A stretch of 64,000 bases of DNA, from contig OY760142.1 in assembly GCA_963663225.1 (NCBI GenBank), positions 3,191,002 to 3,255,001 on the forward strand, given 5' to 3'. Below the pieces are notes generated by a model. It worked only from the letters and a program-made list of their open reading frames with translations, was not told the DNA's origin and ran no database searches. This stretch comes from Nitrospirota bacterium (lineage in GTDB: Bacteria; Nitrospirota; UBA9217). This document shows, piece by piece, positions 1 to 64,000 of this stretch. The translations under genes and the position numbers were made by a program. Positions within the stretch are counted from its first letter, which is position 1. Each line of letters starts with the position of its first letter.

Positions 1-2
1 GT

Positions 3-536
3 CTTGTCGCACGTTGCACCGGCGCCACCTATCAGGAGATCAAAGAACTGAATCCGGAACTGCGGCGATGGGTGACCCCTCCTGGCTTCGAAAAATACAC
101 GTTGCGCATTCCGGCCGGAAAAAAAGAACTGTTCCTTGCAAATTTTGCGGCCATTCCTCCCGAACAAAAAATCAAGTGGGAGCGGCATGAGGTTAAAAAG
201 GGAGAGACCCTGTCTCAGATTGCAAATCAGTACAACACGGTTCCCGAAGCGATCCGGGACATTAACGGGCTTAAGAAAAACCGCGTGTCACCAGGCAAAC
301 ACTTGCTGATTCCGGTGGACCTTAACGGAAAACAGGATGTCAGCTACCTGACAACAGTTGAAGGCGGGAAACGACAGCAGATCCTTTATCGGGTACGACG
401 GGGCGAAACAATCACAAAAGTTGCCCAAAAACATAATGTAAGTGTTGCCGACATTCGGGAGTGGAACAAGGGCCTCGGTAAATCCCTGCGGGCAGGACAG
501 AAAATCAAGCTGGTTGTTGACACTGACAACATCTGA
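3..536 (+). CDS. mltD: LysM-containing lytic transglycosylase (MltD-like), C-terminal part; 5' end outside window
   Basis: Frame is open from base 3 (LVARCTGATYQEIKELNPELRRWVTPP). It has the LNP motif and two LysM repeats (HEVKKGETLSQIA, YRVRRGETITKVA). Confidence 0.8.
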   Translation, partial: LVARCTGATYQEIKELNPELRRWVTPPGFEKYTLRIPAGKKELFLANFAAIPPEQKIKWERHEVKKGETLSQIANQYNTVPEAIRDINGLKKNRVSPGKHLLIPVDLNGKQDVSYLTTVEGGKRQQILYRVRRGETITKVAQKHNVSVADIREWNKGLGKSLRAGQKIKLVVDTDNI

Positions 537-738
537 CAGGAAGCGAACAGCAACTCAGCAAGTACTCAACGCTTCATACTGCATCAATTGCTTTATCTAA
601 GCCAGAACTCAAGACCTTCGCATTCATCACTCGACCCTCCTGCTCTCCGCAATGACCGCGAGTATGCATTCCTTGTCTGCGTTCAACAGATCGCCCATGA
701 CTGAGGAAATAACCAAGTGCCAGGATGTGATTCCTCTT

Positions 739-1452
739 CTACTTTGCTTCTTTTCCCGTACCGGGAACCGAGAAAGGTACTGCGCTCTGCGTTTTTGTCA
801 TTGCCTCCATGGCCCACGTCGTACCGCCGAGTTTGCTCAGCACCAGTTTGTATTTCTTCTGTGCTTCCGCGATGTTCCCTGTCGTCTCATACAGCTTTGC
901 AAGCTCGATTGTCGAGACGCCGGGACCATTGAGAGACTCTGCCTGCTCCCACGCTTTTATGGCTTCACTCTGGTTATTTAGCCCTTGATAAATATATCCT
1001 ACTCGCTGATATACGAGACCGAGCAGAAATCTGTCTCCTGAATACTGTGAAATGAATTTTTTATATTCCTTGAGAGCCTCGTCTGTCTGGCCCAGATTCA
1101 CGAGACAATTGCCGATATAGTACTGTGCAATCGCTCCATTCACGGTACTGGGATATTTTTGCTGCACATCGCGAAAAAGACCGAGGGCTTTTTGATAGTC
1201 GGGAACGGTCCCGGCCGAAGGACGATAATATTCATATGCCGCGGAAACGAGTGGCGATGCATTCTTCTCCTGCACTGAGCGCAGCACCAGATACCCCGCC
1301 GCAATCAGAAATACCGCGATAACAGACAGGCAAGCAACAAGCAACTGCTTTTTATAGGTTATCGCAAAATCGGTAATCCGGTGGGCAATGGTCATGAATT
1401 CCTGATTAGGCTGTTTTTTTGCATTATTATCTCTTTTTTTGATCGTCGGCAT
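739..1452 (-). CDS. Membrane-anchored TPR protein (YfgM-like)
   Basis: One TM helix followed by TPR-like helices. Start moved to ATG 1452, which follows a GGAGG SD. Confidence 0.7.
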   Translation of the reverse strand: MPTIKKRDNNAKKQPNQEFMTIAHRITDFAITYKKQLLVACLSVIAVFLIAAGYLVLRSVQEKNASPLVSAAYEYYRPSAGTVPDYQKALGLFRDVQQKYPSTVNGAIAQYYIGNCLVNLGQTDEALKEYKKFISQYSGDRFLLGLVYQRVGYIYQGLNNQSEAIKAWEQAESLNGPGVSTIELAKLYETTGNIAEAQKKYKLVLSKLGGTTWAMEAMTKTQSAVPFSVPGTGKEAK

Positions 1453-1518
1453 GAATCTCCTCCCAAGAAATTGGCGGTTTGCAGGATGCGGATTAAGTGG
1501 CAGCAATCCCTGGCTACA

Positions 1519-2181
1519 TCATTGCTTCCAAGCAGCAAGTGCTTTTGCTGCCAATTTTTTTGAGTTTTGAAGAACAGTCAAAATTGCAGTGCGGTCCAGA
1601 CCGGCTCCGAGCAGAATTCTCTGCGCCTGTTCATCGGTAATAAGATCTCCGGGCTCGTGGGTGTCCGTATCGATGACAAGCTTTGCCCCGGTCTCCAAGG
1701 CCAGTTTCGCCACATGGCCATTGGACAAACTGTGGCCCTTGCGGGACGTGATCTCGAGGTGGACACCGTTCCGCGCGGCCAGTTCAGCTTCGTCTCCGCT
1801 CAGAAGGCCGGGATGAGCAAGGATATCCACACCCGCCTCGATTGCCGCCCGATTCGTTCCCGGATGCACGGGTTCAACAAGCGTTTCGCCATGCGCAACA
1901 ACAACAACGGCGCCAAGAGAGCGTGACCGCTCCACAAGCTCACCGAACGTTTCCGGCGGAATGTGAGTAAGCTCGATTCCGGGCAGGGCCGTTATGTTCC
2001 ATCGCCGGTTCAGCTCCCTGCATGCAGCCGTGACGCGTGGAATGATAAAATCAAAGTTTGACGCGTCCGCATGATCGGTAATCGCTATTACTTCATAACC
2101 GTGGATGACCGCCCGGCGGACCAGTTCCGACGGAACCAGCACTCCGTCACTGAAAAAAGAATGCGTGTGGAGATCGATCAT
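1519..2181 (-). CDS. PHP-domain phosphoesterase (histidinol-phosphatase-like)
   Basis: DLHTHS, ITDH, GIE, AHP and DTH metal-ligand motifs. Confidence 0.85.
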   Translation of the reverse strand: MIDLHTHSFFSDGVLVPSELVRRAVIHGYEVIAITDHADASNFDFIIPRVTAACRELNRRWNITALPGIELTHIPPETFGELVERSRSLGAVVVVAHGETLVEPVHPGTNRAAIEAGVDILAHPGLLSGDEAELAARNGVHLEITSRKGHSLSNGHVAKLALETGAKLVIDTDTHEPGDLITDEQAQRILLGAGLDRTAILTVLQNSKKLAAKALAAWKQ

Positions 2182-2211
2182 GGCAACACCTCGGGTGCAG
2201 CGTGACTGGCA

Positions 2212-3165
2212 TTATTTTGAAGCGATTGAAAACTTTTTCCCCTGGTAACTTCCGCGCTGCTCCATATAGAGATCCAGGTCTTTGAGCAACTGATAGCGCG
2301 TTTTGTGCCAAAGGGGTGCGATCAGGATGTCATCCGGTGCTGCGGCAAACAGCCTCTGCAAAACAATGTCCGGAGAAAGCCGTTCCAGAAAATCTGCGAG
2401 CATTTCTATCCATGCATGATAACCGAATGTCGAAAAAGGCTCCCTGGCAAAAACATCAGCCAGAGCCGTATGCTGCACCACCTGGAGCTGATGTATCTTG
2501 AGAAATTCGAGCGGCAGCCGGGAGAGCGCATCCGCCATGCCGAGCATTTCCTCCCGCGTCTCGGTGGGAAAACCCAGAATAAGGTGTGCGCCGACCCGGA
2601 TTCCTTTTCCGGTGGTCATCGAAAGGGCGTTTTGAAAGCACTCCCACGTATGGCCCCGGTTTATAAATGCCAGCGTTTTGTCGTAAATCGACTGGAGTCC
2701 GTATTCTACAAGGATAAAATAGTCTTTGGCAAGTTCTTCAAGAAGCGCTATTTTTTCCGCATCAATACAGTCCGGTCGTGTCCCGATGGCAAGCCCGAGT
2801 ACATCGGGATTATCCAATGCCTCCCGATACAGCGTTGCAAGCGTTTCTACCGTCGCATACGTATTTGAGTATGGCTGAAAATATACGATAAACTTCTCAG
2901 CTCCGTAGCGGGAGCGAAGATACGGGACGCCTCTCTCGATTTGCTTCCGGATGGATTCAGCGCTTGAACATGCTTCAGGTCTGAAGCTGTCGTTATTACA
3001 GTAAATGCAGCCGCCTGATGCGACCGTACCGTCGCGATTAGGGCAGGTAAACCCCGCGTCTACATTGACCTTGTAAACCGCCTTGCCATATATATCTTTC
3101 ATGTACTGCCCGAAGGCTTTATAATGTCTTGATGCAGTTTTTTTGTTAAATTCAGCTACTTTCAT
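2212..3165 (-). CDS. Radical SAM protein, YhcC/TIGR01212 family
   Basis: GFTCPNRDG...GGCIYC Cys motif, YFQ.Y.NTY, GTRPDC, K.HQL. Confidence 0.9.
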   Translation of the reverse strand: MKVAEFNKKTASRHYKAFGQYMKDIYGKAVYKVNVDAGFTCPNRDGTVASGGCIYCNNDSFRPEACSSAESIRKQIERGVPYLRSRYGAEKFIVYFQPYSNTYATVETLATLYREALDNPDVLGLAIGTRPDCIDAEKIALLEELAKDYFILVEYGLQSIYDKTLAFINRGHTWECFQNALSMTTGKGIRVGAHLILGFPTETREEMLGMADALSRLPLEFLKIHQLQVVQHTALADVFAREPFSTFGYHAWIEMLADFLERLSPDIVLQRLFAAAPDDILIAPLWHKTRYQLLKDLDLYMEQRGSYQGKKFSIASK

Positions 3166-3386
3166 GACAACATCTATATTGATTCCGCAATCATAACCGC
3201 CGGGGCCGCTTCAAGTGCAATCCTGCGATTTGAAGTCTCAATAATCCTTATCGCTTATTTGTTGATGAAACACTATACCAGAGGAGAAACAAAAAATCCA
3301 GAATGGAATTAAGTAGTTCAGCTCCGGAGTATAGAAAAAATTGCTGCACTCTTCGAACTCATCCGAAGCGTTCAGATGGCATCCGA

Positions 3387-4883
3387 TTACAACTCAAATA
3401 TTCTGCTGGCTCTAATAAAGCGTTTTAAATAATACTTTTCGTACAGGTTGCTCTTTGTCACGCCGGTTCTGCTGCTTGCATGGGCAAAAATACCATCACC
3501 CAGGTAAACGCCTACGTGAGAAACACGACCTCTGGTTGAGGAATCGAAAAAAAGCAGATCTCCCGGCTGGATACCGGACTCATCGACACTGAATCCGACA
3601 AGTGACTGACCCATGGTGCTTCTGGGAAGTTCAATATTCTGGGCGCGGTAGATTCTTCTCGTAAACGCAGAGCAATCCAACCCTTTATTGGAATCACCGC
3701 CGTAGCGATAGGGAACGCCAAGAAACTGCTCCACGATTGCGTTCAGCTTGTCCAAATCGAGCTGGCCTTTTTTTGCGTCCGTGGCGATGGATCGCCCCAT
3801 GTCCTCCAGTTGTTTTTTCCGAAGGGCCCGCCGTTCCCGGATTCTTTGCAGTTTCTCTTGCTCAAACGCAGTCAACTCGGCTTCAAGGGCTTTTTGCTCT
3901 GTTGCGAGTTGAATTGATTCGGCATGTGCAGTTTTCAGATGCGATTCAAGCTGCCTGATAATATTTTCTTGGGCGATTCTTGCGGCGTGTTCGCCCTCGC
4001 TTCTGCCCTGCTGCAGCAGTTTTTCTTCTGCCGCAGCTTTTTCGTTTTCTTTTTGCTTCGTGTCCGCTGCCGACAGCTGCAGTCGGCTCTCCAGCTGTCT
4101 CCTGCGCTCTTGTTTAGCGAGCATTTCCTGTTCTTTCGGAGTCAGTGGCTTCCATTTTTTAGGTTCTCTTTTTCGTACAAATTTGACCGCGTCCAGCGCC
4201 AGCTGGTCCGGGCTTTTTTTCTTCAATTTCCCCCTTTTTACGTCGCGCATAATGCGCAGGGCGACTTTGCGCGGCGTCAAACCACGTTCAACACCGTAAA
4301 TCAAACCACGGGAGAGCCCCAGTATTGACGCCGGTTTCCAGGCATCGTCAAGGGCACGGGCAATGAACCCTTCCGCAATATCCTGAGGCACATCCGAATT
4401 ATGAAAATCCTGGAGCGCTTTTGCGGCTGCAACCAGACTATCGGCAGGTACGGCCGCATATACAATAATATCCAGCATCTGCTCCACATATTCCAGCGGA
4501 GCGCCCCGCTTTGAAGATTCGTAAACAAGGCCGATAACTTCAACAGTTTTTTCTTCGGTAACATTTTCAAAATCAGCCTTTCTGACCACTTTTTCTACAA
4601 TTTTCAAAAAAACAGGGCTGAATCTTTTGTCCGAATCCGGTGAAAACCTGATAAGAAGCAGATTCTTTATCTTTTCTTTTTTGAGCCGAACGCATTCCTT
4701 ATCGAGCACTGCATTTATTTCGGCCATCTCCTTGCCGGTGTCGGAGTAACCAGTTGCCGGAAGAGAAAAAGACGCTATGCAGCAAAAAAGGAGAATGCTC
4801 CTAAAAATTGTTCTTGTAAAAACCGCTTTCATACTCTTTACTGTATTCCCTCCCCGAAGAGCCGGAGGCCTCTCTGTCACCAT
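3387..4883 (-). CDS. Secreted NlpC/P60 (C40) peptidase with long helical and coiled-coil N-terminal region
   Basis: C-terminal LGVPYRYGG, GLDCSAF, LPRS, PGDLLFF, HVGVY and HASS motifs; signal-like segment near the N-terminus. Start is uncertain. Confidence 0.85.
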   Translation of the reverse strand: MVTERPPALRGGNTVKSMKAVFTRTIFRSILLFCCIASFSLPATGYSDTGKEMAEINAVLDKECVRLKKEKIKNLLLIRFSPDSDKRFSPVFLKIVEKVVRKADFENVTEEKTVEVIGLVYESSKRGAPLEYVEQMLDIIVYAAVPADSLVAAAKALQDFHNSDVPQDIAEGFIARALDDAWKPASILGLSRGLIYGVERGLTPRKVALRIMRDVKRGKLKKKSPDQLALDAVKFVRKREPKKWKPLTPKEQEMLAKQERRRQLESRLQLSAADTKQKENEKAAAEEKLLQQGRSEGEHAARIAQENIIRQLESHLKTAHAESIQLATEQKALEAELTAFEQEKLQRIRERRALRKKQLEDMGRSIATDAKKGQLDLDKLNAIVEQFLGVPYRYGGDSNKGLDCSAFTRRIYRAQNIELPRSTMGQSLVGFSVDESGIQPGDLLFFDSSTRGRVSHVGVYLGDGIFAHASSRTGVTKSNLYEKYYLKRFIRASRIFEL

Positions 4884-4922
4884 GATCCACGTCAGGCATC
4901 AAGTCTGTAAGACTACGCAGCA

Positions 4923-5777
4923 TTACGTTGTAAATCGCTTATCCCGCAACGACAGCACCGTTTTCAAATTTCGCGGGTCATCTTCTTCCGTTTTCTTTGG
5001 AGTTTCCATAATCATCGGAATATCCCGGAACGTTGGATGATTCAGCAATATCCTAAACCCTTCCAGACCTATAGTTCCTTCGCCGATATGCCAGTGGCGG
5101 TCCACATGCGAACCGAGGTCGCGGAGGCAATCATTCAGATGCATCCCTTTGAGGCGTTTCAGGCTCACTGTTGTATCAATTTTTTTCGCGAGAGCATCAA
5201 CATCCTTGTCGGATCTGATATCGTATCCTGCGGCAAAACCATGGCAGGTATCATAGCAGATACCGATGCAGGAAGAATCATTGAGATGCGCTATCACGTC
5301 CTGCACCTGCTCGAGAGTGTACCCTACATCCCCTGCCTCGCCTGCCGTATTTTCCAGGAGGATGGTCGCGCGGGGTGGATGCAATCTCATCGCCATGTTC
5401 AGGGCGGCCGCCACCCGGTCAACCATCCAGGTCGGCTCTTTGCCGCTGGCCGAACCGAGGTGCGTAACCAGATATTCTGCCCCGAGATGCTCGGTCCGTT
5501 CAAGGTCGATGACAAACTGCTCGATCGATTTTTCGTACAGGTCCGGCCGGGAGGAAGCAAGATTGATCAGGTAATTTGTATGGACAAAAACAGGGGCGAT
5601 GTCCCATTGATTGCGGAGCTTTTTAAATTCTGCGATATCGTCCGTGTCAAGCGGCTTGATCGTCCATCCGCGGGGATTGCGGCAGAATATCTGCATCGCG
5701 GAACAGCCGAGGTCGTACGCACGCTCAACGGATTTGGAAAATCCGCCGCTGATCGATACATGAAAACCAAGACGCAC
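4923..5777 (-). CDS. nfo: Endonuclease IV
   Basis: GFHVSISGG, H..YLINLAS, LENTAG, DTCH, HLND, DRH..IG and ETP motifs. Confidence 0.95.
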   Translation of the reverse strand: MRLGFHVSISGGFSKSVERAYDLGCSAMQIFCRNPRGWTIKPLDTDDIAEFKKLRNQWDIAPVFVHTNYLINLASSRPDLYEKSIEQFVIDLERTEHLGAEYLVTHLGSASGKEPTWMVDRVAAALNMAMRLHPPRATILLENTAGEAGDVGYTLEQVQDVIAHLNDSSCIGICYDTCHGFAAGYDIRSDKDVDALAKKIDTTVSLKRLKGMHLNDCLRDLGSHVDRHWHIGEGTIGLEGFRILLNHPTFRDIPMIMETPKKTEEDDPRNLKTVLSLRDKRFTT

Positions 5778-5778
5778 G

Positions 5779-7806
<2,028 letters not shown>

Positions 7807-7851
7807 TCATTGCAACCGGGGCCGGACTCAACCGCTCCTTTGGACAGCGCG

Positions 7852-9237
7852 CTACTCGCTGCTTTTTTCCTCCAGGTGGTAGTCCTTGATTTTCGTAAGG
7901 AGTGTTTTGTAGCTCACTTGAAGAATTTCCGCCGCGCGGGTTTTATTCCCGTTTGTCTGCCTGAGCACCTGCCTGATACGGCGGGATTCTGTGATACGGA
8001 CCGCTGCTTCGGCAACCGCCTGCAGAGGACCGTCCATCGGCACGTTCTCGGCCAGCGTTTCGCGGATATTCGACTCGCTGATACCGAGGTCCTGGCTGCG
8101 AATCGTCCCTCCATCGGCGTGAATGACGGCCCGTTCCATCACATTCTCAAGTTCCCGCACGTTTCCTTTCCAGCGGTATTTCGTCAGAATATCCATGGCT
8201 TCATCAGAAACGGAAAGAGGTCCCTTCCGGACTTCCGCGGAGAATTTGTTCAGAAAATGCTGAGCGAGCATCTTGATGTCCTCACGCCGGTCCCGAAGAG
8301 GCGGAATGGTGATCGGAAATACATTCAAACGATAGTACAGATCATCACGAAAAAGCTTCTCTTCAACCGCTTTTTCGATGTTTTTATTCGTAGCCGCAAT
8401 GATTCTCACATCGATCTTGATTGGCTTGTTACCTCCAACACGCTCAATCACCTGATCCTGCAGGACCCGCAGGACCTTCGCCTGAAGAGCAAGATCCATG
8501 TCTCCGATCTCGTCCAGAAATACCGTGCCCTTGTCCGCCAGCTCAAGCTTTCCGAGCTTGCGCGCATCAGCCCCCGTAAACGCACCGCGTTCATAACCGA
8601 ACAATTCGCTTTCAAGCAGTTCCTTCGGGATGGCGGCCGAATTAATGGCAATAAACGGTCCATTCTTGCGCTGGCTCAGGCAATGCACAGCGCGAGCGAA
8701 CAGTTCCTTTCCGGTCCCGCTCTCTCCATGCAACAATACGGTCGCATTGGTCGGAGCGACTTTTTGTATATTTGCGGTGATCTCCTGCATGTGCGCGCTT
8801 TTTCCGATAATCGTCGGAAACCCGATCCGGTCGGCGAATTCTTCCCGCAGAAGAATATTTTCCGTCGCCAGGCGGGAGGCATCCAACGCCCGCTTTATTA
8901 GCAGCAACAGATGGTCGGTATCAAAAGGCTTCGTCAGGAAATCATACGCTCCCTGCTTCACGGCCTTGACCGCGGTCTCGATGGTGCCGAAAGCGGTCAT
9001 GACGATGACGGGCAGGAGCGGATGTTCATCTTTTGCTGCCTTGAGGACTTCAAAACCGTCCTTTTTCGGCAGTTTGATGTCAGTCAGCACCAGACCGACC
9101 CGCTCATTTGCCAGTTTCTTAATGCCTTCCGCGCCGTCCCTGGCGGCCACGACAAAATACCCCTCCGCCTCAAGCGTCTGCTTCAGCATGTCAAGCATGC
9201 TCTCTTTATCTTCTATAACGAGGATTGTATCCGCCAT
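7852..9237 (-). CDS. Sigma54-dependent response regulator (NtrC/PilR-like)
   Basis: Receiver domain, GESGTGKE, GAFTGA, FRDDLYYRLNV, C-terminal Fis-type HTH. Confidence 0.93.
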   Translation of the reverse strand: MADTILVIEDKESMLDMLKQTLEAEGYFVVAARDGAEGIKKLANERVGLVLTDIKLPKKDGFEVLKAAKDEHPLLPVIVMTAFGTIETAVKAVKQGAYDFLTKPFDTDHLLLLIKRALDASRLATENILLREEFADRIGFPTIIGKSAHMQEITANIQKVAPTNATVLLHGESGTGKELFARAVHCLSQRKNGPFIAINSAAIPKELLESELFGYERGAFTGADARKLGKLELADKGTVFLDEIGDMDLALQAKVLRVLQDQVIERVGGNKPIKIDVRIIAATNKNIEKAVEEKLFRDDLYYRLNVFPITIPPLRDRREDIKMLAQHFLNKFSAEVRKGPLSVSDEAMDILTKYRWKGNVRELENVMERAVIHADGGTIRSQDLGISESNIRETLAENVPMDGPLQAVAEAAVRITESRRIRQVLRQTNGNKTRAAEILQVSYKTLLTKIKDYHLEEKSSE

Positions 9238-9244
9238 AACTACA

Positions 9245-10504
9245 TTACCTTAAGGGAAGAATGACCCTGAATGCCGTCCCTTTTCCTTCGCTGCTTTCCA
9301 CAGCGATCCGGCCGCCATGAGACAGAACGATCTTGTGTACAAGGGCAAGGCCGAGTCCGGTCCCTTTTTCCTTCGTTGTATAGAACGGAAGGAATATTTT
9401 CTTGATGTTTTCCGGGGGGATCCCTATGCCTGTATCGCGAATAGAAATTTTCAGTTCTCTTTTTTTTTCGACCTCAATCGTAAGCGTCCCGCCGTCCGGC
9501 ATTGCCTCGATTGCGTTTTGAATCAGATTCGTAAACGCCTGCTTCATCAGCACTTCGTCAACACCTGTTTCCACATCATCCAGCTTCAAATCGGTCGTAA
9601 TGCGGGAATCCGCGCCGGTCGCCTGCAGTGCGGCGGCAAGACAGTTTTCGAGCATTTCGCGAATATTGACTTTGACTCGGTTCAGGGAAGCCGGACGCGC
9701 GAACGTCAACAAGTCCCCGATGATCCGGTTCATGCCGCTCACTTCATTCGTAATGTCCCGAATAATGTTCTGGTGTTCCGGCCCCATCTTTTTTGACAGC
9801 AAATTCAGATACCCGCTGATCACCGCCATGGGGTTACGGAGTTCATGTGCGATGCCGGCCGACATCTCGCCGAGTGCGGTCAGCCGCTCCCTGAGTTCCA
9901 TCTGTTCCTGAAGCTGCTTAACCTGGGTAAGGTCTGAAAAAGAGAAGATAACGCCGATTGCCTCTCCGCGCCGGTCCGTCAGCACGACGGTATTGTAGCC
10001 GAGCCAGCGTTTCCCTGAAGGGCAGTCGATCGGAGACTCCATTCTTGCGGACGGCAATCTGGTCTCAAGAGTGTCCTGGATTGTTTTGGATATCTCTCCG
10101 GTGAGGAACAAATCCCGGCACGTTGTGCCGATCACCTGCTCCCGCTTCACGCCGAGGACTTCTTCAGCTGCCCTGTTGATCGTGGTCAGAAGGCAGCTGC
10201 GGTCAAATGTCATTACCCCGCTCGTCACGCACTGGAGGATGTTCTCATTGTAGCTCTCCACGTTTTCTGCGCGCTGCTCCGCCAGCAGCTTGAGGCGCTC
10301 CAGCTCTTTTTCCTTTTCTTTGAGTTGTTTTGTCACTTCATGGAAAGCGCTGATGATGAAAGCAGTCTCGGTAGATTTCTCGCGGGTCTCTTTTTCAACA
10401 CCAAAGCGGCGGCGGTACCGGCGTGCCAGGCTCCAGATGAGCAGTGCTCCCGAAAAAAGAATCAATGCTCCGAGAACCATTATGAGAATGCTATGACCGG
10501 TCAT
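9245..10504 (-). CDS. PAS-domain sensor histidine kinase (PilS/AtoS-like)
   Basis: TM helix, PAS, AHELRNP H-box and N/G1/F/G2 boxes. ATG 10504 overlaps the pilD stop; alternative start is 10528. Confidence 0.9.
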   Translation of the reverse strand: MTGHSILIMVLGALILFSGALLIWSLARRYRRRFGVEKETREKSTETAFIISAFHEVTKQLKEKEKELERLKLLAEQRAENVESYNENILQCVTSGVMTFDRSCLLTTINRAAEEVLGVKREQVIGTTCRDLFLTGEISKTIQDTLETRLPSARMESPIDCPSGKRWLGYNTVVLTDRRGEAIGVIFSFSDLTQVKQLQEQMELRERLTALGEMSAGIAHELRNPMAVISGYLNLLSKKMGPEHQNIIRDITNEVSGMNRIIGDLLTFARPASLNRVKVNIREMLENCLAAALQATGADSRITTDLKLDDVETGVDEVLMKQAFTNLIQNAIEAMPDGGTLTIEVEKKRELKISIRDTGIGIPPENIKKIFLPFYTTKEKGTGLGLALVHKIVLSHGGRIAVESSEGKGTAFRVILPLR

Positions 10505-11331
10505 AGTCGGATCAGGCCGAGATACCATGAAATAATATCAGAACTGTAGAAAGCAGTCACCAGGGCGCCGAGCGCCAGAAAAGGCCCGAACGGAATCACT
10601 TTTTCCATGGTTTGGCGTTTCAGTGCTATGAGAAGAAGTCCTGCAACAGATCCGGTGAGAGCGCCGAGCATAATGGTAAGAATAGCCCCCTTCCATCCGA
10701 GGAAACTTCCTACCATGCCCATGAGTTTAACATCTCCTCCGCCCATGGCTTCTACATTGCGAAGTTTTTCCCAGAGCCATCCGATGGCAAAAAGAGGACC
10801 TCCTCCGAGCAGCAAACCGATAAGTGAATTCAGAAACCCTGTAAGGTACGGGCCCGCCTGCGGCAGAACGCGGTCCAGGTGGAACGGAAGAGGATCGCCA
10901 AGCGCCGACATGAAAAACGGTGCAAGAGTAAGCCCCACCAGCATGCCCGGCAGGGTAATGACATCGGGTATGATCTGATGGTCATAATCGATGAAGGTGA
11001 TAACAAGCAGGGAAGAGCAGAAAAGCATGAGCAGAATCGCCTCTCCGCCGATTTGAAACTCACCGACCACCCAGACATACAGAAGTCCGTTCAGAAATTC
11101 AACAAGCGGGTAGCGCCACGATATAGGCTCTTTGCAGTACCGGCACTTGCCCCGAAGCAGAAGAAAGCTGAACAGGGGAATATTGTCATAAAACCGTATC
11201 GGGGACTTGCACCGGGGGCAGTGGGATGGCGGAGAAACAATTGAGCGGCCGCGCGGCAGGCGAAGGATGCAGACGTTCAGAAAACTCCCGATGATGAGAC
11301 CGATAACAAAAACTGCAATGCTCATCATCAT
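10501..11331 (-). CDS. pilD: Type IV prepilin peptidase/N-methyltransferase
   Basis: GSFLNV, CPRC...CRYC Zn motif, ID...IIPD, GGGDVKL, PFGPFL. Confidence 0.95.
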   Translation of the reverse strand: MMMSIAVFVIGLIIGSFLNVCILRLPRGRSIVSPPSHCPRCKSPIRFYDNIPLFSFLLLRGKCRYCKEPISWRYPLVEFLNGLLYVWVVGEFQIGGEAILLMLFCSSLLVITFIDYDHQIIPDVITLPGMLVGLTLAPFFMSALGDPLPFHLDRVLPQAGPYLTGFLNSLIGLLLGGGPLFAIGWLWEKLRNVEAMGGGDVKLMGMVGSFLGWKGAILTIMLGALTGSVAGLLLIALKRQTMEKVIPFGPFLALGALVTAFYSSDIISWYLGLIRL

Positions 11332-11696
11332 AAGGAGGAATCCTCCTTCTGTTTCCTGACCGGTGCGAGCGCTTCTTGTTCTATCCTGATCTCGTTGAGA
11401 AGCTCTTCAACTTCCTTCTTTTGCTCGATCAGCTCGCTCAGCGCGCTGGAAATGGTTTCATCGTTCAACAGTTGCTCGGTGGTCTTGGGAATGTCCCCCC
11501 CGTTTTTCAAATCAACCACTTTCTGGCCTATGACCTGGTATTGACGAGCAATGTCTTTCTGGATGTCGTTAATCTTGATCCGCAGGCGGACAATCGAAAT
11601 TTCCGCCTTCACCCGTTCGGAAAAAACCGCGGCGAACGCGACGATTTTCTGCACGCCTTTCTGCATATTTACAACCGATTTTTCCCAGATTGTCAT
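11328..11696 (-). CDS. Hypothetical coiled-coil protein
   Basis: Stop overlaps the pilD start; helical composition; GAGG SD. Confidence 0.65.
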   Translation of the reverse strand: MTIWEKSVVNMQKGVQKIVAFAAVFSERVKAEISIVRLRIKINDIQKDIARQYQVIGQKVVDLKNGGDIPKTTEQLLNDETISSALSELIEQKKEVEELLNEIRIEQEALAPVRKQKEDSSL

Positions 11697-11785
11697 CTGA
11701 CGACCTCGTGATTGTCTTTCCTTTGGAAAAAAAAGACAATATCCGCCGCACTACGTGCATACTGTATCAGAATACCGCGAAAATA

Positions 11786-14233
11786 TCAACCTACGCCGGC
11801 CAGGCGAAGCTTTCCCTGCCACTTTCTGCGGAGTGTTTCCCGGAGCAGCGGATGCTGTGCAAGAACAGGATCACAGGTCGCCAGGTCGAACGCCTCTGCC
11901 CGGGCCTGTTCAAGCAGATCGGCGTCCCGGATGATGTTGGCGGCACGAAGGTCCGGAAGCCCCGATTGACGCGTTCCGAAAAACTCCCCGGGCCCCCGCA
12001 TCCGCAGATCTTCTTCGGCTATTTTAAAACCGTCGTTTGTACGTATAAATGCATCCAGCCGTTCCCTCGCCTCTTCCGCAAACATTCTCGGTCCCATGAG
12101 CAGGCAATACGACTGATGCCCGCTTCTGCCGACGCGGCCCCGAAGCTGGTGCAGCTGAGCCAGGCCGAAGCGCTCGGGATGTTCGATCACCATCGCGGTG
12201 GCGTTCGGAACATCCACACCGACCTCGATGACCGTTGTCGAAACAAGAATATCCAGGGCGCCTGATGAGAACAGGGTCATGACCTTGTCTTTTTCATCAG
12301 ACTTCATCCGGCCGTGGACCAGTCCCACTTTTCGCTGCGGGAAAATATCCTTTTGCAGATGCTCCGCCATTTCAGTTGCCGCTTTCAAATCACTTTTTTC
12401 GGTTTCTTCTACAAGAGGGTACACCACGTATGCCTGCCGCCCTTTTCTCAGTTCGTTTTCAATGAACTGGTATGCCTCCCTGCGGCGGCTTTCGAAATAC
12501 AGTCTGGTTACAATAGGATTCCTGCCGGGAGGCAATTCATCGATCACGGACACATCAACGTCGCCATATACGGTAAGTGCCAGCGTTCGGGGAATCGGCG
12601 TAGCCGTCATGATAAGCACATCCGGTTCATATCCCTTGGAGGTGAGTGTTGAGCGCTGCATCACGCCAAAACGGTGCTGCTCATCAATAACGGCCAGGCC
12701 GAGGCGTTTGAATTTCACGTCTTCTTCAATAAGCGCATGGGTCCCGATTATAATATGGGCCGTTCCGGACGCAATTTCAGCAAGTAAAGCCTCTCGTTCC
12801 TTCTTCCTGATGCGGCCCGTAAGAGACCGGACGGCAATGCCGAGAGGGGCGGACAAGAAAGATATATTTCTATAATGCTGCTCCGCAAGAATTTCCGTCG
12901 GCGCCATAATGCATGCCTGATAATCGTTTTCGACAGCCATCAGCGCGGCAATCAGGGCGACAATGGTTTTGCCGCAGCCGACATCTCCCTGAACCAGCCT
13001 GTTCATCGGCTGTTCAGCAATCATGTCCCGCTTGATTTCGGCAATCACCCGTTCTTGCGCGTGCGTCAGGGTAAAAGGAAGTTTTTTTCGGAACGCCGAT
13101 TCCAGCTTTCCGGCATCATGGAATGAAATTCCCTTTTTTTCTCGAGAGGAGCCCTGTTTTCTGAGCGCAAGACCCAGTTCCAGCAAAAAAAGCTCCTCAT
13201 AACTCAGCCGTTGATGTGCAGGGCTCATACCGCGGTTCAGCATGGAGATGTCTTTTGTCAGTTCCGGAAAATGGACTTCGCGTAAAGCTTCGGCAATTCG
13301 AATGAATGAATGTTTTTTGATGATTTCTTCAGGAATAACGTCCGGTACAAAGGCCCCACAGGAATCAAGAACAGTTTTCAGAAGGCTGCGGACAACACGC
13401 ACGGATAGTCCTGCAGTCGTACGGTAGATGGGAACAATTCTGCCGGTATGTAGGAGGGCGTCCGGTTCGTTTTCATCCATGATCTCATATTCAGGATTAT
13501 CGATTTGTGCCAGACCGCCCCGGTAAGGATTGGACTTCACAATGCCGGAAAGGATCACGGTCTGGCCCGCTCGAAACACCTTTTGCATGAAAGGCTGGTT
13601 AAACCAGGAGCCAATCAGTATCCCGCTCTTGTCCGTAATAACCAGCTCGAAAATTTTGAGACGGCGTCGGCGCGTAGAAACAACTTCCGCAGAAACCACG
13701 CTTCCCGACACCGTTTCATAGCTGCCATAGGAAATTCTTCCAATTTTTTTTAAATTTCCCCGGTCTTCATAGCGCCAGGGAAGGTAAAAAAGCGCATCTT
13801 CCAGGGTATAAATGTCAAGTTTTTTGAGGAGTTCCGCCCGCTTGGGGCCTATGCCTTTGCAATATTGGATGGGAGCGTCCGGCCGCAGACGGGGGTGGCC
13901 TTCTGATTGCGCCGGCTCAGGAACGAGCTCCTGCCGGGAAACGCTTGGGCTGTCTTTAAGTGCGTTGATGTGCTGCTGCAAAGTTTCCAATAGAGACAGC
14001 GCACGAAGAATTCTCTCTTTTTTGTGCTCTGCCGGCAACGTGTCGAATCCGGAAAAAAGCGCCTCTATTTCACCGAGGCCGGCAAGGTCCTGTTTTATTC
14101 GCTTCAGTTCGGCAAACTGTATCCGCATGAACGCTTCAATGGCGCCAAGACTTTTGAGATGCAGAAAATCATCCTTGCGAGCGAAACTCAGCGGCTTTTT
14201 GATTCTTTCAAGAATAGTTTCGAATCCGCCCAT
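11786..14233 (-). CDS. recG: ATP-dependent DNA helicase RecG
   Basis: QGDVGCGKT, DEQHRFG, TATPIPRTL, QLRGRVGR, RGPGEFFGTRQSG; wedge domain present. Confidence 0.97.
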   Translation of the reverse strand: MGGFETILERIKKPLSFARKDDFLHLKSLGAIEAFMRIQFAELKRIKQDLAGLGEIEALFSGFDTLPAEHKKERILRALSLLETLQQHINALKDSPSVSRQELVPEPAQSEGHPRLRPDAPIQYCKGIGPKRAELLKKLDIYTLEDALFYLPWRYEDRGNLKKIGRISYGSYETVSGSVVSAEVVSTRRRRLKIFELVITDKSGILIGSWFNQPFMQKVFRAGQTVILSGIVKSNPYRGGLAQIDNPEYEIMDENEPDALLHTGRIVPIYRTTAGLSVRVVRSLLKTVLDSCGAFVPDVIPEEIIKKHSFIRIAEALREVHFPELTKDISMLNRGMSPAHQRLSYEELFLLELGLALRKQGSSREKKGISFHDAGKLESAFRKKLPFTLTHAQERVIAEIKRDMIAEQPMNRLVQGDVGCGKTIVALIAALMAVENDYQACIMAPTEILAEQHYRNISFLSAPLGIAVRSLTGRIRKKEREALLAEIASGTAHIIIGTHALIEEDVKFKRLGLAVIDEQHRFGVMQRSTLTSKGYEPDVLIMTATPIPRTLALTVYGDVDVSVIDELPPGRNPIVTRLYFESRRREAYQFIENELRKGRQAYVVYPLVEETEKSDLKAATEMAEHLQKDIFPQRKVGLVHGRMKSDEKDKVMTLFSSGALDILVSTTVIEVGVDVPNATAMVIEHPERFGLAQLHQLRGRVGRSGHQSYCLLMGPRMFAEEARERLDAFIRTNDGFKIAEEDLRMRGPGEFFGTRQSGLPDLRAANIIRDADLLEQARAEAFDLATCDPVLAQHPLLRETLRRKWQGKLRLAGVG

Positions 14234-14426
14234 ACGATGGTAGTGTAGAGTATTTTGGCTGGTTTGTCGAGAAAAAGTACTGTTGAGGAAGTGCCGTGTG
14301 AGGTGCGCTTCGGCACTGTGGCGGGTTTAATCTTTATACCTGAACCTGATTACGACGGCAGAAAAAGCACTGCATACGGGGTGAACGAGTTCGATCCATC
14401 ATCACAACAATAATTCTGAATCTGCA

Positions 14427-15839
14427 TCAAACATTCGATTTGATGCTGTCTTCCTGGATCCCCAGTACCCTGTCGATAATATCGGCAAGCTCGGTATCGT
14501 AATCATGAGTCAGAGTGAACACCCTGCATTGCACCACGCGTGCAGGAATGTAATCGAAGAATTCCTTCAGCGGTTCTTTCTCCACCTTGTGGGTTGAAGG
14601 ATTGAACACGTATATCTGGCGATCGCCCATCATCAGAGGATTGATCGGGCGCGGGTCCTGAGTGGCCATGTCAACCCTGAACTGGATGTTCTTTAGTTTA
14701 AGAGGCAGTGCTTTCAAGATCTTTTTCCGCAGTTCTGCCTCATCGATGATGGTTTTTCCTTTCTCGAATACGCGCATGGAGAGCGTAACGTCATACGCCA
14801 TTTTCCATTTGACGTCCCTGGCAAGGATGCCGATCCATTCGCGCCCGAGCGACGCCAGTGCGCTGTTTTTGCTGCCTCCCCACTTCCGCACGGTTTCAAG
14901 CAATGACCAATCGGTCAGTTCGAGATACCCGGAAAGATTGTCCAGCGGATTGTAGGGAAAGAGGTGTTCCATCGTGTCTTTAAAAAGCTCTTTCAAGTGT
15001 TCATCGATGGCCCGCGTGGTGCGGTGATAATACACATTGGTATACATGTACAGCCGGGCGTTCAGGAACATATTCAACGCCGAAAGGCCTGCCTTATGGA
15101 GGGTCAATCCCTTATCGGTAAAAAAAGTATAATACAGCAGCCGGTCTATATCTATAGCGCCGGTCGAGACGCCGCACATATAGGCATCACGCAGCACATA
15201 GTCAAGATTGTCCACCGTATAAATGCCTGAGAGCATGGGCTGGAGAAATACCAGCCACCGGGGCTGCTTCGAATTTGCGGTTGTTCCTTTGCCGATGAGA
15301 AACGCGATATGCTCGGAATTCAGCTTCGGGTCGCTTTTTGCGAAATCTCCCGAAGGACTGCGGCGGATGGAGCGAATAATTTCCGTGAAATCCTTTTTTA
15401 TAATATGCTGGCCCACTTTTTCATGTGTCAGCCCAAACTGGTCGAGATAGTTGTCATCAAAAAAATGTCCGAAAGGACCGTGTCCGATGTCGTGCAGCAA
15501 TGCCGCGACCCGAAGAAGCTCCTCGATAAAATTCGCCGAAGGACAGTCCGGTACGAGCGCTTTCAGAGAGGGATACAGGTGACGGGCAAATCTGCCTGCC
15601 AAATGCATCGCGCCGAGTGAATGCTGAAACCTGCTGTGCTCCGCCGACGGATAAACCCAGCGGGCGCTCTGGAGCTGGTATATGCGGCGAAGCCGCTGCA
15701 TCCACGGAGTGTCAAGCAGATTCTTTTCGGTAATATCATCCTCTCCCCGGGGAGTAGTGAATGAAATATACCCATGAACAGGATCGCCGAGAAGGGCCGT
15801 GCCTTCATACAATTCTTCGCCTTTTTTAATCTCACGCAT
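14427..15839 (-). CDS. HD-domain phosphohydrolase (dNTPase/SAMHD1-like family)
   Basis: DPVHG, QRLRRI.QL, HSRFQHSLG, LLHDIGHGPFGH, LDYVLRD, VYYH. Confidence 0.9.
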   Translation of the reverse strand: MREIKKGEELYEGTALLGDPVHGYISFTTPRGEDDITEKNLLDTPWMQRLRRIYQLQSARWVYPSAEHSRFQHSLGAMHLAGRFARHLYPSLKALVPDCPSANFIEELLRVAALLHDIGHGPFGHFFDDNYLDQFGLTHEKVGQHIIKKDFTEIIRSIRRSPSGDFAKSDPKLNSEHIAFLIGKGTTANSKQPRWLVFLQPMLSGIYTVDNLDYVLRDAYMCGVSTGAIDIDRLLYYTFFTDKGLTLHKAGLSALNMFLNARLYMYTNVYYHRTTRAIDEHLKELFKDTMEHLFPYNPLDNLSGYLELTDWSLLETVRKWGGSKNSALASLGREWIGILARDVKWKMAYDVTLSMRVFEKGKTIIDEAELRKKILKALPLKLKNIQFRVDMATQDPRPINPLMMGDRQIYVFNPSTHKVEKEPLKEFFDYIPARVVQCRVFTLTHDYDTELADIIDRVLGIQEDSIKSNV

Positions 15840-15978
15840 AAAAATATTATACCGGGAAACGCCGGTGAGTCAACTTCATTTTGTCGGGTGCCACTGTACA
15901 ATTTTATTGCTATAAATAACCATGCAAAAAGAAATAAAATTTAGTATAATGGCGCGCAGGAATACGGGGAGGAGCCGA

Positions 15979-16827
15979 GTGCAGACATTATTCACGTATC
16001 TTACGAGGCAGTCTGAATCCGTCAAGCTCATTATTACCATTATCGTGACCATTGCAGTAGGCATTATCGACTATCTCACCGGTATTGAACTTTCGGTCCA
16101 CTTGCTGTATATTCTGCCGGTTTTTATAAGCACCTGGTTTCTCAGCACCGGAGCGGGGGTCGCCTTTTCCGTCGTCTGCACCGTAATCTGGGCGCTTTCT
16201 GACAATATTTTTTCCCGCAGCTATAACTCCCCTCTCATTCCCTACTGGAATTTTTGCATGTGCCTGGGATTTTTGCTCGTGACCAGCGCCTTGCTGGGAC
16301 TCCTTAAAACATCCCTTGAACAGGAACGGCAAGTGGCAAGAACCGATTTTCTGACGGGAGCGGTAAGCAGAAGACACTTCCTCGAACTGGCAGAAGCTGA
16401 AATAAACAGAGCCCGCAGATATACCCATCCCTTTACCGCTGTTTATATTGATATCGATAATTTCAAGGCAGTCAACGACACATTCGGACATGATATCGGT
16501 GATGAACTGCTCATACATGTAGTGTCCATGATTAAAGACCAGATTCGGGCTTCAGATATTATTGCGCGGCTTGGCGGCGACGAATTCATGATTTTCTTCC
16601 CTGAAACCGGTTCGGAAACGGCAATGTCGGCTATTGATAAAGTGCGGAAAGTCCTTTTGCAGGCCATGATAAAAAACAACTGGCCCGTCACTTTCAGTTT
16701 CGGAATGGTAACGTTTACCACTCCCCCCTGGTCCGTTGACCATATGATCAAGCTTACCGACGATCTCATGTATGAAGGCAAAAAATCCGGCAAAGACACG
16801 ATAAAACACGAAGTGTATCGCGGTTGA
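15979..16827 (+). CDS. Membrane-bound diguanylate cyclase
   Basis: About four TM helices, D.DNFK.VND.FGH..GD and GGDEF. GTG 15979 follows a GGAGGAG SD, with TATAAT upstream. Confidence 0.9.
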   Translation: MQTLFTYLTRQSESVKLIITIIVTIAVGIIDYLTGIELSVHLLYILPVFISTWFLSTGAGVAFSVVCTVIWALSDNIFSRSYNSPLIPYWNFCMCLGFLLVTSALLGLLKTSLEQERQVARTDFLTGAVSRRHFLELAEAEINRARRYTHPFTAVYIDIDNFKAVNDTFGHDIGDELLIHVVSMIKDQIRASDIIARLGGDEFMIFFPETGSETAMSAIDKVRKVLLQAMIKNNWPVTFSFGMVTFTTPPWSVDHMIKLTDDLMYEGKKSGKDTIKHEVYRG

Positions 16828-16847
16828 ATATCAGGCGAGGCTGTTTG

Positions 16848-18260
16848 TCACGTCGTTTTTCGCTTACCACACTTTGTCTGTGGAAATATTTTTCCCGGAT
16901 TCATAATATTATTCGGGTCAAGCGCATACTTGATTCTCTGCATGGCGTTTATCGTGGCCGTTCCGTACTCCATCGGCAAATAGGCAGCTTTTGAAATGCC
17001 GACGCCGTGCTCTCCGGTAATGCTCCCGCCAAAACGAAGCGTCGCTTCAAAAACTTCCTTCGCCGCTTCATGCGCTCTCGGCAGGTCCTCTTCGGCGGCC
17101 ATGATATTCGTATGAATATTGCCATCTCCCGCGTGGCCGAAATTCACGATCAGAAATCCGTATCGTTGTGCGATGCCGTCTATTTCCCGTAAGATATCAG
17201 GAATTTTGCTGCGAGGCACAACAATATCCTCGTTCACTTTTTCGAGATTCAATGTCTTGAGCGCCGGGGAAAGGGCTCGCCGTGCCTTCCAAAGATGCTC
17301 CCGCTCCTCCTCGGACCGGGCCCTGTTTACACGGAGTGCGTTCAGGCCGGCCAGAATTTGCTCAATGCGGCCTGCCTCCCGCTCGGTCGTTTCCTCAGCC
17401 CCATCCACTTCGACAAGCAGCATGGCGGCCGCCCCTCCTGACACATCTTCGCCGAGGTGGGTTTCCACGGCCTTCAACGACGCTTGGTCGACAAATTCAA
17501 GGGCGCGCGGAATGATCCTGCTTTTCATGATCTCCAGGATGGCCCGTCCTGCCGTCTGAATGTCTGCAAAAAAAGCGGACAGCGTCTTGACGGTTTCCGG
17601 AAGCGGCAGGAGCTTAACGGTAATCAAGGTGACAACACCGAGCGTTCCTTCGGATCCGACGATGAGTTTTGTCAGATCGTAGCCCGCCACGCTCTTCATT
17701 GTCCGCGCTCCGGTGGTAATAATCTCCCCTGTCGGCAGAACAACTTCCAGGCCAAGCACATAGTCCTTGGTCACTCCATATTTAACTGCACGGAGCCCTC
17801 CTGCGCATTCCGCGACGTTCCCGCCGATGGTGCTTGTATCGTGGCTGGCCGGGTCCGGAGGATAAAAAAGCCCCCGCGATTCCACTTCGAGCTGCAACGT
17901 TCCCGTTATTACTCCCGGTTCCACCACGGCAATGAGGTTGTCCTCATCAATTTCTCTGATTCTGTTCATCCGCTCAAGTGATAAAACGATGCCTCCGCAT
18001 ACCGGCACTGCTCCGCCGGACATGCCTGTTCCTGCTCCGCGCGGGACCACGGGAATCCGCTGATGGTTGGCGAGGGAGAGAATGTCCGATACCTGACTTG
18101 CAGTCACAGGCAGAACCACTGCCCAAGGGAGCGATTCGTGGCGGGTGGCGTCACGCGCGTATGGCTCCAGCTCTGTGGATGCCGTGATAACGCCGGAAGG
18201 ACCGACGATCTTTTTTAATTTATCGATAAAAGTTTTTTTAAGCATATACTCGATAATCAA
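16848..18260 (-). CDS. glcD: FAD-linked oxidase (GlcD/D-lactate dehydrogenase family)
   Basis: RGAGTGMSGG, PPDPAS, GSEGTLG, GHAGDGNIH, GEHGVG, DP..IMNPGK. Confidence 0.8.
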   Translation of the reverse strand: MIIEYMLKKTFIDKLKKIVGPSGVITASTELEPYARDATRHESLPWAVVLPVTASQVSDILSLANHQRIPVVPRGAGTGMSGGAVPVCGGIVLSLERMNRIREIDEDNLIAVVEPGVITGTLQLEVESRGLFYPPDPASHDTSTIGGNVAECAGGLRAVKYGVTKDYVLGLEVVLPTGEIITTGARTMKSVAGYDLTKLIVGSEGTLGVVTLITVKLLPLPETVKTLSAFFADIQTAGRAILEIMKSRIIPRALEFVDQASLKAVETHLGEDVSGGAAAMLLVEVDGAEETTEREAGRIEQILAGLNALRVNRARSEEEREHLWKARRALSPALKTLNLEKVNEDIVVPRSKIPDILREIDGIAQRYGFLIVNFGHAGDGNIHTNIMAAEEDLPRAHEAAKEVFEATLRFGGSITGEHGVGISKAAYLPMEYGTATINAMQRIKYALDPNNIMNPGKIFPQTKCGKRKTT

Positions 18261-19818
18261 TGTCCGGGAAAATATTGTCCAAAAGTTCTATGCCGTCAAG
18301 CCAGTCCTGGTCGACGTGTCCCTCCCGGATATCATAATACAGTCTGGTGAAGCGGAGGATGTGTTCCTTCGTTCTGCGCACCGCATAATCGACATGGCTG
18401 CCAGTCTTCAAAATAAAAGCCCAGTCAGAGCTTTGCGCGAGAAGCACCTCCCGCGCCGCCTGGTTCAACGCCCGCTTCTGCAAGCCTTCGCTTTGAGAAA
18501 AAATCCTCGCCAGTTCCACCATCCGCTCAGCCGCTTTATGAAGATGCCGGTATATCCAGTCATTTGATCCGTCAAGCCATACTTCGGCATATCCCTTGTA
18601 TCCCCAACTCGACAGGGACGGGGCTGCAACCTGACATTTCGGGTTTTCCTGCAGATACTCGGATGGAGTAATCAACCGTACGGTTTTTTGATCGAATACA
18701 GTTTTCCGGATCAGGTAATCAATCCAGTTGGGACCTTCGAACCACCAATGCCCGAACAGCTCGGAATCATACGGGGCAACAATAATGGGCTTTCGTCCCT
18801 GGAAGAGACCGGCCAGCCACTCCACTTGTTTTTCCCTGTTGAACAGAAAATTGCCGGCATGCTCCGCGGCCCTCTGCAGCGCCCAGTGGCGGATATAGGG
18901 GTCTTTTTGGTCCGACTCACCTGTAATTTTGTAATACTTGACGCCGAGATTGACGCGGATGCCGTCAGGATGAAGATACGGCTTAACATATTCATGATCC
19001 AGATCAAACCCCGCATCCCGGTAAAAGTCTCGATAATTATAATCTCCGGGATACCCCTCTATGGAACTCCAGACTTGCTTGGATGATTCAATATCCCTGC
19101 CGAAAGCCGCCACACCGGAAGGGCAATAAACAGGCGCATAGACACCGTACTTTGGACGCGGCAATGCATTGGAAATGCCGTGTGAGTCCGTAAAGAAATA
19201 TCGTATGCCTGCATCCTTCAGAATTTCGTCAAGTCCCTCGTAATACCCGCATTCCGGCAGCCAGATGCCCCTGGGTGCCCGGCCGAAGTGTGTTTTATAA
19301 TGCTCCACGGCAATCATAATCTGCGCCCGTACTGCCTGTGGGTTCTGCATCAGCGGCAGAAAGGCATGCGTGGCAGCGCAGGTAATAATTTCCAACCTGC
19401 CGAGGTCCTGGAATTTGCGAAATGCCTGTATAAGATTGCATCCGTATTTTTCTTCAAATACGGAGCGGGCGTTTTTGAACATGTCTTCGTACATCCGGGC
19501 AAGCGGGTTGAATTCCGGCTGATCGGAAGTCCGGTCAATTTCTTTTCCGGCAAGCTCAATGAGCCTGTTAATATGCCGAATATACCGTTGCTGAAGCAGC
19601 GGGTCGACAAGCATCGAAACAAGCGTGGGCGAAAGGCTCATCGTGATCCGGAAATCAACATTGTCATCCACCAGCCCGTCAAAAACATTGATTAGTGGTA
19701 TATACGTTTCCGTTATCGCTTCGTACAACCAGTCCTCTTCCAGAAACCGGTCGTGTTCCGGGTGTCTTACATAGGGTAAATGGCTGTGCAGCACCAAAGC
19801 CAGATAACCTTTTTCCAT
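18238..19818 (-). CDS. GH57 1,4-alpha-glucan branching enzyme (DUF1957)
   Basis: LHSHLPYV, WLYEAITETY.P, GIWLPEC, D.ELFGHWWFEG, QSSDWAF. Confidence 0.92.
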   Translation of the reverse strand: MEKGYLALVLHSHLPYVRHPEHDRFLEEDWLYEAITETYIPLINVFDGLVDDNVDFRITMSLSPTLVSMLVDPLLQQRYIRHINRLIELAGKEIDRTSDQPEFNPLARMYEDMFKNARSVFEEKYGCNLIQAFRKFQDLGRLEIITCAATHAFLPLMQNPQAVRAQIMIAVEHYKTHFGRAPRGIWLPECGYYEGLDEILKDAGIRYFFTDSHGISNALPRPKYGVYAPVYCPSGVAAFGRDIESSKQVWSSIEGYPGDYNYRDFYRDAGFDLDHEYVKPYLHPDGIRVNLGVKYYKITGESDQKDPYIRHWALQRAAEHAGNFLFNREKQVEWLAGLFQGRKPIIVAPYDSELFGHWWFEGPNWIDYLIRKTVFDQKTVRLITPSEYLQENPKCQVAAPSLSSWGYKGYAEVWLDGSNDWIYRHLHKAAERMVELARIFSQSEGLQKRALNQAAREVLLAQSSDWAFILKTGSHVDYAVRRTKEHILRFTRLYYDIREGHVDQDWLDGIELLDNIFPDIDYRVYA

Positions 19819-19992
19819 TCTTCCTCCGAGGAGAGCTGTGCAGAGCGCAGGTCGCAGGTGCGACCGTACGCAGGCGAAATTCTAGAGACCAAAAGAAAAG
19901 TCCATCCGCTTTGGATGGACTTTACAATAAAAATCACTTCAGTACAAGAGTATTTCAACTGCTCAGGTACAAGCAAAAAACACGCCGCCGCC

Positions 19993-20919
19993 TTACCTCC
20001 GTCTTGCCCGCTGGCGGGAAAACATGCCTGGCGAGGTAATCCCTTGCAGGCGTCTGCGTTTCAGTATCTCCTGACTCTGAGGAGACGACAATCCGGTCGG
20101 GCCACCATAAAGCTGCAGAAACTCCTCATCCAGAAGCATCCATTCGTCATCCAGAATATCCGACACCCCATCACGAGGCATGGTAATGTAATTCGACCGG
20201 ACCAGGGTTAAGAACTTCCCTTCGGGTGAAAGCAGTCCCAAATCAGCGCAGAAGGAGTGGGACGGCCTTCCAAAATCAAAATACCAGCTGCCGGTTTGTT
20301 CCGAAACCTCCTGATCGTAATACCCGATGGCATTCCTGCCATCAAACTGGACACCGGTTATGTCATAAACCCGGATGCAGAGTCTGCTGTCCCATCCGAA
20401 CCAATTCCGCTCCTTCGCAACCCGTCCCGGCGCCACTTCCCAGTATGCAAACGCTATAAACGGATCTCTCGACAAAAGAGTGATCTTTTCTTCTCCATAT
20501 GACAGGGGAAGGTCTCCGTGTGCCTCAACCATCGGCTGCAACGCAGGGCCGGTATAATACTTGGCCTCAGCCACCCGTTCCTGTGCTATAAATGGCTCCT
20601 CCGACTTCGGAGGAATTTTCCATTCAAGATTCGGCATGTCGGTTTTCCGAGTTTTTTCTACCGGTTCTTTTTTTATAGATTCAGCCTTCTGCACCCTGAA
20701 GTCTTCCGGAGCTTTATCCGATTTGCTCCCGATTTTCCTCGCTGCAAGCGAAATCTGCTGAACGTTTCTTTCCATTGCCGGTTTTTTGATGTCTATTTCT
20801 TTTTTCAGAAGTGCAATAATGTCCGCCTTTTTTGCTTTTGCTGGCAGAGAAACACTCCTCTCTTTAGCCAGGGCTTTGAGTTTCGCTACGGTCATAGCAG
20901 TCAGATCTGTTTTTTTCAT
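19993..20919 (-). CDS. DUF4912 domain protein with Rho-N-like N-terminus
   Basis: N-terminal MTVAKLKALAK..KKADII; LP.SYGE..I.LL.RDP...AYWE, RVYDITG, SWY and RSN motifs. Confidence 0.8.
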   Translation of the reverse strand: MKKTDLTAMTVAKLKALAKERSVSLPAKAKKADIIALLKKEIDIKKPAMERNVQQISLAARKIGSKSDKAPEDFRVQKAESIKKEPVEKTRKTDMPNLEWKIPPKSEEPFIAQERVAEAKYYTGPALQPMVEAHGDLPLSYGEEKITLLSRDPFIAFAYWEVAPGRVAKERNWFGWDSRLCIRVYDITGVQFDGRNAIGYYDQEVSEQTGSWYFDFGRPSHSFCADLGLLSPEGKFLTLVRSNYITMPRDGVSDILDDEWMLLDEEFLQLYGGPTGLSSPQSQEILKRRRLQGITSPGMFSRQRARRR

Positions 20920-21091
20920 CTCAAACCCCCTTTCGTGTAGCTAAAGTCCGTTTACGAATAAACTATAGCATAAAACGCACTATTGTCAAACCGCACACGC
21001 GCAAACCGAATGAACAGGATAGTGCGGTGGAAAAAATGGTACTTACGATACTCTTTTGTGTTCGAGATGAGAATTGTGCTAATATAAGGAC

Positions 21092-23074
21092 ATGCACGAA
21101 GGCGATCCCACCATACTGCGAGAACTTATTCTGCTGCTTGCGGTCTCGCTGCCAATAACCTATCTCTTCCACCGGGCAAAACTTCCCGCACTCGTCGGTT
21201 TCTTAATTACCGGCGCGCTGATCGGCCCCTATGGAGCGGCAATCATCACCGAAACCAGCGTGGTGGAGCGGCTCGCCGATATTGGTGTAGTGCTGCTCCT
21301 TTTTTCAGTCGGACTGGAATTTTCCATCGCGGATATTCTGAAATCGAGCCGTTCTTTCCTGATCGGCGGCGGCATGCAGGTGGCCTTGACCATTGCCGCA
21401 ATTACAGGAATAGCACTCCTGTTCAATTTTCCGCTTCCGCAATCCATTTTTTTCGGATTCCTCGCGGCCCTCAGCAGCACGGCCATCGTGCTTAAAATGT
21501 ACACTGACCGTAATGAACTGGACACCGCGCATGGCAGAATCGTCACCGGAATTCTTCTGTTTCAGGATATCGCCGTAGTTCCCATGATGTTGCTGCTGCC
21601 CGTACTGATCAATGCGAGCAGCGGCGGCATGATAACCCCTTTGTCGGTTCTGACGTCGCTGAGCAAGGCCGCCCTGGGGCTGATCGTCATTTATTTTGCC
21701 GCCAGACAGATCGTTCCCTTTCTCCTTTATCAGGTCATCAGGCTCAGAAATCGTGAAATCTTTTTCCTTCTGATCGTTCTACTCTGTCTCGGCACGGCAT
21801 GGATCACCTACAATCTCGGTCTTTCGCTCGCTTTGGGAGCATTTCTCGCAGGTCTCATCATTTCCGAGTCTGAATACAGCCATCACATCGTGGCCCAGAT
21901 CATCCCGTTTCGAGACTATTTTACGAGCATTTTCTTTATCTCGGTCGGCATGCTTCTGCATACTTCCTATTTTCAGCTTCACTGGCCGGTTCTTCTGCTC
22001 ATCGCTATCTTCCTTATTGTGCTGAAAACCATCCTCGTAATTCTTACCACGGCCGCGCTGCGGTATCCGCTCCGCACCTCTCTCCTGACAGGTCTCGGCC
22101 TTGCTCAGATCGGAGAGTTTTCCTTTCTTCTTGCGCAACAGGGCACTACCAGCGGTCTTATGGGTCCGGACATGTTTCAAATGTTCGTCAACGCCTCCAT
22201 TCTCAGCATGCTAGCCGCTCCTTTCCTTATCCAGCTGTCACCCTGGATCGCGGCCCGCATCACCGAGATTGCACCAGAACACGAGGAAAAAGACAAGGGG
22301 TGTTCGCTGACCGGCCACACAATTATCGCCGGGTACGGTTTGAACGGCAGAAACCTTGCCAAGACACTCAAATCAACAAAAATTCCCTACGTCGTATTGG
22401 AAGTGAACGCTGATGTTATCAGAAAAGCGCGGGAAGAAGGCGAACCGCTTATCTATGGCGATATTACTAAGCATGATGTACTGCAACGCGCCGGCATCGA
22501 ATGCGCAAAAATAATCGTATTTGCAATTTCCGACCACGCGGCGACACGAATTGCACTGAGGCTTGCGCGGCAGCTTAACCCCTCGATTTTCATTCTCATT
22601 CGCACACGGTATGCAGCAGACGTGGATGAACTCTATAAACTCGGCGCAAACCAGGTCATACCGGAAGAGTTCGAAACTTCCATAGAAATTTTTTCACGCG
22701 TGCTCCACGAATATCACATACCGGCAAATGTCATTGCCAACCAAATCCAGCTGGTACGATTCAGCGGATACAAAATGCTGCGGGGGATTTCACTGGACCA
22801 GGAGAACCTCGGACGCATCGCCGCCCTGTTCGCCGGGACCACGGTAGACAATATTCAGATTGAACAGGCTTCCTCCGCTTCCGGCAAATCTCTTCGGGAA
22901 CTCGATATCCGAAAACATACAGGTGCAACGGTTGTGGCCGTCGCAAGAAACGGCGAAGCAATCACGAACCCCGAACCGGGTTTTATATTACTCAGCGGCG
23001 ATATTGTGGTGCTTCTTGGTGCGCATGCTGATTTGGACAAAGCAACAAACCTTCTTGTCAAGGGCGGCAACTAA
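21092..23074 (+). CDS. CPA2 cation/H+ antiporter (KefB/KefC-like) with TrkA-N and TrkA-C domains
   Basis: Multiple TM helices, LSSTAIV, FQD, QIGEFSF, GYGLNG Rossmann motif, C-terminal RCK-C. Confidence 0.92.
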   Translation: MHEGDPTILRELILLLAVSLPITYLFHRAKLPALVGFLITGALIGPYGAAIITETSVVERLADIGVVLLLFSVGLEFSIADILKSSRSFLIGGGMQVALTIAAITGIALLFNFPLPQSIFFGFLAALSSTAIVLKMYTDRNELDTAHGRIVTGILLFQDIAVVPMMLLLPVLINASSGGMITPLSVLTSLSKAALGLIVIYFAARQIVPFLLYQVIRLRNREIFFLLIVLLCLGTAWITYNLGLSLALGAFLAGLIISESEYSHHIVAQIIPFRDYFTSIFFISVGMLLHTSYFQLHWPVLLLIAIFLIVLKTILVILTTAALRYPLRTSLLTGLGLAQIGEFSFLLAQQGTTSGLMGPDMFQMFVNASILSMLAAPFLIQLSPWIAARITEIAPEHEEKDKGCSLTGHTIIAGYGLNGRNLAKTLKSTKIPYVVLEVNADVIRKAREEGEPLIYGDITKHDVLQRAGIECAKIIVFAISDHAATRIALRLARQLNPSIFILIRTRYAADVDELYKLGANQVIPEEFETSIEIFSRVLHEYHIPANVIANQIQLVRFSGYKMLRGISLDQENLGRIAALFAGTTVDNIQIEQASSASGKSLRELDIRKHTGATVVAVARNGEAITNPEPGFILLSGDIVVLLGAHADLDKATNLLVKGGN

Positions 23075-23208
23075 TCCAGCAACGGTCCGAACAGGCAGAC
23101 GGAATGCATCATAATCTTGTTTTCAACACGGTCGATATCAGGTATAATACGATTTCTTTAAGATCGATTTTTTGGTTGCTCGTCGCTGCAGCTCTGAGAT
23201 TAAGATAT

Positions 23209-23307
23209 GGGAGAGGTTACGGTGCTGGTGCCCGTCCCGGACTTCAAATCCGCTGTTTCCCGGCTTCGGTCGGGAAAGGTGAGTTCGATTCTCATGCTCT
23301 CCCGCCA
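23209..23307 (+). tRNA. selC: tRNA-Sec (anticodon UCA)
   Basis: 99 nt. Acceptor GGGAGAG/CTCTCCC with G discriminator and CCA; TGGT D-loop; CGGA-CTTCAAA-TCCG anticodon arm; 9-bp variable arm with TTCG loop; GTGAG-TTCGATT-CTCAT T arm. Confidence 0.93.
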
Positions 23308-23371
23308 TAAAACTTAATAAAATCAATCATATTATACTTGAAAAGTGTAACCGTGGACGTACCGTATGGAA

Positions 23372-24130
23372 TTATTCAATCTTCCTTACCGTCCAGAAGT
23401 CTTCAGCGTAGTTATTATTTTCTATAAACTCATACGGCATCCAGAAGTACCCACCTTGTCCCCAATCTTCTCCCCATGAGTTACGGATAAGGAACATTCC
23501 TTTAATATCGTCGTAACCTACGGCTAGAACAGCGTGACCGCCTAACATGGATTCGCTTCTTTCCGGCATAGGCATAATACCAGTCTGAGAAACTTCGTTA
23601 GACTCGAAAGAATCAAATACAGAAAAACCGAATACAAACGGGTATCCGTCAGCTAAACAGTATTTCATGTTATAAAGTGATTCTTGATCGGTGTCTATTC
23701 TATGGTAAGAAATTACGTGATATTTCTCTCCTTCTTGATAAGCTTCTTGAGAAGGTTCCACGGCGAATTGGTCTATATCATAAGGCCAAGTTTTTTCAAG
23801 GCAAGCACCGTACTGAGCTATAACTTTCATTCCGGTTCTTATTTGTGCGCCGGAGTCCTCGTCTATGTTACCTTCCTTCTTCCGCTCGTTGTAATAAATA
23901 AAGAGCCTTGAAAAGTCCACGGATTTACCCAAGACACGCTTTTCAAGAAACTCCATTGCACTACCGATCGCGTTCGCCGTACAGCTTCCCAGGTCTCCTT
24001 GATTTTCAATCTGAGTACAGAATTTTCTTAGGTCAACTCTTGTAGGAAGGACTTTAGGTTCTTTACGAATAGCCTTAAATTTCTTATCCCGGAAATCGGG
24101 TATGTCTCTTTTCCATCCGTACTTTCTCAT
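23372..24130 (-). CDS. C1-family (papain-like) cysteine peptidase
   Basis: QGDLGSCTANA (Gln/Cys), SRLFIYYNER, GGHAV (His), IRNSWG (Asn). Confidence 0.92.
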   Translation of the reverse strand: MRKYGWKRDIPDFRDKKFKAIRKEPKVLPTRVDLRKFCTQIENQGDLGSCTANAIGSAMEFLEKRVLGKSVDFSRLFIYYNERKKEGNIDEDSGAQIRTGMKVIAQYGACLEKTWPYDIDQFAVEPSQEAYQEGEKYHVISYHRIDTDQESLYNMKYCLADGYPFVFGFSVFDSFESNEVSQTGIMPMPERSESMLGGHAVLAVGYDDIKGMFLIRNSWGEDWGQGGYFWMPYEFIENNNYAEDFWTVRKIE

Positions 24131-24264
24131 TCTTTTACCTCACAAGGAAACTGCTGGCAGCTCATCCTAGCTTTTACTTGGATATTCCAATCAAAGTAAA
24201 CTTTCTTAGGTGGGTCTGCGAAGTGTAAATTTAGTACAAATATTACGGAGAATGCCAACGTCAT
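24127..24264 (-). CDS. Small hypothetical protein, 45 aa (MTLAFSVIFVLNLHF...), absent from the ORF track
   Basis: Translated by hand; its TGA overlaps the ATG of the C1 peptidase. Confidence 0.35.
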   Translation of the reverse strand: MTLAFSVIFVLNLHFADPPKKVYFDWNIQVKARMSCQQFPCEVKE

Positions 24265-24862
24265 AATTAATTGGTTCCCATTGAAATTCTTCCCACAATA
24301 CTGAAGGTGAAATTCTTGTTATGTTCCACTTCTTAAAAATAGGTTCCCCTGCATACCTGTCCGTGTGCTTATAAATATCAGCGACGTAAGCAGAGCAGAA
24401 CCTTGCTCCGGGCCAATGTAAAGGTACGGGCCAGCGTCTAATAAAAGGGAAAATACCTTCAAGTGGTGTCAGAATATCCACCAGTTTTCCAAAAATTCCT
24501 GAATAGTCGTAAGGATTACCCAGGAGTGATACGCCGTACTTAAAACCTTGCTGGATCGCTGTCATGTCCACGCCGTTAGGTGTACGACGTATCACTAAAC
24601 AATGTTTATTATCGAAAAATTTACTTAGGTTAGATGGTACAATACCTTCTACTGTAGCCTCCAATCCCTTGCCTTCACCAACCACGTAAACAACGTGCCC
24701 CGGTTCCTTACCGTCTATCCCAACCAACTTACCAAAGCCTGTAGACTCTTCCATGCTCTCAAAAAATGAAATCCCATCTGAGAGCATAGAATCATCCGTG
24801 TGCATAAATAGAGCATCACCCGCTATGTAGTCAACTCCATACGTAGGTTGTTTGGATAACAA
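24206..24862 (-). CDS. Permuted papain-like amidase (YiiX/YaeF, C92-like)
   Basis: GD.LF, His (PGHV) preceding G.PYDY and Cys (FCSAYVA). Confidence 0.75.
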   Translation of the reverse strand: MLSKQPTYGVDYIAGDALFMHTDDSMLSDGISFFESMEESTGFGKLVGIDGKEPGHVVYVVGEGKGLEATVEGIVPSNLSKFFDNKHCLVIRRTPNGVDMTAIQQGFKYGVSLLGNPYDYSGIFGKLVDILTPLEGIFPFIRRWPVPLHWPGARFCSAYVADIYKHTDRYAGEPIFKKWNITRISPSVLWEEFQWEPINYDVGILRNICTKFTLRRPT

Positions 24863-24863
24863 T

Positions 24864-25046
24864 TTATACTCCTGTTACGTCAGAATCTTTTGCGAAAAGC
24901 AACCCAAAAGAAGTAAGGATTGCTATAATATTTGCCAAAGTATCACTAGTAAAATGAGTGATATCAAGTACCTGAGTAGCAGCCAAAACAGCACCCACTA
25001 CACCAACAACCGTCGTTTTCCAGTTTTTAATTATTAATGACCACAT
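24864..25046 (-). CDS. Putative holin
   Basis: 60 aa, NWKTT motif, two TM helices, GLLFAKD C-terminus, located in the lysis cassette. Confidence 0.7.
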   Translation of the reverse strand: MWSLIIKNWKTTVVGVVGAVLAATQVLDITHFTSDTLANIIAILTSFGLLFAKDSDVTGV

Positions 25047-25054
25047 ATTTCCTC

Positions 25055-25480
25055 CTAGACCGCCGTCCCACCGGCAGCGTTATTTACTATGATCGCCAAA
25101 GCGCGAAGCTCAGTCAGTTTTGCAAGCTCATCCGTTACGCCGTCAGTATTGAAAATCTCAAGAATCTTGTCCTGATACGCAAACAGCAAAGCCGTAATAG
25201 CCGCTTGTTCTGCAAGCGTAAGTCCGGAAGTCTTGATATAAGACTCAACCAACGTGACTAGCGTAGTCGTATCAGGAATAAGTTTTCCGTCAATACCGTC
25301 AACAACCTTCTGTGAAATTTCCTGTACTGGTTCTGCGTATTCAGGATGAAGAACCAAAGCCGTCTTAATTGCTACTTTCATCAATTCCTGTACTTTCGGC
25401 ATATTCAGAACATCGGTAATATGCAAATACTCCAAAATCTTGTTAAACAAATCAATGATAATCCCTAGAACCTTGCTCAT
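25055..25480 (-). CDS. Hypothetical lysis-cassette protein
   Basis: Coupled to the upstream gene; amphipathic helical sequence. Confidence 0.6.
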   Translation of the reverse strand: MSKVLGIIIDLFNKILEYLHITDVLNMPKVQELMKVAIKTALVLHPEYAEPVQEISQKVVDGIDGKLIPDTTTLVTLVESYIKTSGLTLAEQAAITALLFAYQDKILEIFNTDGVTDELAKLTELRALAIIVNNAAGGTAV

Positions 25481-25857
25481 ACTCCATTCCTCCGTATAGT
25501 TAAATTAAATTCTTTTACTCCACTCAATCGGTGCATCAACAATCTAAAAGCTTTTTCTGAATTACTTATTGATTTATCACCTCCAAATTCTGTCCCGACC
25601 AAAATACAACCCAACGTGTCTTTAGGATAATTTCCTATATGTATCTGTACATCTGTCCTATCTGGTACGTCCTGTAATTCATAACAGATACCGTGTTTAG
25701 GAGAATTTACTAACTTGCCTTTATAAGTACCTTCAGGAATGCAGGAGATGTTTTCTTTATTGTCTTTCCAAGGAAGCTCTAGAGTAACAAGAAAAGGCAC
25801 CACATCAGCAAGCACTCCAAAAGTACAATCATTCGCATACCAACGAGTGAGAATCAT
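25477..25857 (-). CDS. DUF5675 family protein (probable endolysin)
   Basis: T.G.L, TLELPW.DN...SCIP.G.Y, VP.R....IH.GN...DT.GCILVG. ATG 25857 overlaps the upstream TGA. Confidence 0.8.
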   Translation of the reverse strand: MILTRWYANDCTFGVLADVVPFLVTLELPWKDNKENISCIPEGTYKGKLVNSPKHGICYELQDVPDRTDVQIHIGNYPKDTLGCILVGTEFGGDKSISNSEKAFRLLMHRLSGVKEFNLTIRRNGV

Positions 25858-26093
25858 TTCCCAAATAATCCCTTTACCCAGGTTGCCGCGCCCCATACTA
25901 TCAAAGTAAGAACGGCTACAATTATTGAACCAACAGCGGTCTTTGTCGCGGTTGAAGTAATTCTGTCTCTGGTAATTCTCAAATCCTTAATGAAGCAATG
26001 ATCCTGATAATGCTGTTCTCTTTCTACATAGAAAGACTTCATTTCATTTCTCATTACTTCTTGAATTGCCAATTGCAGTTCTTCTTTGGTCAT
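25854..26093 (-). CDS. Small membrane protein (coiled region plus C-terminal TM), lysis region
   Basis: MTKEELQ start after a GAAGGA SD; C-terminal hydrophobic helix. Confidence 0.6.
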   Translation of the reverse strand: MTKEELQLAIQEVMRNEMKSFYVEREQHYQDHCFIKDLRITRDRITSTATKTAVGSIIVAVLTLIVWGAATWVKGLFGK

Positions 26094-26095
26094 GG

Positions 26096-26245
26096 TTAAT
26101 CCTTCTTGGTGGTTAATTGCGGGCAGTAGCATGGATTAAACCATGTAAGATTTATTCCATTCCAGTAGCAATATCCGCATATACAGTGATAATGATTAAG
26201 TCCGGCCTGTTGCTCAAGTTCACGATTACACTTAGGGCAGTTCAT
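26096..26245 (-). CDS. Cys-rich 49-aa Zn-ribbon-like peptide, absent from the ORF track
   Basis: MNCPKCNRELEQQAGLNHYHCICGYCYWNGINLTWFNPCYCPQLTTKKD; ATGA overlap with the ATP-grasp stop; exactly fills the gap between genes. Confidence 0.6.
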   Translation of the reverse strand: MNCPKCNRELEQQAGLNHYHCICGYCYWNGINLTWFNPCYCPQLTTKKD

Positions 26246-27504
26246 TTAAAATCAATACCTACCGACTTGGCTTTTTCAATATATTCTTTGGTAGTCTCGA
26301 AACAATGCTCATCATATTCTATGGAATCTGCCGATACAGATTCAGCGTTCTTTAAGGCCATGCCTTCAGCTTCTTCTAGCGTCTTTCCTATTCCCACGGC
26401 AGAACCTACTATATCCCACCCTTCCTGTGGTATGTATTTCCATGAATTATTTATCCGACAAAGATTCTGAAATTTAAGATACGGATATGCGCTTTCAGGA
26501 AATTCTATAACAGTAGGTTCCTTTTCTGCCCAAGTAGAAGTCAGGTTTATTTCGCATACATAAGGCGCTACCCATTCAAGATTGATTTTCTTTCCTGTAG
26601 CTATGGCGTAAACGGCCTGATTGAAATTCTTACAGTTTACCGTTATAGAAGCAGACGGAGGCATACCAGCCCTCATCGTAGCGTCATTCCAGTAAGGTTT
26701 TTTGTCTTTAGCGGTTCTTACTTCAGTTGAAAACATTCCGCGAGGCTTAGTCTTTTTGTAAAAAGGAATGGACTTTAACAAGACTTCCCTGATTGGCTTT
26801 GGCAGGTTGTTTGTTTTCTCAACTTTCGCCGTATATGACTTCCCTTTTTTCTCAAATCCCCAAAGGCAGGTATCGAAATAACCTTGATCCGAAATAAAAT
26901 GATCCGATCCTGCCTCTTCAGCTTCTATGGTTTCTTCTATAACACCCTCTATCCGAGAAGCGTAAGCCCCTGCTTTATAGTAAAGATAGTTAAGTCGGCT
27001 TTCCGACTGAGTGTAATTTACATGCTGAAAAGTTTCTGTTAGTCCTCGAAATCTTGAAATCTTCACAAATCTCTTTTCGTTTTTTCTTAAAAACTCATCG
27101 AGTGCATCTAAACCGTAAAAAGGTTCATAGGGAATTACCGGAAGATTCATTTTCTTTAATTCTTCCTTAAACCGTATACGGTCTACTTCTAGGATTTCAG
27201 AATTACCCATTGAGAATACGTTGTATCCTTGGTTTCGGAGTTCTATAGCCATATCTCCGTCACCTACATCAAAAAAGCATATCAAGTCTCTCTTAGGGTC
27301 TAATTCTTTCTTGGCTGACCAGAAATCATAGATATTATTTACTCCTGGTAGACCTTCCCCGATCATGGCCTTGTCAACTCTCGGTAATGAACCTTTGTAT
27401 GGAGTGTAATAATTTACCTGCTTAAAATCTTCAGCAAGCTTTTGAGCGATAAAAGAAAACGGCCCATTGTCCCACATTAATACATTGATATTAGAAAGCT
27501 TCAT
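26242..27504 (-). CDS. Phage ATP-grasp protein (PurD/GAR synthetase-like fold)
   Basis: Pre-ATP-grasp Rossmannoid N-terminus, LE.DR...K, FVK, EE.I...E, D.T.R.G.P, C-terminal G.TLEEA...A domain. Confidence 0.7.
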   Translation of the reverse strand: MKLSNINVLMWDNGPFSFIAQKLAEDFKQVNYYTPYKGSLPRVDKAMIGEGLPGVNNIYDFWSAKKELDPKRDLICFFDVGDGDMAIELRNQGYNVFSMGNSEILEVDRIRFKEELKKMNLPVIPYEPFYGLDALDEFLRKNEKRFVKISRFRGLTETFQHVNYTQSESRLNYLYYKAGAYASRIEGVIEETIEAEEAGSDHFISDQGYFDTCLWGFEKKGKSYTAKVEKTNNLPKPIREVLLKSIPFYKKTKPRGMFSTEVRTAKDKKPYWNDATMRAGMPPSASITVNCKNFNQAVYAIATGKKINLEWVAPYVCEINLTSTWAEKEPTVIEFPESAYPYLKFQNLCRINNSWKYIPQEGWDIVGSAVGIGKTLEEAEGMALKNAESVSADSIEYDEHCFETTKEYIEKAKSVGIDFK

Positions 27505-27505
27505 A

Positions 27506-29290
27506 TTATTGATTGTTCCCCATTACTTCATTGAGACCAGTCCCAAGTGCCCTGGGAGCAATTTGGATTGATTTGTCTAAAAGCTTTTGCATACCTGGGC
27601 TGTCAACTTCCATTTTGGAGGCTGACATGGCTATCTGCTTACCGGCCTTCGTAGTGGTTAAGAATTTAGCTAACAATGCAGAGGAAACTATTGTGCCGGC
27701 GGTAGTGGCCGTTTCCATTGGGTGCGTCATCATGCCAGCTGCGGATGCCACCATTCCTCCCTGTAGCGTTAATTCCGCTGCCCTTGCTCCGGTTGGCGGA
27801 TTTTCCTTAAACTGACCTGCGCGTTTTACTCTCTCCATAAGCGATGCAATTCCAGTTAAATGGCTTACCTCTTCATCAGAGAAAAGTCGGTTCTTCTTTT
27901 TAACATTTTCTTCATAAATCATGTTTTTTAGAGAGGTAGCAAATTTCTGAGGACTAAACAAACCCATTTCACCAGCCCCCTTTACGCCACTGGCCTTATC
28001 GTATGCCTCCTGCACCTTTTCATACTTTACGTTGTATCGTTTATATGATTCATTAGCTACTTTCAGCTTATCGCTTATGTTGGATAGTGATTTTTCACTT
28101 AACTTGTCTATATCCGAATCAACCGCGTGTTTGAGACTCCCCAGGACACCAACGGCCTCAATATTTCCTTGAGCGCGGGCGGTTTCTTTGGCTACCCCTA
28201 GACCTTTTCGGAGCGTCCACAGATCATCAAAAGTAATATTTCCTATTTCCTTTGGAGGCTGTTTAAATTTGCTCGTATCATAGAGCAGATTTTTAACGAT
28301 TGACTTCGTTTTCGTATCCTGCATTGACTCGAAAATAGAGGGGTATCGTTCTACTAATTCCTTTGCAGCTTTATGGGTGTCCTGCGCTTTCGTGGTTACA
28401 TTAATTCTCTCTGCTTCTTTCTGAACACCATGATAAAGACTGTCAACAAATTCTTTATTTCCCCAAAAGTTTGGTTTGCTAGGATTGGCAATATACTGAC
28501 CTAACGTATGTTTGGCTGACTCGTCTGCGGCCTTATATTGCGTCTCCCTGAATTTACTAATCCCCAAAGACCCTGGCAACTTCTCTAAAGTTGTTTCAAG
28601 CCGCTGAAGATTTGGGGCGTTTAGTTCTTCGCCAAGAGTCAAGGGTATGCCTTCTTTATCTGCCAGATTTCCAATGGCTGATTTTGTAGCCGGTTTAGAA
28701 ATAGCATTTACGGTTTTACCCAAACCGGACAATGCCAACGATCCCCCAGAACCTAAGGCGCCACCTAGGGCAGCATTTAAAGCCCTGTTATCTCCTTCTC
28801 CGGTAAATCTGCTTGCCCCCAATGCCGCCTGAGAAACTCCCGCTGTCAATGCTCTTTTGGCGACTCCACCCGCAATACCACCAGGCACTAATGCCGTAGG
28901 AAGTGTTTCCCCTAAAAACTCACCGGCACTTGCAGCCATGCTGTTAGCTTTTAAGGGTTTCATCATGCTTCTAGCTTCTTCACCCTCGCTAGTAATTCGC
29001 TTTACCGTTTCTGGATTAACCAAGCCAAGCTTTTCTCCTAATATGGACCCGGTTTGTTCAATACCCTTCCCGAAATCATAGAGGCCAGCACCAACTCCTG
29101 TCAGAAACTTTTCCGTACCGGACATTTTCTGTATTTCCGGTTCCATCACATCATCTCTGGTTACTTTTTTTGCGTTTGGTTTTCTGGTTCTAGAAGAAAA
29201 TATCTCTTTCATCTCATCATCAGTAGGAGGACGATCTGCGCTAATAGTCAAGCTTTCGCCTTCAGGACTTGTGATCTTATACTTAGGCAT
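27506..29290 (-). CDS. Internal virion/DNA ejection protein
   Basis: MPKYKITSPEG N-terminus, Gly/Ala-rich hydrophobic stretches, position after the nozzle gene. Confidence 0.65.
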   Translation of the reverse strand: MPKYKITSPEGESLTISADRPPTDDEMKEIFSSRTRKPNAKKVTRDDVMEPEIQKMSGTEKFLTGVGAGLYDFGKGIEQTGSILGEKLGLVNPETVKRITSEGEEARSMMKPLKANSMAASAGEFLGETLPTALVPGGIAGGVAKRALTAGVSQAALGASRFTGEGDNRALNAALGGALGSGGSLALSGLGKTVNAISKPATKSAIGNLADKEGIPLTLGEELNAPNLQRLETTLEKLPGSLGISKFRETQYKAADESAKHTLGQYIANPSKPNFWGNKEFVDSLYHGVQKEAERINVTTKAQDTHKAAKELVERYPSIFESMQDTKTKSIVKNLLYDTSKFKQPPKEIGNITFDDLWTLRKGLGVAKETARAQGNIEAVGVLGSLKHAVDSDIDKLSEKSLSNISDKLKVANESYKRYNVKYEKVQEAYDKASGVKGAGEMGLFSPQKFATSLKNMIYEENVKKKNRLFSDEEVSHLTGIASLMERVKRAGQFKENPPTGARAAELTLQGGMVASAAGMMTHPMETATTAGTIVSSALLAKFLTTTKAGKQIAMSASKMEVDSPGMQKLLDKSIQIAPRALGTGLNEVMGNNQ

Positions 29291-29294
29291 TTAC

Positions 29295-30740
29295 TTACTC
29301 CACCACTTGATATGAGTATCCGGTAGCAGTTGCGCTCGTATTCCCTTTTTTCATTCTTTGTTTCGTGCTTTCAATTTCCTTGTCTGCGCTCTTAATTCTC
29401 ATGCTTGCCATTTGCTTTGTTTCATCAAGAATCTTGACAAGTTCTTTTAATGAAAGGTTTGGATCGTGTATTTTGTTCCACCGATCCTGAGCTCCGACCG
29501 AAAGTTCTGCAATAGATGCCTGTGATCCCGTGGAAAGCTTCGCAATTTCGTTTGAAATTTCTGTCAAGTAAGCTTCAATAACCCGCTCTTGACCGCTACC
29601 CGCAGCCCTTACCTTCAGTTCTCTTAACGGCTTATCGAGTCCTCGAATACCTATTCTCTGGATGTCTTTGTATATCTCGTTGACCCTATCAATCTGCTGA
29701 TTCAGATTATTAACAAAGCCACCCATCATGCCGCGTGATCTTTCCTGATTTGCAAGAGACTTTGATAATGCCTTGAATGTTTCCGCGTCTGTTTTGGCTT
29801 CAGCTCCCGAAATGCCCTGGTTCTTAGCCCAATCAGCATATTCCTGTGAAAATTGCGTTCTACTGTCCTTATCTCCCCACGCAAAAGGCGGTAGTTCTCC
29901 AGTTTCTTTTCTATTCTTAAACCACCATTCTTTTTGGTATTTAGACCATTGACCAAACGGGGTGTGACCTTGGTTCTTCGCATCAGCCGTTGCTTTTGCT
30001 TGCTTTACTTTTTCATCTTGTTTTCTCTGTAGTATGTTATTTGCCAACTTTTTTACTTCAGGGTCTACGTCACCGCTCTCTGCCAAAGCGTATAACTGAT
30101 TATCCGTAATATTCTTATCACCTAACATCATAAGCCCCTGTTGCTTTTTAAGCTGTCTATACATCATGTCTGCCTGTTGACGATTTTGTAAAAGCGGGGC
30201 CATTTCTTTTTGTGTTTTTTGTATGTCTTCTTGAAGTTTTTGAATCTTTTCATTGTCCGGGCCAGGTTTTAAATCCTTTAGCTTATCCTGTAGTCCTTGT
30301 AGTTTTTCATTATAATTTCTTGTCTGCTCTACCATGCCATCTTTGAATTTGCTAACTACCGTCATTGCTTCTTGTGGTTTCTCTGAATAATATTTAAGTG
30401 TTTCTTGCATTTCTCGCGGTGTAATTTCCGTCTTGTCTTTATCCCAACCCGCAATTGACGAATAATGCTGCATAAAGTCTTTAATGAGGGGATGGGATTC
30501 CATTACCTTCTCGATAGGCATAGATTTATCGAGCTTCTGTTGGCGCTCCTTTTCTCTCTCTGCATCCATAAGAGTATTGTCAGTAATGGCCTTACTTACT
30601 TTAGCCTGATCCTGTAAAATACTTGTTTGGGCTTCTAATGCAGGTCTGTTGCGTTCATCCCTTGCCATTTGCAAGAGATTACCCATAGTAGAATTTAATC
30701 CAGAACCTACGCCACTCGCGATGTCAAGTGCTTGAGCCAT
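29295..30740 (-). CDS. Internal virion/DNA ejection protein (coiled-coil)
   Basis: Gly-rich N-terminus, Q/K/E-rich helical body, synteny. Confidence 0.6.
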   Translation of the reverse strand: MAQALDIASGVGSGLNSTMGNLLQMARDERNRPALEAQTSILQDQAKVSKAITDNTLMDAEREKERQQKLDKSMPIEKVMESHPLIKDFMQHYSSIAGWDKDKTEITPREMQETLKYYSEKPQEAMTVVSKFKDGMVEQTRNYNEKLQGLQDKLKDLKPGPDNEKIQKLQEDIQKTQKEMAPLLQNRQQADMMYRQLKKQQGLMMLGDKNITDNQLYALAESGDVDPEVKKLANNILQRKQDEKVKQAKATADAKNQGHTPFGQWSKYQKEWWFKNRKETGELPPFAWGDKDSRTQFSQEYADWAKNQGISGAEAKTDAETFKALSKSLANQERSRGMMGGFVNNLNQQIDRVNEIYKDIQRIGIRGLDKPLRELKVRAAGSGQERVIEAYLTEISNEIAKLSTGSQASIAELSVGAQDRWNKIHDPNLSLKELVKILDETKQMASMRIKSADKEIESTKQRMKKGNTSATATGYSYQVVE

Positions 30741-31753
30741 GATTTCCTCCGGTATTTAACTATATAAACAGCCTTGCAAATAGGACAGCCTACAAACAGA
30801 ATAAACGAACCTAAACGGCTTCCCTTGATATTAGGATTTACCCTCGAAGCCATCTCGTATGCAAAAGCTCTGATAAAAGGAGCTATACACTTGGTAAATA
30901 ATTTACTTCTTTGCATGATCCTTACTAAAGGATCGGCTAATAGTCTGTATCCCCAATAGACTTCCGTAGTAAGACGCGGTTTGATATATTCCCATTCCTG
31001 GTCTACTATTTCTTTTTCAAGTAATCCCTGTCTTACGAGTTCTGAGCAAAGAACCCAAGCGGCAACACCCACAACTATATCCGCAAGCCATTCCCAAGCC
31101 GCTGTAGCAGCTCCGGCTACGGCTTCTCCTGCTGTGGATATGCCACTACCGATAGCAGACCACATACCAGTTCCAGCGGTAACGTCTGTGGCAATGCCTA
31201 ATGAAGTGTAGGTTGTTGGCAAAGCTGTGCTTATCGGTGTACTCAACGCCCCCTCAACTCCGTAACTTGCCAAGGTCGGCAATGCCTCTGTAGCAGCTAA
31301 ACCCGCACCCGTTGCACCTGTCGCATATAAAGAACCAGTGGCTAATGATGGGGTTTGCAAAGTCGTTGCTGTTCCAAGCGCGGTTTCAGTACCAGTTGCG
31401 CTCAATGTCTCTGGTGTAGTAGCTCCCCAAAGTCCAGCCTGTTTGCCAAGGTTATACGTCATTAAACCCTGTATTGGTGCCGACACAGCACTACTTACCG
31501 CTTGCTGGTTACTTTCACGTTCTTTTAGGTCTAATTGCCTTTTAGTAGCCGACTCTTGAAGATTCTGTTGCCTGACAGCTAAGTCGTACTTTCGCTGGCT
31601 GTCCTCTTCCTGAGACTGGGCTTGATAATTAGCAGCCACAACTCCCGTAAGAGCTTGCGGGGAAAGCCCCTGAGTCTGTCCCAAAGCCTTCTGCTGGGAC
31701 TGCGTTCTCATTAAGTCCTTGCTCCAATAATATGGGTCTGTATAATTAACCAT
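30707..31753 (-). CDS. Internal virion protein with C-terminal VLCSELVRQG (CFI-box-like) domain
   Basis: Q-rich N-terminus, T/A/G-rich middle, hydrophobic segment, then W-V-L-C-S-E-L..QG...GY...A.P.V domain. Confidence 0.55.
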   Translation of the reverse strand: MVNYTDPYYWSKDLMRTQSQQKALGQTQGLSPQALTGVVAANYQAQSQEEDSQRKYDLAVRQQNLQESATKRQLDLKERESNQQAVSSAVSAPIQGLMTYNLGKQAGLWGATTPETLSATGTETALGTATTLQTPSLATGSLYATGATGAGLAATEALPTLASYGVEGALSTPISTALPTTYTSLGIATDVTAGTGMWSAIGSGISTAGEAVAGAATAAWEWLADIVVGVAAWVLCSELVRQGLLEKEIVDQEWEYIKPRLTTEVYWGYRLLADPLVRIMQRSKLFTKCIAPFIRAFAYEMASRVNPNIKGSRLGSFILFVGCPICKAVYIVKYRRKSWLKHLTSRVA

Positions 31754-34743
31754 TACTCCCCTCCCACTAAGTCTTCTCTGATCTGTTTATAGAATATTCC
31801 TATACCTATCGGTTCTAAGCAAATATCCTCATTATTCGTAGTCATGGAAAGCCTGAAACTGTGAAAAATACTCGGTTCTCCTGCTATTGACTCAACATGA
31901 CTGGTAAGTCTTTTCGTACTTGAAACTACCGGATATGTTAAAGTTTTAGATAAAGCGGTATCGGTATAATATTTCAGTTCCAATGTATTCGTAGTAGTGG
32001 TTAAGGTCTTTACGATTGGCTTAATTTTTCTTATTCCTGTTTCAATCATCCACCCGCCAAGCGGTATATCTCCGGTATGAATAATTGTCGTAATAGAATT
32101 TCCATCAAACGTCTGCCCGTTTTCAAGCCGTTCTATATATCCATCAGTAGTAGCGGCATAAACGTATCGATTTCCATAATTATCAACCACGCTTGTACCT
32201 AACTGGATTCTCTTCCCTGTGCCACGGTCTATCTTGAACCATTTCTTCCTAATTACATCAAAAACGTATTCCTTATTTAAGGTAGTATTTCCTTGAGAAG
32301 CCCACAACCAATGCCATTCGTGATTTTCTACGTCATAAAAAGACTCTGAATAAGAAGCCATTGAAGGTTCTATGGCGTAAGAATTTTTCTGGTCGAAAAC
32401 ATCTTTAATATCTTCGTGAATAGGATAGACCGTTGACCCGTCCCACAAGGCTATAGCCCCGGAAGACTGCCAAAGAATAATATTTCTCGTGACGTTCGTT
32501 CCTGAAGCTTGAAAACCTATATCGCAAGCCGTTAAAGTATTCGGAGCCTCCACACCGTACATACTGGCTATTTTGTAGACGGCGTATGTATCCGGACTCG
32601 TCCCGTCAACTATATAAACCGAATCGGTTTTCCCTACGAAGAGGTTCTCAAAGAAGTTATTAGAGAATCTTGAAAAGAACGGCATAGCAGATACAATTTC
32701 TTTTTCATCTCCAAATAACAACTGTGTTGAATCTGTACCATTAAAGACGCAATTGGTATTTGACGCACCTATAAGAATTGAGTTTTTATATCCATTCTGA
32801 TCATTACAAAGAACAAGCCTGTTTTGGAACATGGTTGCAAACTTGTAGTTATTAAGATCGTATTGAGATTCCGGTATTCCTGCAACAGCATCGATGGCTA
32901 CAATCGCACCAGCATTAGTACAGACTGAATTAAAATGTACCCGGTAGTAATAATACAAATACGGATTATTAATAGAAGTCTTGAACTCATCGGATGAATC
33001 TGGTGGTTCCCATACTACAGCACCGCTTTTTGCTAACGATGATGCTCCATCCGTAGTATGGTCGGTTACTGTTAAAACAGACCATGCAGAACCGTTCCAA
33101 TACGAAACGGTCATAATATTTGTTGCCTGGTTATTAAACGTAGAACCAATATCAAAAAGCAACCCCTGCATACGTTCTGCGAATCCGATAAACAAGTCAC
33201 CCGACGAACCGTATATATTGGAATACGTCGTATTATCATACGTAGTGGGGGCACCATACGGATTTGCTACGTAATCTTTCTTTAATACTCTCGCGGTATG
33301 ATCTGAATAGCTCGTATAGGAAAGAGTAGAAGAGGTTGTAAGGGTAATTTGATTTATTCTTGTAGCCGCATCGATCCCGTTAAAATTAAACCAATACCAA
33401 TACAGAAGCACTCCGTTAAAATACCTTACCGCAGCCGCACCGTTAGTATCCGAAAACGAAATCGTTCCGTTTTTTGCAAGCGTAACTCCTCCGGACGCTG
33501 TACCGTCACTTAAACCAGAAACAGAAGTCCAGTTATACCCATTCCAGTAACTAACAGTCACACTTACAGTAAGCGTATTATTTGTGTACACATCAAAAAA
33601 AGCACCTGTAAGCGGGAATTGACTGCCTATAATTGTATAATGATCCGCAGGGGCTATTTCTGAAGAAGAACCACCGCTTTCAGCGTATAAAATATTACTT
33701 GTATAATCCGTAATCGTAGACGGCGTAGTCGTTGTATCGGTATCTGTAATTAAATACTGCCCCGGAGGAAAACTAGACGACGTATAAGACGAACCTGAAG
33801 TATTTCCTACTTGGTATGAAGTCGGCTGTAAAGGAACTCCGTCCCATTGATTTGTAATGGATTGAGGAGGTGCAACAACCGTGCATCTATAGACGCTTGT
33901 AGTCGCATCCACTCCGTTAAAATCGAATAAATAGTAATAAAGCAGAACATTCTGGAAAAATCTTATACTTGTAGAACCAACGGTACTCGTAAATAAAATC
34001 ATACCTGTCTGCGCTAAAGTCTTGCCGCTTGAAGCCGTGCCGTCCGATAGGCTTGCTACAGCAGTCCAGGCCGTCCCACTCCAATAATACGCTGATACGG
34101 ACGCTGTAGAGGTATTTGCGGTCTTTACGTAAAATTTCACCCCTGATAATTCCCTTGTACTCGCTATATGTACATATCGCGATGAAATTACCGCATACGT
34201 GGTAGTATCAAAGTCTGTAACCTGATCGGTATAATCAAGGGCTATCGTAGGAGTAGAGGAATAATCGTTTGCATCAGCTACAATAAAGGCAGAACACCTT
34301 GATTCATTGCCACCCCAAAGAATCATTTCTTTCGTATTTCCGTAAACTACGCACCCATCAGGAGCATTAAAAAACTTTCCGCTTGAAGAACCTGTGGTTT
34401 CACTATACAAAAGTGAAAAATTACCCTGGTTAGGTATGGAAGTCGTATTATCGTAAAGAGCAGACGAACCGTCATTCGCAAATCCCTGTACTAAAAAATG
34501 ACTTTCAGGTATAGACTCTTTCTTAAAATGAAAAGCCGCTGTGATATCTGTTTTCGTGACCGGAGTTGAGTTAATCTTGCTCATCCCCGATATGGATACC
34601 GGGCCTTTATCGTTGTACCGAGCGTTGATAAGCTCCTGCATGTCTCCCTTGCCAAGCTGTGCAGGATCAACAGAAGTTATCAACTTCCCTGTAAACTCAA
34701 TCGCTTCGTATTTGAAAGGTTTGTCTTTACCCTGGCTTGCCAT
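31753..34743 (-). CDS. Tail nozzle/packaged-DNA stabilization protein (P22 gp10/T7 gp12-like) with three inserted beta-sandwich repeats
   Basis: F.G.L...DP N-terminus, FQNRL, propeller-like beta-rich body, T.D tail; follows the adaptor gene. Confidence 0.65.
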   Translation of the reverse strand: MASQGKDKPFKYEAIEFTGKLITSVDPAQLGKGDMQELINARYNDKGPVSISGMSKINSTPVTKTDITAAFHFKKESIPESHFLVQGFANDGSSALYDNTTSIPNQGNFSLLYSETTGSSSGKFFNAPDGCVVYGNTKEMILWGGNESRCSAFIVADANDYSSTPTIALDYTDQVTDFDTTTYAVISSRYVHIASTRELSGVKFYVKTANTSTASVSAYYWSGTAWTAVASLSDGTASSGKTLAQTGMILFTSTVGSTSIRFFQNVLLYYYLFDFNGVDATTSVYRCTVVAPPQSITNQWDGVPLQPTSYQVGNTSGSSYTSSSFPPGQYLITDTDTTTTPSTITDYTSNILYAESGGSSSEIAPADHYTIIGSQFPLTGAFFDVYTNNTLTVSVTVSYWNGYNWTSVSGLSDGTASGGVTLAKNGTISFSDTNGAAAVRYFNGVLLYWYWFNFNGIDAATRINQITLTTSSTLSYTSYSDHTARVLKKDYVANPYGAPTTYDNTTYSNIYGSSGDLFIGFAERMQGLLFDIGSTFNNQATNIMTVSYWNGSAWSVLTVTDHTTDGASSLAKSGAVVWEPPDSSDEFKTSINNPYLYYYYRVHFNSVCTNAGAIVAIDAVAGIPESQYDLNNYKFATMFQNRLVLCNDQNGYKNSILIGASNTNCVFNGTDSTQLLFGDEKEIVSAMPFFSRFSNNFFENLFVGKTDSVYIVDGTSPDTYAVYKIASMYGVEAPNTLTACDIGFQASGTNVTRNIILWQSSGAIALWDGSTVYPIHEDIKDVFDQKNSYAIEPSMASYSESFYDVENHEWHWLWASQGNTTLNKEYVFDVIRKKWFKIDRGTGKRIQLGTSVVDNYGNRYVYAATTDGYIERLENGQTFDGNSITTIIHTGDIPLGGWMIETGIRKIKPIVKTLTTTTNTLELKYYTDTALSKTLTYPVVSSTKRLTSHVESIAGEPSIFHSFRLSMTTNNEDICLEPIGIGIFYKQIREDLVGGE

Positions 34744-34745
34744 GC

Positions 34746-35681
34746 TTACCTGCTGTAATTGCCGATTGACCGTGATCGCTTATCCATCTTTGAGAAATTA
34801 ACTCGCATACCCGTATTCTGTTTACTACGTCTCATTTCAGCCGCTATCTTTCTTACTAAAACGTCATAATGCTTGAATAACGCATCTCCGAAATTAGCCT
34901 CACGATCCTTGTACTTATAAAGAAACGCTGCATATTGAACTATCGGCAATTCGTAACTAAAAGGAAGTTGATACGAACGGTACGGAGAGTACACCGGGCC
35001 CGGTCTCTTAATATAAGGAATAGTTAACGTAGCTGAAGCAGCAGGTTCGGGAGTCAAATAAACAGACAATCGAGGCTGTAAAGTAATTACATAGTCATCG
35101 TTCAGCGTCCATTGATTAGTAGTGCCGTTAAATAATGCGCATACAATCTGCGATGATGAGGTAATATCTATTACCACTCCGTCGCTATTATCACTTGTGT
35201 TGTATACCGCATCTCCAATTGAAACATTCGCAAAAGGTGCTGTTGAATCAGTCAAAACACACTCGCCGTTCGAGGCAGTACCAGCCAACGTAGCCGTACC
35301 AGCAAGAGAACCCTTATCGGTCGAATTAATAATCGCGAAACTGTCCGCAATGGCAGCCGTAGAGCTGTTATTCTCCATTATGATGCTTGCATAGTCTCTA
35401 CCAACTAAAAAAGTATCGTTTCCACCATAGGTATGTTTAATAAACTTACGGTTATACGAATCCTCAAGCGACAAATCCACAAAAGAAGGGTCAAGATCAT
35501 AACTAGATGTTCCAGCCACAACAGATATTGTTTGCGTGTCTGTTAGAAAATGGGTTTTAAAGTTAAAATCCTGTACAGCATCATACAAATAGTCGTAACT
35601 TTCCCGATCCGTCGCAAAAGTGCTGGAAGATGACTCTTGCAAGATGCTATACAGCCTTCTTGTTAAAGACTTGCCGTCCAT
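34746..35681 (-). CDS. Head-tail adaptor protein
   Basis: Helical N-terminus (YLYDAVQDF), V.G..SYDL, L.P.P and IVQYAA C-terminal helices; position after the head genes. Confidence 0.65.
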   Translation of the reverse strand: MDGKSLTRRLYSILQESSSSTFATDRESYDYLYDAVQDFNFKTHFLTDTQTISVVAGTSSYDLDPSFVDLSLEDSYNRKFIKHTYGGNDTFLVGRDYASIIMENNSSTAAIADSFAIINSTDKGSLAGTATLAGTASNGECVLTDSTAPFANVSIGDAVYNTSDNSDGVVIDITSSSQIVCALFNGTTNQWTLNDDYVITLQPRLSVYLTPEPAASATLTIPYIKRPGPVYSPYRSYQLPFSYELPIVQYAAFLYKYKDREANFGDALFKHYDVLVRKIAAEMRRSKQNTGMRVNFSKMDKRSRSIGNYSR

Positions 35682-35694
35682 AAATTAATCCCTT

Positions 35695-36264
35695 CTAAGG
35701 CTTTCTGAGGATTTCTGTATTGCTTGTCTCTCCGTTGATACGTCTGCACAGTTTCCAAGTTCTTTCTGCATCGGTGCGACTTACCATGCCATCATTTGTA
35801 ATTCTGCAACCTGCTTTACGCGCCAAAGCCACTTCTTCGCTGGTAAGTCTGATACAAGGATCAGCCATTCTGCGAGCTTCTTCGTGCGCATCTGCCGTTC
35901 CGCGCATCATGTCGCTTCTGGTAAACATAGCCGAAGATATTTTTTTTCCAAGGCTAGACGATACATTTGCAACTATGTCCTGTTGCTTTCCTTCTAAGCG
36001 TGGTTCCGACTCATTAATCAGATCAAGCTTAGTGCGCATCTTTTTTAAATCTGCTATTGCTCCTGGTTTTTTGTCCTCTGCTATCTCTCCGCGACTTAAT
36101 GAAGCATCCAAAGAATCAATATTGTTTTTCAACTCTTCCTTGTGCTGTTTGAAATACCAAGACGGCATTTCAGAACCAACATTCCCATGATGGTTCATAT
36201 CTGCTTTTCCGAAAAAATCAATATGCTCCGCATCTTCTTTCTTAATAATTACATTTTCAGCCAT
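35695..36264 (-). CDS. Hypothetical virion-module protein
   Basis: ORF with GAGG SD in the late operon. Confidence 0.6.
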   Translation of the reverse strand: MAENVIIKKEDAEHIDFFGKADMNHHGNVGSEMPSWYFKQHKEELKNNIDSLDASLSRGEIAEDKKPGAIADLKKMRTKLDLINESEPRLEGKQQDIVANVSSSLGKKISSAMFTRSDMMRGTADAHEEARRMADPCIRLTSEEVALARKAGCRITNDGMVSRTDAERTWKLCRRINGETSNTEILRKP

Positions 36265-36286
36265 AAAACCCCCTCAGATTTAAAAT

Positions 36287-36308
36287 AAGGGGGCAGAAAC
36301 GCCCCCTT
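36287..36308 (-). terminator. Hairpin/intrinsic terminator after the beta-helix gene
   Basis: 8-bp stem AAGGGGGC/GCCCCCTT followed on the minus strand by ATTTT. Confidence 0.55.
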
Positions 36309-36312
36309 TGAA

Positions 36313-37245
36313 CTAAACAAGCGTACCATTTGTCGCTACTGCTGCCGCACTCCAGTTTCCGGCCCAATGGCAAGCGTCTGCTGTAAATGGGGCCGCACCA
36401 GAACCAATGCCACACCGGTTGTTTACTAAAACACCCGTACTCCCGGTAAGCAATACAACAACCTTTGTTGCTGAAGCGGTATTATTCTCAAGAATATTGT
36501 TAGAAACGCATATCTGAGTTACCGCAGCCGTGATATTGTTAATTACACCAAGGGAAGTAGTAAAGTTACCCCGTGCATAGTTGTTGGTGAATTTAATGGA
36601 ATCTCCACCGACCAACTGAAGCCAGTTTGTACAGTTGGCAACCGCATCACCGTGAATATAGCAGTTGTTAATTGCAAGGTTATTAGCATGAGCAGCCGAG
36701 TCAAGAGTCATACCAATAAGAGTGACATAGCTTGTCTTTGCGAAATAATGCTCGCACGTATCAAGCGTAAAACCTGCCGCACGCACATCAAATGCCGTCG
36801 CAATAGCATCTATTCCGGTAGAATCAAAATACATGTTCTGCACAAACACGTTTGCAGCAGTCACAAGGAAGGTAGCCGTAGTCGCCGTCGATAATGTAAT
36901 CGTAGGACGTAAAGAACCAGTCCCAAGACCGATAATAGACACTCCCGCTACGTTACAAGTAATACCGCCGGCGGCCTTGATTGTTTCCGTATGGCCCGGA
37001 AGAACATAAATAATGTCTCCGTTGTTTGCGGTGCATTTACCAATCGCGTAGTTTATTGTCTTAAACGGCCTATTCGGGCTTGTCCCGTAAGCAGGATCGT
37101 CTACACCAGCTACAGAAGAGCTTGGTACGGTAGACAAATTACCTACAAAAAATACATTACCTATGGAAACCATATTGCTAGGAGCCGGTAAAATTGAATT
37201 TCCAAACGCGCCTACCCCTCCCTGAAAATTATATGTTTCCCACAT
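36313..37245 (-). CDS. Beta-helix (pectate lyase-like) capsid decoration/fibre protein
   Basis: G.SP.RPFKTI.YAI, GD.IYV.PGH.E and Asn-ladder repeats; directly follows the capsid gene. Confidence 0.65.
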   Translation of the reverse strand: MWETYNFQGGVGAFGNSILPAPSNMVSIGNVFFVGNLSTVPSSSVAGVDDPAYGTSPNRPFKTINYAIGKCTANNGDIIYVLPGHTETIKAAGGITCNVAGVSIIGLGTGSLRPTITLSTATTATFLVTAANVFVQNMYFDSTGIDAIATAFDVRAAGFTLDTCEHYFAKTSYVTLIGMTLDSAAHANNLAINNCYIHGDAVANCTNWLQLVGGDSIKFTNNYARGNFTTSLGVINNITAAVTQICVSNNILENNTASATKVVVLLTGSTGVLVNNRCGIGSGAAPFTADACHWAGNWSAAAVATNGTLV

Positions 37246-37263
37246 AGAGTCTCCTTTCTAAGA

Positions 37264-37283
37264 GCGGGGGATTTCTCCCCCGC
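37264..37283 (-). terminator. Stable hairpin after the major capsid gene (weak terminator or mRNA stabiliser)
   Basis: Minus strand GCGGGGGA-GAAA-TCCCCCGC, with a poor U-tract. Confidence 0.5.
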
Positions 37284-37294
37284 CATTGATTTAA

Positions 37295-38239
37295 TTAGCT
37301 GACGTTGTGTCCATATATCCAACGCCAATCCAAGAAACCACAAGCCCACCGTGCATAGACTGAGTTCTTGATTGAGAAGGTATCAAAATCCACCTTCATG
37401 CTGTATTCAGGGTTTATTCTGTCAATGAATACAAGGAACTGTTTCTGCTTGCTATGGTCGGTGAAGAACCAGTTGTTTGTGTCGTAGTCGTCTAGGCGAA
37501 GATAAGGAATAACCTTAATTCCACGCGCTACGTTTACCTTGAACTGACCTGTATCGGGATCAAGTTCCGAGCTTGCACCACTCCGTGGATCGTATCCAGT
37601 AGCCTCACAAGCAGCATCAAAGAGAGTATCTGGTACGATAAGAGTGTCTGGATTCATATCAATACGTTCAGAAATATCATTCCTGAAACGTCTCATCAGA
37701 ACCCTAGTTGCAGCTATGGAAGTCTTGGAAAGCGCACTCGTCCCGGCATTTGAAAATCCAGAAGAAGTTGACGTACCAGACTTCGTGGTGTGCGAAGATG
37801 AACAAAGCGCAACACCCTCTTCGGAGGTCTGGAAATCGAACGCGGCAGAGAAAGCATTGGCAAAAGGACGCACGCCAAGTTTCTCTTTTACGCGAGACGC
37901 AGACCTGGAAAGCATAGCTACACGGTTCTCCATGACCGAATATTTTTTGTCGTCAAGGAGTTTTCTTTCAAACATTACCGCACCGGCATATTCTTTCGGC
38001 TCGATCTTGTTGTAATATCCAGGTGCAATCGAAAGGTATGTCAGTTTCCCGTTAAATTCGGGAATATCCGGAAGTGAACCCACCTCGTAAAATTCACCAA
38101 AGGCAGAATCTCCGGGCATAACGTTGTAAAGAGTAGGAATCATCTGCACAACGTCTTTAAACTTGCTATCGTCGAATACTTTGCGCATCCGTTTATCCAG
38201 TAATCTGGTAAACTGCGCACTGCTGATGGGATTAGGCAT
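37295..38239 (-). CDS. Major capsid protein (Mu gpT-like HK97 fold)
   Basis: 314 aa; RKLLDD.KY, G..LCSSSH, P.TLIVP, NWF and C-terminal RW.CGFLDWRWIYG. Confidence 0.85.
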   Translation of the reverse strand: MPNPISSAQFTRLLDKRMRKVFDDSKFKDVVQMIPTLYNVMPGDSAFGEFYEVGSLPDIPEFNGKLTYLSIAPGYYNKIEPKEYAGAVMFERKLLDDKKYSVMENRVAMLSRSASRVKEKLGVRPFANAFSAAFDFQTSEEGVALCSSSHTTKSGTSTSSGFSNAGTSALSKTSIAATRVLMRRFRNDISERIDMNPDTLIVPDTLFDAACEATGYDPRSGASSELDPDTGQFKVNVARGIKVIPYLRLDDYDTNNWFFTDHSKQKQFLVFIDRINPEYSMKVDFDTFSIKNSVYARWACGFLDWRWIYGHNVS

Positions 38240-38257
38240 TGTTTAATTCCTCCTTCC

Positions 38258-39094
38258 TTATGCCCGTGCCAAGCAGAAGTGATCCGCTTCAAATCTAAAT
38301 TCCGCGTATTCGCTTCCTGCCGTGGCGAGGTTCAAATTGTACACATAGACCCCAAAGAGGTTCGTACCCGCAATCACAGGGTTCTTGGAGCAGTCGATAA
38401 ACAGACCGGGGCCAGCAATATAAACAGTGCTTGCACCCTGCTTTAATGGAACACGCACAAACGTATCGCCAAGTGCTACGTCAAAAGGAAATGCCGTACC
38501 AACTGACGGTGCCGTGGTGGAGGTGTCCTTGCTTACGCGGTAAATTCCAGCGTTTTTACCAGTACGGCAATAAATCGTTCCGCACTTTGCTACGTTGGTA
38601 AAATCACATGCTCCGGTCGTAGTCGCGGTCGTTAGACCAGTCGTATCAGAACCGCCCGTATCAGTGACTACCGTAGGAGCAACACTCCAAGAAGCGTTAA
38701 AAATGGGGGCCCTTAACACCGTATGGGGAAGAATTTCTGTAATCTGAAGCTTTACTTCTGGATCGTTTTTGGCGTGCATGTGTCCTTCTGCACCCGTCCA
38801 ATCACGCGCAAGAAGCTGCGCCTGTGACTGATAAGTTCCGGTAACGTACTGAAGACCGGTTGTTGAATCATAGGTAGGTGTTCTATCGTTAATACCAGTC
38901 ACTACACCGGCGATAACCTGATAGTTGGTAGTATCAAAAGCACCTGCCGGTACTGCAAGCGGGAGAACCGTACCATATGTTTGGGCTTTAGAAGCCGCAA
39001 TATAAGTAACGAGTTGTCCCACATAGTATGTTGAAGTCCCGTCAGCAGAAACCCAATACGTTCTGCCTTCGCCTTCCACTACTCTTACTGACAT
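38258..39094 (-). CDS. Capsid decoration/cement protein
   Basis: Lies between scaffold and capsid genes; YYVGQLV, I.GVV.G motifs; beta-rich. Confidence 0.55.
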   Translation of the reverse strand: MSVRVVEGEGRTYWVSADGTSTYYVGQLVTYIAASKAQTYGTVLPLAVPAGAFDTTNYQVIAGVVTGINDRTPTYDSTTGLQYVTGTYQSQAQLLARDWTGAEGHMHAKNDPEVKLQITEILPHTVLRAPIFNASWSVAPTVVTDTGGSDTTGLTTATTTGACDFTNVAKCGTIYCRTGKNAGIYRVSKDTSTTAPSVGTAFPFDVALGDTFVRVPLKQGASTVYIAGPGLFIDCSKNPVIAGTNLFGVYVYNLNLATAGSEYAEFRFEADHFCLARA

Positions 39095-39112
39095 GGTTGT
39101 CTCCTTCCTTGG

Positions 39113-39169
39113 TTATTTTTTCTTGCTTTTTTGGGTTTTTACTGCCGCATCGTATTTCTTGTTTTTCAT
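39113..39169 (-). CDS. Putative 18-aa Lys-rich micropeptide MKNKKYDAAVKTQKSKKK
   Basis: GAGG SD 5 nt before ATG; fills the gap between scaffold and decoration genes. Confidence 0.35.
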   Translation of the reverse strand: MKNKKYDAAVKTQKSKKK

Positions 39170-39180
39170 GGTGTCCTCGA

Positions 39181-39921
39181 TTATGAAAGTTCTTTGGCGA
39201 TGTCTTCATCAGACATGCCACGGCTTTTAAGGTAATTAGCGTATTCCTGCGTTTCCGCATCCAGTTTCGGGAGACTTACAGTCTTGGTAGCCGTTCTGGT
39301 TGTGTTGGCGGCAGGTTGAACAGGTGCGGCACTAGTTGTCGCACGATTCGGCAATTGACCCGTATTGCGCCTTTCGAGAAGTGCAGACTTTGCTTCAGAG
39401 TAATTAACCCTTGCATCCATTTGGGCGTTATCGCTCAAACGCCGATTGAAATTAGCCATCATTTCTGCGACAATTTCATCGTGGAGGTCGCCATTAGATG
39501 CTGCAAGTTGATTAAGCTGCGCTACATACTGACCCTCGTACTTCTTTTGCTCCTGAACCCTTCTCTGATCCCTGGCCTCAAGAACGCTCTCAACGTCTTG
39601 TGCGGTGGTAATGGTTTCAGGAACATTTACGGAAGATTCAGCTGGCTTCGATTTAAGACCTTCGATCTCACGCGTAAGCATCTCTAGTCTTGATTGAAGT
39701 CCCTTTATCTGCCGTCCCTGCTTCGACTTTATTTTGTGTTTCTGCTCTTCCGAAATACCCGCAAACTCGTCTTCTTCCGCACTTGCCGTTTCCGGGGGCG
39801 TTTTAGTTTCAGGTTCGGTGGAGCTGGTTGTTTCTTCCTTCTTTTCTACTGCATCCCATGCAGCCGAAAGTTCGTCATCGGCTACAGCTTGAGTTTCTGT
39901 AGCGGTTCCCTGTTCAGCCAT
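39181..39921 (-). CDS. Capsid scaffolding protein
   Basis: Acidic disordered N-terminus, coiled coil, C-terminal GMS.E.I helix; upstream of the capsid gene. Confidence 0.75.
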   Translation of the reverse strand: MAEQGTATETQAVADDELSAAWDAVEKKEETTSSTEPETKTPPETASAEEDEFAGISEEQKHKIKSKQGRQIKGLQSRLEMLTREIEGLKSKPAESSVNVPETITTAQDVESVLEARDQRRVQEQKKYEGQYVAQLNQLAASNGDLHDEIVAEMMANFNRRLSDNAQMDARVNYSEAKSALLERRNTGQLPNRATTSAAPVQPAANTTRTATKTVSLPKLDAETQEYANYLKSRGMSDEDIAKELS

Positions 39922-39943
39922 TGCTATTCTCCTTTTTAGATTT

Positions 39944-39981
39944 AAAATAAAAAAGGCGACCCGGATTTCTCCGAATCGCCT
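39944..39981 (-). terminator. Terminator-like hairpin immediately upstream of the scaffold RBS
   Basis: Minus strand AGGCGATTCGGA-GAAA-TCCGGGTCGCCT followed by TTTTTATTTT. Confidence 0.7.
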
Positions 39982-40030
39982 GTGTCCTCGTATGCTGTCT
40001 TGAGGTGTAGACGTAGACTAATTTTTAAAA

Positions 40031-40129
40031 TTACTTTCTTTTTAGAATCTCCAACAGCTTTTTCTTTATCCCCTCTATTTGCTGTAAGAGAAGAACAACT
40101 TCAGTTTTTTCCCGTTCATCAAGTGTCAT
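40031..40129 (-). CDS. Small 32-aa helical protein MTLDEREKTEVVLLLQQIEGIKKKLLEILKRK
   Basis: Translated by hand; overlaps the end of the upstream gene; AGGA SD. Confidence 0.45.
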   Translation of the reverse strand: MTLDEREKTEVVLLLQQIEGIKKKLLEILKRK

Positions 40130-40442
40130 TTTCTATCCTGTGGTTCTCAATCGTAGCCGACTGCTCATTGAAGTATTTTATTTTCGTATATCTATCCACC
40201 ATCCTTTTCCCTAAATATTTAAGTTCAATTTGTTCTTGTTCTTTTAAATATTCATCCGTATAGCAAAGCTTGTTTAAAAGTTCTGCCATCCTGGTAGCGT
40301 CTTCCTTGATTAATTCATACCCTGATGGGGAAGTAGCGTCTTTTATAAAAGGAGTAAGTTTGCTTAACAGTTCTATGATCTTTTCCCCTCGCTTACCGTA
40401 AGCAGACAAAAACACTTCTAGTTTAGTGGTTGGCTGGCTCAT
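40119..40442 (-). CDS. Hypothetical protein downstream of portal
   Basis: ATGA coupling with the portal stop. Confidence 0.65.
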   Translation of the reverse strand: MSQPTTKLEVFLSAYGKRGEKIIELLSKLTPFIKDATSPSGYELIKEDATRMAELLNKLCYTDEYLKEQEQIELKYLGKRMVDRYTKIKYFNEQSATIENHRIENDT

Positions 40443-42406
40443 TTAATCCCCCCACCAGCCGCCATAGCTCCTTCACGCGCTCCCATCTCTTGAAAGTTCA
40501 TAGGGAGACCCATTTGATTTGACGCAGGGGTGTTTTTCATATTCTTTATTTCGTTTCCCTGCCCTTCGTCCTCGTTCCATTTTGCCTTTTCGAGTTTCTT
40601 GATCATTCCTGCGATTACGTTAAACTCATCTCCCTGAAGCTCTAACTGCCTTCTTACCATATGGGCTATAATAGGCATTACTTCAGGTACGCCTTTCGCA
40701 AGTCCTGAAATCCTTCCGATTGTCTGATCGTAAAGCTGAATCTTCTTATACTTGTTAAATTCAGACTCAATATTAGAAGTAACCGGAGTATAGGTATAAT
40801 CCGCATACGCATCAAAATCTTTTGCAGCGTCTCCCAGCATCTTTAAAATTGTTTCATCGTGAGAAAATCTGTACGTCATTTGCATAATCATCCAGTAAAG
40901 CTCAGTAAGAAACGTATATTCAAACGTCAAGGCTTTATAGTTCTGTCTTGCATTGGTTCTTTGCTCCGCTCCCGCAACGGCGGTTGCTGTTGTGCTTGCC
41001 TTGTCCGGCAAAGCACCCATAGTTGTCGGATAAGTAGAAGTAGCTTGCTGCATCTTCCCGGTAAGCATGGAGATTGTAGTCAACATACCGGGGATATTGT
41101 CTCTAATCATAAGCTCTTGAAGATCTTCTACGTTTTCAAGCTCGATAACGTGTTCCGGTTCTATATAAACCGATGAATTGTCCTCTAATGAGTATTTCTT
41201 TCCTTTAAAAACAGGCAGGGTTGCCAGCTTTACCCGATCATGCCCCATATTAAAGTCATCATTAATGGCAATCTGCAATTCCTTCATGTTTTTGCCATCA
41301 GATAAACCTTCATCCTTGGTAGGATGGATATAACACCAACCCCTGATAATTGGTTTATACGGTTTATCCTCTGCATCCAAGAATGGCGTAGGAACAAACC
41401 TGATCATTATTTTATGATTTCCGATCACAACGTAAGTAATAATAGTCTCGATAAGTTCCGCACCATCTAAAATAGAACCGTCTGAGTTGTGCCCTGGTTT
41501 AGCTTTAGTTGCGTTTCCGAACCTGTCCTTCTCTTCTACAATAGCCCAAAACTTTCCGTATCTATCAAGTACGTCCAGGTATTGAACGGGAGTTTTATCT
41601 GCGTTGTTCTGGTTGTCCTGTTGATATGTTTCTCTGGCGGTATCCGTCTGCTCCGCGTTTCTGTTCTTTATTGCTTCTTGTACTTTATCTAAATTAAAAT
41701 ATTGATTGATTTTTTCTTTTGATTTCAGCTCGTCGTAAGAAAGCTCAGACCGTATAGTTACCCAGTCTTTCTGTTGAATCGTGTAACAATACTTATTATC
41801 AGTAAAAACGTTTCTTGGATGTATAACGTCAAAATTAAACCTGTCTACTACGGGTTTCACTACGTCTCTTTCCTCAATCGTAATCTTATCGGTAGCTTGC
41901 CCAGTCGCAGAATCAATAACAGGATTATGCTTTTCAAACGGTTGCTTAATTGTTTTCTCTTCACGCTCCCACCAGCAAAGAGCGTAACAAGTACCCTTCA
42001 AGGAATTAATAGTACGCATCCGTATATATTTAGGATAGTAATATAAGTCCCGATCATTAAGCGTTTTATTAATGCAAACCTTGGCTGCGTTTGCTTTTTG
42101 CATGTCTTCCGGTCGATCCCCATCAAGTTTGACTTCTACGAAATCCCTTGACTGAAAATACTGATTGGCCCAAGCGGAGGCATCGGTTAGAAGAATAGAC
42201 GGCATTTCTGGTATAAAAGTGTCGCTCATCCAGTCGTAATCTTTTTCGTTTCTCTTGCACTCAAGCATATCAATCAAAGCATCAAACTCTACATTCTCGT
42301 CCTGCTGATCTGCTTGTGCTGTTTTATACTCAGAATCTACAACTATAGAGGCTATATAATCCTGTACCTGTTCATCTATATCTTTGGTCTTTTTCTTCCG
42401 AGCCAT
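40439..42406 (-). CDS. Portal protein (P22/podovirus-type, large)
   Basis: 655 aa; GT..ALCWW, P.NVF.D, MKELQ.AIN, TATA C-terminal motif; position between terminase and scaffold. Confidence 0.85.
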   Translation of the reverse strand: MARKKKTKDIDEQVQDYIASIVVDSEYKTAQADQQDENVEFDALIDMLECKRNEKDYDWMSDTFIPEMPSILLTDASAWANQYFQSRDFVEVKLDGDRPEDMQKANAAKVCINKTLNDRDLYYYPKYIRMRTINSLKGTCYALCWWEREEKTIKQPFEKHNPVIDSATGQATDKITIEERDVVKPVVDRFNFDVIHPRNVFTDNKYCYTIQQKDWVTIRSELSYDELKSKEKINQYFNLDKVQEAIKNRNAEQTDTARETYQQDNQNNADKTPVQYLDVLDRYGKFWAIVEEKDRFGNATKAKPGHNSDGSILDGAELIETIITYVVIGNHKIMIRFVPTPFLDAEDKPYKPIIRGWCYIHPTKDEGLSDGKNMKELQIAINDDFNMGHDRVKLATLPVFKGKKYSLEDNSSVYIEPEHVIELENVEDLQELMIRDNIPGMLTTISMLTGKMQQATSTYPTTMGALPDKASTTATAVAGAEQRTNARQNYKALTFEYTFLTELYWMIMQMTYRFSHDETILKMLGDAAKDFDAYADYTYTPVTSNIESEFNKYKKIQLYDQTIGRISGLAKGVPEVMPIIAHMVRRQLELQGDEFNVIAGMIKKLEKAKWNEDEGQGNEIKNMKNTPASNQMGLPMNFQEMGAREGAMAAGGGIK

Positions 42407-42409
42407 TTA

Positions 42410-42769
42410 CTATCTCCAGTTCAAACTTCCACAAAATGAGCATCCAGAAACCGCATCAGAACCGATATTATGTCTTTCTGTAAAAACAGGATTAAGATTT
42501 AATAAAACCGACTTACCGGAAATATTCATTAAATAATTCTTCGATGGGTTGGCTTGATTGGCATGAGATTCCAAGTCTACCGAACCGCCTGAATAAGACA
42601 GCCCCTCGCCGTCTCCCAACATATTCCGGTTAATATTATTCATAAAACCGCAATTCCAGCATTTGAACCATTGCCCGTCGTCTTCTTTTGCTCCATCAAC
42701 TCGAATGGTTCTTTTTTTGTGAGGAGGACGCTTATAGCTAAACTCACCGTATTTTGAATCTTTGCCCAT
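42410..42769 (-). CDS. Zn-finger protein (CxxC...CxxC)
   Basis: CWNCG and GCSFCGS motifs. Start taken at ATG 42769 (TAATG coupling). Confidence 0.6.
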   Translation of the reverse strand: MGKDSKYGEFSYKRPPHKKRTIRVDGAKEDDGQWFKCWNCGFMNNINRNMLGDGEGLSYSGGSVDLESHANQANPSKNYLMNISGKSVLLNLNPVFTERHNIGSDAVSGCSFCGSLNWR

Positions 42770-43983
42770 TACGAAGTAGTACCTGTCGAAGTAGTAGCGC
42801 CAAATCCGTTTCTCTCCCATACTTTAAGACTGCTATTAATACCTATGCTTGACGAAACACTTCCTGTAAAGTCAACCCTTGTTAAATTAGAACCGCTCAC
42901 AGCAGTTACTTTCCAGTGCATTACAGGATACGCTTCAGTACCAGTGCTAGAAGAATTTAACCCAAGTGTTTTAATTGAAGTTGACACGTACCCATCAGCG
43001 GACTGCATTATGGTTCCTGTGAGTACAACCTTTCCGCTTGCGGGTATGTTTCCATAGTGCATGACTGCATCGTTAGACTCTCCTGAATAATAGTTTCTTC
43101 GATAATCCGTTGCCGTTGTATTGTTGTTGTAGTACATGGAATATAAGACGTTTGAAACTGTTGTATTTAAGATAATCAAGATAAAATCATACGCATACGC
43201 CGTTGCTAAATCCAAAGTAGGTGAAGTAAGAGTAGTTACTGCACTACCAGAAACCGTTTTTGACCATATCAAATTATTCAAACCAAAAAATCCACTCGGT
43301 ATAGTTCCTCCAGAATTACATACCGGAATTATGTAGGCACCTGGCGTAGACGAAGCGCTGCGATTTCCAGACCCGTCATAAAGAGTAAGGGCTGGTTCTA
43401 CAAGTCTTGTGCTTGCATTTAGTGTTGCTAAAGATGATGCTGTCCCACCAAAACCAGCAGGTATAGAACCGGAAGCATTCGCAACTGGAATCGTATTTGC
43501 TGCTGATGTAGGGCTTGCACTTCGGTTCCCAACGCCATCGTACAAAGTTAGGGCTGGCTGAACAAGTCGCGAATTTGAATCAAGCGAAGCTATGCCAGAC
43601 GCTTGCGCCTTTGATGCTGGCTCTTGCACGACTTTGCTTGACGCATTTAATGTTGCTATACCACTAGCCGAACCTTCTGACGCAATAATCTGACCATAAG
43701 TCAAATCAGATAAATACATATTATCTATGGTTACAGGATCGAATGAATTATGGCTAATAATCAGTTTAAAAGCTTGCGAAGTTGGATAATCAGAAACATC
43801 AACGTAAAAATAAAATACGCCGTCAGAACCTGAAGTAACCGAATGAACCGCAGTACCTCCTGAACTTGCAGTATAAATAGACGCAGCCGTCGTAGTGCCA
43901 GCTAGGTACACAGATACCGTTGCGCTTGATATGATTACTCCATTTCCATCCCTTACTACGTCTTGATATTTATATCTCGACAT
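42769..43983 (-). CDS. Tail/head fibre protein with N-terminal attachment domain and internal repeats
   Basis: N-terminal D..G.....ATVSVYLAGT..A.IY...G.F.FY; repeated GIA.L.ASS and PALTLYDG.GNRSAS units. Confidence 0.7.
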   Translation of the reverse strand: MSRYKYQDVVRDGNGVIISSATVSVYLAGTTTAASIYTASSGGTAVHSVTSGSDGVFYFYVDVSDYPTSQAFKLIISHNSFDPVTIDNMYLSDLTYGQIIASEGSASGIATLNASSKVVQEPASKAQASGIASLDSNSRLVQPALTLYDGVGNRSASPTSAANTIPVANASGSIPAGFGGTASSLATLNASTRLVEPALTLYDGSGNRSASSTPGAYIIPVCNSGGTIPSGFFGLNNLIWSKTVSGSAVTTLTSPTLDLATAYAYDFILIILNTTVSNVLYSMYYNNNTTATDYRRNYYSGESNDAVMHYGNIPASGKVVLTGTIMQSADGYVSTSIKTLGLNSSSTGTEAYPVMHWKVTAVSGSNLTRVDFTGSVSSSIGINSSLKVWERNGFGATTSTGTTS

Positions 43984-43990
43984 TCTTCAC

Positions 43991-44488
43991 CTATGCTATT
44001 CTGGTAGCCCGTAAATAAGACTGCTGATATACCGTAGACGTTCCGCTTGTTACTTTTAAGTGCTGAATAGTCAAATTACCCGCATTACTTCCAGTGGTTA
44101 AAATACCTTTAATCAAAACCCCACCCGATTGAGCGGAAGTGGTTAAAAATGCACTCGTTGCAGTATTTAAGGCGTTTATTCTCTCTGTTTTGCCTGCCGT
44201 CGATGTCAAAGCACCAGTAATATGCGACTCCACGGCAGCTCCAGCGGCAGAAAATTGCACTGCATACTCAGTACCAGTCGTATCCGCAGACGTACCAACC
44301 GACAAAACAGATTCAAATTCATATACGGCATTTGCGCCACAAGCTATTGACAGGCCGGTAATGTCAACTAACGTTTGCCCGGTAGTCGTTACATTTGAAC
44401 CTGTCACCCTGGCCCAACTTACCCCAAGGCTATTTAATGAAACGCCGTCTATACCAGAATTTCCAGTTCCCATATTTACCTCACACAA
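43991..44488 (-). CDS. Beta-sandwich (BclA/C1q-like) virion protein
   Basis: T/S/G-rich, DITGLS, Y.FE and C-terminal SYL.ATRIA. Confidence 0.5.
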   Translation of the reverse strand: MCEVNMGTGNSGIDGVSLNSLGVSWARVTGSNVTTTGQTLVDITGLSIACGANAVYEFESVLSVGTSADTTGTEYAVQFSAAGAAVESHITGALTSTAGKTERINALNTATSAFLTTSAQSGGVLIKGILTTGSNAGNLTIQHLKVTSGTSTVYQQSYLRATRIA

Positions 44489-45065
44489 AGAGTTGGTACT
44501 TTAAAATAGCCCCATTACTAGCAACCGAGTTTATACAAGAAAAATTCTTTATGTTATTCCAACCAACAATTACATAAGACTGACCGGAGGCTATCTGAGA
44601 ACCGAAATTAGTACTGGCAGTCAAAGTAGGATTTATAGAATCAAGAGTAAAATTAACAGCCGCCGTCTCTACGGTAATCAATGCCGCTTTCGGAGGATCG
44701 TAAGTAAGGATTGGTAGTGGAGCTTGAGCAGTCGCAACGGTGCCTGTTGACGTTCCACCAGTCACAGTCTCTCCGGAAGAGTTAAAAGCACCTGATAAAA
44801 TCCTGATATAAATAACTCCGGTATCGCTAGAACCAGCGGTTCCGCTTTCCACTGCGTATCCAATCAGTTTTGCGGTAGCAGAAGAAGTGCCACCAGTCAA
44901 AGTCTCACCAATCTGGAGAGCCGCAGTTCCTCCAGTCGTATATCTTATGTAATGGGTAGCCTGAATAGGCGGGTTGAGAATAGTTTTATGAAAACCCCTT
45001 GCCGCAGTGATACCCGTCCACGTTCCACTTAATACACATTCTCCATTAATGGGAAAAACCAGCAT
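44481..45065 (-). CDS. Virion protein with GET.TGGTS.T beta-barrel repeats
   Basis: Two copies: GETLTGGTSSATA and GETVTGGTSTGTV. Confidence 0.5.
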   Translation of the reverse strand: MLVFPINGECVLSGTWTGITAARGFHKTILNPPIQATHYIRYTTGGTAALQIGETLTGGTSSATAKLIGYAVESGTAGSSDTGVIYIRILSGAFNSSGETVTGGTSTGTVATAQAPLPILTYDPPKAALITVETAAVNFTLDSINPTLTASTNFGSQIASGQSYVIVGWNNIKNFSCINSVASNGAILKYQLFV

Positions 45066-45077
45066 TTCAAATCCTCC

Positions 45078-45266
45078 TTAAAAGTTTAAACTGCCCAACG
45101 GTTTAGTAGGCTCTTTAGGTATGGTTGGTATCGAAACGTCCAGAGAAACTACAGGAGATACACTTGCCATCGAACCAACCAAGCCATGCGTAACTAACCG
45201 CACACCAAAATCACCTGAATCGTATTTAAGACCATCTGTTACTAATGAAATTCCGTCAAGAGCCAT
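45078..45266 (-). CDS. Small hypothetical protein
   Basis: Probable start MALDGISLVTDG after a GAGG SD. Confidence 0.45.
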   Translation of the reverse strand: MALDGISLVTDGLKYDSGDFGVRLVTHGLVGSMASVSPVVSLDVSIPTIPKEPTKPLGSLNF

Positions 45267-45583
45267 TCCATAAACCTCAACACACCGTAAGCCGTTAACC
45301 CACCAGCTATGCCCCACAAAAAAGAACATACGGGCTTTCTTAGACAGTACTTAACATTAAAACAATCACTCTCTGTAGTTGATTCTTTTAATTTGTATAA
45401 CTCGTTGCGTAATGCTACAGACTTTTTTTGACAATCATCAACAACTAGTAAAACATCGTTGTCCGTCGGAAACTTTCCGGTATCCCGTTGGTTCTGATAC
45501 CAAGTCAAACCAATCTTAATATCATTAAAGTGGTATCCATTACTTCGTAACCACGATCGTAAAAGTTCTTTATGATCTGTCAC
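45242..45583 (-). CDS. Hypothetical protein with C-terminal TM helix
   Basis: GTGA coupling with the upstream gene; hydrophobic C-terminus. Confidence 0.55.
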   Translation of the reverse strand: MTDHKELLRSWLRSNGYHFNDIKIGLTWYQNQRDTGKFPTDNDVLLVVDDCQKKSVALRNELYKLKESTTESDCFNVKYCLRKPVCSFLWGIAGGLTAYGVLRFMEWLLTEFH

Positions 45584-47427
45584 GACCCAGCCCCACGGGT
45601 TGCGTTGCTTGCATCGTCTGTCATTGTGTATGTAAACTTGGCAGTAGCAGCGTCGTCTTCATACAAAACCATGACATTCGAGGATTTATTAAAATTCAGT
45701 TTGTTTTTCGCACATTGTTTTATTAAATAGAGCATCCCGCCAACAGTAGTAGGATTACCTGTCACCGCATTTACAGTTTGGGTTAAGTCGATCTTGACGT
45801 TATTACTCGTATAGTCAAACTGTGAAGCAGTCTTAGCAGGATCGTAAGCCGATGTTAAGGCGAATCCTGTTTTGTCTGATACGGTCACTGAAGGTGTAGC
45901 AGCATTTAATGAAGTCTTTTGCAAAGCACCAAAGTCGATATTGTCAGAAGCCTTTATTTGTGCGTTTACATAACTACCAGTAAAAGCAAGTTTGTCTGTC
46001 TGAGTCTTGATAGCCGCTACTTCAGTATCTATGTATCCTATAATCGTGGTCTGATTAGCCGCTGTAGCATCCCCTATGTTTCCTGAAGGAAGTTTTGCTA
46101 CGATTGAATTGACATTACTATTTACCGTAGAAAGATTAGAGCCAGTCGCTAAAGTAGCAATCTGAGTATCCAGGTTAGCCGTGGCCAAACCTACCGCCGT
46201 TCTCACTCCCGCAGCGTCCAAGATTGAACGGCTCGATACTGTGGCGTTAAGATTATCTCCTATTATTTTCCCTGCCGTACCAGCACCATAAGACCCAGGT
46301 AAAGCAGTAGACCAAGGATCTCCCGCAGCGCCAGCAGCGTTTAGGGCATTTCCTGTGGTTCCCGAGGTTAGGTGTCCTGAAAGAGTAACATCCCAAACCT
46401 GACCTGCAATCGTAGTAGCCGTTGGTATGTCTGATACTGCGGCCGGAGAAGCGGGAAGATTATCGGTCTTTGCTTTAATAGCCGCCGTTTCTGTTTTTAC
46501 CGCCGCAACATCAGCAGAAAGTGAAGCCCCCACAGGTGCGCCGATTCTCGCAAAAACATCTCCGGTCAAATAATCAACCAATCGCTTACCAATACTTCCC
46601 ACCGTGGTTAACGCTGATGAAAGAGCGTCCCATATTGCCTGAACTCCGGCAGAAGAAAGAGCATATCCTGTCTTGTCGTTGTTCGTCCCCACAGTAACGG
46701 CAGCCGTTACACTAGCAACTGCTCCCCCAGCATAGGTTGATCTTGTGGAAACCGCAGCGTCAAGGTTGGCTATTCTCGTATCTCCAAGAGCCGTAAGCCC
46801 GGCCCCATTCGTACCGATCCTTGCGTATGAATCACCTGTTTGAGCGGTAGAAGTAGAAGCAGTACCGACCGATGCAAGAACTGTAACACCTGCGGCGCAA
46901 GTAACCGTTTGGGTTTTAATAGTGTCAACATTCACCCTAACGTTCCCGTTTGCATCTTGTGCTATTTGCCCTGCTCCGGTTCCTCTAGTATAAAGTCCAC
47001 CCGAAGCTTCAGCGTTTGCATTAGGTAAAGCTGTCATTCCTCCACGAACCGCATCTTGTAAATCCACCGCTGTAATCTCAATAAGTATGTTTACAGGTAC
47101 CATGTTTGCGGCACCTTTAAGTTGCACCATGACAGACTTCGCACCGGATGCTATTGCCGCATTGGGAATATGCAATTCGTAATCACCCGGCATATTCGTA
47201 CCGTCTATTGCTACAAATCCACCTGTAGCCCAAGTACCTTTTGTGGCTGTTGCAAGACTGATAGACGTAGCCGAACCGGAAGCACCAGACCTATTATAAT
47301 AAGCGGTTAAACTTGCAGTATTGTAAGCAAGCCCTGTTAATTTCCCGCCCGTAGTTGACGAAGAATCATAAATTGATATGGGAAGTATTAAGGACGTGGT
47401 ACCTGCTGTAACTGTAAATTGAATCAT
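45580..47427 (-). CDS. Large A/T/G-rich fibre-like virion protein
   Basis: Ig-like (BppU-like) N-terminal domain; repeated NLDA.VS.R, .IK.KTD.L, DKTG..L and VWD units. Confidence 0.6.
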   Translation of the reverse strand: MIQFTVTAGTTSLILPISIYDSSSTTGGKLTGLAYNTASLTAYYNRSGASGSATSISLATATKGTWATGGFVAIDGTNMPGDYELHIPNAAIASGAKSVMVQLKGAANMVPVNILIEITAVDLQDAVRGGMTALPNANAEASGGLYTRGTGAGQIAQDANGNVRVNVDTIKTQTVTCAAGVTVLASVGTASTSTAQTGDSYARIGTNGAGLTALGDTRIANLDAAVSTRSTYAGGAVASVTAAVTVGTNNDKTGYALSSAGVQAIWDALSSALTTVGSIGKRLVDYLTGDVFARIGAPVGASLSADVAAVKTETAAIKAKTDNLPASPAAVSDIPTATTIAGQVWDVTLSGHLTSGTTGNALNAAGAAGDPWSTALPGSYGAGTAGKIIGDNLNATVSSRSILDAAGVRTAVGLATANLDTQIATLATGSNLSTVNSNVNSIVAKLPSGNIGDATAANQTTIIGYIDTEVAAIKTQTDKLAFTGSYVNAQIKASDNIDFGALQKTSLNAATPSVTVSDKTGFALTSAYDPAKTASQFDYTSNNVKIDLTQTVNAVTGNPTTVGGMLYLIKQCAKNKLNFNKSSNVMVLYEDDAATAKFTYTMTDDASNATRGAGS

Positions 47428-48089
47428 AAGCTATCCCACCAGTAATTTGATTTAAGCCAAGCAGTGCTTGCCCCACCACTTGCTTCTTTAAACGACGCTA
47501 TAATATTTGCGTATCTGACCGAATCAGCCGAAGTAACTGAATTAGAATAAGTACCAGTAGAAGATACTATTCTGTCAAATGAAGCATGAACGTGCGAGCT
47601 TTGTTCGGTTCTCTTTGTAAAACTCGTTCCGTTCTCTGTTAAAGTTGTCCCCGTTGTTTCTTGAAACCAGAAGCAAACTAATACGTCTGCGGCGTTTGTT
47701 GTCGTGATACTTGCAGAAGTGTGCGACGTTCCCGCCGTAGTTTCTGCTGATGAATTGTAAACGTCTAAAACACTAGCTAACGTAGTGTTGTTGCCTGAGT
47801 AAATATGTACCGACATACCGTTGTCTGTTTCGGCAGTAGCGGTTATTGTTATAGTTCCCGTTGCACCCGCTATCGCATACCACATATGGCCTCTGGTTGT
47901 CGTGTCTGCCGAAGGGCCATTCTGTTGCGTAACAGCGTTATAAGTATTACTCTGCGTATCTGAAACCGTTGGTGACTGTTGATCGTTGTACGAGTACATA
48001 ACAACAATCAGGTTCCCAGCAGTTACCGAAATACTGCCTATAGAGTTACCAGAATAGACAGAGTATGCATTTACATACGTTAAAGCCAT
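47424..48089 (-). CDS. Beta-rich putative virion/receptor-binding domain protein
   Basis: Twice-repeated ...T.G.LIVV-like motif, VSD...NTY; S/T-rich. Confidence 0.5.
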   Translation of the reverse strand: MALTYVNAYSVYSGNSIGSISVTAGNLIVVMYSYNDQQSPTVSDTQSNTYNAVTQQNGPSADTTTRGHMWYAIAGATGTITITATAETDNGMSVHIYSGNNTTLASVLDVYNSSAETTAGTSHTSASITTTNAADVLVCFWFQETTGTTLTENGTSFTKRTEQSSHVHASFDRIVSSTGTYSNSVTSADSVRYANIIASFKEASGGASTAWLKSNYWWDSL

Positions 48090-48301
48090 TTGACCCTTAT
48101 AAACTGATAATCATCTTTACTCACATCTAATGCCTGTTTTAAATCGTTTGGATTCTGCAAGACGTTCGTAAAATGGAATCCTGGGAAAAAGAAAAAGCAA
48201 TCATACTGCTCGGAATAAAACACGTTGTATCCGGATTCCTGGGTCGTTATTTCCTGATCGTAAATATTCGCTTTTACTTCATCGGTAATTTCAATGTTCA
48301 T
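48080..48301 (-). CDS. Hypothetical protein
   Basis: ATGA coupling with the terL stop. Confidence 0.55.
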   Translation of the reverse strand: MNIEITDEVKANIYDQEITTQESGYNVFYSEQYDCFFFFPGFHFTNVLQNPNDLKQALDVSKDDYQFIRVKWL

Positions 48302-49992
48302 CGTCTACCGTATTGTGATACTGTTTTTCTTCCAATAACCATTGATTCACTACGAGGCCGGAAAGACTCCTCTTTCATTATTCCTTCCCACACCATATTC
48401 ATATGACTGTACCGTTGCATGGGAGTCTCTTTTATTTCCTTAGTCTCTAACTTGGTTCTATCTGCCCACTCTTCAAGCCGCCAGTTCTTAAAGTAATCAA
48501 TAGAAATTTTACAATTCGACAAAACCCACAACGTAGGCAGTTTGCTTTCTCTTCCATTGACGACCCTGCGGTTATTGAATGGCTTCCCACAGAGTCTTGC
48601 GTTTTTCAACCGCTTTCTGATTTCCTCGCGTCCGCGAGTGCCCTTGGTGTCCCAAGGTGTCCAGTAACCTCCAGTTCCAATACCGTCCCGCCGTAATTCG
48701 TAAAAAATGCGGTTAAGGTCGTCAATGGTACTTAAATTTGTATTTACCTGGTTCTGTGTAGCCAAAGGATCTATCTTGTTCAAGTGATACTTAAAATCCT
48801 TCCCCTTGCTGGCTATCATTACCGCTATCTGATTTGTAGTAAACCTTTCAGGGTCTATTACAAGCTCATCGTAAATAAACGCCTCATCATCAGTCGATAA
48901 CGCTATAAATCCACAATGCCAAGGAACATGAGGATGATAATCAATCCCACGAGCATGTAACCAACCATGCGGTACTCCTTCGGGAAAGATTTCAGACTGT
49001 CTTTGTATGTGTACGCTTTCAAAGTCTTTAAATATCCTCCCAGCTACTTGCCGGAAAATTCCATATCTTCTTATATCCTCGGTATCGTCATCTATAATTG
49101 CCAGCTTCCCACGGATATAATCAGACTTCACTACCGGATTATACTCACCTACGTCTTTTAATGGATGCTTCCCCGACCGGATAAGCTCCAATTCCTTCCG
49201 GTTCTTCTCTTCCACAAGCTGATCGTAGTACGGGTTGTCATCCGTCGCTGCCATAAGTACGCATATGTCAGAATCAACCTCGAAAGTCTCCACAGACGGC
49301 TTGTCTTCATCAAATCTTTCCTTGTACCTCTTCCTGACTAAATACGTCCTGATAATCGTCTTTGCCTGTTCGTAAATGTCCTCAAACTGCCAAGTCACCT
49401 GACCCAGTGCAGGAGTCATCCCGATAACAACATCACCATCCGAAGCTAACAGGCGGGGTAATTGTTCCTCAAAAAACGACCTCGGGCAATTCTCATCTAT
49501 GTAAACGCTGGCTCTTTGAACTCCCGCCTGAGACTGTAACTCCTGACCATAAGAAACAAACTCAACGTAAAAATCTGGCCCGCCCTGAGGATCAATCAAA
49601 GTCATTACCGGCTTTCTTTGGGTAACGTCCTTCCGAATCAACCTCTTAGGCCACATCCTCTTTAGAACAGGATAAATTGTATTTCTATCACCACCCTCAG
49701 GGTCAGTTGGCAACGTCTCTGAACAAAACCTGTAAATCCTGATCTTTGTATCAGGTCGTAAGTTCTTTGACTCTACGGGGTGCCTTCCTAACCACCTCGT
49801 AATGTAATGCTTCGTTATGTTTACGTTCTTGCCCCATTGGTTCCCTGTAAAAAAAGCTACTATCTTCTCAGGTCGTAGCAAAAACTGATCGTATATCCAA
49901 GTCCTCTTAATGCTTAAAAGCTCGGCCCACTCCTCTAACTCAGACCTCGCCCTAAGTCTCTGATCCTCACTTAACGAGATAACTTCGCCCAT
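48298..49992 (-). CDS. terL: Terminase large subunit
   Basis: Walker A GNQWGKN, Walker B VYIDE, GMTP coupling motif, DDNPY, nuclease RGIDYH. Confidence 0.9.
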   Translation of the reverse strand: MGEVISLSEDQRLRARSELEEWAELLSIKRTWIYDQFLLRPEKIVAFFTGNQWGKNVNITKHYITRWLGRHPVESKNLRPDTKIRIYRFCSETLPTDPEGGDRNTIYPVLKRMWPKRLIRKDVTQRKPVMTLIDPQGGPDFYVEFVSYGQELQSQAGVQRASVYIDENCPRSFFEEQLPRLLASDGDVVIGMTPALGQVTWQFEDIYEQAKTIIRTYLVRKRYKERFDEDKPSVETFEVDSDICVLMAATDDNPYYDQLVEEKNRKELELIRSGKHPLKDVGEYNPVVKSDYIRGKLAIIDDDTEDIRRYGIFRQVAGRIFKDFESVHIQRQSEIFPEGVPHGWLHARGIDYHPHVPWHCGFIALSTDDEAFIYDELVIDPERFTTNQIAVMIASKGKDFKYHLNKIDPLATQNQVNTNLSTIDDLNRIFYELRRDGIGTGGYWTPWDTKGTRGREEIRKRLKNARLCGKPFNNRRVVNGRESKLPTLWVLSNCKISIDYFKNWRLEEWADRTKLETKEIKETPMQRYSHMNMVWEGIMKEESFRPRSESMVIGRKTVSQYGRR

Positions 49993-50141
49993 TCCGACTT
50001 CTTCACCCTCGGCTTCTTAGAAAAATCCCTCAACTGCTTCTTGCTCATATTCTTTAAACCCTTATTTCTCTTGTACAGCTTCGCCGGATCGTGCAAGGCT
50101 ATCGCCATTGCTTTCCTTTGCTTCTCCGATACTGACGGCAT
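49971..50141 (-). CDS. Small basic protein, 56 aa (DUF3008-like), absent from the ORF track
   Basis: MPSVSEKQRKAMAIALHDPAKLYKRNKGLKNMSKKQLRDFSKK...; GGAG SD upstream. Confidence 0.65.
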   Translation of the reverse strand: MPSVSEKQRKAMAIALHDPAKLYKRNKGLKNMSKKQLRDFSKKPRVKKSEWAKLSR

Positions 50142-50298
50142 TTTCAGACTCCTTGATACGCTTCTCTAAAAATTCCATAACCTCACATCCGTACTCATAA
50201 CCAGACTTGCCTATGAAGATCCCGGAAAATCTTAATAAATAATCAATGGTCGAATAGACCTTCCTCGTTTCCTCTATGCTTAACCTCACTTCAGGCAT
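50062..50298 (-). CDS. Hypothetical protein
   Basis: ORF track; overlaps the 56-aa gene by 80 nt. Confidence 0.45.
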   Translation of the reverse strand: MPEVRLSIEETRKVYSTIDYLLRFSGIFIGKSGYEYGCEVMEFLEKRIKESENAVSIGEAKESNGDSLARSGEAVQEK

Positions 50299-50638
50299 TA
50301 CCGTATCTCGCTATAAACCAACAGTAATTAGGTAAACTGATTAACTCATTATCAAAAAAGATAATAAATCGATCCTTATGTAACTCATTGTCGTAGCCTG
50401 ATAAAGCATTGTCGATTTCAGCAAATAACTTCATAAAATACCTTTGTGTGAAGGGGGGATAAAGGCCACCAACATCAAGAGTACTCCCGCCTCCCGGTCT
50501 CCCCCTCCCCCTACTTCAACTATTTCAATTGAACCAATTGAACTAATAGATAAAAAATATATGTACTTACCTACTCAACTACAGACCTGGATACCGATTT
50601 GACATAATGTTTTTTATAAGACAATTTAATAAAAACAA

Positions 50639-51121
50639 CTACTTAGAAATACTAGATTGTGGCTCTTCTGCAACACTCACTACATCTTGTGGTGCCTCTA
50701 TTGCCTCTGCCTCGATAATATTACCTGTGAGGGCCTGGGATAATACCTGATCGACTATGGGACTAATGTACTGATTATTATTTTGTACGAGAATGTTGGC
50801 AACTAGAGGGGCTTGTGAGTGTGATGGGAGAACGCCTATACTCTCCAGTACTCTCTTGCTCGCATCGTACCCATGATTTTTTTTTATAGGATCAGCTGTA
50901 GTGCTATACTCCTGAATTGCGTTATTTACATTTTCGGCAGCTTTTTGATATGACTCATTAACTATTAAATTACGACAGTATTCAACCTTCAGGCGTATTT
51001 TTTCGTCTGACAGATTCCGGTATACGGTTGACGGATCACAGCCGATTTTTTTTGCAATTTCCGCAACTGGCAAGCCCTGCGCGGCCCAATGGCCTAATTG
51101 TAATTTCTGGCAATCATCCAT
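50639..51121 (-). CDS. terS: Terminase small subunit (HTH)
   Basis: N-terminal HTH (GLPVAEIAKKIGCDPSTVYRNL), A.KRVLE.IG, IIEAEA tail; upstream of terL. Confidence 0.65.
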   Translation of the reverse strand: MDDCQKLQLGHWAAQGLPVAEIAKKIGCDPSTVYRNLSDEKIRLKVEYCRNLIVNESYQKAAENVNNAIQEYSTTADPIKKNHGYDASKRVLESIGVLPSHSQAPLVANILVQNNNQYISPIVDQVLSQALTGNIIEAEAIEAPQDVVSVAEEPQSSISK

Positions 51122-51168
51122 AATTATATAATGTAAGTGCTTACTATCATTTTTATGTTAAAAAAAAA

Positions 51169-51393
51169 TTAATTATTATTCTTGGGCCTTCCCGGCCCTC
51201 TCTCCACTCTCTCTATCTCCTGCATCTGGGATAGGGCTATTGAGTATACGATTTTATTTTCCGAGCCTAGGAGTTGGCGCACAATATCCCCTGCGATCTC
51301 CGGAACATCTATTTTAATGCTCCAGCCTCCTGCGCTGTTAGTAGATATTTTTGATATCACACCGGGCAATACCGGGCAATTTGTAAAATCCAT
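51169..51393 (-). CDS. Hypothetical protein with C-terminal AT-hook-like RGPGRPK
   Basis: GAGGT SD; AT-hook-like motif. Confidence 0.55.
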   Translation of the reverse strand: MDFTNCPVLPGVISKISTNSAGGWSIKIDVPEIAGDIVRQLLGSENKIVYSIALSQMQEIERVERGPGRPKNNN

Positions 51394-51717
51394 TTATACC
51401 TCAATTAATTAATTATTTATTTTTAATTATTTATTTCTTACTTTTCAACCTGTTAACGTAAATAAACCATAGTTTACCCGTAATGTCAAGTAAATCTTTA
51501 ACTTTGGCATCTTTTTTGTATATCACTATGCAGGTATAATGCCAAATAGTAAAATATTCAGTTGTTTTATGAAAAAGGTTTACAATTAAGGGTGGGTTGG
51601 TTGCTAATGATTCATGATAAGGTTGTCAAAAGTCTAGGTTGCCTTATATTCAACCAATTCAATTGATGCTGTTGAAATGTATACTTGCTATCTAAAAACT
51701 CAAATTTGGGTAGTGTC

Positions 51718-52554
51718 TCACTTTGCCCGGTTATCAATTAAATTGATTATATCTTCCATATTCCACAGCCTATCAGTTAATTTTGCCGCCATTGCAGGGG
51801 TAATACTTAGCGATTTGTGAATCCTGACAAAGTTATAAAACATGAAATAAAGAGAAAGCGCATGATAGTGATTTTCCACTTTCTTTGAAAAAGCATTTGT
51901 TAAACGTGTAAACCGTTTCATGGACATACGCATTGTAAGGTTTTGACGCTCAACATGAGATGTTGAAATATATTTACTATCGCCTTTCCCGCTAATAATC
52001 GTTTTTTCTGCTGCTACGAATTTAGAAGGACTATACCGCGTTTCTTTGTCCGGCACACTCCTATATATCTTTACAAGCTGACTAAAATCCACTTCTGAAC
52101 CAAAAGCACTTTCTACAGCATCTAAATACATTTTATGGCCGTCTGTGGTAAGCTGGACTCGATTATCAACCCTGCTGGCAAGATCGCGCATAAACATAGT
52201 TGCATTTTCAATATCACGACTGCCAACATGCCAAGTGATAATGAGTTTAGTTTCAGAATCAATTGCCGTAAAAGTCCATACATCACCATAGCCAAATTGC
52301 CCTTCTTTGTCTTTCGGTACGTTCTTTTCCTTCGAGTAACAAAAACTCCAAATTTCATCGGCCTGAACACGCTTAACAGTCAATCCCCTTACATGCTGAC
52401 TATGATAGTCATTACAAGCAAACCCGGCCTCTACCAGTAGCTTTGTAACCGTATTAATGGAAACATCTGCAATCCTTGAAATAGATCTCATAGAAGAGCC
52501 TTCACAAAGCATATTTAGTATCTGGACTCGTTTATGTATGGGTAGTTTATTCAT
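51718..52554 (-). CDS. IS1-family DDE transposase (single ORF, N-terminal HTH)
   Basis: MNKLP..KR.QIL..L.EG.SMRSISR HTH; ADEIWSF, TTDG and VERQN triad; [12 protein letters not shown]. Stop lies within the IR. Confidence 0.92.
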
Positions 52555-52560
52555 GGTTAT

Positions 52561-52592
52561 ATTATATGAACTTTTTGCTTGAGTGTCAAGCA
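52561..52592 (-). promoter_or_regulatory. Consensus sigma70 promoter for the transposase with overlapping palindrome
   Basis: TTGACA (52584-52589), 17 nt, TATAAT (52561-52566), 6 nt, ATG. Palindrome TGCTTGA-N3-TCAAGCA at 52576-52592. Confidence 0.8.
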
Positions 52593-52613
52593 TTATTTTC
52601 AGTTTAAACTGTA

Positions 52614-52645
52614 AAAAAAATAGACCCTGGAAGAGGGTCTATTTT
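52614..52645 (-). terminator. Intrinsic terminator between the passenger operon and the transposase promoter
   Basis: AAAATAGACCCT/AGGGTCTATTTT stem ending in a T7 run on the minus strand. Confidence 0.75.
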
Positions 52646-52648
52646 ATA

Positions 52649-52819
52649 TTAAAAGTTTATCTTAGATATTTTCTGGTTAGTAATTTCTGTCGATTTCATC
52701 CAATGGGACGGATTAGGAATCCCCATTCTAGAAACAGGTGGATAAAATTTCTCTAATCTTTTATTTGTATCTGAGAATTTTTTTAACTTAGTTTCGATGT
52801 GCTTTTTCATCCTTTTCAT
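52649..52819 (-). CDS. Small basic passenger protein, 56 aa, absent from the ORF track
   Basis: MKRMKKHIETKLKKFSDTNKRLEKFYPPVSRMG...; starts 2 nt after the protease stop with a GGAGG SD; ends at the terminator. Confidence 0.55.
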   Translation of the reverse strand: MKRMKKHIETKLKKFSDTNKRLEKFYPPVSRMGIPNPSHWMKSTEITNQKISKINF

Positions 52820-52821
52820 TA

Positions 52822-53763
52822 TCAATTTCCTCCCGCTGGCGGATTAACACTCCAACTATCTGTTGCCGATTCAATTACTTTTGCCGCCATACTATTCACC
52901 ACATAATTAAGTCTAACATAAATTTGCCAAATTGCCTGCCAAAAATCGGAATTATTTTCTTGTAAATTAATATTAAGCCCGCTCTTTTTTGCTAAATCAT
53001 GGTATATTGGGCGTCCATGTGATATTGATTGACGAGGATCAAGAAAAGTACTAATTTGTTTTTTTATTGTCCCCTCAGTCATACCTTTAAGCATTCCGCT
53101 TTTAAGAGATTTTACAGCAATGCTTTCTGACAATTGTTGGGCTGATACTATACTTCTTATATCTCTAGCATCATAACGACTCAACTGTTGTAAATATGGA
53201 TCTAAATTACCTTTTGATTTATTTGCTTTTGAAACTAAATCTTCATAGCTTTCTATAATTTCATGTGCAGCTTGATATTTAATTGGGATACCGTTGTCAT
53301 CTCTAATTAGAATTTGCGGATCTATGGGGCCAAGCTCAGAAGTTTTACTCATAAATATTTCATCTGCACCCAAACAAATCATTGTCGCAGCAGATTTGGC
53401 CATCTTTGGGACAACCACACTAAATCTACCATTACCATAACTTCTACATATATTAATAATCCTCTCAGCAGCTAAAGCATCTCCTCCGGGCGAATTTAAA
53501 ATAACTATTAATTTTTTATTATCTAACGCTGTATTTGTTAACACTTCCTCCAACATTGTAGCATCATTATCTTCTATAAGTGAAGGATAGTAAAAGGTAG
53601 TAAAAAATGATACAACTTTACAATCTTTTAAGCAATCAGATTCAATTTTTTCATAAATATGTTTTCTGGTCTCGTGTCTTTGACGCACTTCATCTCTAAT
53701 ATGCGACAACGCATCAATCCTAGCGGGTTGACCAGATTTATTCATAATCTGTTTATACCTCAC
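52822..53763 (-). CDS. SDH-family Clp-fold serine protease
   Basis: ILNSPGG, AKSAAT (Ser), LGPIDPQ (Asp), SHG.PI (His). Confidence 0.88.
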   Translation of the reverse strand: MRYKQIMNKSGQPARIDALSHIRDEVRQRHETRKHIYEKIESDCLKDCKVVSFFTTFYYPSLIEDNDATMLEEVLTNTALDNKKLIVILNSPGGDALAAERIINICRSYGNGRFSVVVPKMAKSAATMICLGADEIFMSKTSELGPIDPQILIRDDNGIPIKYQAAHEIIESYEDLVSKANKSKGNLDPYLQQLSRYDARDIRSIVSAQQLSESIAVKSLKSGMLKGMTEGTIKKQISTFLDPRQSISHGRPIYHDLAKKSGLNINLQENNSDFWQAIWQIYVRLNYVVNSMAAKVIESATDSWSVNPPAGGN

Positions 53764-53786
53764 TTAATAATAAGTATAAAGTGATT

Positions 53787-54014
53787 TTAAGTTTTCCCCC
53801 AGCGAGTGTATGCAGCTTTCTGAGCTATTTCTTTGCGCTTATTGGCACTTAGTGCTTTAGCGCGAGCTTTACCACCTAATAAACCACCTTTTCTAGCAAG
53901 TGATTTACTTTCATCTGGTTTCTCTTCAATCTCACCAGTAGCTATTTTAGCTATTTTTATTGCGGCCCCTATAACGTCAGCAGGCCTCTTTTGTCCTTGC
54001 GGTCCTTTAGGCAT
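53787..54014 (-). CDS. Small basic protein (KRPAD/GG..GGKARA family) recurrently found with IS1-type transposases
   Basis: MPKGPQGQKRPADVIG...IATGE...RKGGLLGGKARA..LS..KRKEIA.KAA..RW. Confidence 0.8.
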   Translation of the reverse strand: MPKGPQGQKRPADVIGAAIKIAKIATGEIEEKPDESKSLARKGGLLGGKARAKALSANKRKEIAQKAAYTRWGKT

Positions 54015-54020
54015 GAACAG

Positions 54021-54050
54021 ATAATATCACATACAATCCATAAATTTCAA
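54021..54050 (-). promoter_or_regulatory. Sigma70-type promoter for the IS passenger operon
   Basis: TTGAAA, 18 nt, TATTAT with an extended TGn; 6 nt to ATG 54014. Confidence 0.6.
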
Positions 54051-54062
54051 GGGATATAAAAA

Positions 54063-54419
54063 TCAAACTGAGACACTACCCAAATTTGAGGCATTTACGG
54101 AATCTACAGGGGCATTTTCTAGGTAATCAGTTATGGTATTTTTATTCCTTAAATTGATTGCTACCTGACTTTCAGATTTACACCTATCGCAAACCCTGTC
54201 CTCGTGCCCGTAATTTTTAAAATCTATCACTATCGCCCCGCACCGGCATTTATGAGCGGTTCGAAGTCTATCCATTTTCTCCTGACCTGTCTCCCACTCC
54301 CCTTTCTCGTTTTTGAAAAAATACTGAGTACCGTAAATCGGATTTCTTAATTCTGCCACTCCTGGTTCTGAAAAACAAATCACAGTAAATTGATCGGATA
54401 GTAATTGGTATGGTGTCAT
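54063..54419 (-). CDS. Zn-binding hypothetical phage protein; last codons replaced by the IS end
   Basis: CRCG and CDRC motifs; C-terminal GSVSV* is read from the IR. Confidence 0.6.
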   Translation of the reverse strand: MTPYQLLSDQFTVICFSEPGVAELRNPIYGTQYFFKNEKGEWETGQEKMDRLRTAHKCRCGAIVIDFKNYGHEDRVCDRCKSESQVAINLRNKNTITDYLENAPVDSVNASNLGSVSV

Positions 54420-54694
54420 TTTGTCACCTCACGATGTTCAATACTCCACTTTAAATACACAATCGCTTTTTCAATGTCCGTTTTAAAATCACCCTTTTTA
54501 CCAGCGCGGGAAATATATTTCATGGCATTTCCTACGCAGTACCCTCGAAATTCATCAGTCGTTAATTTTGCACGGATAAAATCTATCGTCTCAATTCCGC
54601 CATCCGTATAGTGGGAGGGATGATTTACGGAATCATGCGGGTGGATACCGTACCGCTCCATGATTTTTTCAACTCGCTCTTTATCCCCGTTCAT
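54416..54694 (-). CDS. DUF3310 protein (T7 gp1.7-like nucleotide kinase domain)
   Basis: VNHPSHY..GGIETIDFI, GNAMKYISRAGKK, D..KA..YL. Confidence 0.9.
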   Translation of the reverse strand: MNGDKERVEKIMERYGIHPHDSVNHPSHYTDGGIETIDFIRAKLTTDEFRGYCVGNAMKYISRAGKKGDFKTDIEKAIVYLKWSIEHREVTK

Positions 54695-54695
54695 C

Positions 54696-55607
54696 TCATA
54701 TCTCGCCTTCTTCGTGATTTACGATTGATGGTAGTACGTCTATAATATTTCCGTCTCTTACGATTATTTTTACACAGCCTAATTCAGTAGGAGCATAACG
54801 CCCTTCTGAATAATCAAGGGCAAAGCTTCCCGGCCTCGTCAATGATTTTCGATAGCTACCCGTTCCGCAAAACCATCTTGACTCACTTGGTATATAATCA
54901 GCGTTTTGTTTCGAGAGTACTCGGTAGTGCTGTTTGATTTTCGTACCGTCATCGGTGAGATATAGCTGGTCAGTCGCTGTCGGTTTGACAATGCAAATCT
55001 GGTGGTGATGCCCTTGAGAAGCATAGATGCAATCAGCGTGTCCTAGTTCCTCCAAAATTCTTTTTTGCGCTGCTTCTCGGTTTGCTTTACGTTGCACGGG
55101 GTCTTTAGCACCTTTGGGTAAATATCTTGAACCGTGTAAAAATAAATATTTGTGCATCGGCTTGTTTTTTCGTAGGGGGATAAATTTGTAAATCCCCGCT
55201 CCATAGGTATGTCTGATATTCAGCTTCTTAGTAAATTCTTCCACGCAGTCCAGATAATCAATTACTTTTAATTCGTGGTTTCCCAAACAGCAGCCGATTA
55301 TGTGATCCGCTACAGGTTTAAAAATCTCTACGAGGTACTCAACTTCATCAGCGGGAGTTTTGAAACGGGTGTCAATGCTTCGCATCTTGAACCGTTTGTC
55401 TTTAGGGGTGATGGCTTCTATCAAATCGCCTTTTAAATTTATATATCTGTATTTCCCATGCTGCACCCAGTAAACGATTTCTTTAATACCTTCGTAATGA
55501 CAATTTGCAGACCCAACGTGCAGACAACTCATATCTGCTATCTCAAAATCAGGCGGCATTTCCCGGCGTATTAATTCCAATTGTCCCTCCGTTTCTCCCG
55601 ACAACAA
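54696..55607 (-). CDS. Calcineurin-like metallophosphoesterase
   Basis: SCLH (DxH position), GDLIE, GNHE, HG, GHHH, TGSY. True start may be TTG about 9 codons in. Confidence 0.8.
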   Translation of the reverse strand: MLSGETEGQLELIRREMPPDFEIADMSCLHVGSANCHYEGIKEIVYWVQHGKYRYINLKGDLIEAITPKDKRFKMRSIDTRFKTPADEVEYLVEIFKPVADHIIGCCLGNHELKVIDYLDCVEEFTKKLNIRHTYGAGIYKFIPLRKNKPMHKYLFLHGSRYLPKGAKDPVQRKANREAAQKRILEELGHADCIYASQGHHHQICIVKPTATDQLYLTDDGTKIKQHYRVLSKQNADYIPSESRWFCGTGSYRKSLTRPGSFALDYSEGRYAPTELGCVKIIVRDGNIIDVLPSIVNHEEGEI

Positions 55608-55834
55608 ATACAGTTCGTGTGCCCTTCATCAAAACCTTCTCTCAATTCCTCACCGCATGATACGCAGCGATTTTCACTCATATACTTCTCTCGTAAATTT
55701 TTATTTGATTTGTTTTGTGTAATCCGTCTCGTCTCGTTATGTACTGCACAATAAATTCCATGCGTAGCCTGCAGGCTACAGTATATACACAGTCCTAATA
55801 GCTTATGCTTATCTTTATAATTCTTATTTCCCAT
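55571..55834 (-). CDS. Zn-finger protein
   Basis: GLCIYC, C..H, CVSCG and CICC motifs. Confidence 0.65.
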   Translation of the reverse strand: MGNKNYKDKHKLLGLCIYCSLQATHGIYCAVHNETRRITQNKSNKNLREKYMSENRCVSCGEELREGFDEGHTNCICCREKRRDNWN

Positions 55835-55913
55835 TCCCTAATCCAAATTACAAACAGTCCGTCAAACTCAATTCCGTTTTCCTCATCATCATCTTGTTCA
55901 GCGTCTGCTTCAC

Positions 55914-56294
55914 TCATTTTTCTTTTTTAGTTTTAGAAACCTCGTCAATCCATTCCTGTAATTTTAAATTCATAAGTTTCGCCGCTCCCTCCGGTATCTT
56001 CTCGGCCTCTTTAGCAAATTCGCTATTAGCAATTTTAGGGAGCAGGTAAATAGCAGCGGCTTCTTTTGTTGTGGGGATAAACATGAGGCAAAGCATGGAA
56101 AAAACTAAACCAGATAGAAGTACTTTAAGCCAATTTATTATTTTTTTTTGTTTATCATCTCCGTAATCTCCGTATTCGGTAATTAAACAAATTATAAACG
56201 GCACTAAACCCACAATTCCTGTAATCAGCAATACCTGAAATACAGTTACTAAACTATCCAACCTCGTAAACCAGTAAACATCCCAATGTGTCAT
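55914..56294 (-). CDS. Phage membrane protein (2 TM)
   Basis: YW.TRLD, two TM helices, IPT.KEAAAIY..P. Confidence 0.7.
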   Translation of the reverse strand: MTHWDVYWFTRLDSLVTVFQVLLITGIVGLVPFIICLITEYGDYGDDKQKKIINWLKVLLSGLVFSMLCLMFIPTTKEAAAIYLLPKIANSEFAKEAEKIPEGAAKLMNLKLQEWIDEVSKTKKEK

Positions 56295-56442
56295 TTTCCA
56301 TTCTCCTTTGTCGGTAATTTAAAAACTCTTTCAGTCGTCTTGTGCTCAGTCAGCCAGATTTTATAAACAGCACACTCACCGATACTTCCTAAAAAACATA
56401 CTCTCGTAGGGCATAAATTATTTAATATTTCTTCAGGCGTAA

Positions 56443-56892
56443 TTAGCATTTTAAATTACCTGCAAACTGCGGATACTCTTTTCTCAGTTTCGCGTGTAAT
56501 TCACTTATTTGTTTTTTCGCTTCGCCTTTTGGCGCGTTCTGCATGATTTCACAAAGTCCTTTAAATAATTTTACACCGCACTCTTTCTCTCTGTTCGTTC
56601 CGTTATGGTTATCAGGCAAATATCCTATTTCTTTTCTCGGTGATTCGTAATCGTCAACTACTCGGCTTAATGAGTCAAGATATTCAAACACCCGGTTGGT
56701 AAGAGGTCCCGAATATTCACCTAGCTTATTCAGTTTCCACTTCGGATACTGTTTCAAACGATCCTTCCAAAGTTTCGTCTCCCCCTTGGCTAAACTTCTC
56801 CCGGTGAACGTCTCCAGCCACACTAGAATCGAGTCCGCGTATTCGTCTGATACGCTCGTCCTCTCGCTCTTGTGCAAAATTTCTTGAACCAT
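56443..56892 (-). CDS. Hypothetical protein following the initiator (possible helicase loader/inhibitor)
   Basis: GGAGG SD inside the initiator gene; position downstream of rep. Confidence 0.5.
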   Translation of the reverse strand: MVQEILHKSERTSVSDEYADSILVWLETFTGRSLAKGETKLWKDRLKQYPKWKLNKLGEYSGPLTNRVFEYLDSLSRVVDDYESPRKEIGYLPDNHNGTNREKECGVKLFKGLCEIMQNAPKGEAKKQISELHAKLRKEYPQFAGNLKC

Positions 56893-57538
56893 TTTTTCCC
56901 TCCTTCAACTCAAAAACACCTTTCCATGAGTTTGACGTTGACTGATCCAAAATTGCGTTAGGGTCTTGCCCTTTACTCTTGAATTTTTGCAACCGTGCTA
57001 GGATTATGTTTATGGCTCTCTCGGTTTTTAGTGGGGCCTTTATTGACTGCCTCATTTCAACAAACCCTCCCCACGCTGCCCTATCAACCCAAGTAGGAAG
57101 CGGGTGCTCCCGCGCATCCTTTCCTTTCCCTTCCTGTTCCTTTCCTTTCCCTTCCTTTCCTAGCGTGTCGGTACTGTTCTCTACTGGTGCTTTTACTGTA
57201 CTTGTTCTGTGCTTGTACGGTGTTGGTATGGTGCTTTCACCTTCCTTGATATTACAATGCTGGTGCTTGGCAAAATTATTGATTTGTATGAATTTTTCTG
57301 CTTTAACTGAGTATCGTAAAATAAACCCTTTTTCTTGTAATTTATCCAACAAATCGTTTATATCGCACTCTTCATATGGGAATAGTTGAGCCTTGATTCT
57401 TACTGGACGATCATCTAAACGCCCTTCTCGGTCCGCTAAACACCACAAACCGATAAAAAGCAGTCTTGCAACGTGAGGAAGCGAGGCAATATCTTCATTC
57501 ACAAAAAACTGAGGCTTAATAGTTCTTATTCTTGCCAT
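56726..57538 (-). CDS. Phage replication initiator (lambda O-like organisation)
   Basis: MARIRTIKP.FF, RLLFIGLW..AD..GR, NF.KHQ, GKEGKGKE linker, C-terminal W..F.EMR...W.G.F domain. Confidence 0.85.
   Translation of the reverse strand: MARIRTIKPQFFVNEDIASLPHVARLLFIGLWCLADREGRLDDRPVRIKAQLFPYEECDINDLLDKLQEKGFILRYSVKAEKFIQINNFAKHQHCNIKEGESTIPTPYKHRTSTVKAPVENSTDTLGKEGKGKEQEGKGKDAREHPLPTWVDRAAWGGFVEMRQSIKAPLKTERAINIILARLQKFKSKGQDPNAILDQSTSNSWKGVFELKEGKNGSRNFAQEREDERIRRIRGLDSSVAGDVHREKFSQGGDETLEGSFETVSEVETE
57117..57236 (-). repeat. Putative replication origin: about six 11-nt iterons followed by a purine tract
   Basis: Minus strand AAGCACCATAC CAACACCGTAC AAGCACAGAAC AAGTACAGTAA AAGCACCAGTAG AGAACAGTAC, then repeated GGAAAGGAAGGG. 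Confidence 0.6.
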
Positions 57539-57658
57539 CCACCCTCCTAAACGCCTCTGCCAGTAATTTAATCCTGTCCTCAGGTCTTGTTTCTTTCCCG
57601 AATAGGTACAGGTCGTTTTTCTTATGCTGTACGTCAGTAATTATTTCGTGTATGGGTT

Positions 57659-58066
57659 TCACGGCTTAATACCTCTCTTTAAAGCGGTATCCCTTAGTGA
57701 CTCGTATTTACTTTTCCAGTCTTGCGCCGAAAAATCCGTAGTGTTTCTTGCTTTCTCCCAGAGTTTCTCAAATCGTTTAGGAGCGTAGCTATCAAGCCAG
57801 CGGCTAAAAAGAACAGGATTTTCATGGCATGAATTAGGTGAAAGAGTGTGACAATGAGAACAAAGACACAATATATTATCCAGATCAGCGGCGGTAGCAG
57901 TAAACCTAACAGGTATGATATGAGCGCCATCTAATTTCACTCCTCTCTTCCCGCACCATTCGCATTGATTAATTGATTTACGGATTATTTTTTTAGCTAG
58001 GTCTATTGATTTATTTTTCCACTTCTTTAAATCTTTTTTGAATACAGGCTTAGGGCAAGCGGTCAT
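57659..58066 (-). CDS. NinG/HNH-like endonuclease
   Basis: CEWCG, DGAHII, D.DN...LC.HCH. Confidence 0.75.
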   Translation of the reverse strand: MTACPKPVFKKDLKKWKNKSIDLAKKIIRKSINQCEWCGKRGVKLDGAHIIPVRFTATAADLDNILCLCSHCHTLSPNSCHENPVLFSRWLDSYAPKRFEKLWEKARNTTDFSAQDWKSKYESLRDTALKRGIKP

Positions 58067-58491
58067 ACGTTTATCCTTACCCCTCTCTTTGGAGCGTCAG
58101 TTTTATAAACTGTTTTGTAAGCTTTCTTGAATACAGACCATTCGTGACCTTGGCCGGCACGAATTACGAGATCCATCAACTCTATCTGGTGACTTCTATC
58201 CTTCCACTCTAACCACGGCATGCGCATTTTATTTTTCCAGTAATTAAAACTACGCTCCCGCCATTGGCATATACCATATGAAGTGTAGTTATCGCCCCAA
58301 CACCCGTCATGCCTCCCGCTGCTCTCGAGTTGTATTATTTTTAAAATGAGTGATTGGTATTTCTGTAATTCCATTTGACGTTTCGTTTCGGCGATTTCTT
58401 TGTTGATTAGGTAAATAGATATTTGAGCAACTAGCGTTACGGCTAGTAAAAATATTGCGGTGATTAGTAGGATACGAGAGATTCGATTCAT
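58063..58491 (-). CDS. Membrane-anchored lysozyme-fold (Rpf/transglycosylase-like) protein
   Basis: N-terminal TM, catalytic-type ESSG, YG.CQW...SF, QI and G..W motifs. Confidence 0.6.
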   Translation of the reverse strand: MNRISRILLITAIFLLAVTLVAQISIYLINKEIAETKRQMELQKYQSLILKIIQLESSGRHDGCWGDNYTSYGICQWRERSFNYWKNKMRMPWLEWKDRSHQIELMDLVIRAGQGHEWSVFKKAYKTVYKTDAPKRGVRINV

Positions 58492-58671
58492 ATTGTCTCC
58501 TTAGTGGCATATTCCCACCAGTACCGTTCCTTCATTTCATCTTCTATTTCCTTAATTGCAACTTGTATACGATGTTCAAACATTTCTTTTGCTGTTTCTG
58601 TTTCCGCTCGTCTGAGGTCTTGCGCGTTAGTAAGGATATAATTAAGCTTTTTTTCTATCGACATATTCCTC

Positions 58672-58902
58672 CTAATCTATCTTCATACTATTTATTATTT
58701 CTTGTAAATAAATTAATTCTTCCACGGTTAATTGCATTGTTTGCCCTTGGGAAGATTTACCAAAATGATTAACTTTATTTAGCTCGTATCTTTTATCGTG
58801 GTCATTCCATATGATTCCAATGGATTTATAAAACGATTTATCTTGTGCATATTTTTTAATTATGTTTTCGGTATTCATGGGACTCCTAATGTTTGGCAGC
58901 AC
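58672..58902 (-). CDS. Hypothetical protein
   Basis: ORF track; internal ATG with a GGAG SD. Confidence 0.45.
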   Translation of the reverse strand: MLPNIRSPMNTENIIKKYAQDKSFYKSIGIIWNDHDKRYELNKVNHFGKSSQGQTMQLTVEELIYLQEIINSMKID

Positions 58903-58935
58903 GTCTCTCCGTTTTATTAAGCTGCCTCTTAGTCA

Positions 58936-59154
58936 CTCCACTTTGTACTGACCCCCGACGTTCCGGAATCGGGTAGTTTTCCGGGCAGGTGTCGCCCTTT
59001 ATAAACCCGGTAGGCCAGTCTCTTGGGAGTAGCTTCAGGTCGTCACCTACCTCGCTACCTTATTCCCTCACCTGGCTCAGACCTCACTAGTAGAGGGCTA
59101 CCGGGGTGATACGTTGGCGATCCCTGTACTCCGAGCTATGACAGATTTGTGGAG
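58936..59154 (-). ncRNA. Candidate structured non-coding RNA
   Basis: GC-rich gap with no ORF-track entry; nested stems CTCCAC/GTGGAG, CCCGGTAG/CTACCGGG, GCCAG/CTGGC, GGGA/TCCC, GTAGC/GCTAC, plus hairpins. Confidence 0.5.
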
Positions 59155-59163
59155 CCTTGGGGA

Positions 59164-59400
59164 TCAGATTTTTACATGAGACTTATTTTGACGTTTTCTT
59201 TCTGCTTCCATCTTTGAGCAATAGCCGGACAAAATACCGTATTTATCTCTAGGCCTGGTATCTGTGTAGCTAATAAGCTTTATTCCATGGTTCCAGAACC
59301 AACGGTGTTTTTCAGGAGTATCAGAAATTGGCCTAGTAGGCCCGGTGTGCTTAACCCCGTTTCCCAAGAGATTCCTTTTTACTATTCTAAATACGCTCAC
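59164..59400 (-). CDS. Hypothetical protein
   Basis: ORF track, early-right operon orientation. Confidence 0.45.
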   Translation of the reverse strand: MSVFRIVKRNLLGNGVKHTGPTRPISDTPEKHRWFWNHGIKLISYTDTRPRDKYGILSGYCSKMEAERKRQNKSHVKI

Positions 59401-59587
59401 TTCATTTCCTTTCTCAGATACACAAATAAGCTGCTGACAATAAAAAAACTGTTACGATAATGTACTTTCCAAAATTCTTAAACTGCTTCTTATACCGCTC
59501 TTCCCTTCTTTCTTCTACGCAGTCGGGACAATAATCTAAATCAAAATACGTTCCATGTTCTGAGCAGGTGTTAAACATAGTGGCCTC

Positions 59588-60130
59588 CTATCTCATTACT
59601 GCTTTTACAAATGCTATTGCCGTTAAATAATCATGCTGATGCTTTGTGTCCTTGTGTTTTTTTGATACAGATAGTTTAAAATTATCTACTGTATCGAAAT
59701 AACAACCAGTTTTAACGTAAATACCCTTATCTGTGTTATAGGCAGTCATGTAGGATTGGCGGGAACCTATTGGGCCTATAATTAGGACATTATTGTTTGT
59801 TTTAAGAATAAGCTTTTCTCCATTCGCCCCTCCGAGATTCGCCCCTCCGAGATACGCCCCTCCGAGATACGCCCCTTCGAGATTCGCCCCTCCGAGATTC
59901 GCCCCTCCGAGATTCGCCCCTCCGAGATACGCCCCTTCGAGATACGCCCCTTCGAGATTCGCCCCTCCGAGATTCGCCCCTCCGAGATACGCCCCTTCGA
60001 GATACGCCCCTTCGAGATACGCCCCTTCGAGATACGCCCGATTTTTTTCTACCGCTTCTTTGATGTTGGTATATTTATTAGCCTCAACAATTACCTGACC
60101 CGTAAATCTGTTTTTTATTGCTTCGTGCAT
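59588..60130 (-). CDS. Pentapeptide-repeat protein
   Basis: IKNRFTG N-terminus, 14 A[YN]L[EG]G repeats, C-terminal GPIGSR...GC.F domain. Confidence 0.88.
59822..60039. repeat. 15-bp tandem repeat, about 14.5 copies, GCCCCTYCGAGATWC
   Basis: Directly visible; only two positions vary. Confidence 0.95.
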
Positions 60131-60138
60131 ACGGCCTC

Positions 60139-60510
60139 CTATCTTTGAAATAGACTGCCTAAATTATGCTTATCAATTACGGTACGTAAGTATTGCACTT
60201 CTTCCTCTAAGGTTAAGTCTCTCTTCTTGTGAGGTCGTTCAAATCCGAATTTATCGCAAAGGTAAAAAATGACGTGTTCAGGGCCGCAAAGCTCCATAAC
60301 CTTTTCTATTTCTTCGGGACCAAGCTTAACCTCGTTGTTCTCTGGATTTAAAGCGCGGGATAATACCGAACGTGCAGTTTCGGGGTTTCTGGTAGGCCAA
60401 AGCGCACTTGCTACCTGCTTCATTGCCAGCCCTTGCGGGTTTCCGCTTACTGTCTTTTGCAGGGCATCGTATACGTCTTCGTAAAACATTGGATATGTGC
60501 TGTTTGCCAT
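60139..60510 (-). CDS. CII-like regulatory protein
   Basis: Follows cro; [10 protein letters not shown]...LSRALNP...KL HTH-like region. Confidence 0.65.
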
Positions 60511-60578
60511 GTTTAACGCTCCTTAAACAAACGTTAATAGACGTTAAGGTACGATTTAGCTTAAAATTTTTTTATGAT

Positions 60579-60770
60579 TCAGACTAATTCAGAAACAGCA
60601 ACTTTTAGAGCTTTGGCGATCCGCTGTAAAACCGGCAGAGTAATCACAACTCTGTTTGTTTCGTACTTGGAAATCATTGACCGATTTCTGGCAATCTTGG
60701 AGGCTAAATCTTGTTGAGAGATACCTTTTGAAACCCTGATTTGTTTTATCTTCTGTCCAATATTATTCAT
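60579..60770 (-). CDS. Cro-like XRE HTH regulator
   Basis: 63 aa; IK.IR..KGISQ.DLA, IS.YE; divergent from the repressor. Confidence 0.85.
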   Translation of the reverse strand: MNNIGQKIKQIRVSKGISQQDLASKIARNRSMISKYETNRVVITLPVLQRIAKALKVAVSELV

Positions 60771-60776
60771 GTTCCC

Positions 60777-60847
60777 ATTATATACTCTTTATTTGTTCCT
60801 GTCAAGAACATAAAAGGAGTTGCTTTAACTTTTTTTTAGCCCATAAT
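60777..60847. promoter_or_regulatory. Divergent PR/PRM-like promoters with operator
   Basis: Minus strand TTGACA (60800-60805), 17 nt, TATAAT (60777-60782). Plus strand TTGCTT, 16 nt, CATAAT (60842-60847). Palindrome TGTTCCTG-T-CAAGAACA at 60794-60810. Confidence 0.75.
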
Positions 60848-60853
60848 ACGCCT

Positions 60854-61300
60854 ATGAAACCAATAGATATGATTCCGAAAGATATACTTAAAAAAATTAG
60901 TGCTATACGAGATGAGAAGGGGATATCCCAGGAGAGTGTGGCAGAGGCTATAAAAACTCCGCGTCCTAATTTATCTAAGAAGGAAAACTGTCATATACCA
61001 ATAACTTTGGGAGAGTTTATAAAATATTGCAGAGAAATAGGTTTAGACCCCAGAGACGCGTTTTCGGAAGACTATAAAAAACCTGAGGTAAAGTACGATG
61101 CAATAGACGCGGAAATTATGCGTTTAGTGAAAACACTTCCCCCATCATCAAAGCGTGATATTCTGAAAAATGTCAAGAAGGAAATAAAACTTCACAGAAT
61201 GAATAATGAAAATACCGATCCAGACATGCTTCATAAATCCGCTGATTCAGCAAAAAATCTTTATCATAAAAATAAAAAGAAGGCTAAATCTTCTGCCTAG
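60854..61300 (+). CDS. CI-like repressor (XRE HTH, no S24 peptidase domain)
   Basis: R.EKGISQE.VAE...R..LSK.EN HTH; divergent from cro. Confidence 0.75.
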   Translation: MKPIDMIPKDILKKISAIRDEKGISQESVAEAIKTPRPNLSKKENCHIPITLGEFIKYCREIGLDPRDAFSEDYKKPEVKYDAIDAEIMRLVKTLPPSSKRDILKNVKKEIKLHRMNNENTDPDMLHKSADSAKNLYHKNKKKAKSSA

Positions 61301-61482
61301 CTATCTTTTTTATCAGGATTTTTTTTAATATCTATTATAATATCCGATATACTTCTTTCTTTAGATAGTGAATCTAAGATGGGATAAAGATACTCTATGA
61401 CATTACTAAAATAATTCTTGTACCTGCATAGTTCGCAATTTTTTACATTTTTTTTAAAATTTAACCTCACCACTTCACCCAT
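61297..61482 (-). CDS. Hypothetical protein convergent with the repressor
   Basis: GGAGG-containing SD; CELC motif. Confidence 0.45.
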   Translation of the reverse strand: MGEVVRLNFKKNVKNCELCRYKNYFSNVIEYLYPILDSLSKERSISDIIIDIKKNPDKKDS

Positions 61483-61548
61483 GATTCCCCTCCCCTAAGA
61501 GATATGATGAGTTTAAATATATCATAAGTATTCAAGGAGCGGAGTGAG

Positions 61549-61782
61549 ATGAAACGCTTACTATGCCTTTTTGGATTACTGCTTATAGCAGGTTGTGTTT
61601 CCAATCATGATATATTAGTCAAAGAAGGAACATGCCCCGTTACCTGCAAGTCATGGGGTTTTGGAGTAACCAGGGTTATTTCTGCCAACCTAATGCAGGA
61701 CTCTTGTATACGAGATTATGAAAGCCAAGGCTACGTTTTACAAAAAGATCAAATAATATCCAAACCAACCCCAACCAAATAA
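61549..61782 (+). CDS. Small lipoprotein
   Basis: MKR, hydrophobic stretch, IAG-C lipobox; GGAG SD. Confidence 0.75.
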   Translation: MKRLLCLFGLLLIAGCVSNHDILVKEGTCPVTCKSWGFGVTRVISANLMQDSCIRDYESQGYVLQKDQIISKPTPTK

Positions 61783-61803
61783 TCCAGAGATGATTTGCAA
61801 ATA

Positions 61804-61836
61804 AGCCCCTTCCTTTCCGGGGCTATTATTTTTTTT
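61804..61836 (+). terminator. Intrinsic terminator after the immunity-region lipoprotein
   Basis: AGCCCC/GGGGCT stem followed by ATTATTTTTTTT. Confidence 0.6.
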
Positions 61837-61839
61837 AAT

Positions 61840-61876
61840 TATGTTCTTGACAAGAACATATGTTAGGGTGTATACT
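61840..61876 (+). promoter_or_regulatory. PL-like promoter with perfect palindromic operator
   Basis: TATGTTCTTG-A-CAAGAACATA (61840-61860) contains TTGACA; TATACT at 61871-61876. Confidence 0.75.
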
Positions 61877-61950
61877 AGGAACATGAAAAACGTAAAACGG
61901 GCAGTTAATAGGAATCCTCCAGAATTATGTAAGGTGGGTGGGGTTGTTTA

Positions 61951-62334
61951 TTAAAAACAACTGTCACCCTCTATGCGCCAACGAACGATTATGTTTGAAT
62001 CATTAACTTCAAAATACGTGTTACACCAAGATTTGAATGTTTGTCCTCCTAGTTGTGTTGTGGTGGAGTCGTAAAGCGTGCTATTACCGATATTGGTAGA
62101 CATACCTGAAGAAATGTATTGATTGGGAATTGTTACTTCGCTTCTGTACTCATAAACATATACTTTATTCCCGTTAGGAGCGGTAAAGGATTTATGAGGA
62201 TACCCCCAGGAATTAGTAAGAGATTCAATATTATACCCCATCCAGGAATTCACTTTATCTCTGTAGGATGCTCTATTTGCGGATGCACAGGCGAAACAAA
62301 ACAAGCATATCAGAATAACTATTATTTTTTTCAT
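61951..62334 (-). CDS. Lipoprotein (SmpA/BamE-like fold) with its own promoter, antisense within the PL transcript
   Basis: MKK, hydrophobic stretch, FA-C; W.G...E.L...WG.P and YVY motifs; upstream TTGAAA, 17 nt, TATATT and GGAGG. Confidence 0.75.
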   Translation of the reverse strand: MKKIIVILICLFCFACASANRASYRDKVNSWMGYNIESLTNSWGYPHKSFTAPNGNKVYVYEYRSEVTIPNQYISSGMSTNIGNSTLYDSTTTQLGGQTFKSWCNTYFEVNDSNIIVRWRIEGDSCF

Positions 62335-62520
62335 ATGGCCTCCTTTTTATGGCTTATGAAAATATATCAAATAAATAATAACTTTTCAACCTCCCCCTCC
62401 TCATCTAATGAGCAGAGCGCGGGAGTAATTGATTAGGCTTCCTGACGGCCTTAAAGATCAGGCCATACTTGTGAAAGTACAGCCCCGTTGAGAGGCGGGG
62501 CAAAAGGAGGGTGCCTAGCC

Positions 62521-62694
62521 ATGCCCGAACCCTGCATACTGGTACTGTTGCACGAAAAAAGATTAGAACTCTGCACCTGTAGGAACAGGCTGTTTACTGT
62601 GCATAATTTCCACGCTCCGGAGTGCGAATATAGGAAATGGGGAGAGAATCACTGCAAAGATGAAGAGAAAAGAAACGGAGGCGCTGAGCAATGA
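62521..62694 (+). CDS. Small Cys/His-containing hypothetical protein
   Basis: AGGAGG SD upstream of ATG 62521; ATGA coupling with the next gene. Confidence 0.5.
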   Translation: MPEPCILVLLHEKRLELCTCRNRLFTVHNFHAPECEYRKWGENHCKDEEKRNGGAEQ

Positions 62695-63041
62695 GAGAAA
62701 AAACCTTAACAATTGACGGTGATTTTAATTTTGAGAATACCACGGTAGGTATCATGGCAGAACTTGTTTACAGTACTAACCGGGACGGCACTATTGATTA
62801 CCTCGACATTCGGAAGATGGAAATTTACAACGAGGAAACCGGAGGCAATGTTGACGCTACTCCGGCTCAGATGACTAAATTCCAGGAGGCCAACTGGAAT
62901 TACCTCGAAAAGAAATGCCTTAAGAACGAGGACTACCTAGCTGAAATGTACCACCAGCAGATGATGGATAACCGGGATGATTATGGGGATTGGGTGTATC
63001 ACAATAGAGTTGACGAATTAATGGAAGGGAGGAGAGTATGA
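62691..63041 (+). CDS. Hypothetical early protein
   Basis: Coupled at both ends; GGAGG SD. Confidence 0.65.
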   Translation: MREKTLTIDGDFNFENTTVGIMAELVYSTNRDGTIDYLDIRKMEIYNEETGGNVDATPAQMTKFQEANWNYLEKKCLKNEDYLAEMYHQQMMDNRDDYGDWVYHNRVDELMEGRRV

Positions 63042-63631
63042 GCTTGACGGCAAAAAATAATGGAGGAGAGTTTGAAAAAGCCCCTGTTGGGGCTCATGTA
63101 GCACGGTGTATTTCGGTTGTGGACTTGGGGACTCAGCACGGAGAGTACCAGGGTACGGCGCACGTTTCCAAAAAGGTATGGATTATGTGGGAACTTCCGA
63201 ATGAAAAAATGGAAGATGGCAGACCATTCGGGGTGTCGGCGTTTTACACAATCAGCCTGAACGAAAAGGCTAATTTGCGGAAAGACCTAGAATCATGGCG
63301 TGGAAGAGCATTTACCAAAGAAGAGCTTGAAGGGTTTAATCTTAAAAACATTCTCGACAAGCCCTGCATGATTTCCGTTATTCACACGGAAAAAGGAAGA
63401 TCGAAAGTAAACGGTGTCATGTCCTTGCCAAAGGGAACCCCTGTGCCTCCGAGAGTAAACGATATTATGTCGTTTGATATTGACGAATGGGACGATATGG
63501 TTTTTGACAAGATACCGGAAGGGATTAAAAAAATTATCATGCAGTCAGATGAATACTTGGGAAGAACGTCAGACCTTGGAAATGGAGTTAGAATATCGGT
63601 GTTAACTGATGAAGGGGAGATTCCATTCTAA
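63038..63631 (+). CDS. Phage ssDNA-binding/replication protein (NGO0469-like family)
   Basis: G.H.ARC..VVDLGTQ, SL.EKANLRKDLESWRG; acidic SSB-like C-terminus DEGEIPF. Confidence 0.75.
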   Translation: MSLTAKNNGGEFEKAPVGAHVARCISVVDLGTQHGEYQGTAHVSKKVWIMWELPNEKMEDGRPFGVSAFYTISLNEKANLRKDLESWRGRAFTKEELEGFNLKNILDKPCMISVIHTEKGRSKVNGVMSLPKGTPVPPRVNDIMSFDIDEWDDMVFDKIPEGIKKIIMQSDEYLGRTSDLGNGVRISVLTDEGEIPF

Positions 63632-64000
63632 TGCAAGCAATAGCGGAACCAAAAATAATAGCTACAGAGCAGGGGCATTGGTATACAAAAGACGGGGTAC
63701 CCTGCTACGAAGTTGAAAACAAAAGCAAGCCCGGAGAGATGCGCCCTACTACGCTCCGGGACGCAAGAAAGCTTGATCTTGTGCCATCGGTTACAAGTGT
63801 CTTGTCTATTCTTGCAAAACCCGGTTTGAACGCCTGGAAAGAAAACCAGATACTTCTTTCCGCTGCTACTGCCCCTTGGGACAGAAATACAATGAGTGCT
63901 AACGAATGGGCGTACAAAGTTCTTACCGATGCACAGGCACAGGCAGAACAGGCGCGGGAAAAAGGGACGGCTATTCATGGATCGATTGAGAAGTATATTT
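63631..64000 (+). CDS. PD-(D/E)XK (Cas4-like) phage exonuclease, 5' part; runs off the window
   Basis: Translated by hand from a TAATG overlap: GHWYTKDG...TTLRDARKL.LVPSVT......KPGL.AW...GTAIH. Confidence 0.75.
   Translation, partial: MQAIAEPKIIATEQGHWYTKDGVPCYEVENKSKPGEMRPTTLRDARKLDLVPSVTSVLSILAKPGLNAWKENQILLSAATAPWDRNTMSANEWAYKVLTDAQAQAEQAREKGTAIHGSIEKYI

Follow-up and report, generated by a model that had tools for sequence, protein, structure and literature searches.

The 64,000-nt window analysed in this study carries a prophage of ~43.6 kb, which occupies its right two thirds. The host contig was taken to be circular. On this footing, the last 24 nt of a tRNA-Sec gene (23209–23307) were found repeated at genome positions 2870–2893, just beyond the window end, and this repeat indicates that the ~43.6-kb prophage most probably integrated in the selenocysteine tRNA gene, with its att repeats apparently intact. 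The tRNA-Sec gene was the sole gene reported by ARAGORN in the window, and its Rfam model match (23209–23303) was the only one at gathering score when Rfam 15 was searched over the whole window. The structural genes were complete, comprising an SU10-like portal and adaptor and a Mu gpT-like capsid (34746–35681, 37295–38239, and 40439–42406). With att repeats and complete structural genes present, the prophage looks intact, so that decay junk is a less likely source of unusual segments within it. The mean GC content of the prophage was 0.416 (sd 0.048, in 260-nt windows), and that of the host genome was 0.494. As a side observation, immunity and replication genes of lambdoid type are combined here with SU10/Mu gpT-like structural genes, and the early genes of the prophage are separated from its packaging genes by an IS1-like DDE transposase ORF (51718–52593).

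In the lambdoid immunity region, a cI-like HTH gene is encoded on the plus strand (60854–61300), and a sigma-70 promoter that agrees with the consensus at 12 of 12 positions (TTGACA-17-TATAAT, 60805..60777, minus strand) precedes a cro-like HTH gene. The order on the minus strand is the cro-like gene, a cII-like gene, a pentapeptide-repeat gene, two small ORFs, the gap studied here, ORFs of 68, 58, and 142 aa, an HNH/NinG-like gene, and then an O-like replication initiator, which lies 1.4 kb downstream of the gap. Both neighbours of the gap are encoded on the minus strand, as is the only strong promoter (60805..60777); located ~1.6 kb upstream, this promoter is the likely source of a transcript across the gap. 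The original prediction had placed the gap in an early-right operon, and given the cro-side, cII-like, HNH/NinG-like, and O-like genes and the 12/12 promoter this is a fair description. An intrinsic terminator on the same strand, consisting of a 7-bp hairpin and U8 (52640..52612, minus strand), is located 6.3 kb downstream of the gap. A second perfect sigma-70 promoter (52589..52561, minus strand) was noticed directly after this terminator and before the IS1-like transposase ORF.

The gap is bordered upstream by a 78-aa ORF (59164..59400, minus strand) with a GTG start and a UGA stop at 59166–59164, for which neither a protein homologue nor a Pfam or PHROG match was found. Downstream, a 68-aa ORF (58672..58878, minus strand) starts with an ATG at 58878, with AGGAG 5 nt upstream; protein search returned a single distant relative of it with 42% identity, and for the 58-aa ORF one relative, 78% identical and located on a 502-bp contig. 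As the flanking ORFs are themselves orphans, this part of the prophage may as a whole be of recent origin or evolve fast. The pentapeptide-repeat gene, which encodes a 180-aa protein (59588–60130, minus strand), is built of tandem 15-nt units and is where GC content peaks highest in the prophage (0.58); the C-terminal part of its product matches PHROGs of unknown function.

The gap itself comprises 285 bases (58879–59163, minus strand) and is non-coding. Neither ATG nor TTG occurs on its minus strand, GTG frames extend over at most 16 codons, and no minus-strand ORF of at least 30 aa is present. No match at E ≤ 1 to Pfam or PHROGs was obtained with the six frame pieces of the gap, and no relative of the longest frame (57 aa) was found in the protein collection; a hidden ORF or pseudogene was dropped on these grounds. 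Two further ways in which the gap might serve coding were considered along with a decayed gene, namely selenocysteine read-through of the UGA of the 78-aa ORF and a self-splicing intron joining the flanking ORFs. The former could draw on the tRNA-Sec of the host and on a hairpin that starts 8 nt past the UGA, as examined for a bacterial SECIS; read-through, however, would add just 21 codons before a UAG, to an ORF that has no homologues. For the latter, one splice-site pair (after U 59168 and after G 58934) would join the flanking frames in phase, but no intron model of Rfam matched at E ≤ 10, and no guide complementary to the 5′ exon end was seen when the sequence was read for it, so that a group I intron was rejected. 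Hidden coding or splicing is accordingly given very little credence, the least of the explanations considered.

The composition of the gap sets it apart from its surroundings. Its GC content was 0.544, whereas the ORFs on its two sides had 0.405 and 0.271, in agreement with the GC-rich gap that had been reported originally. In a crude ORF map of the prophage, 10 intergenic gaps of at least 80 nt were counted, nine of which had GC contents of 0.29–0.43, and this one is the sole GC-rich gap among them. Without selection, the non-coding DNA of an AT-rich phage should be AT-rich as well, and being the only exception among 10 is the strongest single point for a selected structure. However, because the host genome has a GC content of 0.494, the gap is also near to host-like composition and could be acquired DNA. 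It may then be a functionless spacer, that is, a foreign or host-like scrap remaining where early-gene modules were joined in mosaic fashion, which folds merely because it is GC-rich; the uniqueness of the gap among the 10 and the intact appearance of the prophage speak against such a scrap, and the host-like composition and the orphan neighbour ORFs speak for it.

A compact four-way junction was predicted for the minus strand, and was the MFE structure under three choices of ends. The closed domain covers 220 nt (58948..59167, minus strand; GC 0.568), and its four arms are a closing stem, a 5′ hairpin, a long arm, and a 3′ hairpin. The predicted closing stem has 9 bp (59167–59159 paired with 58956–58948; 5′ strand 59159..59167, minus strand) and includes the UGA of the upstream ORF, which puts this stop codon at the foot of the fold. 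The 5′ hairpin (59128..59155, minus strand), with a 5-bp stem and an 18-nt loop, was absent from the original model. It is followed by a long irregular arm of 141 nt (58986..59126, minus strand), in which ~43 pairs are broken by internal loops. This arm is tipped by a central domain of 100 nt (59006..59105, minus strand) in the shape of a Y, with an 8-bp stem that encloses a 4-bp hairpin and a 63-nt arm; it contains GA-rich internal loops and is common to the MFE structure and the original model. The 3′ hairpin (58963..58984, minus strand) has a 6-bp stem and a 10-nt loop with a CUACC motif (58976–58972). This second CUACC duplicates the 3′ strand of the 8-bp stem, and as read from the sequence an alternative 5-bp pairing is possible, in which the 5′ strand of the 8-bp stem (59098–59102) could pair with either 59009–59013 or the second CUACC (58972–58976). 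Beyond the closed domain, a leader hairpin (58877..58941, minus strand) is predicted to cover in part the ribosome-binding site and the start codon of the 68-aa ORF; the unpaired probability of bases 58889–58886 was 0.01–0.04, and the GAG of the Shine-Dalgarno sequence was mostly free. Separately, 10 nt at the start of the upstream ORF (59362–59371) were found perfectly complementary to 59019–59028, in the 3′ strand of the GA-rich internal loop of the long arm, which is about chance level in 900 nt (~0.4 such matches expected by our own estimate).

The stems proposed in the original prediction all consisted of canonical pairs at the places given for them (11 of 11), but their full nesting reached only −68.2 kcal/mol, 18 kcal/mol worse than the MFE of −86.6 kcal/mol. 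The pair probabilities distinguished between the parts of that model. The 8-bp domain formed by CCCGGTAG/CTACCGGG, with its hairpin and long arm, was retained with probabilities mostly >0.9 (one pair at 0.61). In contrast, the probability of the outer CTCCAC/GTGGAG stem was 0.16, and those of the GTAC/GATC, GGGC/GCCC, and CCCGAT/GTCGGG stems were 0.00–0.05. In its details the original structure was right only in part.

The stability of the predicted fold was compared with that of dinucleotide shuffles. At the coordinates of the original prediction, the z-score was only −1.81, and 10 of 200 shuffles were as good; for a 221-nt span it was −2.8. The closed 220-nt domain gave a z-score of −3.13 (0 of 150 shuffles as stable), and together with the downstream leader (316 nt) −3.28 (0 of 100), where the ends of both the 220-nt and the 316-nt segments had been picked post-folding. 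The central Y domain scored −2.4 to −2.6, and its arm alone −3.1. The closed domain was also well defined, with an ensemble diversity of 13.4 vs. 49.2 ± 15.7 in the shuffles (0 of 150 as low). The folding is thus moderately better than that of shuffled sequence, so that this condition for refuting the original prediction did not arise, and the higher stability and much better definition argue against a functionless spacer.

Against the background of the window, however, the fold was less conspicuous. RNALfold assigned 58943–59176 (minus strand) a z-score of −4.33 at −89.6 kcal/mol. Among the 183 distinct local structures that it delimited on the minus strand of the window, this one came 18th, and among the 111 within the prophage it came 10th; most of those ahead of it sit in coding sequence. 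In a shuffle scan of 1132 windows of 104 nt (unphased), the best z-score over the gap was −1.94, and the 5th percentile was −2.27. Therefore, the predicted fold is a good one, moderately better than shuffles, but not exceptional against the window background, as a spacer that folds for its GC content alone could also be.

Further, the plus strand of the domain folded equally well or better (z-score −3.75; RNALfold rank 8 of 149), so that the assignment to the minus strand rests on the direction of the operon and not on energy. That both strands fold alike is compatible with a functionless spacer, and it also fits a signal at the DNA level, such as a hairpin for single-strand initiation or for priming, or a cluster of protein-binding palindromes, near the replication genes, the O-like gene being 1.4 kb away. 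With DNA parameters, however, the z-scores were only −1.85 and −1.92 (10 and 8 of 200 shuffles as good), vs. −3.1 and −3.75 with RNA parameters, and neither iterons nor direct repeats were found in the gap. A DNA-level signal is accordingly considered very improbable.

The gap was then compared with known RNA classes. ARAGORN found no tRNA or tmRNA in it, as had been stated originally. Likewise, the absence of a recognised family was upheld, since no Rfam match was obtained in the gap at gathering score, and at E ≤ 10 the search of 58700–59400 returned only two chance matches to snoRNA models, both outside the gap. The library covers riboswitches, ribozymes, group I and group II introns, 6S, Y RNA, DicF, STnc100, HEARO, and ROOL, among others. 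With no Rfam family matching, the ribozyme-like role that had been suggested finds no support as far as known ribozymes are concerned, and no Rfam match pointed to a prophage leader of the STnc100/PasD type. Several other classes were tried and rejected. For tRNA mimicry, the best local alignment of the gap to 47 host tRNAs and the tmRNA scored 21, below the maximum that shuffled sequences reached on average (22.3). For a retron msr-msd, no RVT_1 match occurred in the whole genome (3 of 14 control genomes were positive), and the neighbouring genes have no RT domain. For a bacterial Y RNA, no TROVE (Ro) match occurred in the genome, control genomes being positive, and no Rfam family was found in the gap. 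For a CRISPR-repeat mimic, i.e. an RNA anti-CRISPR, a k-mer scan of the host genome found no CRISPR-like array.

These results also bear on the possibility that a stable RNA is cut from the early transcript and acts in trans, as a protein decoy, as part of an RNP, or as a small regulatory RNA like DicF. The compact closed domain, whose 5′ and 3′ ends are predicted to be paired by the 9-bp stem, would suit such an RNA, and GA-rich internal loops are of a kind that often may bind protein. On the other hand, the segment has no promoter or terminator of its own and no candidate partner was found, the genome having neither a reverse transcriptase nor Ro, no CRISPR array to be mimicked, and no sign in the gap of tRNA or tmRNA mimicry. 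We regard a trans-acting RNA as unlikely. DicF of the Qin prophage is a small RNA from a prophage early operon that remains within the operon transcript or is released from it. Similar to it, the gap is a GC-rich, ORF-free stretch with a predicted fold in an immunity-proximal lambdoid early operon; however, RNAs of this kind are enterobacterial, conserved in many genomes, mostly early-left, and have Rfam families, while the present segment matched no Rfam family even at E ≤ 10 and no relative of it was found in the collections searched. Lambda oop RNA, an antisense RNA of 77 nt, is encoded between cII and O with its own promoter and terminator. The gap has the same place on the map, between the cII-like and the replication genes, and its plus strand folds equally well, but around it the plus strand has no site resembling a promoter or a terminator from which an antisense transcript could be made.

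Relatives of the gap were searched for in several collections. In its own genome the element is single-copy by blastn, and short-word blastn gave nothing beyond 13–22 nt, which is not what would be expected of a scrap of host DNA. Blastn of the gap found no match in any of 63 genomes of the family, and the cII-like protein was absent from these genomes as well. Among 400 other genomes of the phylum, only four matches of 20–34 nt were obtained (E 0.003–0.009), which were dismissed as short chance matches after three of the loci had been read and all four scanned with Rfam. No match was found to 271 nt of the gap or to the 5.5-kb early region among the 50,697 phage records of INPHARED, nor to the gap among the 72,556 plasmids of PLSDB, and in the phage and viral collections searched neither the early region, as DNA, nor the O-like protein had a match.

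Searches that relied on structure or on gene order gave similar results. A covariance model of the 141-nt arm (58986..59126), built from one sequence entered twice, found only itself in its own genome and nothing at E ≤ 1 in 150 relatives. Descriptor patterns, in which the letters of the internal loops were fixed and the helices free, were used in exact-pattern scans of viral and metagenome contigs. No match was obtained in the viral contigs, and the 31 matches in metagenome contigs were rejected, as all of them were unpaired (1–9 of 13 helix positions) and AT-rich. Synteny was sought in viral contigs by way of the 78-aa, 68-aa, 142-aa, and O-like proteins, with nothing usable; the only protein-anchor match there (27%) fell in a GC-rich, tightly packed, non-syntenic locus and was discarded. 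A two-sequence alignment used as an anchor in metagenome, genome, and viral contigs produced just one 16-residue match. In public sequencing runs, one run was identical to the window and another contained two short identical contigs that lacked the core, and hence no variation was obtained.

Since none of the collections searched yielded a homologue, there is neither conservation nor covariation to draw on, which limits the verdict. The element is an unproven single-sequence candidate, an orphan that belongs to none of the known families tested. For the same reason, no homologue was seen to conserve a reading frame in place of a structure, an outcome that would have spoken against the original prediction, and no frame of the gap matched Pfam, PHROGs, or the protein collection. 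The sequences at hand neither confirm nor refute the original proposal that the gap encodes a structured phage RNA. The lack of any relative adds to the case for a functionless insert, for which the missing host-genome match and the better-than-shuffled fold are the counterweights; we consider such an insert possible though doubtful, and nearly as likely as the cis-acting element described in the following.

Our tentative preference, held at clearly less than even confidence, is for an orphan structured element on the sense strand of the early transcript, which would act in cis on the processing, stability, or translation of what lies downstream. The gap would encode a structured RNA domain within the polycistronic early-right transcript of the prophage. 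The upstream ORF's stop codon marks the beginning of the predicted fold, whose 3′ flank is predicted to fold over the ribosome-binding site of the next gene, an arrangement that suits an intercistronic control element. In this role the compact four-way junction, with its closing stem beginning at the preceding stop codon, may serve the processing, the stability, or the translational control of the downstream small ORFs and the replication genes. What the sequence shows is a GC-enriched gap without coding capacity, its place and strand in the operon, and a predicted fold that is stable and well defined; formation of this fold in vivo, selection on it, and its role are our inference. The RNase III hairpins of the T7 early mRNA are a precedent for this kind of control; they are single hairpins of ~60–100 nt located between cistrons, and how stable the neighbouring cistrons are and how well they are translated depends on them. 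An intercistronic RNase III site comprises about two turns of mostly double-stranded RNA. The present element is similar to the T7 hairpins in that a long irregular duplex with internal loops (141 nt, ~43 pairs) is predicted between cistrons, but it differs in being a predicted four-way junction rather than a single hairpin.

An antiterminator had also been suggested for this RNA. In processive antitermination of the put type, the nascent RNA binds RNA polymerase, at the zinc-binding domain of the beta-prime subunit, and brings about read-through, which here might concern the terminator at 52640..52612. In phage HK022, put RNA is ~70 nt long with two stem-loops and lies directly at, or ~270 nt below, the early promoters, and putL and putR are two related copies that act in cis, the nascent RNA working without a dedicated protein (PMC9378689). 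The gap likewise encodes a structured RNA in a lambdoid early operon and would be part of the early-right transcript, with a strong intrinsic terminator 6.3 kb downstream on the same strand, and in the early genes that were scanned, none of the products was recognised as Q-like or N-like. When compared by description with put, however, the present element is three times as large, has a predicted four-armed fold of ~220 nt in place of two stem-loops, lies ~1.6 kb from the promoter instead of ~270 nt or less, and is single-copy; in addition, the terminator at 52.6 kb may belong to the adjacent IS-like element. By the features that could be compared, namely size, promoter distance, and paired copies, the element did not resemble put, and a put-like antiterminator is judged quite improbable.

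A bolder version of a functional RNA would be that the gap holds the first member of an undescribed class of phage ncRNA, a four-way-junction RNA that is either released or kept in the transcript and that binds a host or phage protein. For example, it might bind RNA polymerase and so allow passage through the 52.6-kb terminator, no Q-like or N-like protein being needed. Sampling of the phage lineage would then have to be so sparse that relatives have so far escaped sequencing. This is a long shot, about as improbable as a trans-acting RNA.

If the cis-acting element or another RNA encoded here is functional, it would represent an unrelated variant of the known structured RNAs that lie within early operons of lambdoid phages. 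Such elements with unrelated architecture would then exist beyond the enterobacterial phages, in which they are mainly known so far, in a lineage whose early region has no DNA in common with any of 50,697 deposited phages. It would also provide a handle on how the phage times the expression of its replication genes, or on terminator read-through.

Other stable local structures were recorded on the minus strand in the course of the analysis. The strongest in the window was 52604–52659, which contains the terminator hairpin and its U8 (z-scores −7.0 and −8.2). Very stable folds were also found within long ORFs, at 3927–4105 in a host gene (z-score −6.5) and at 30996–31164 in a prophage gene with a GC peak (−6.2). 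Two further stable structures of the prophage are intergenic, 62338–62510 (RNALfold z-score −5.15) and 39922–40099 (−4.09), and neither of them is GC-rich.
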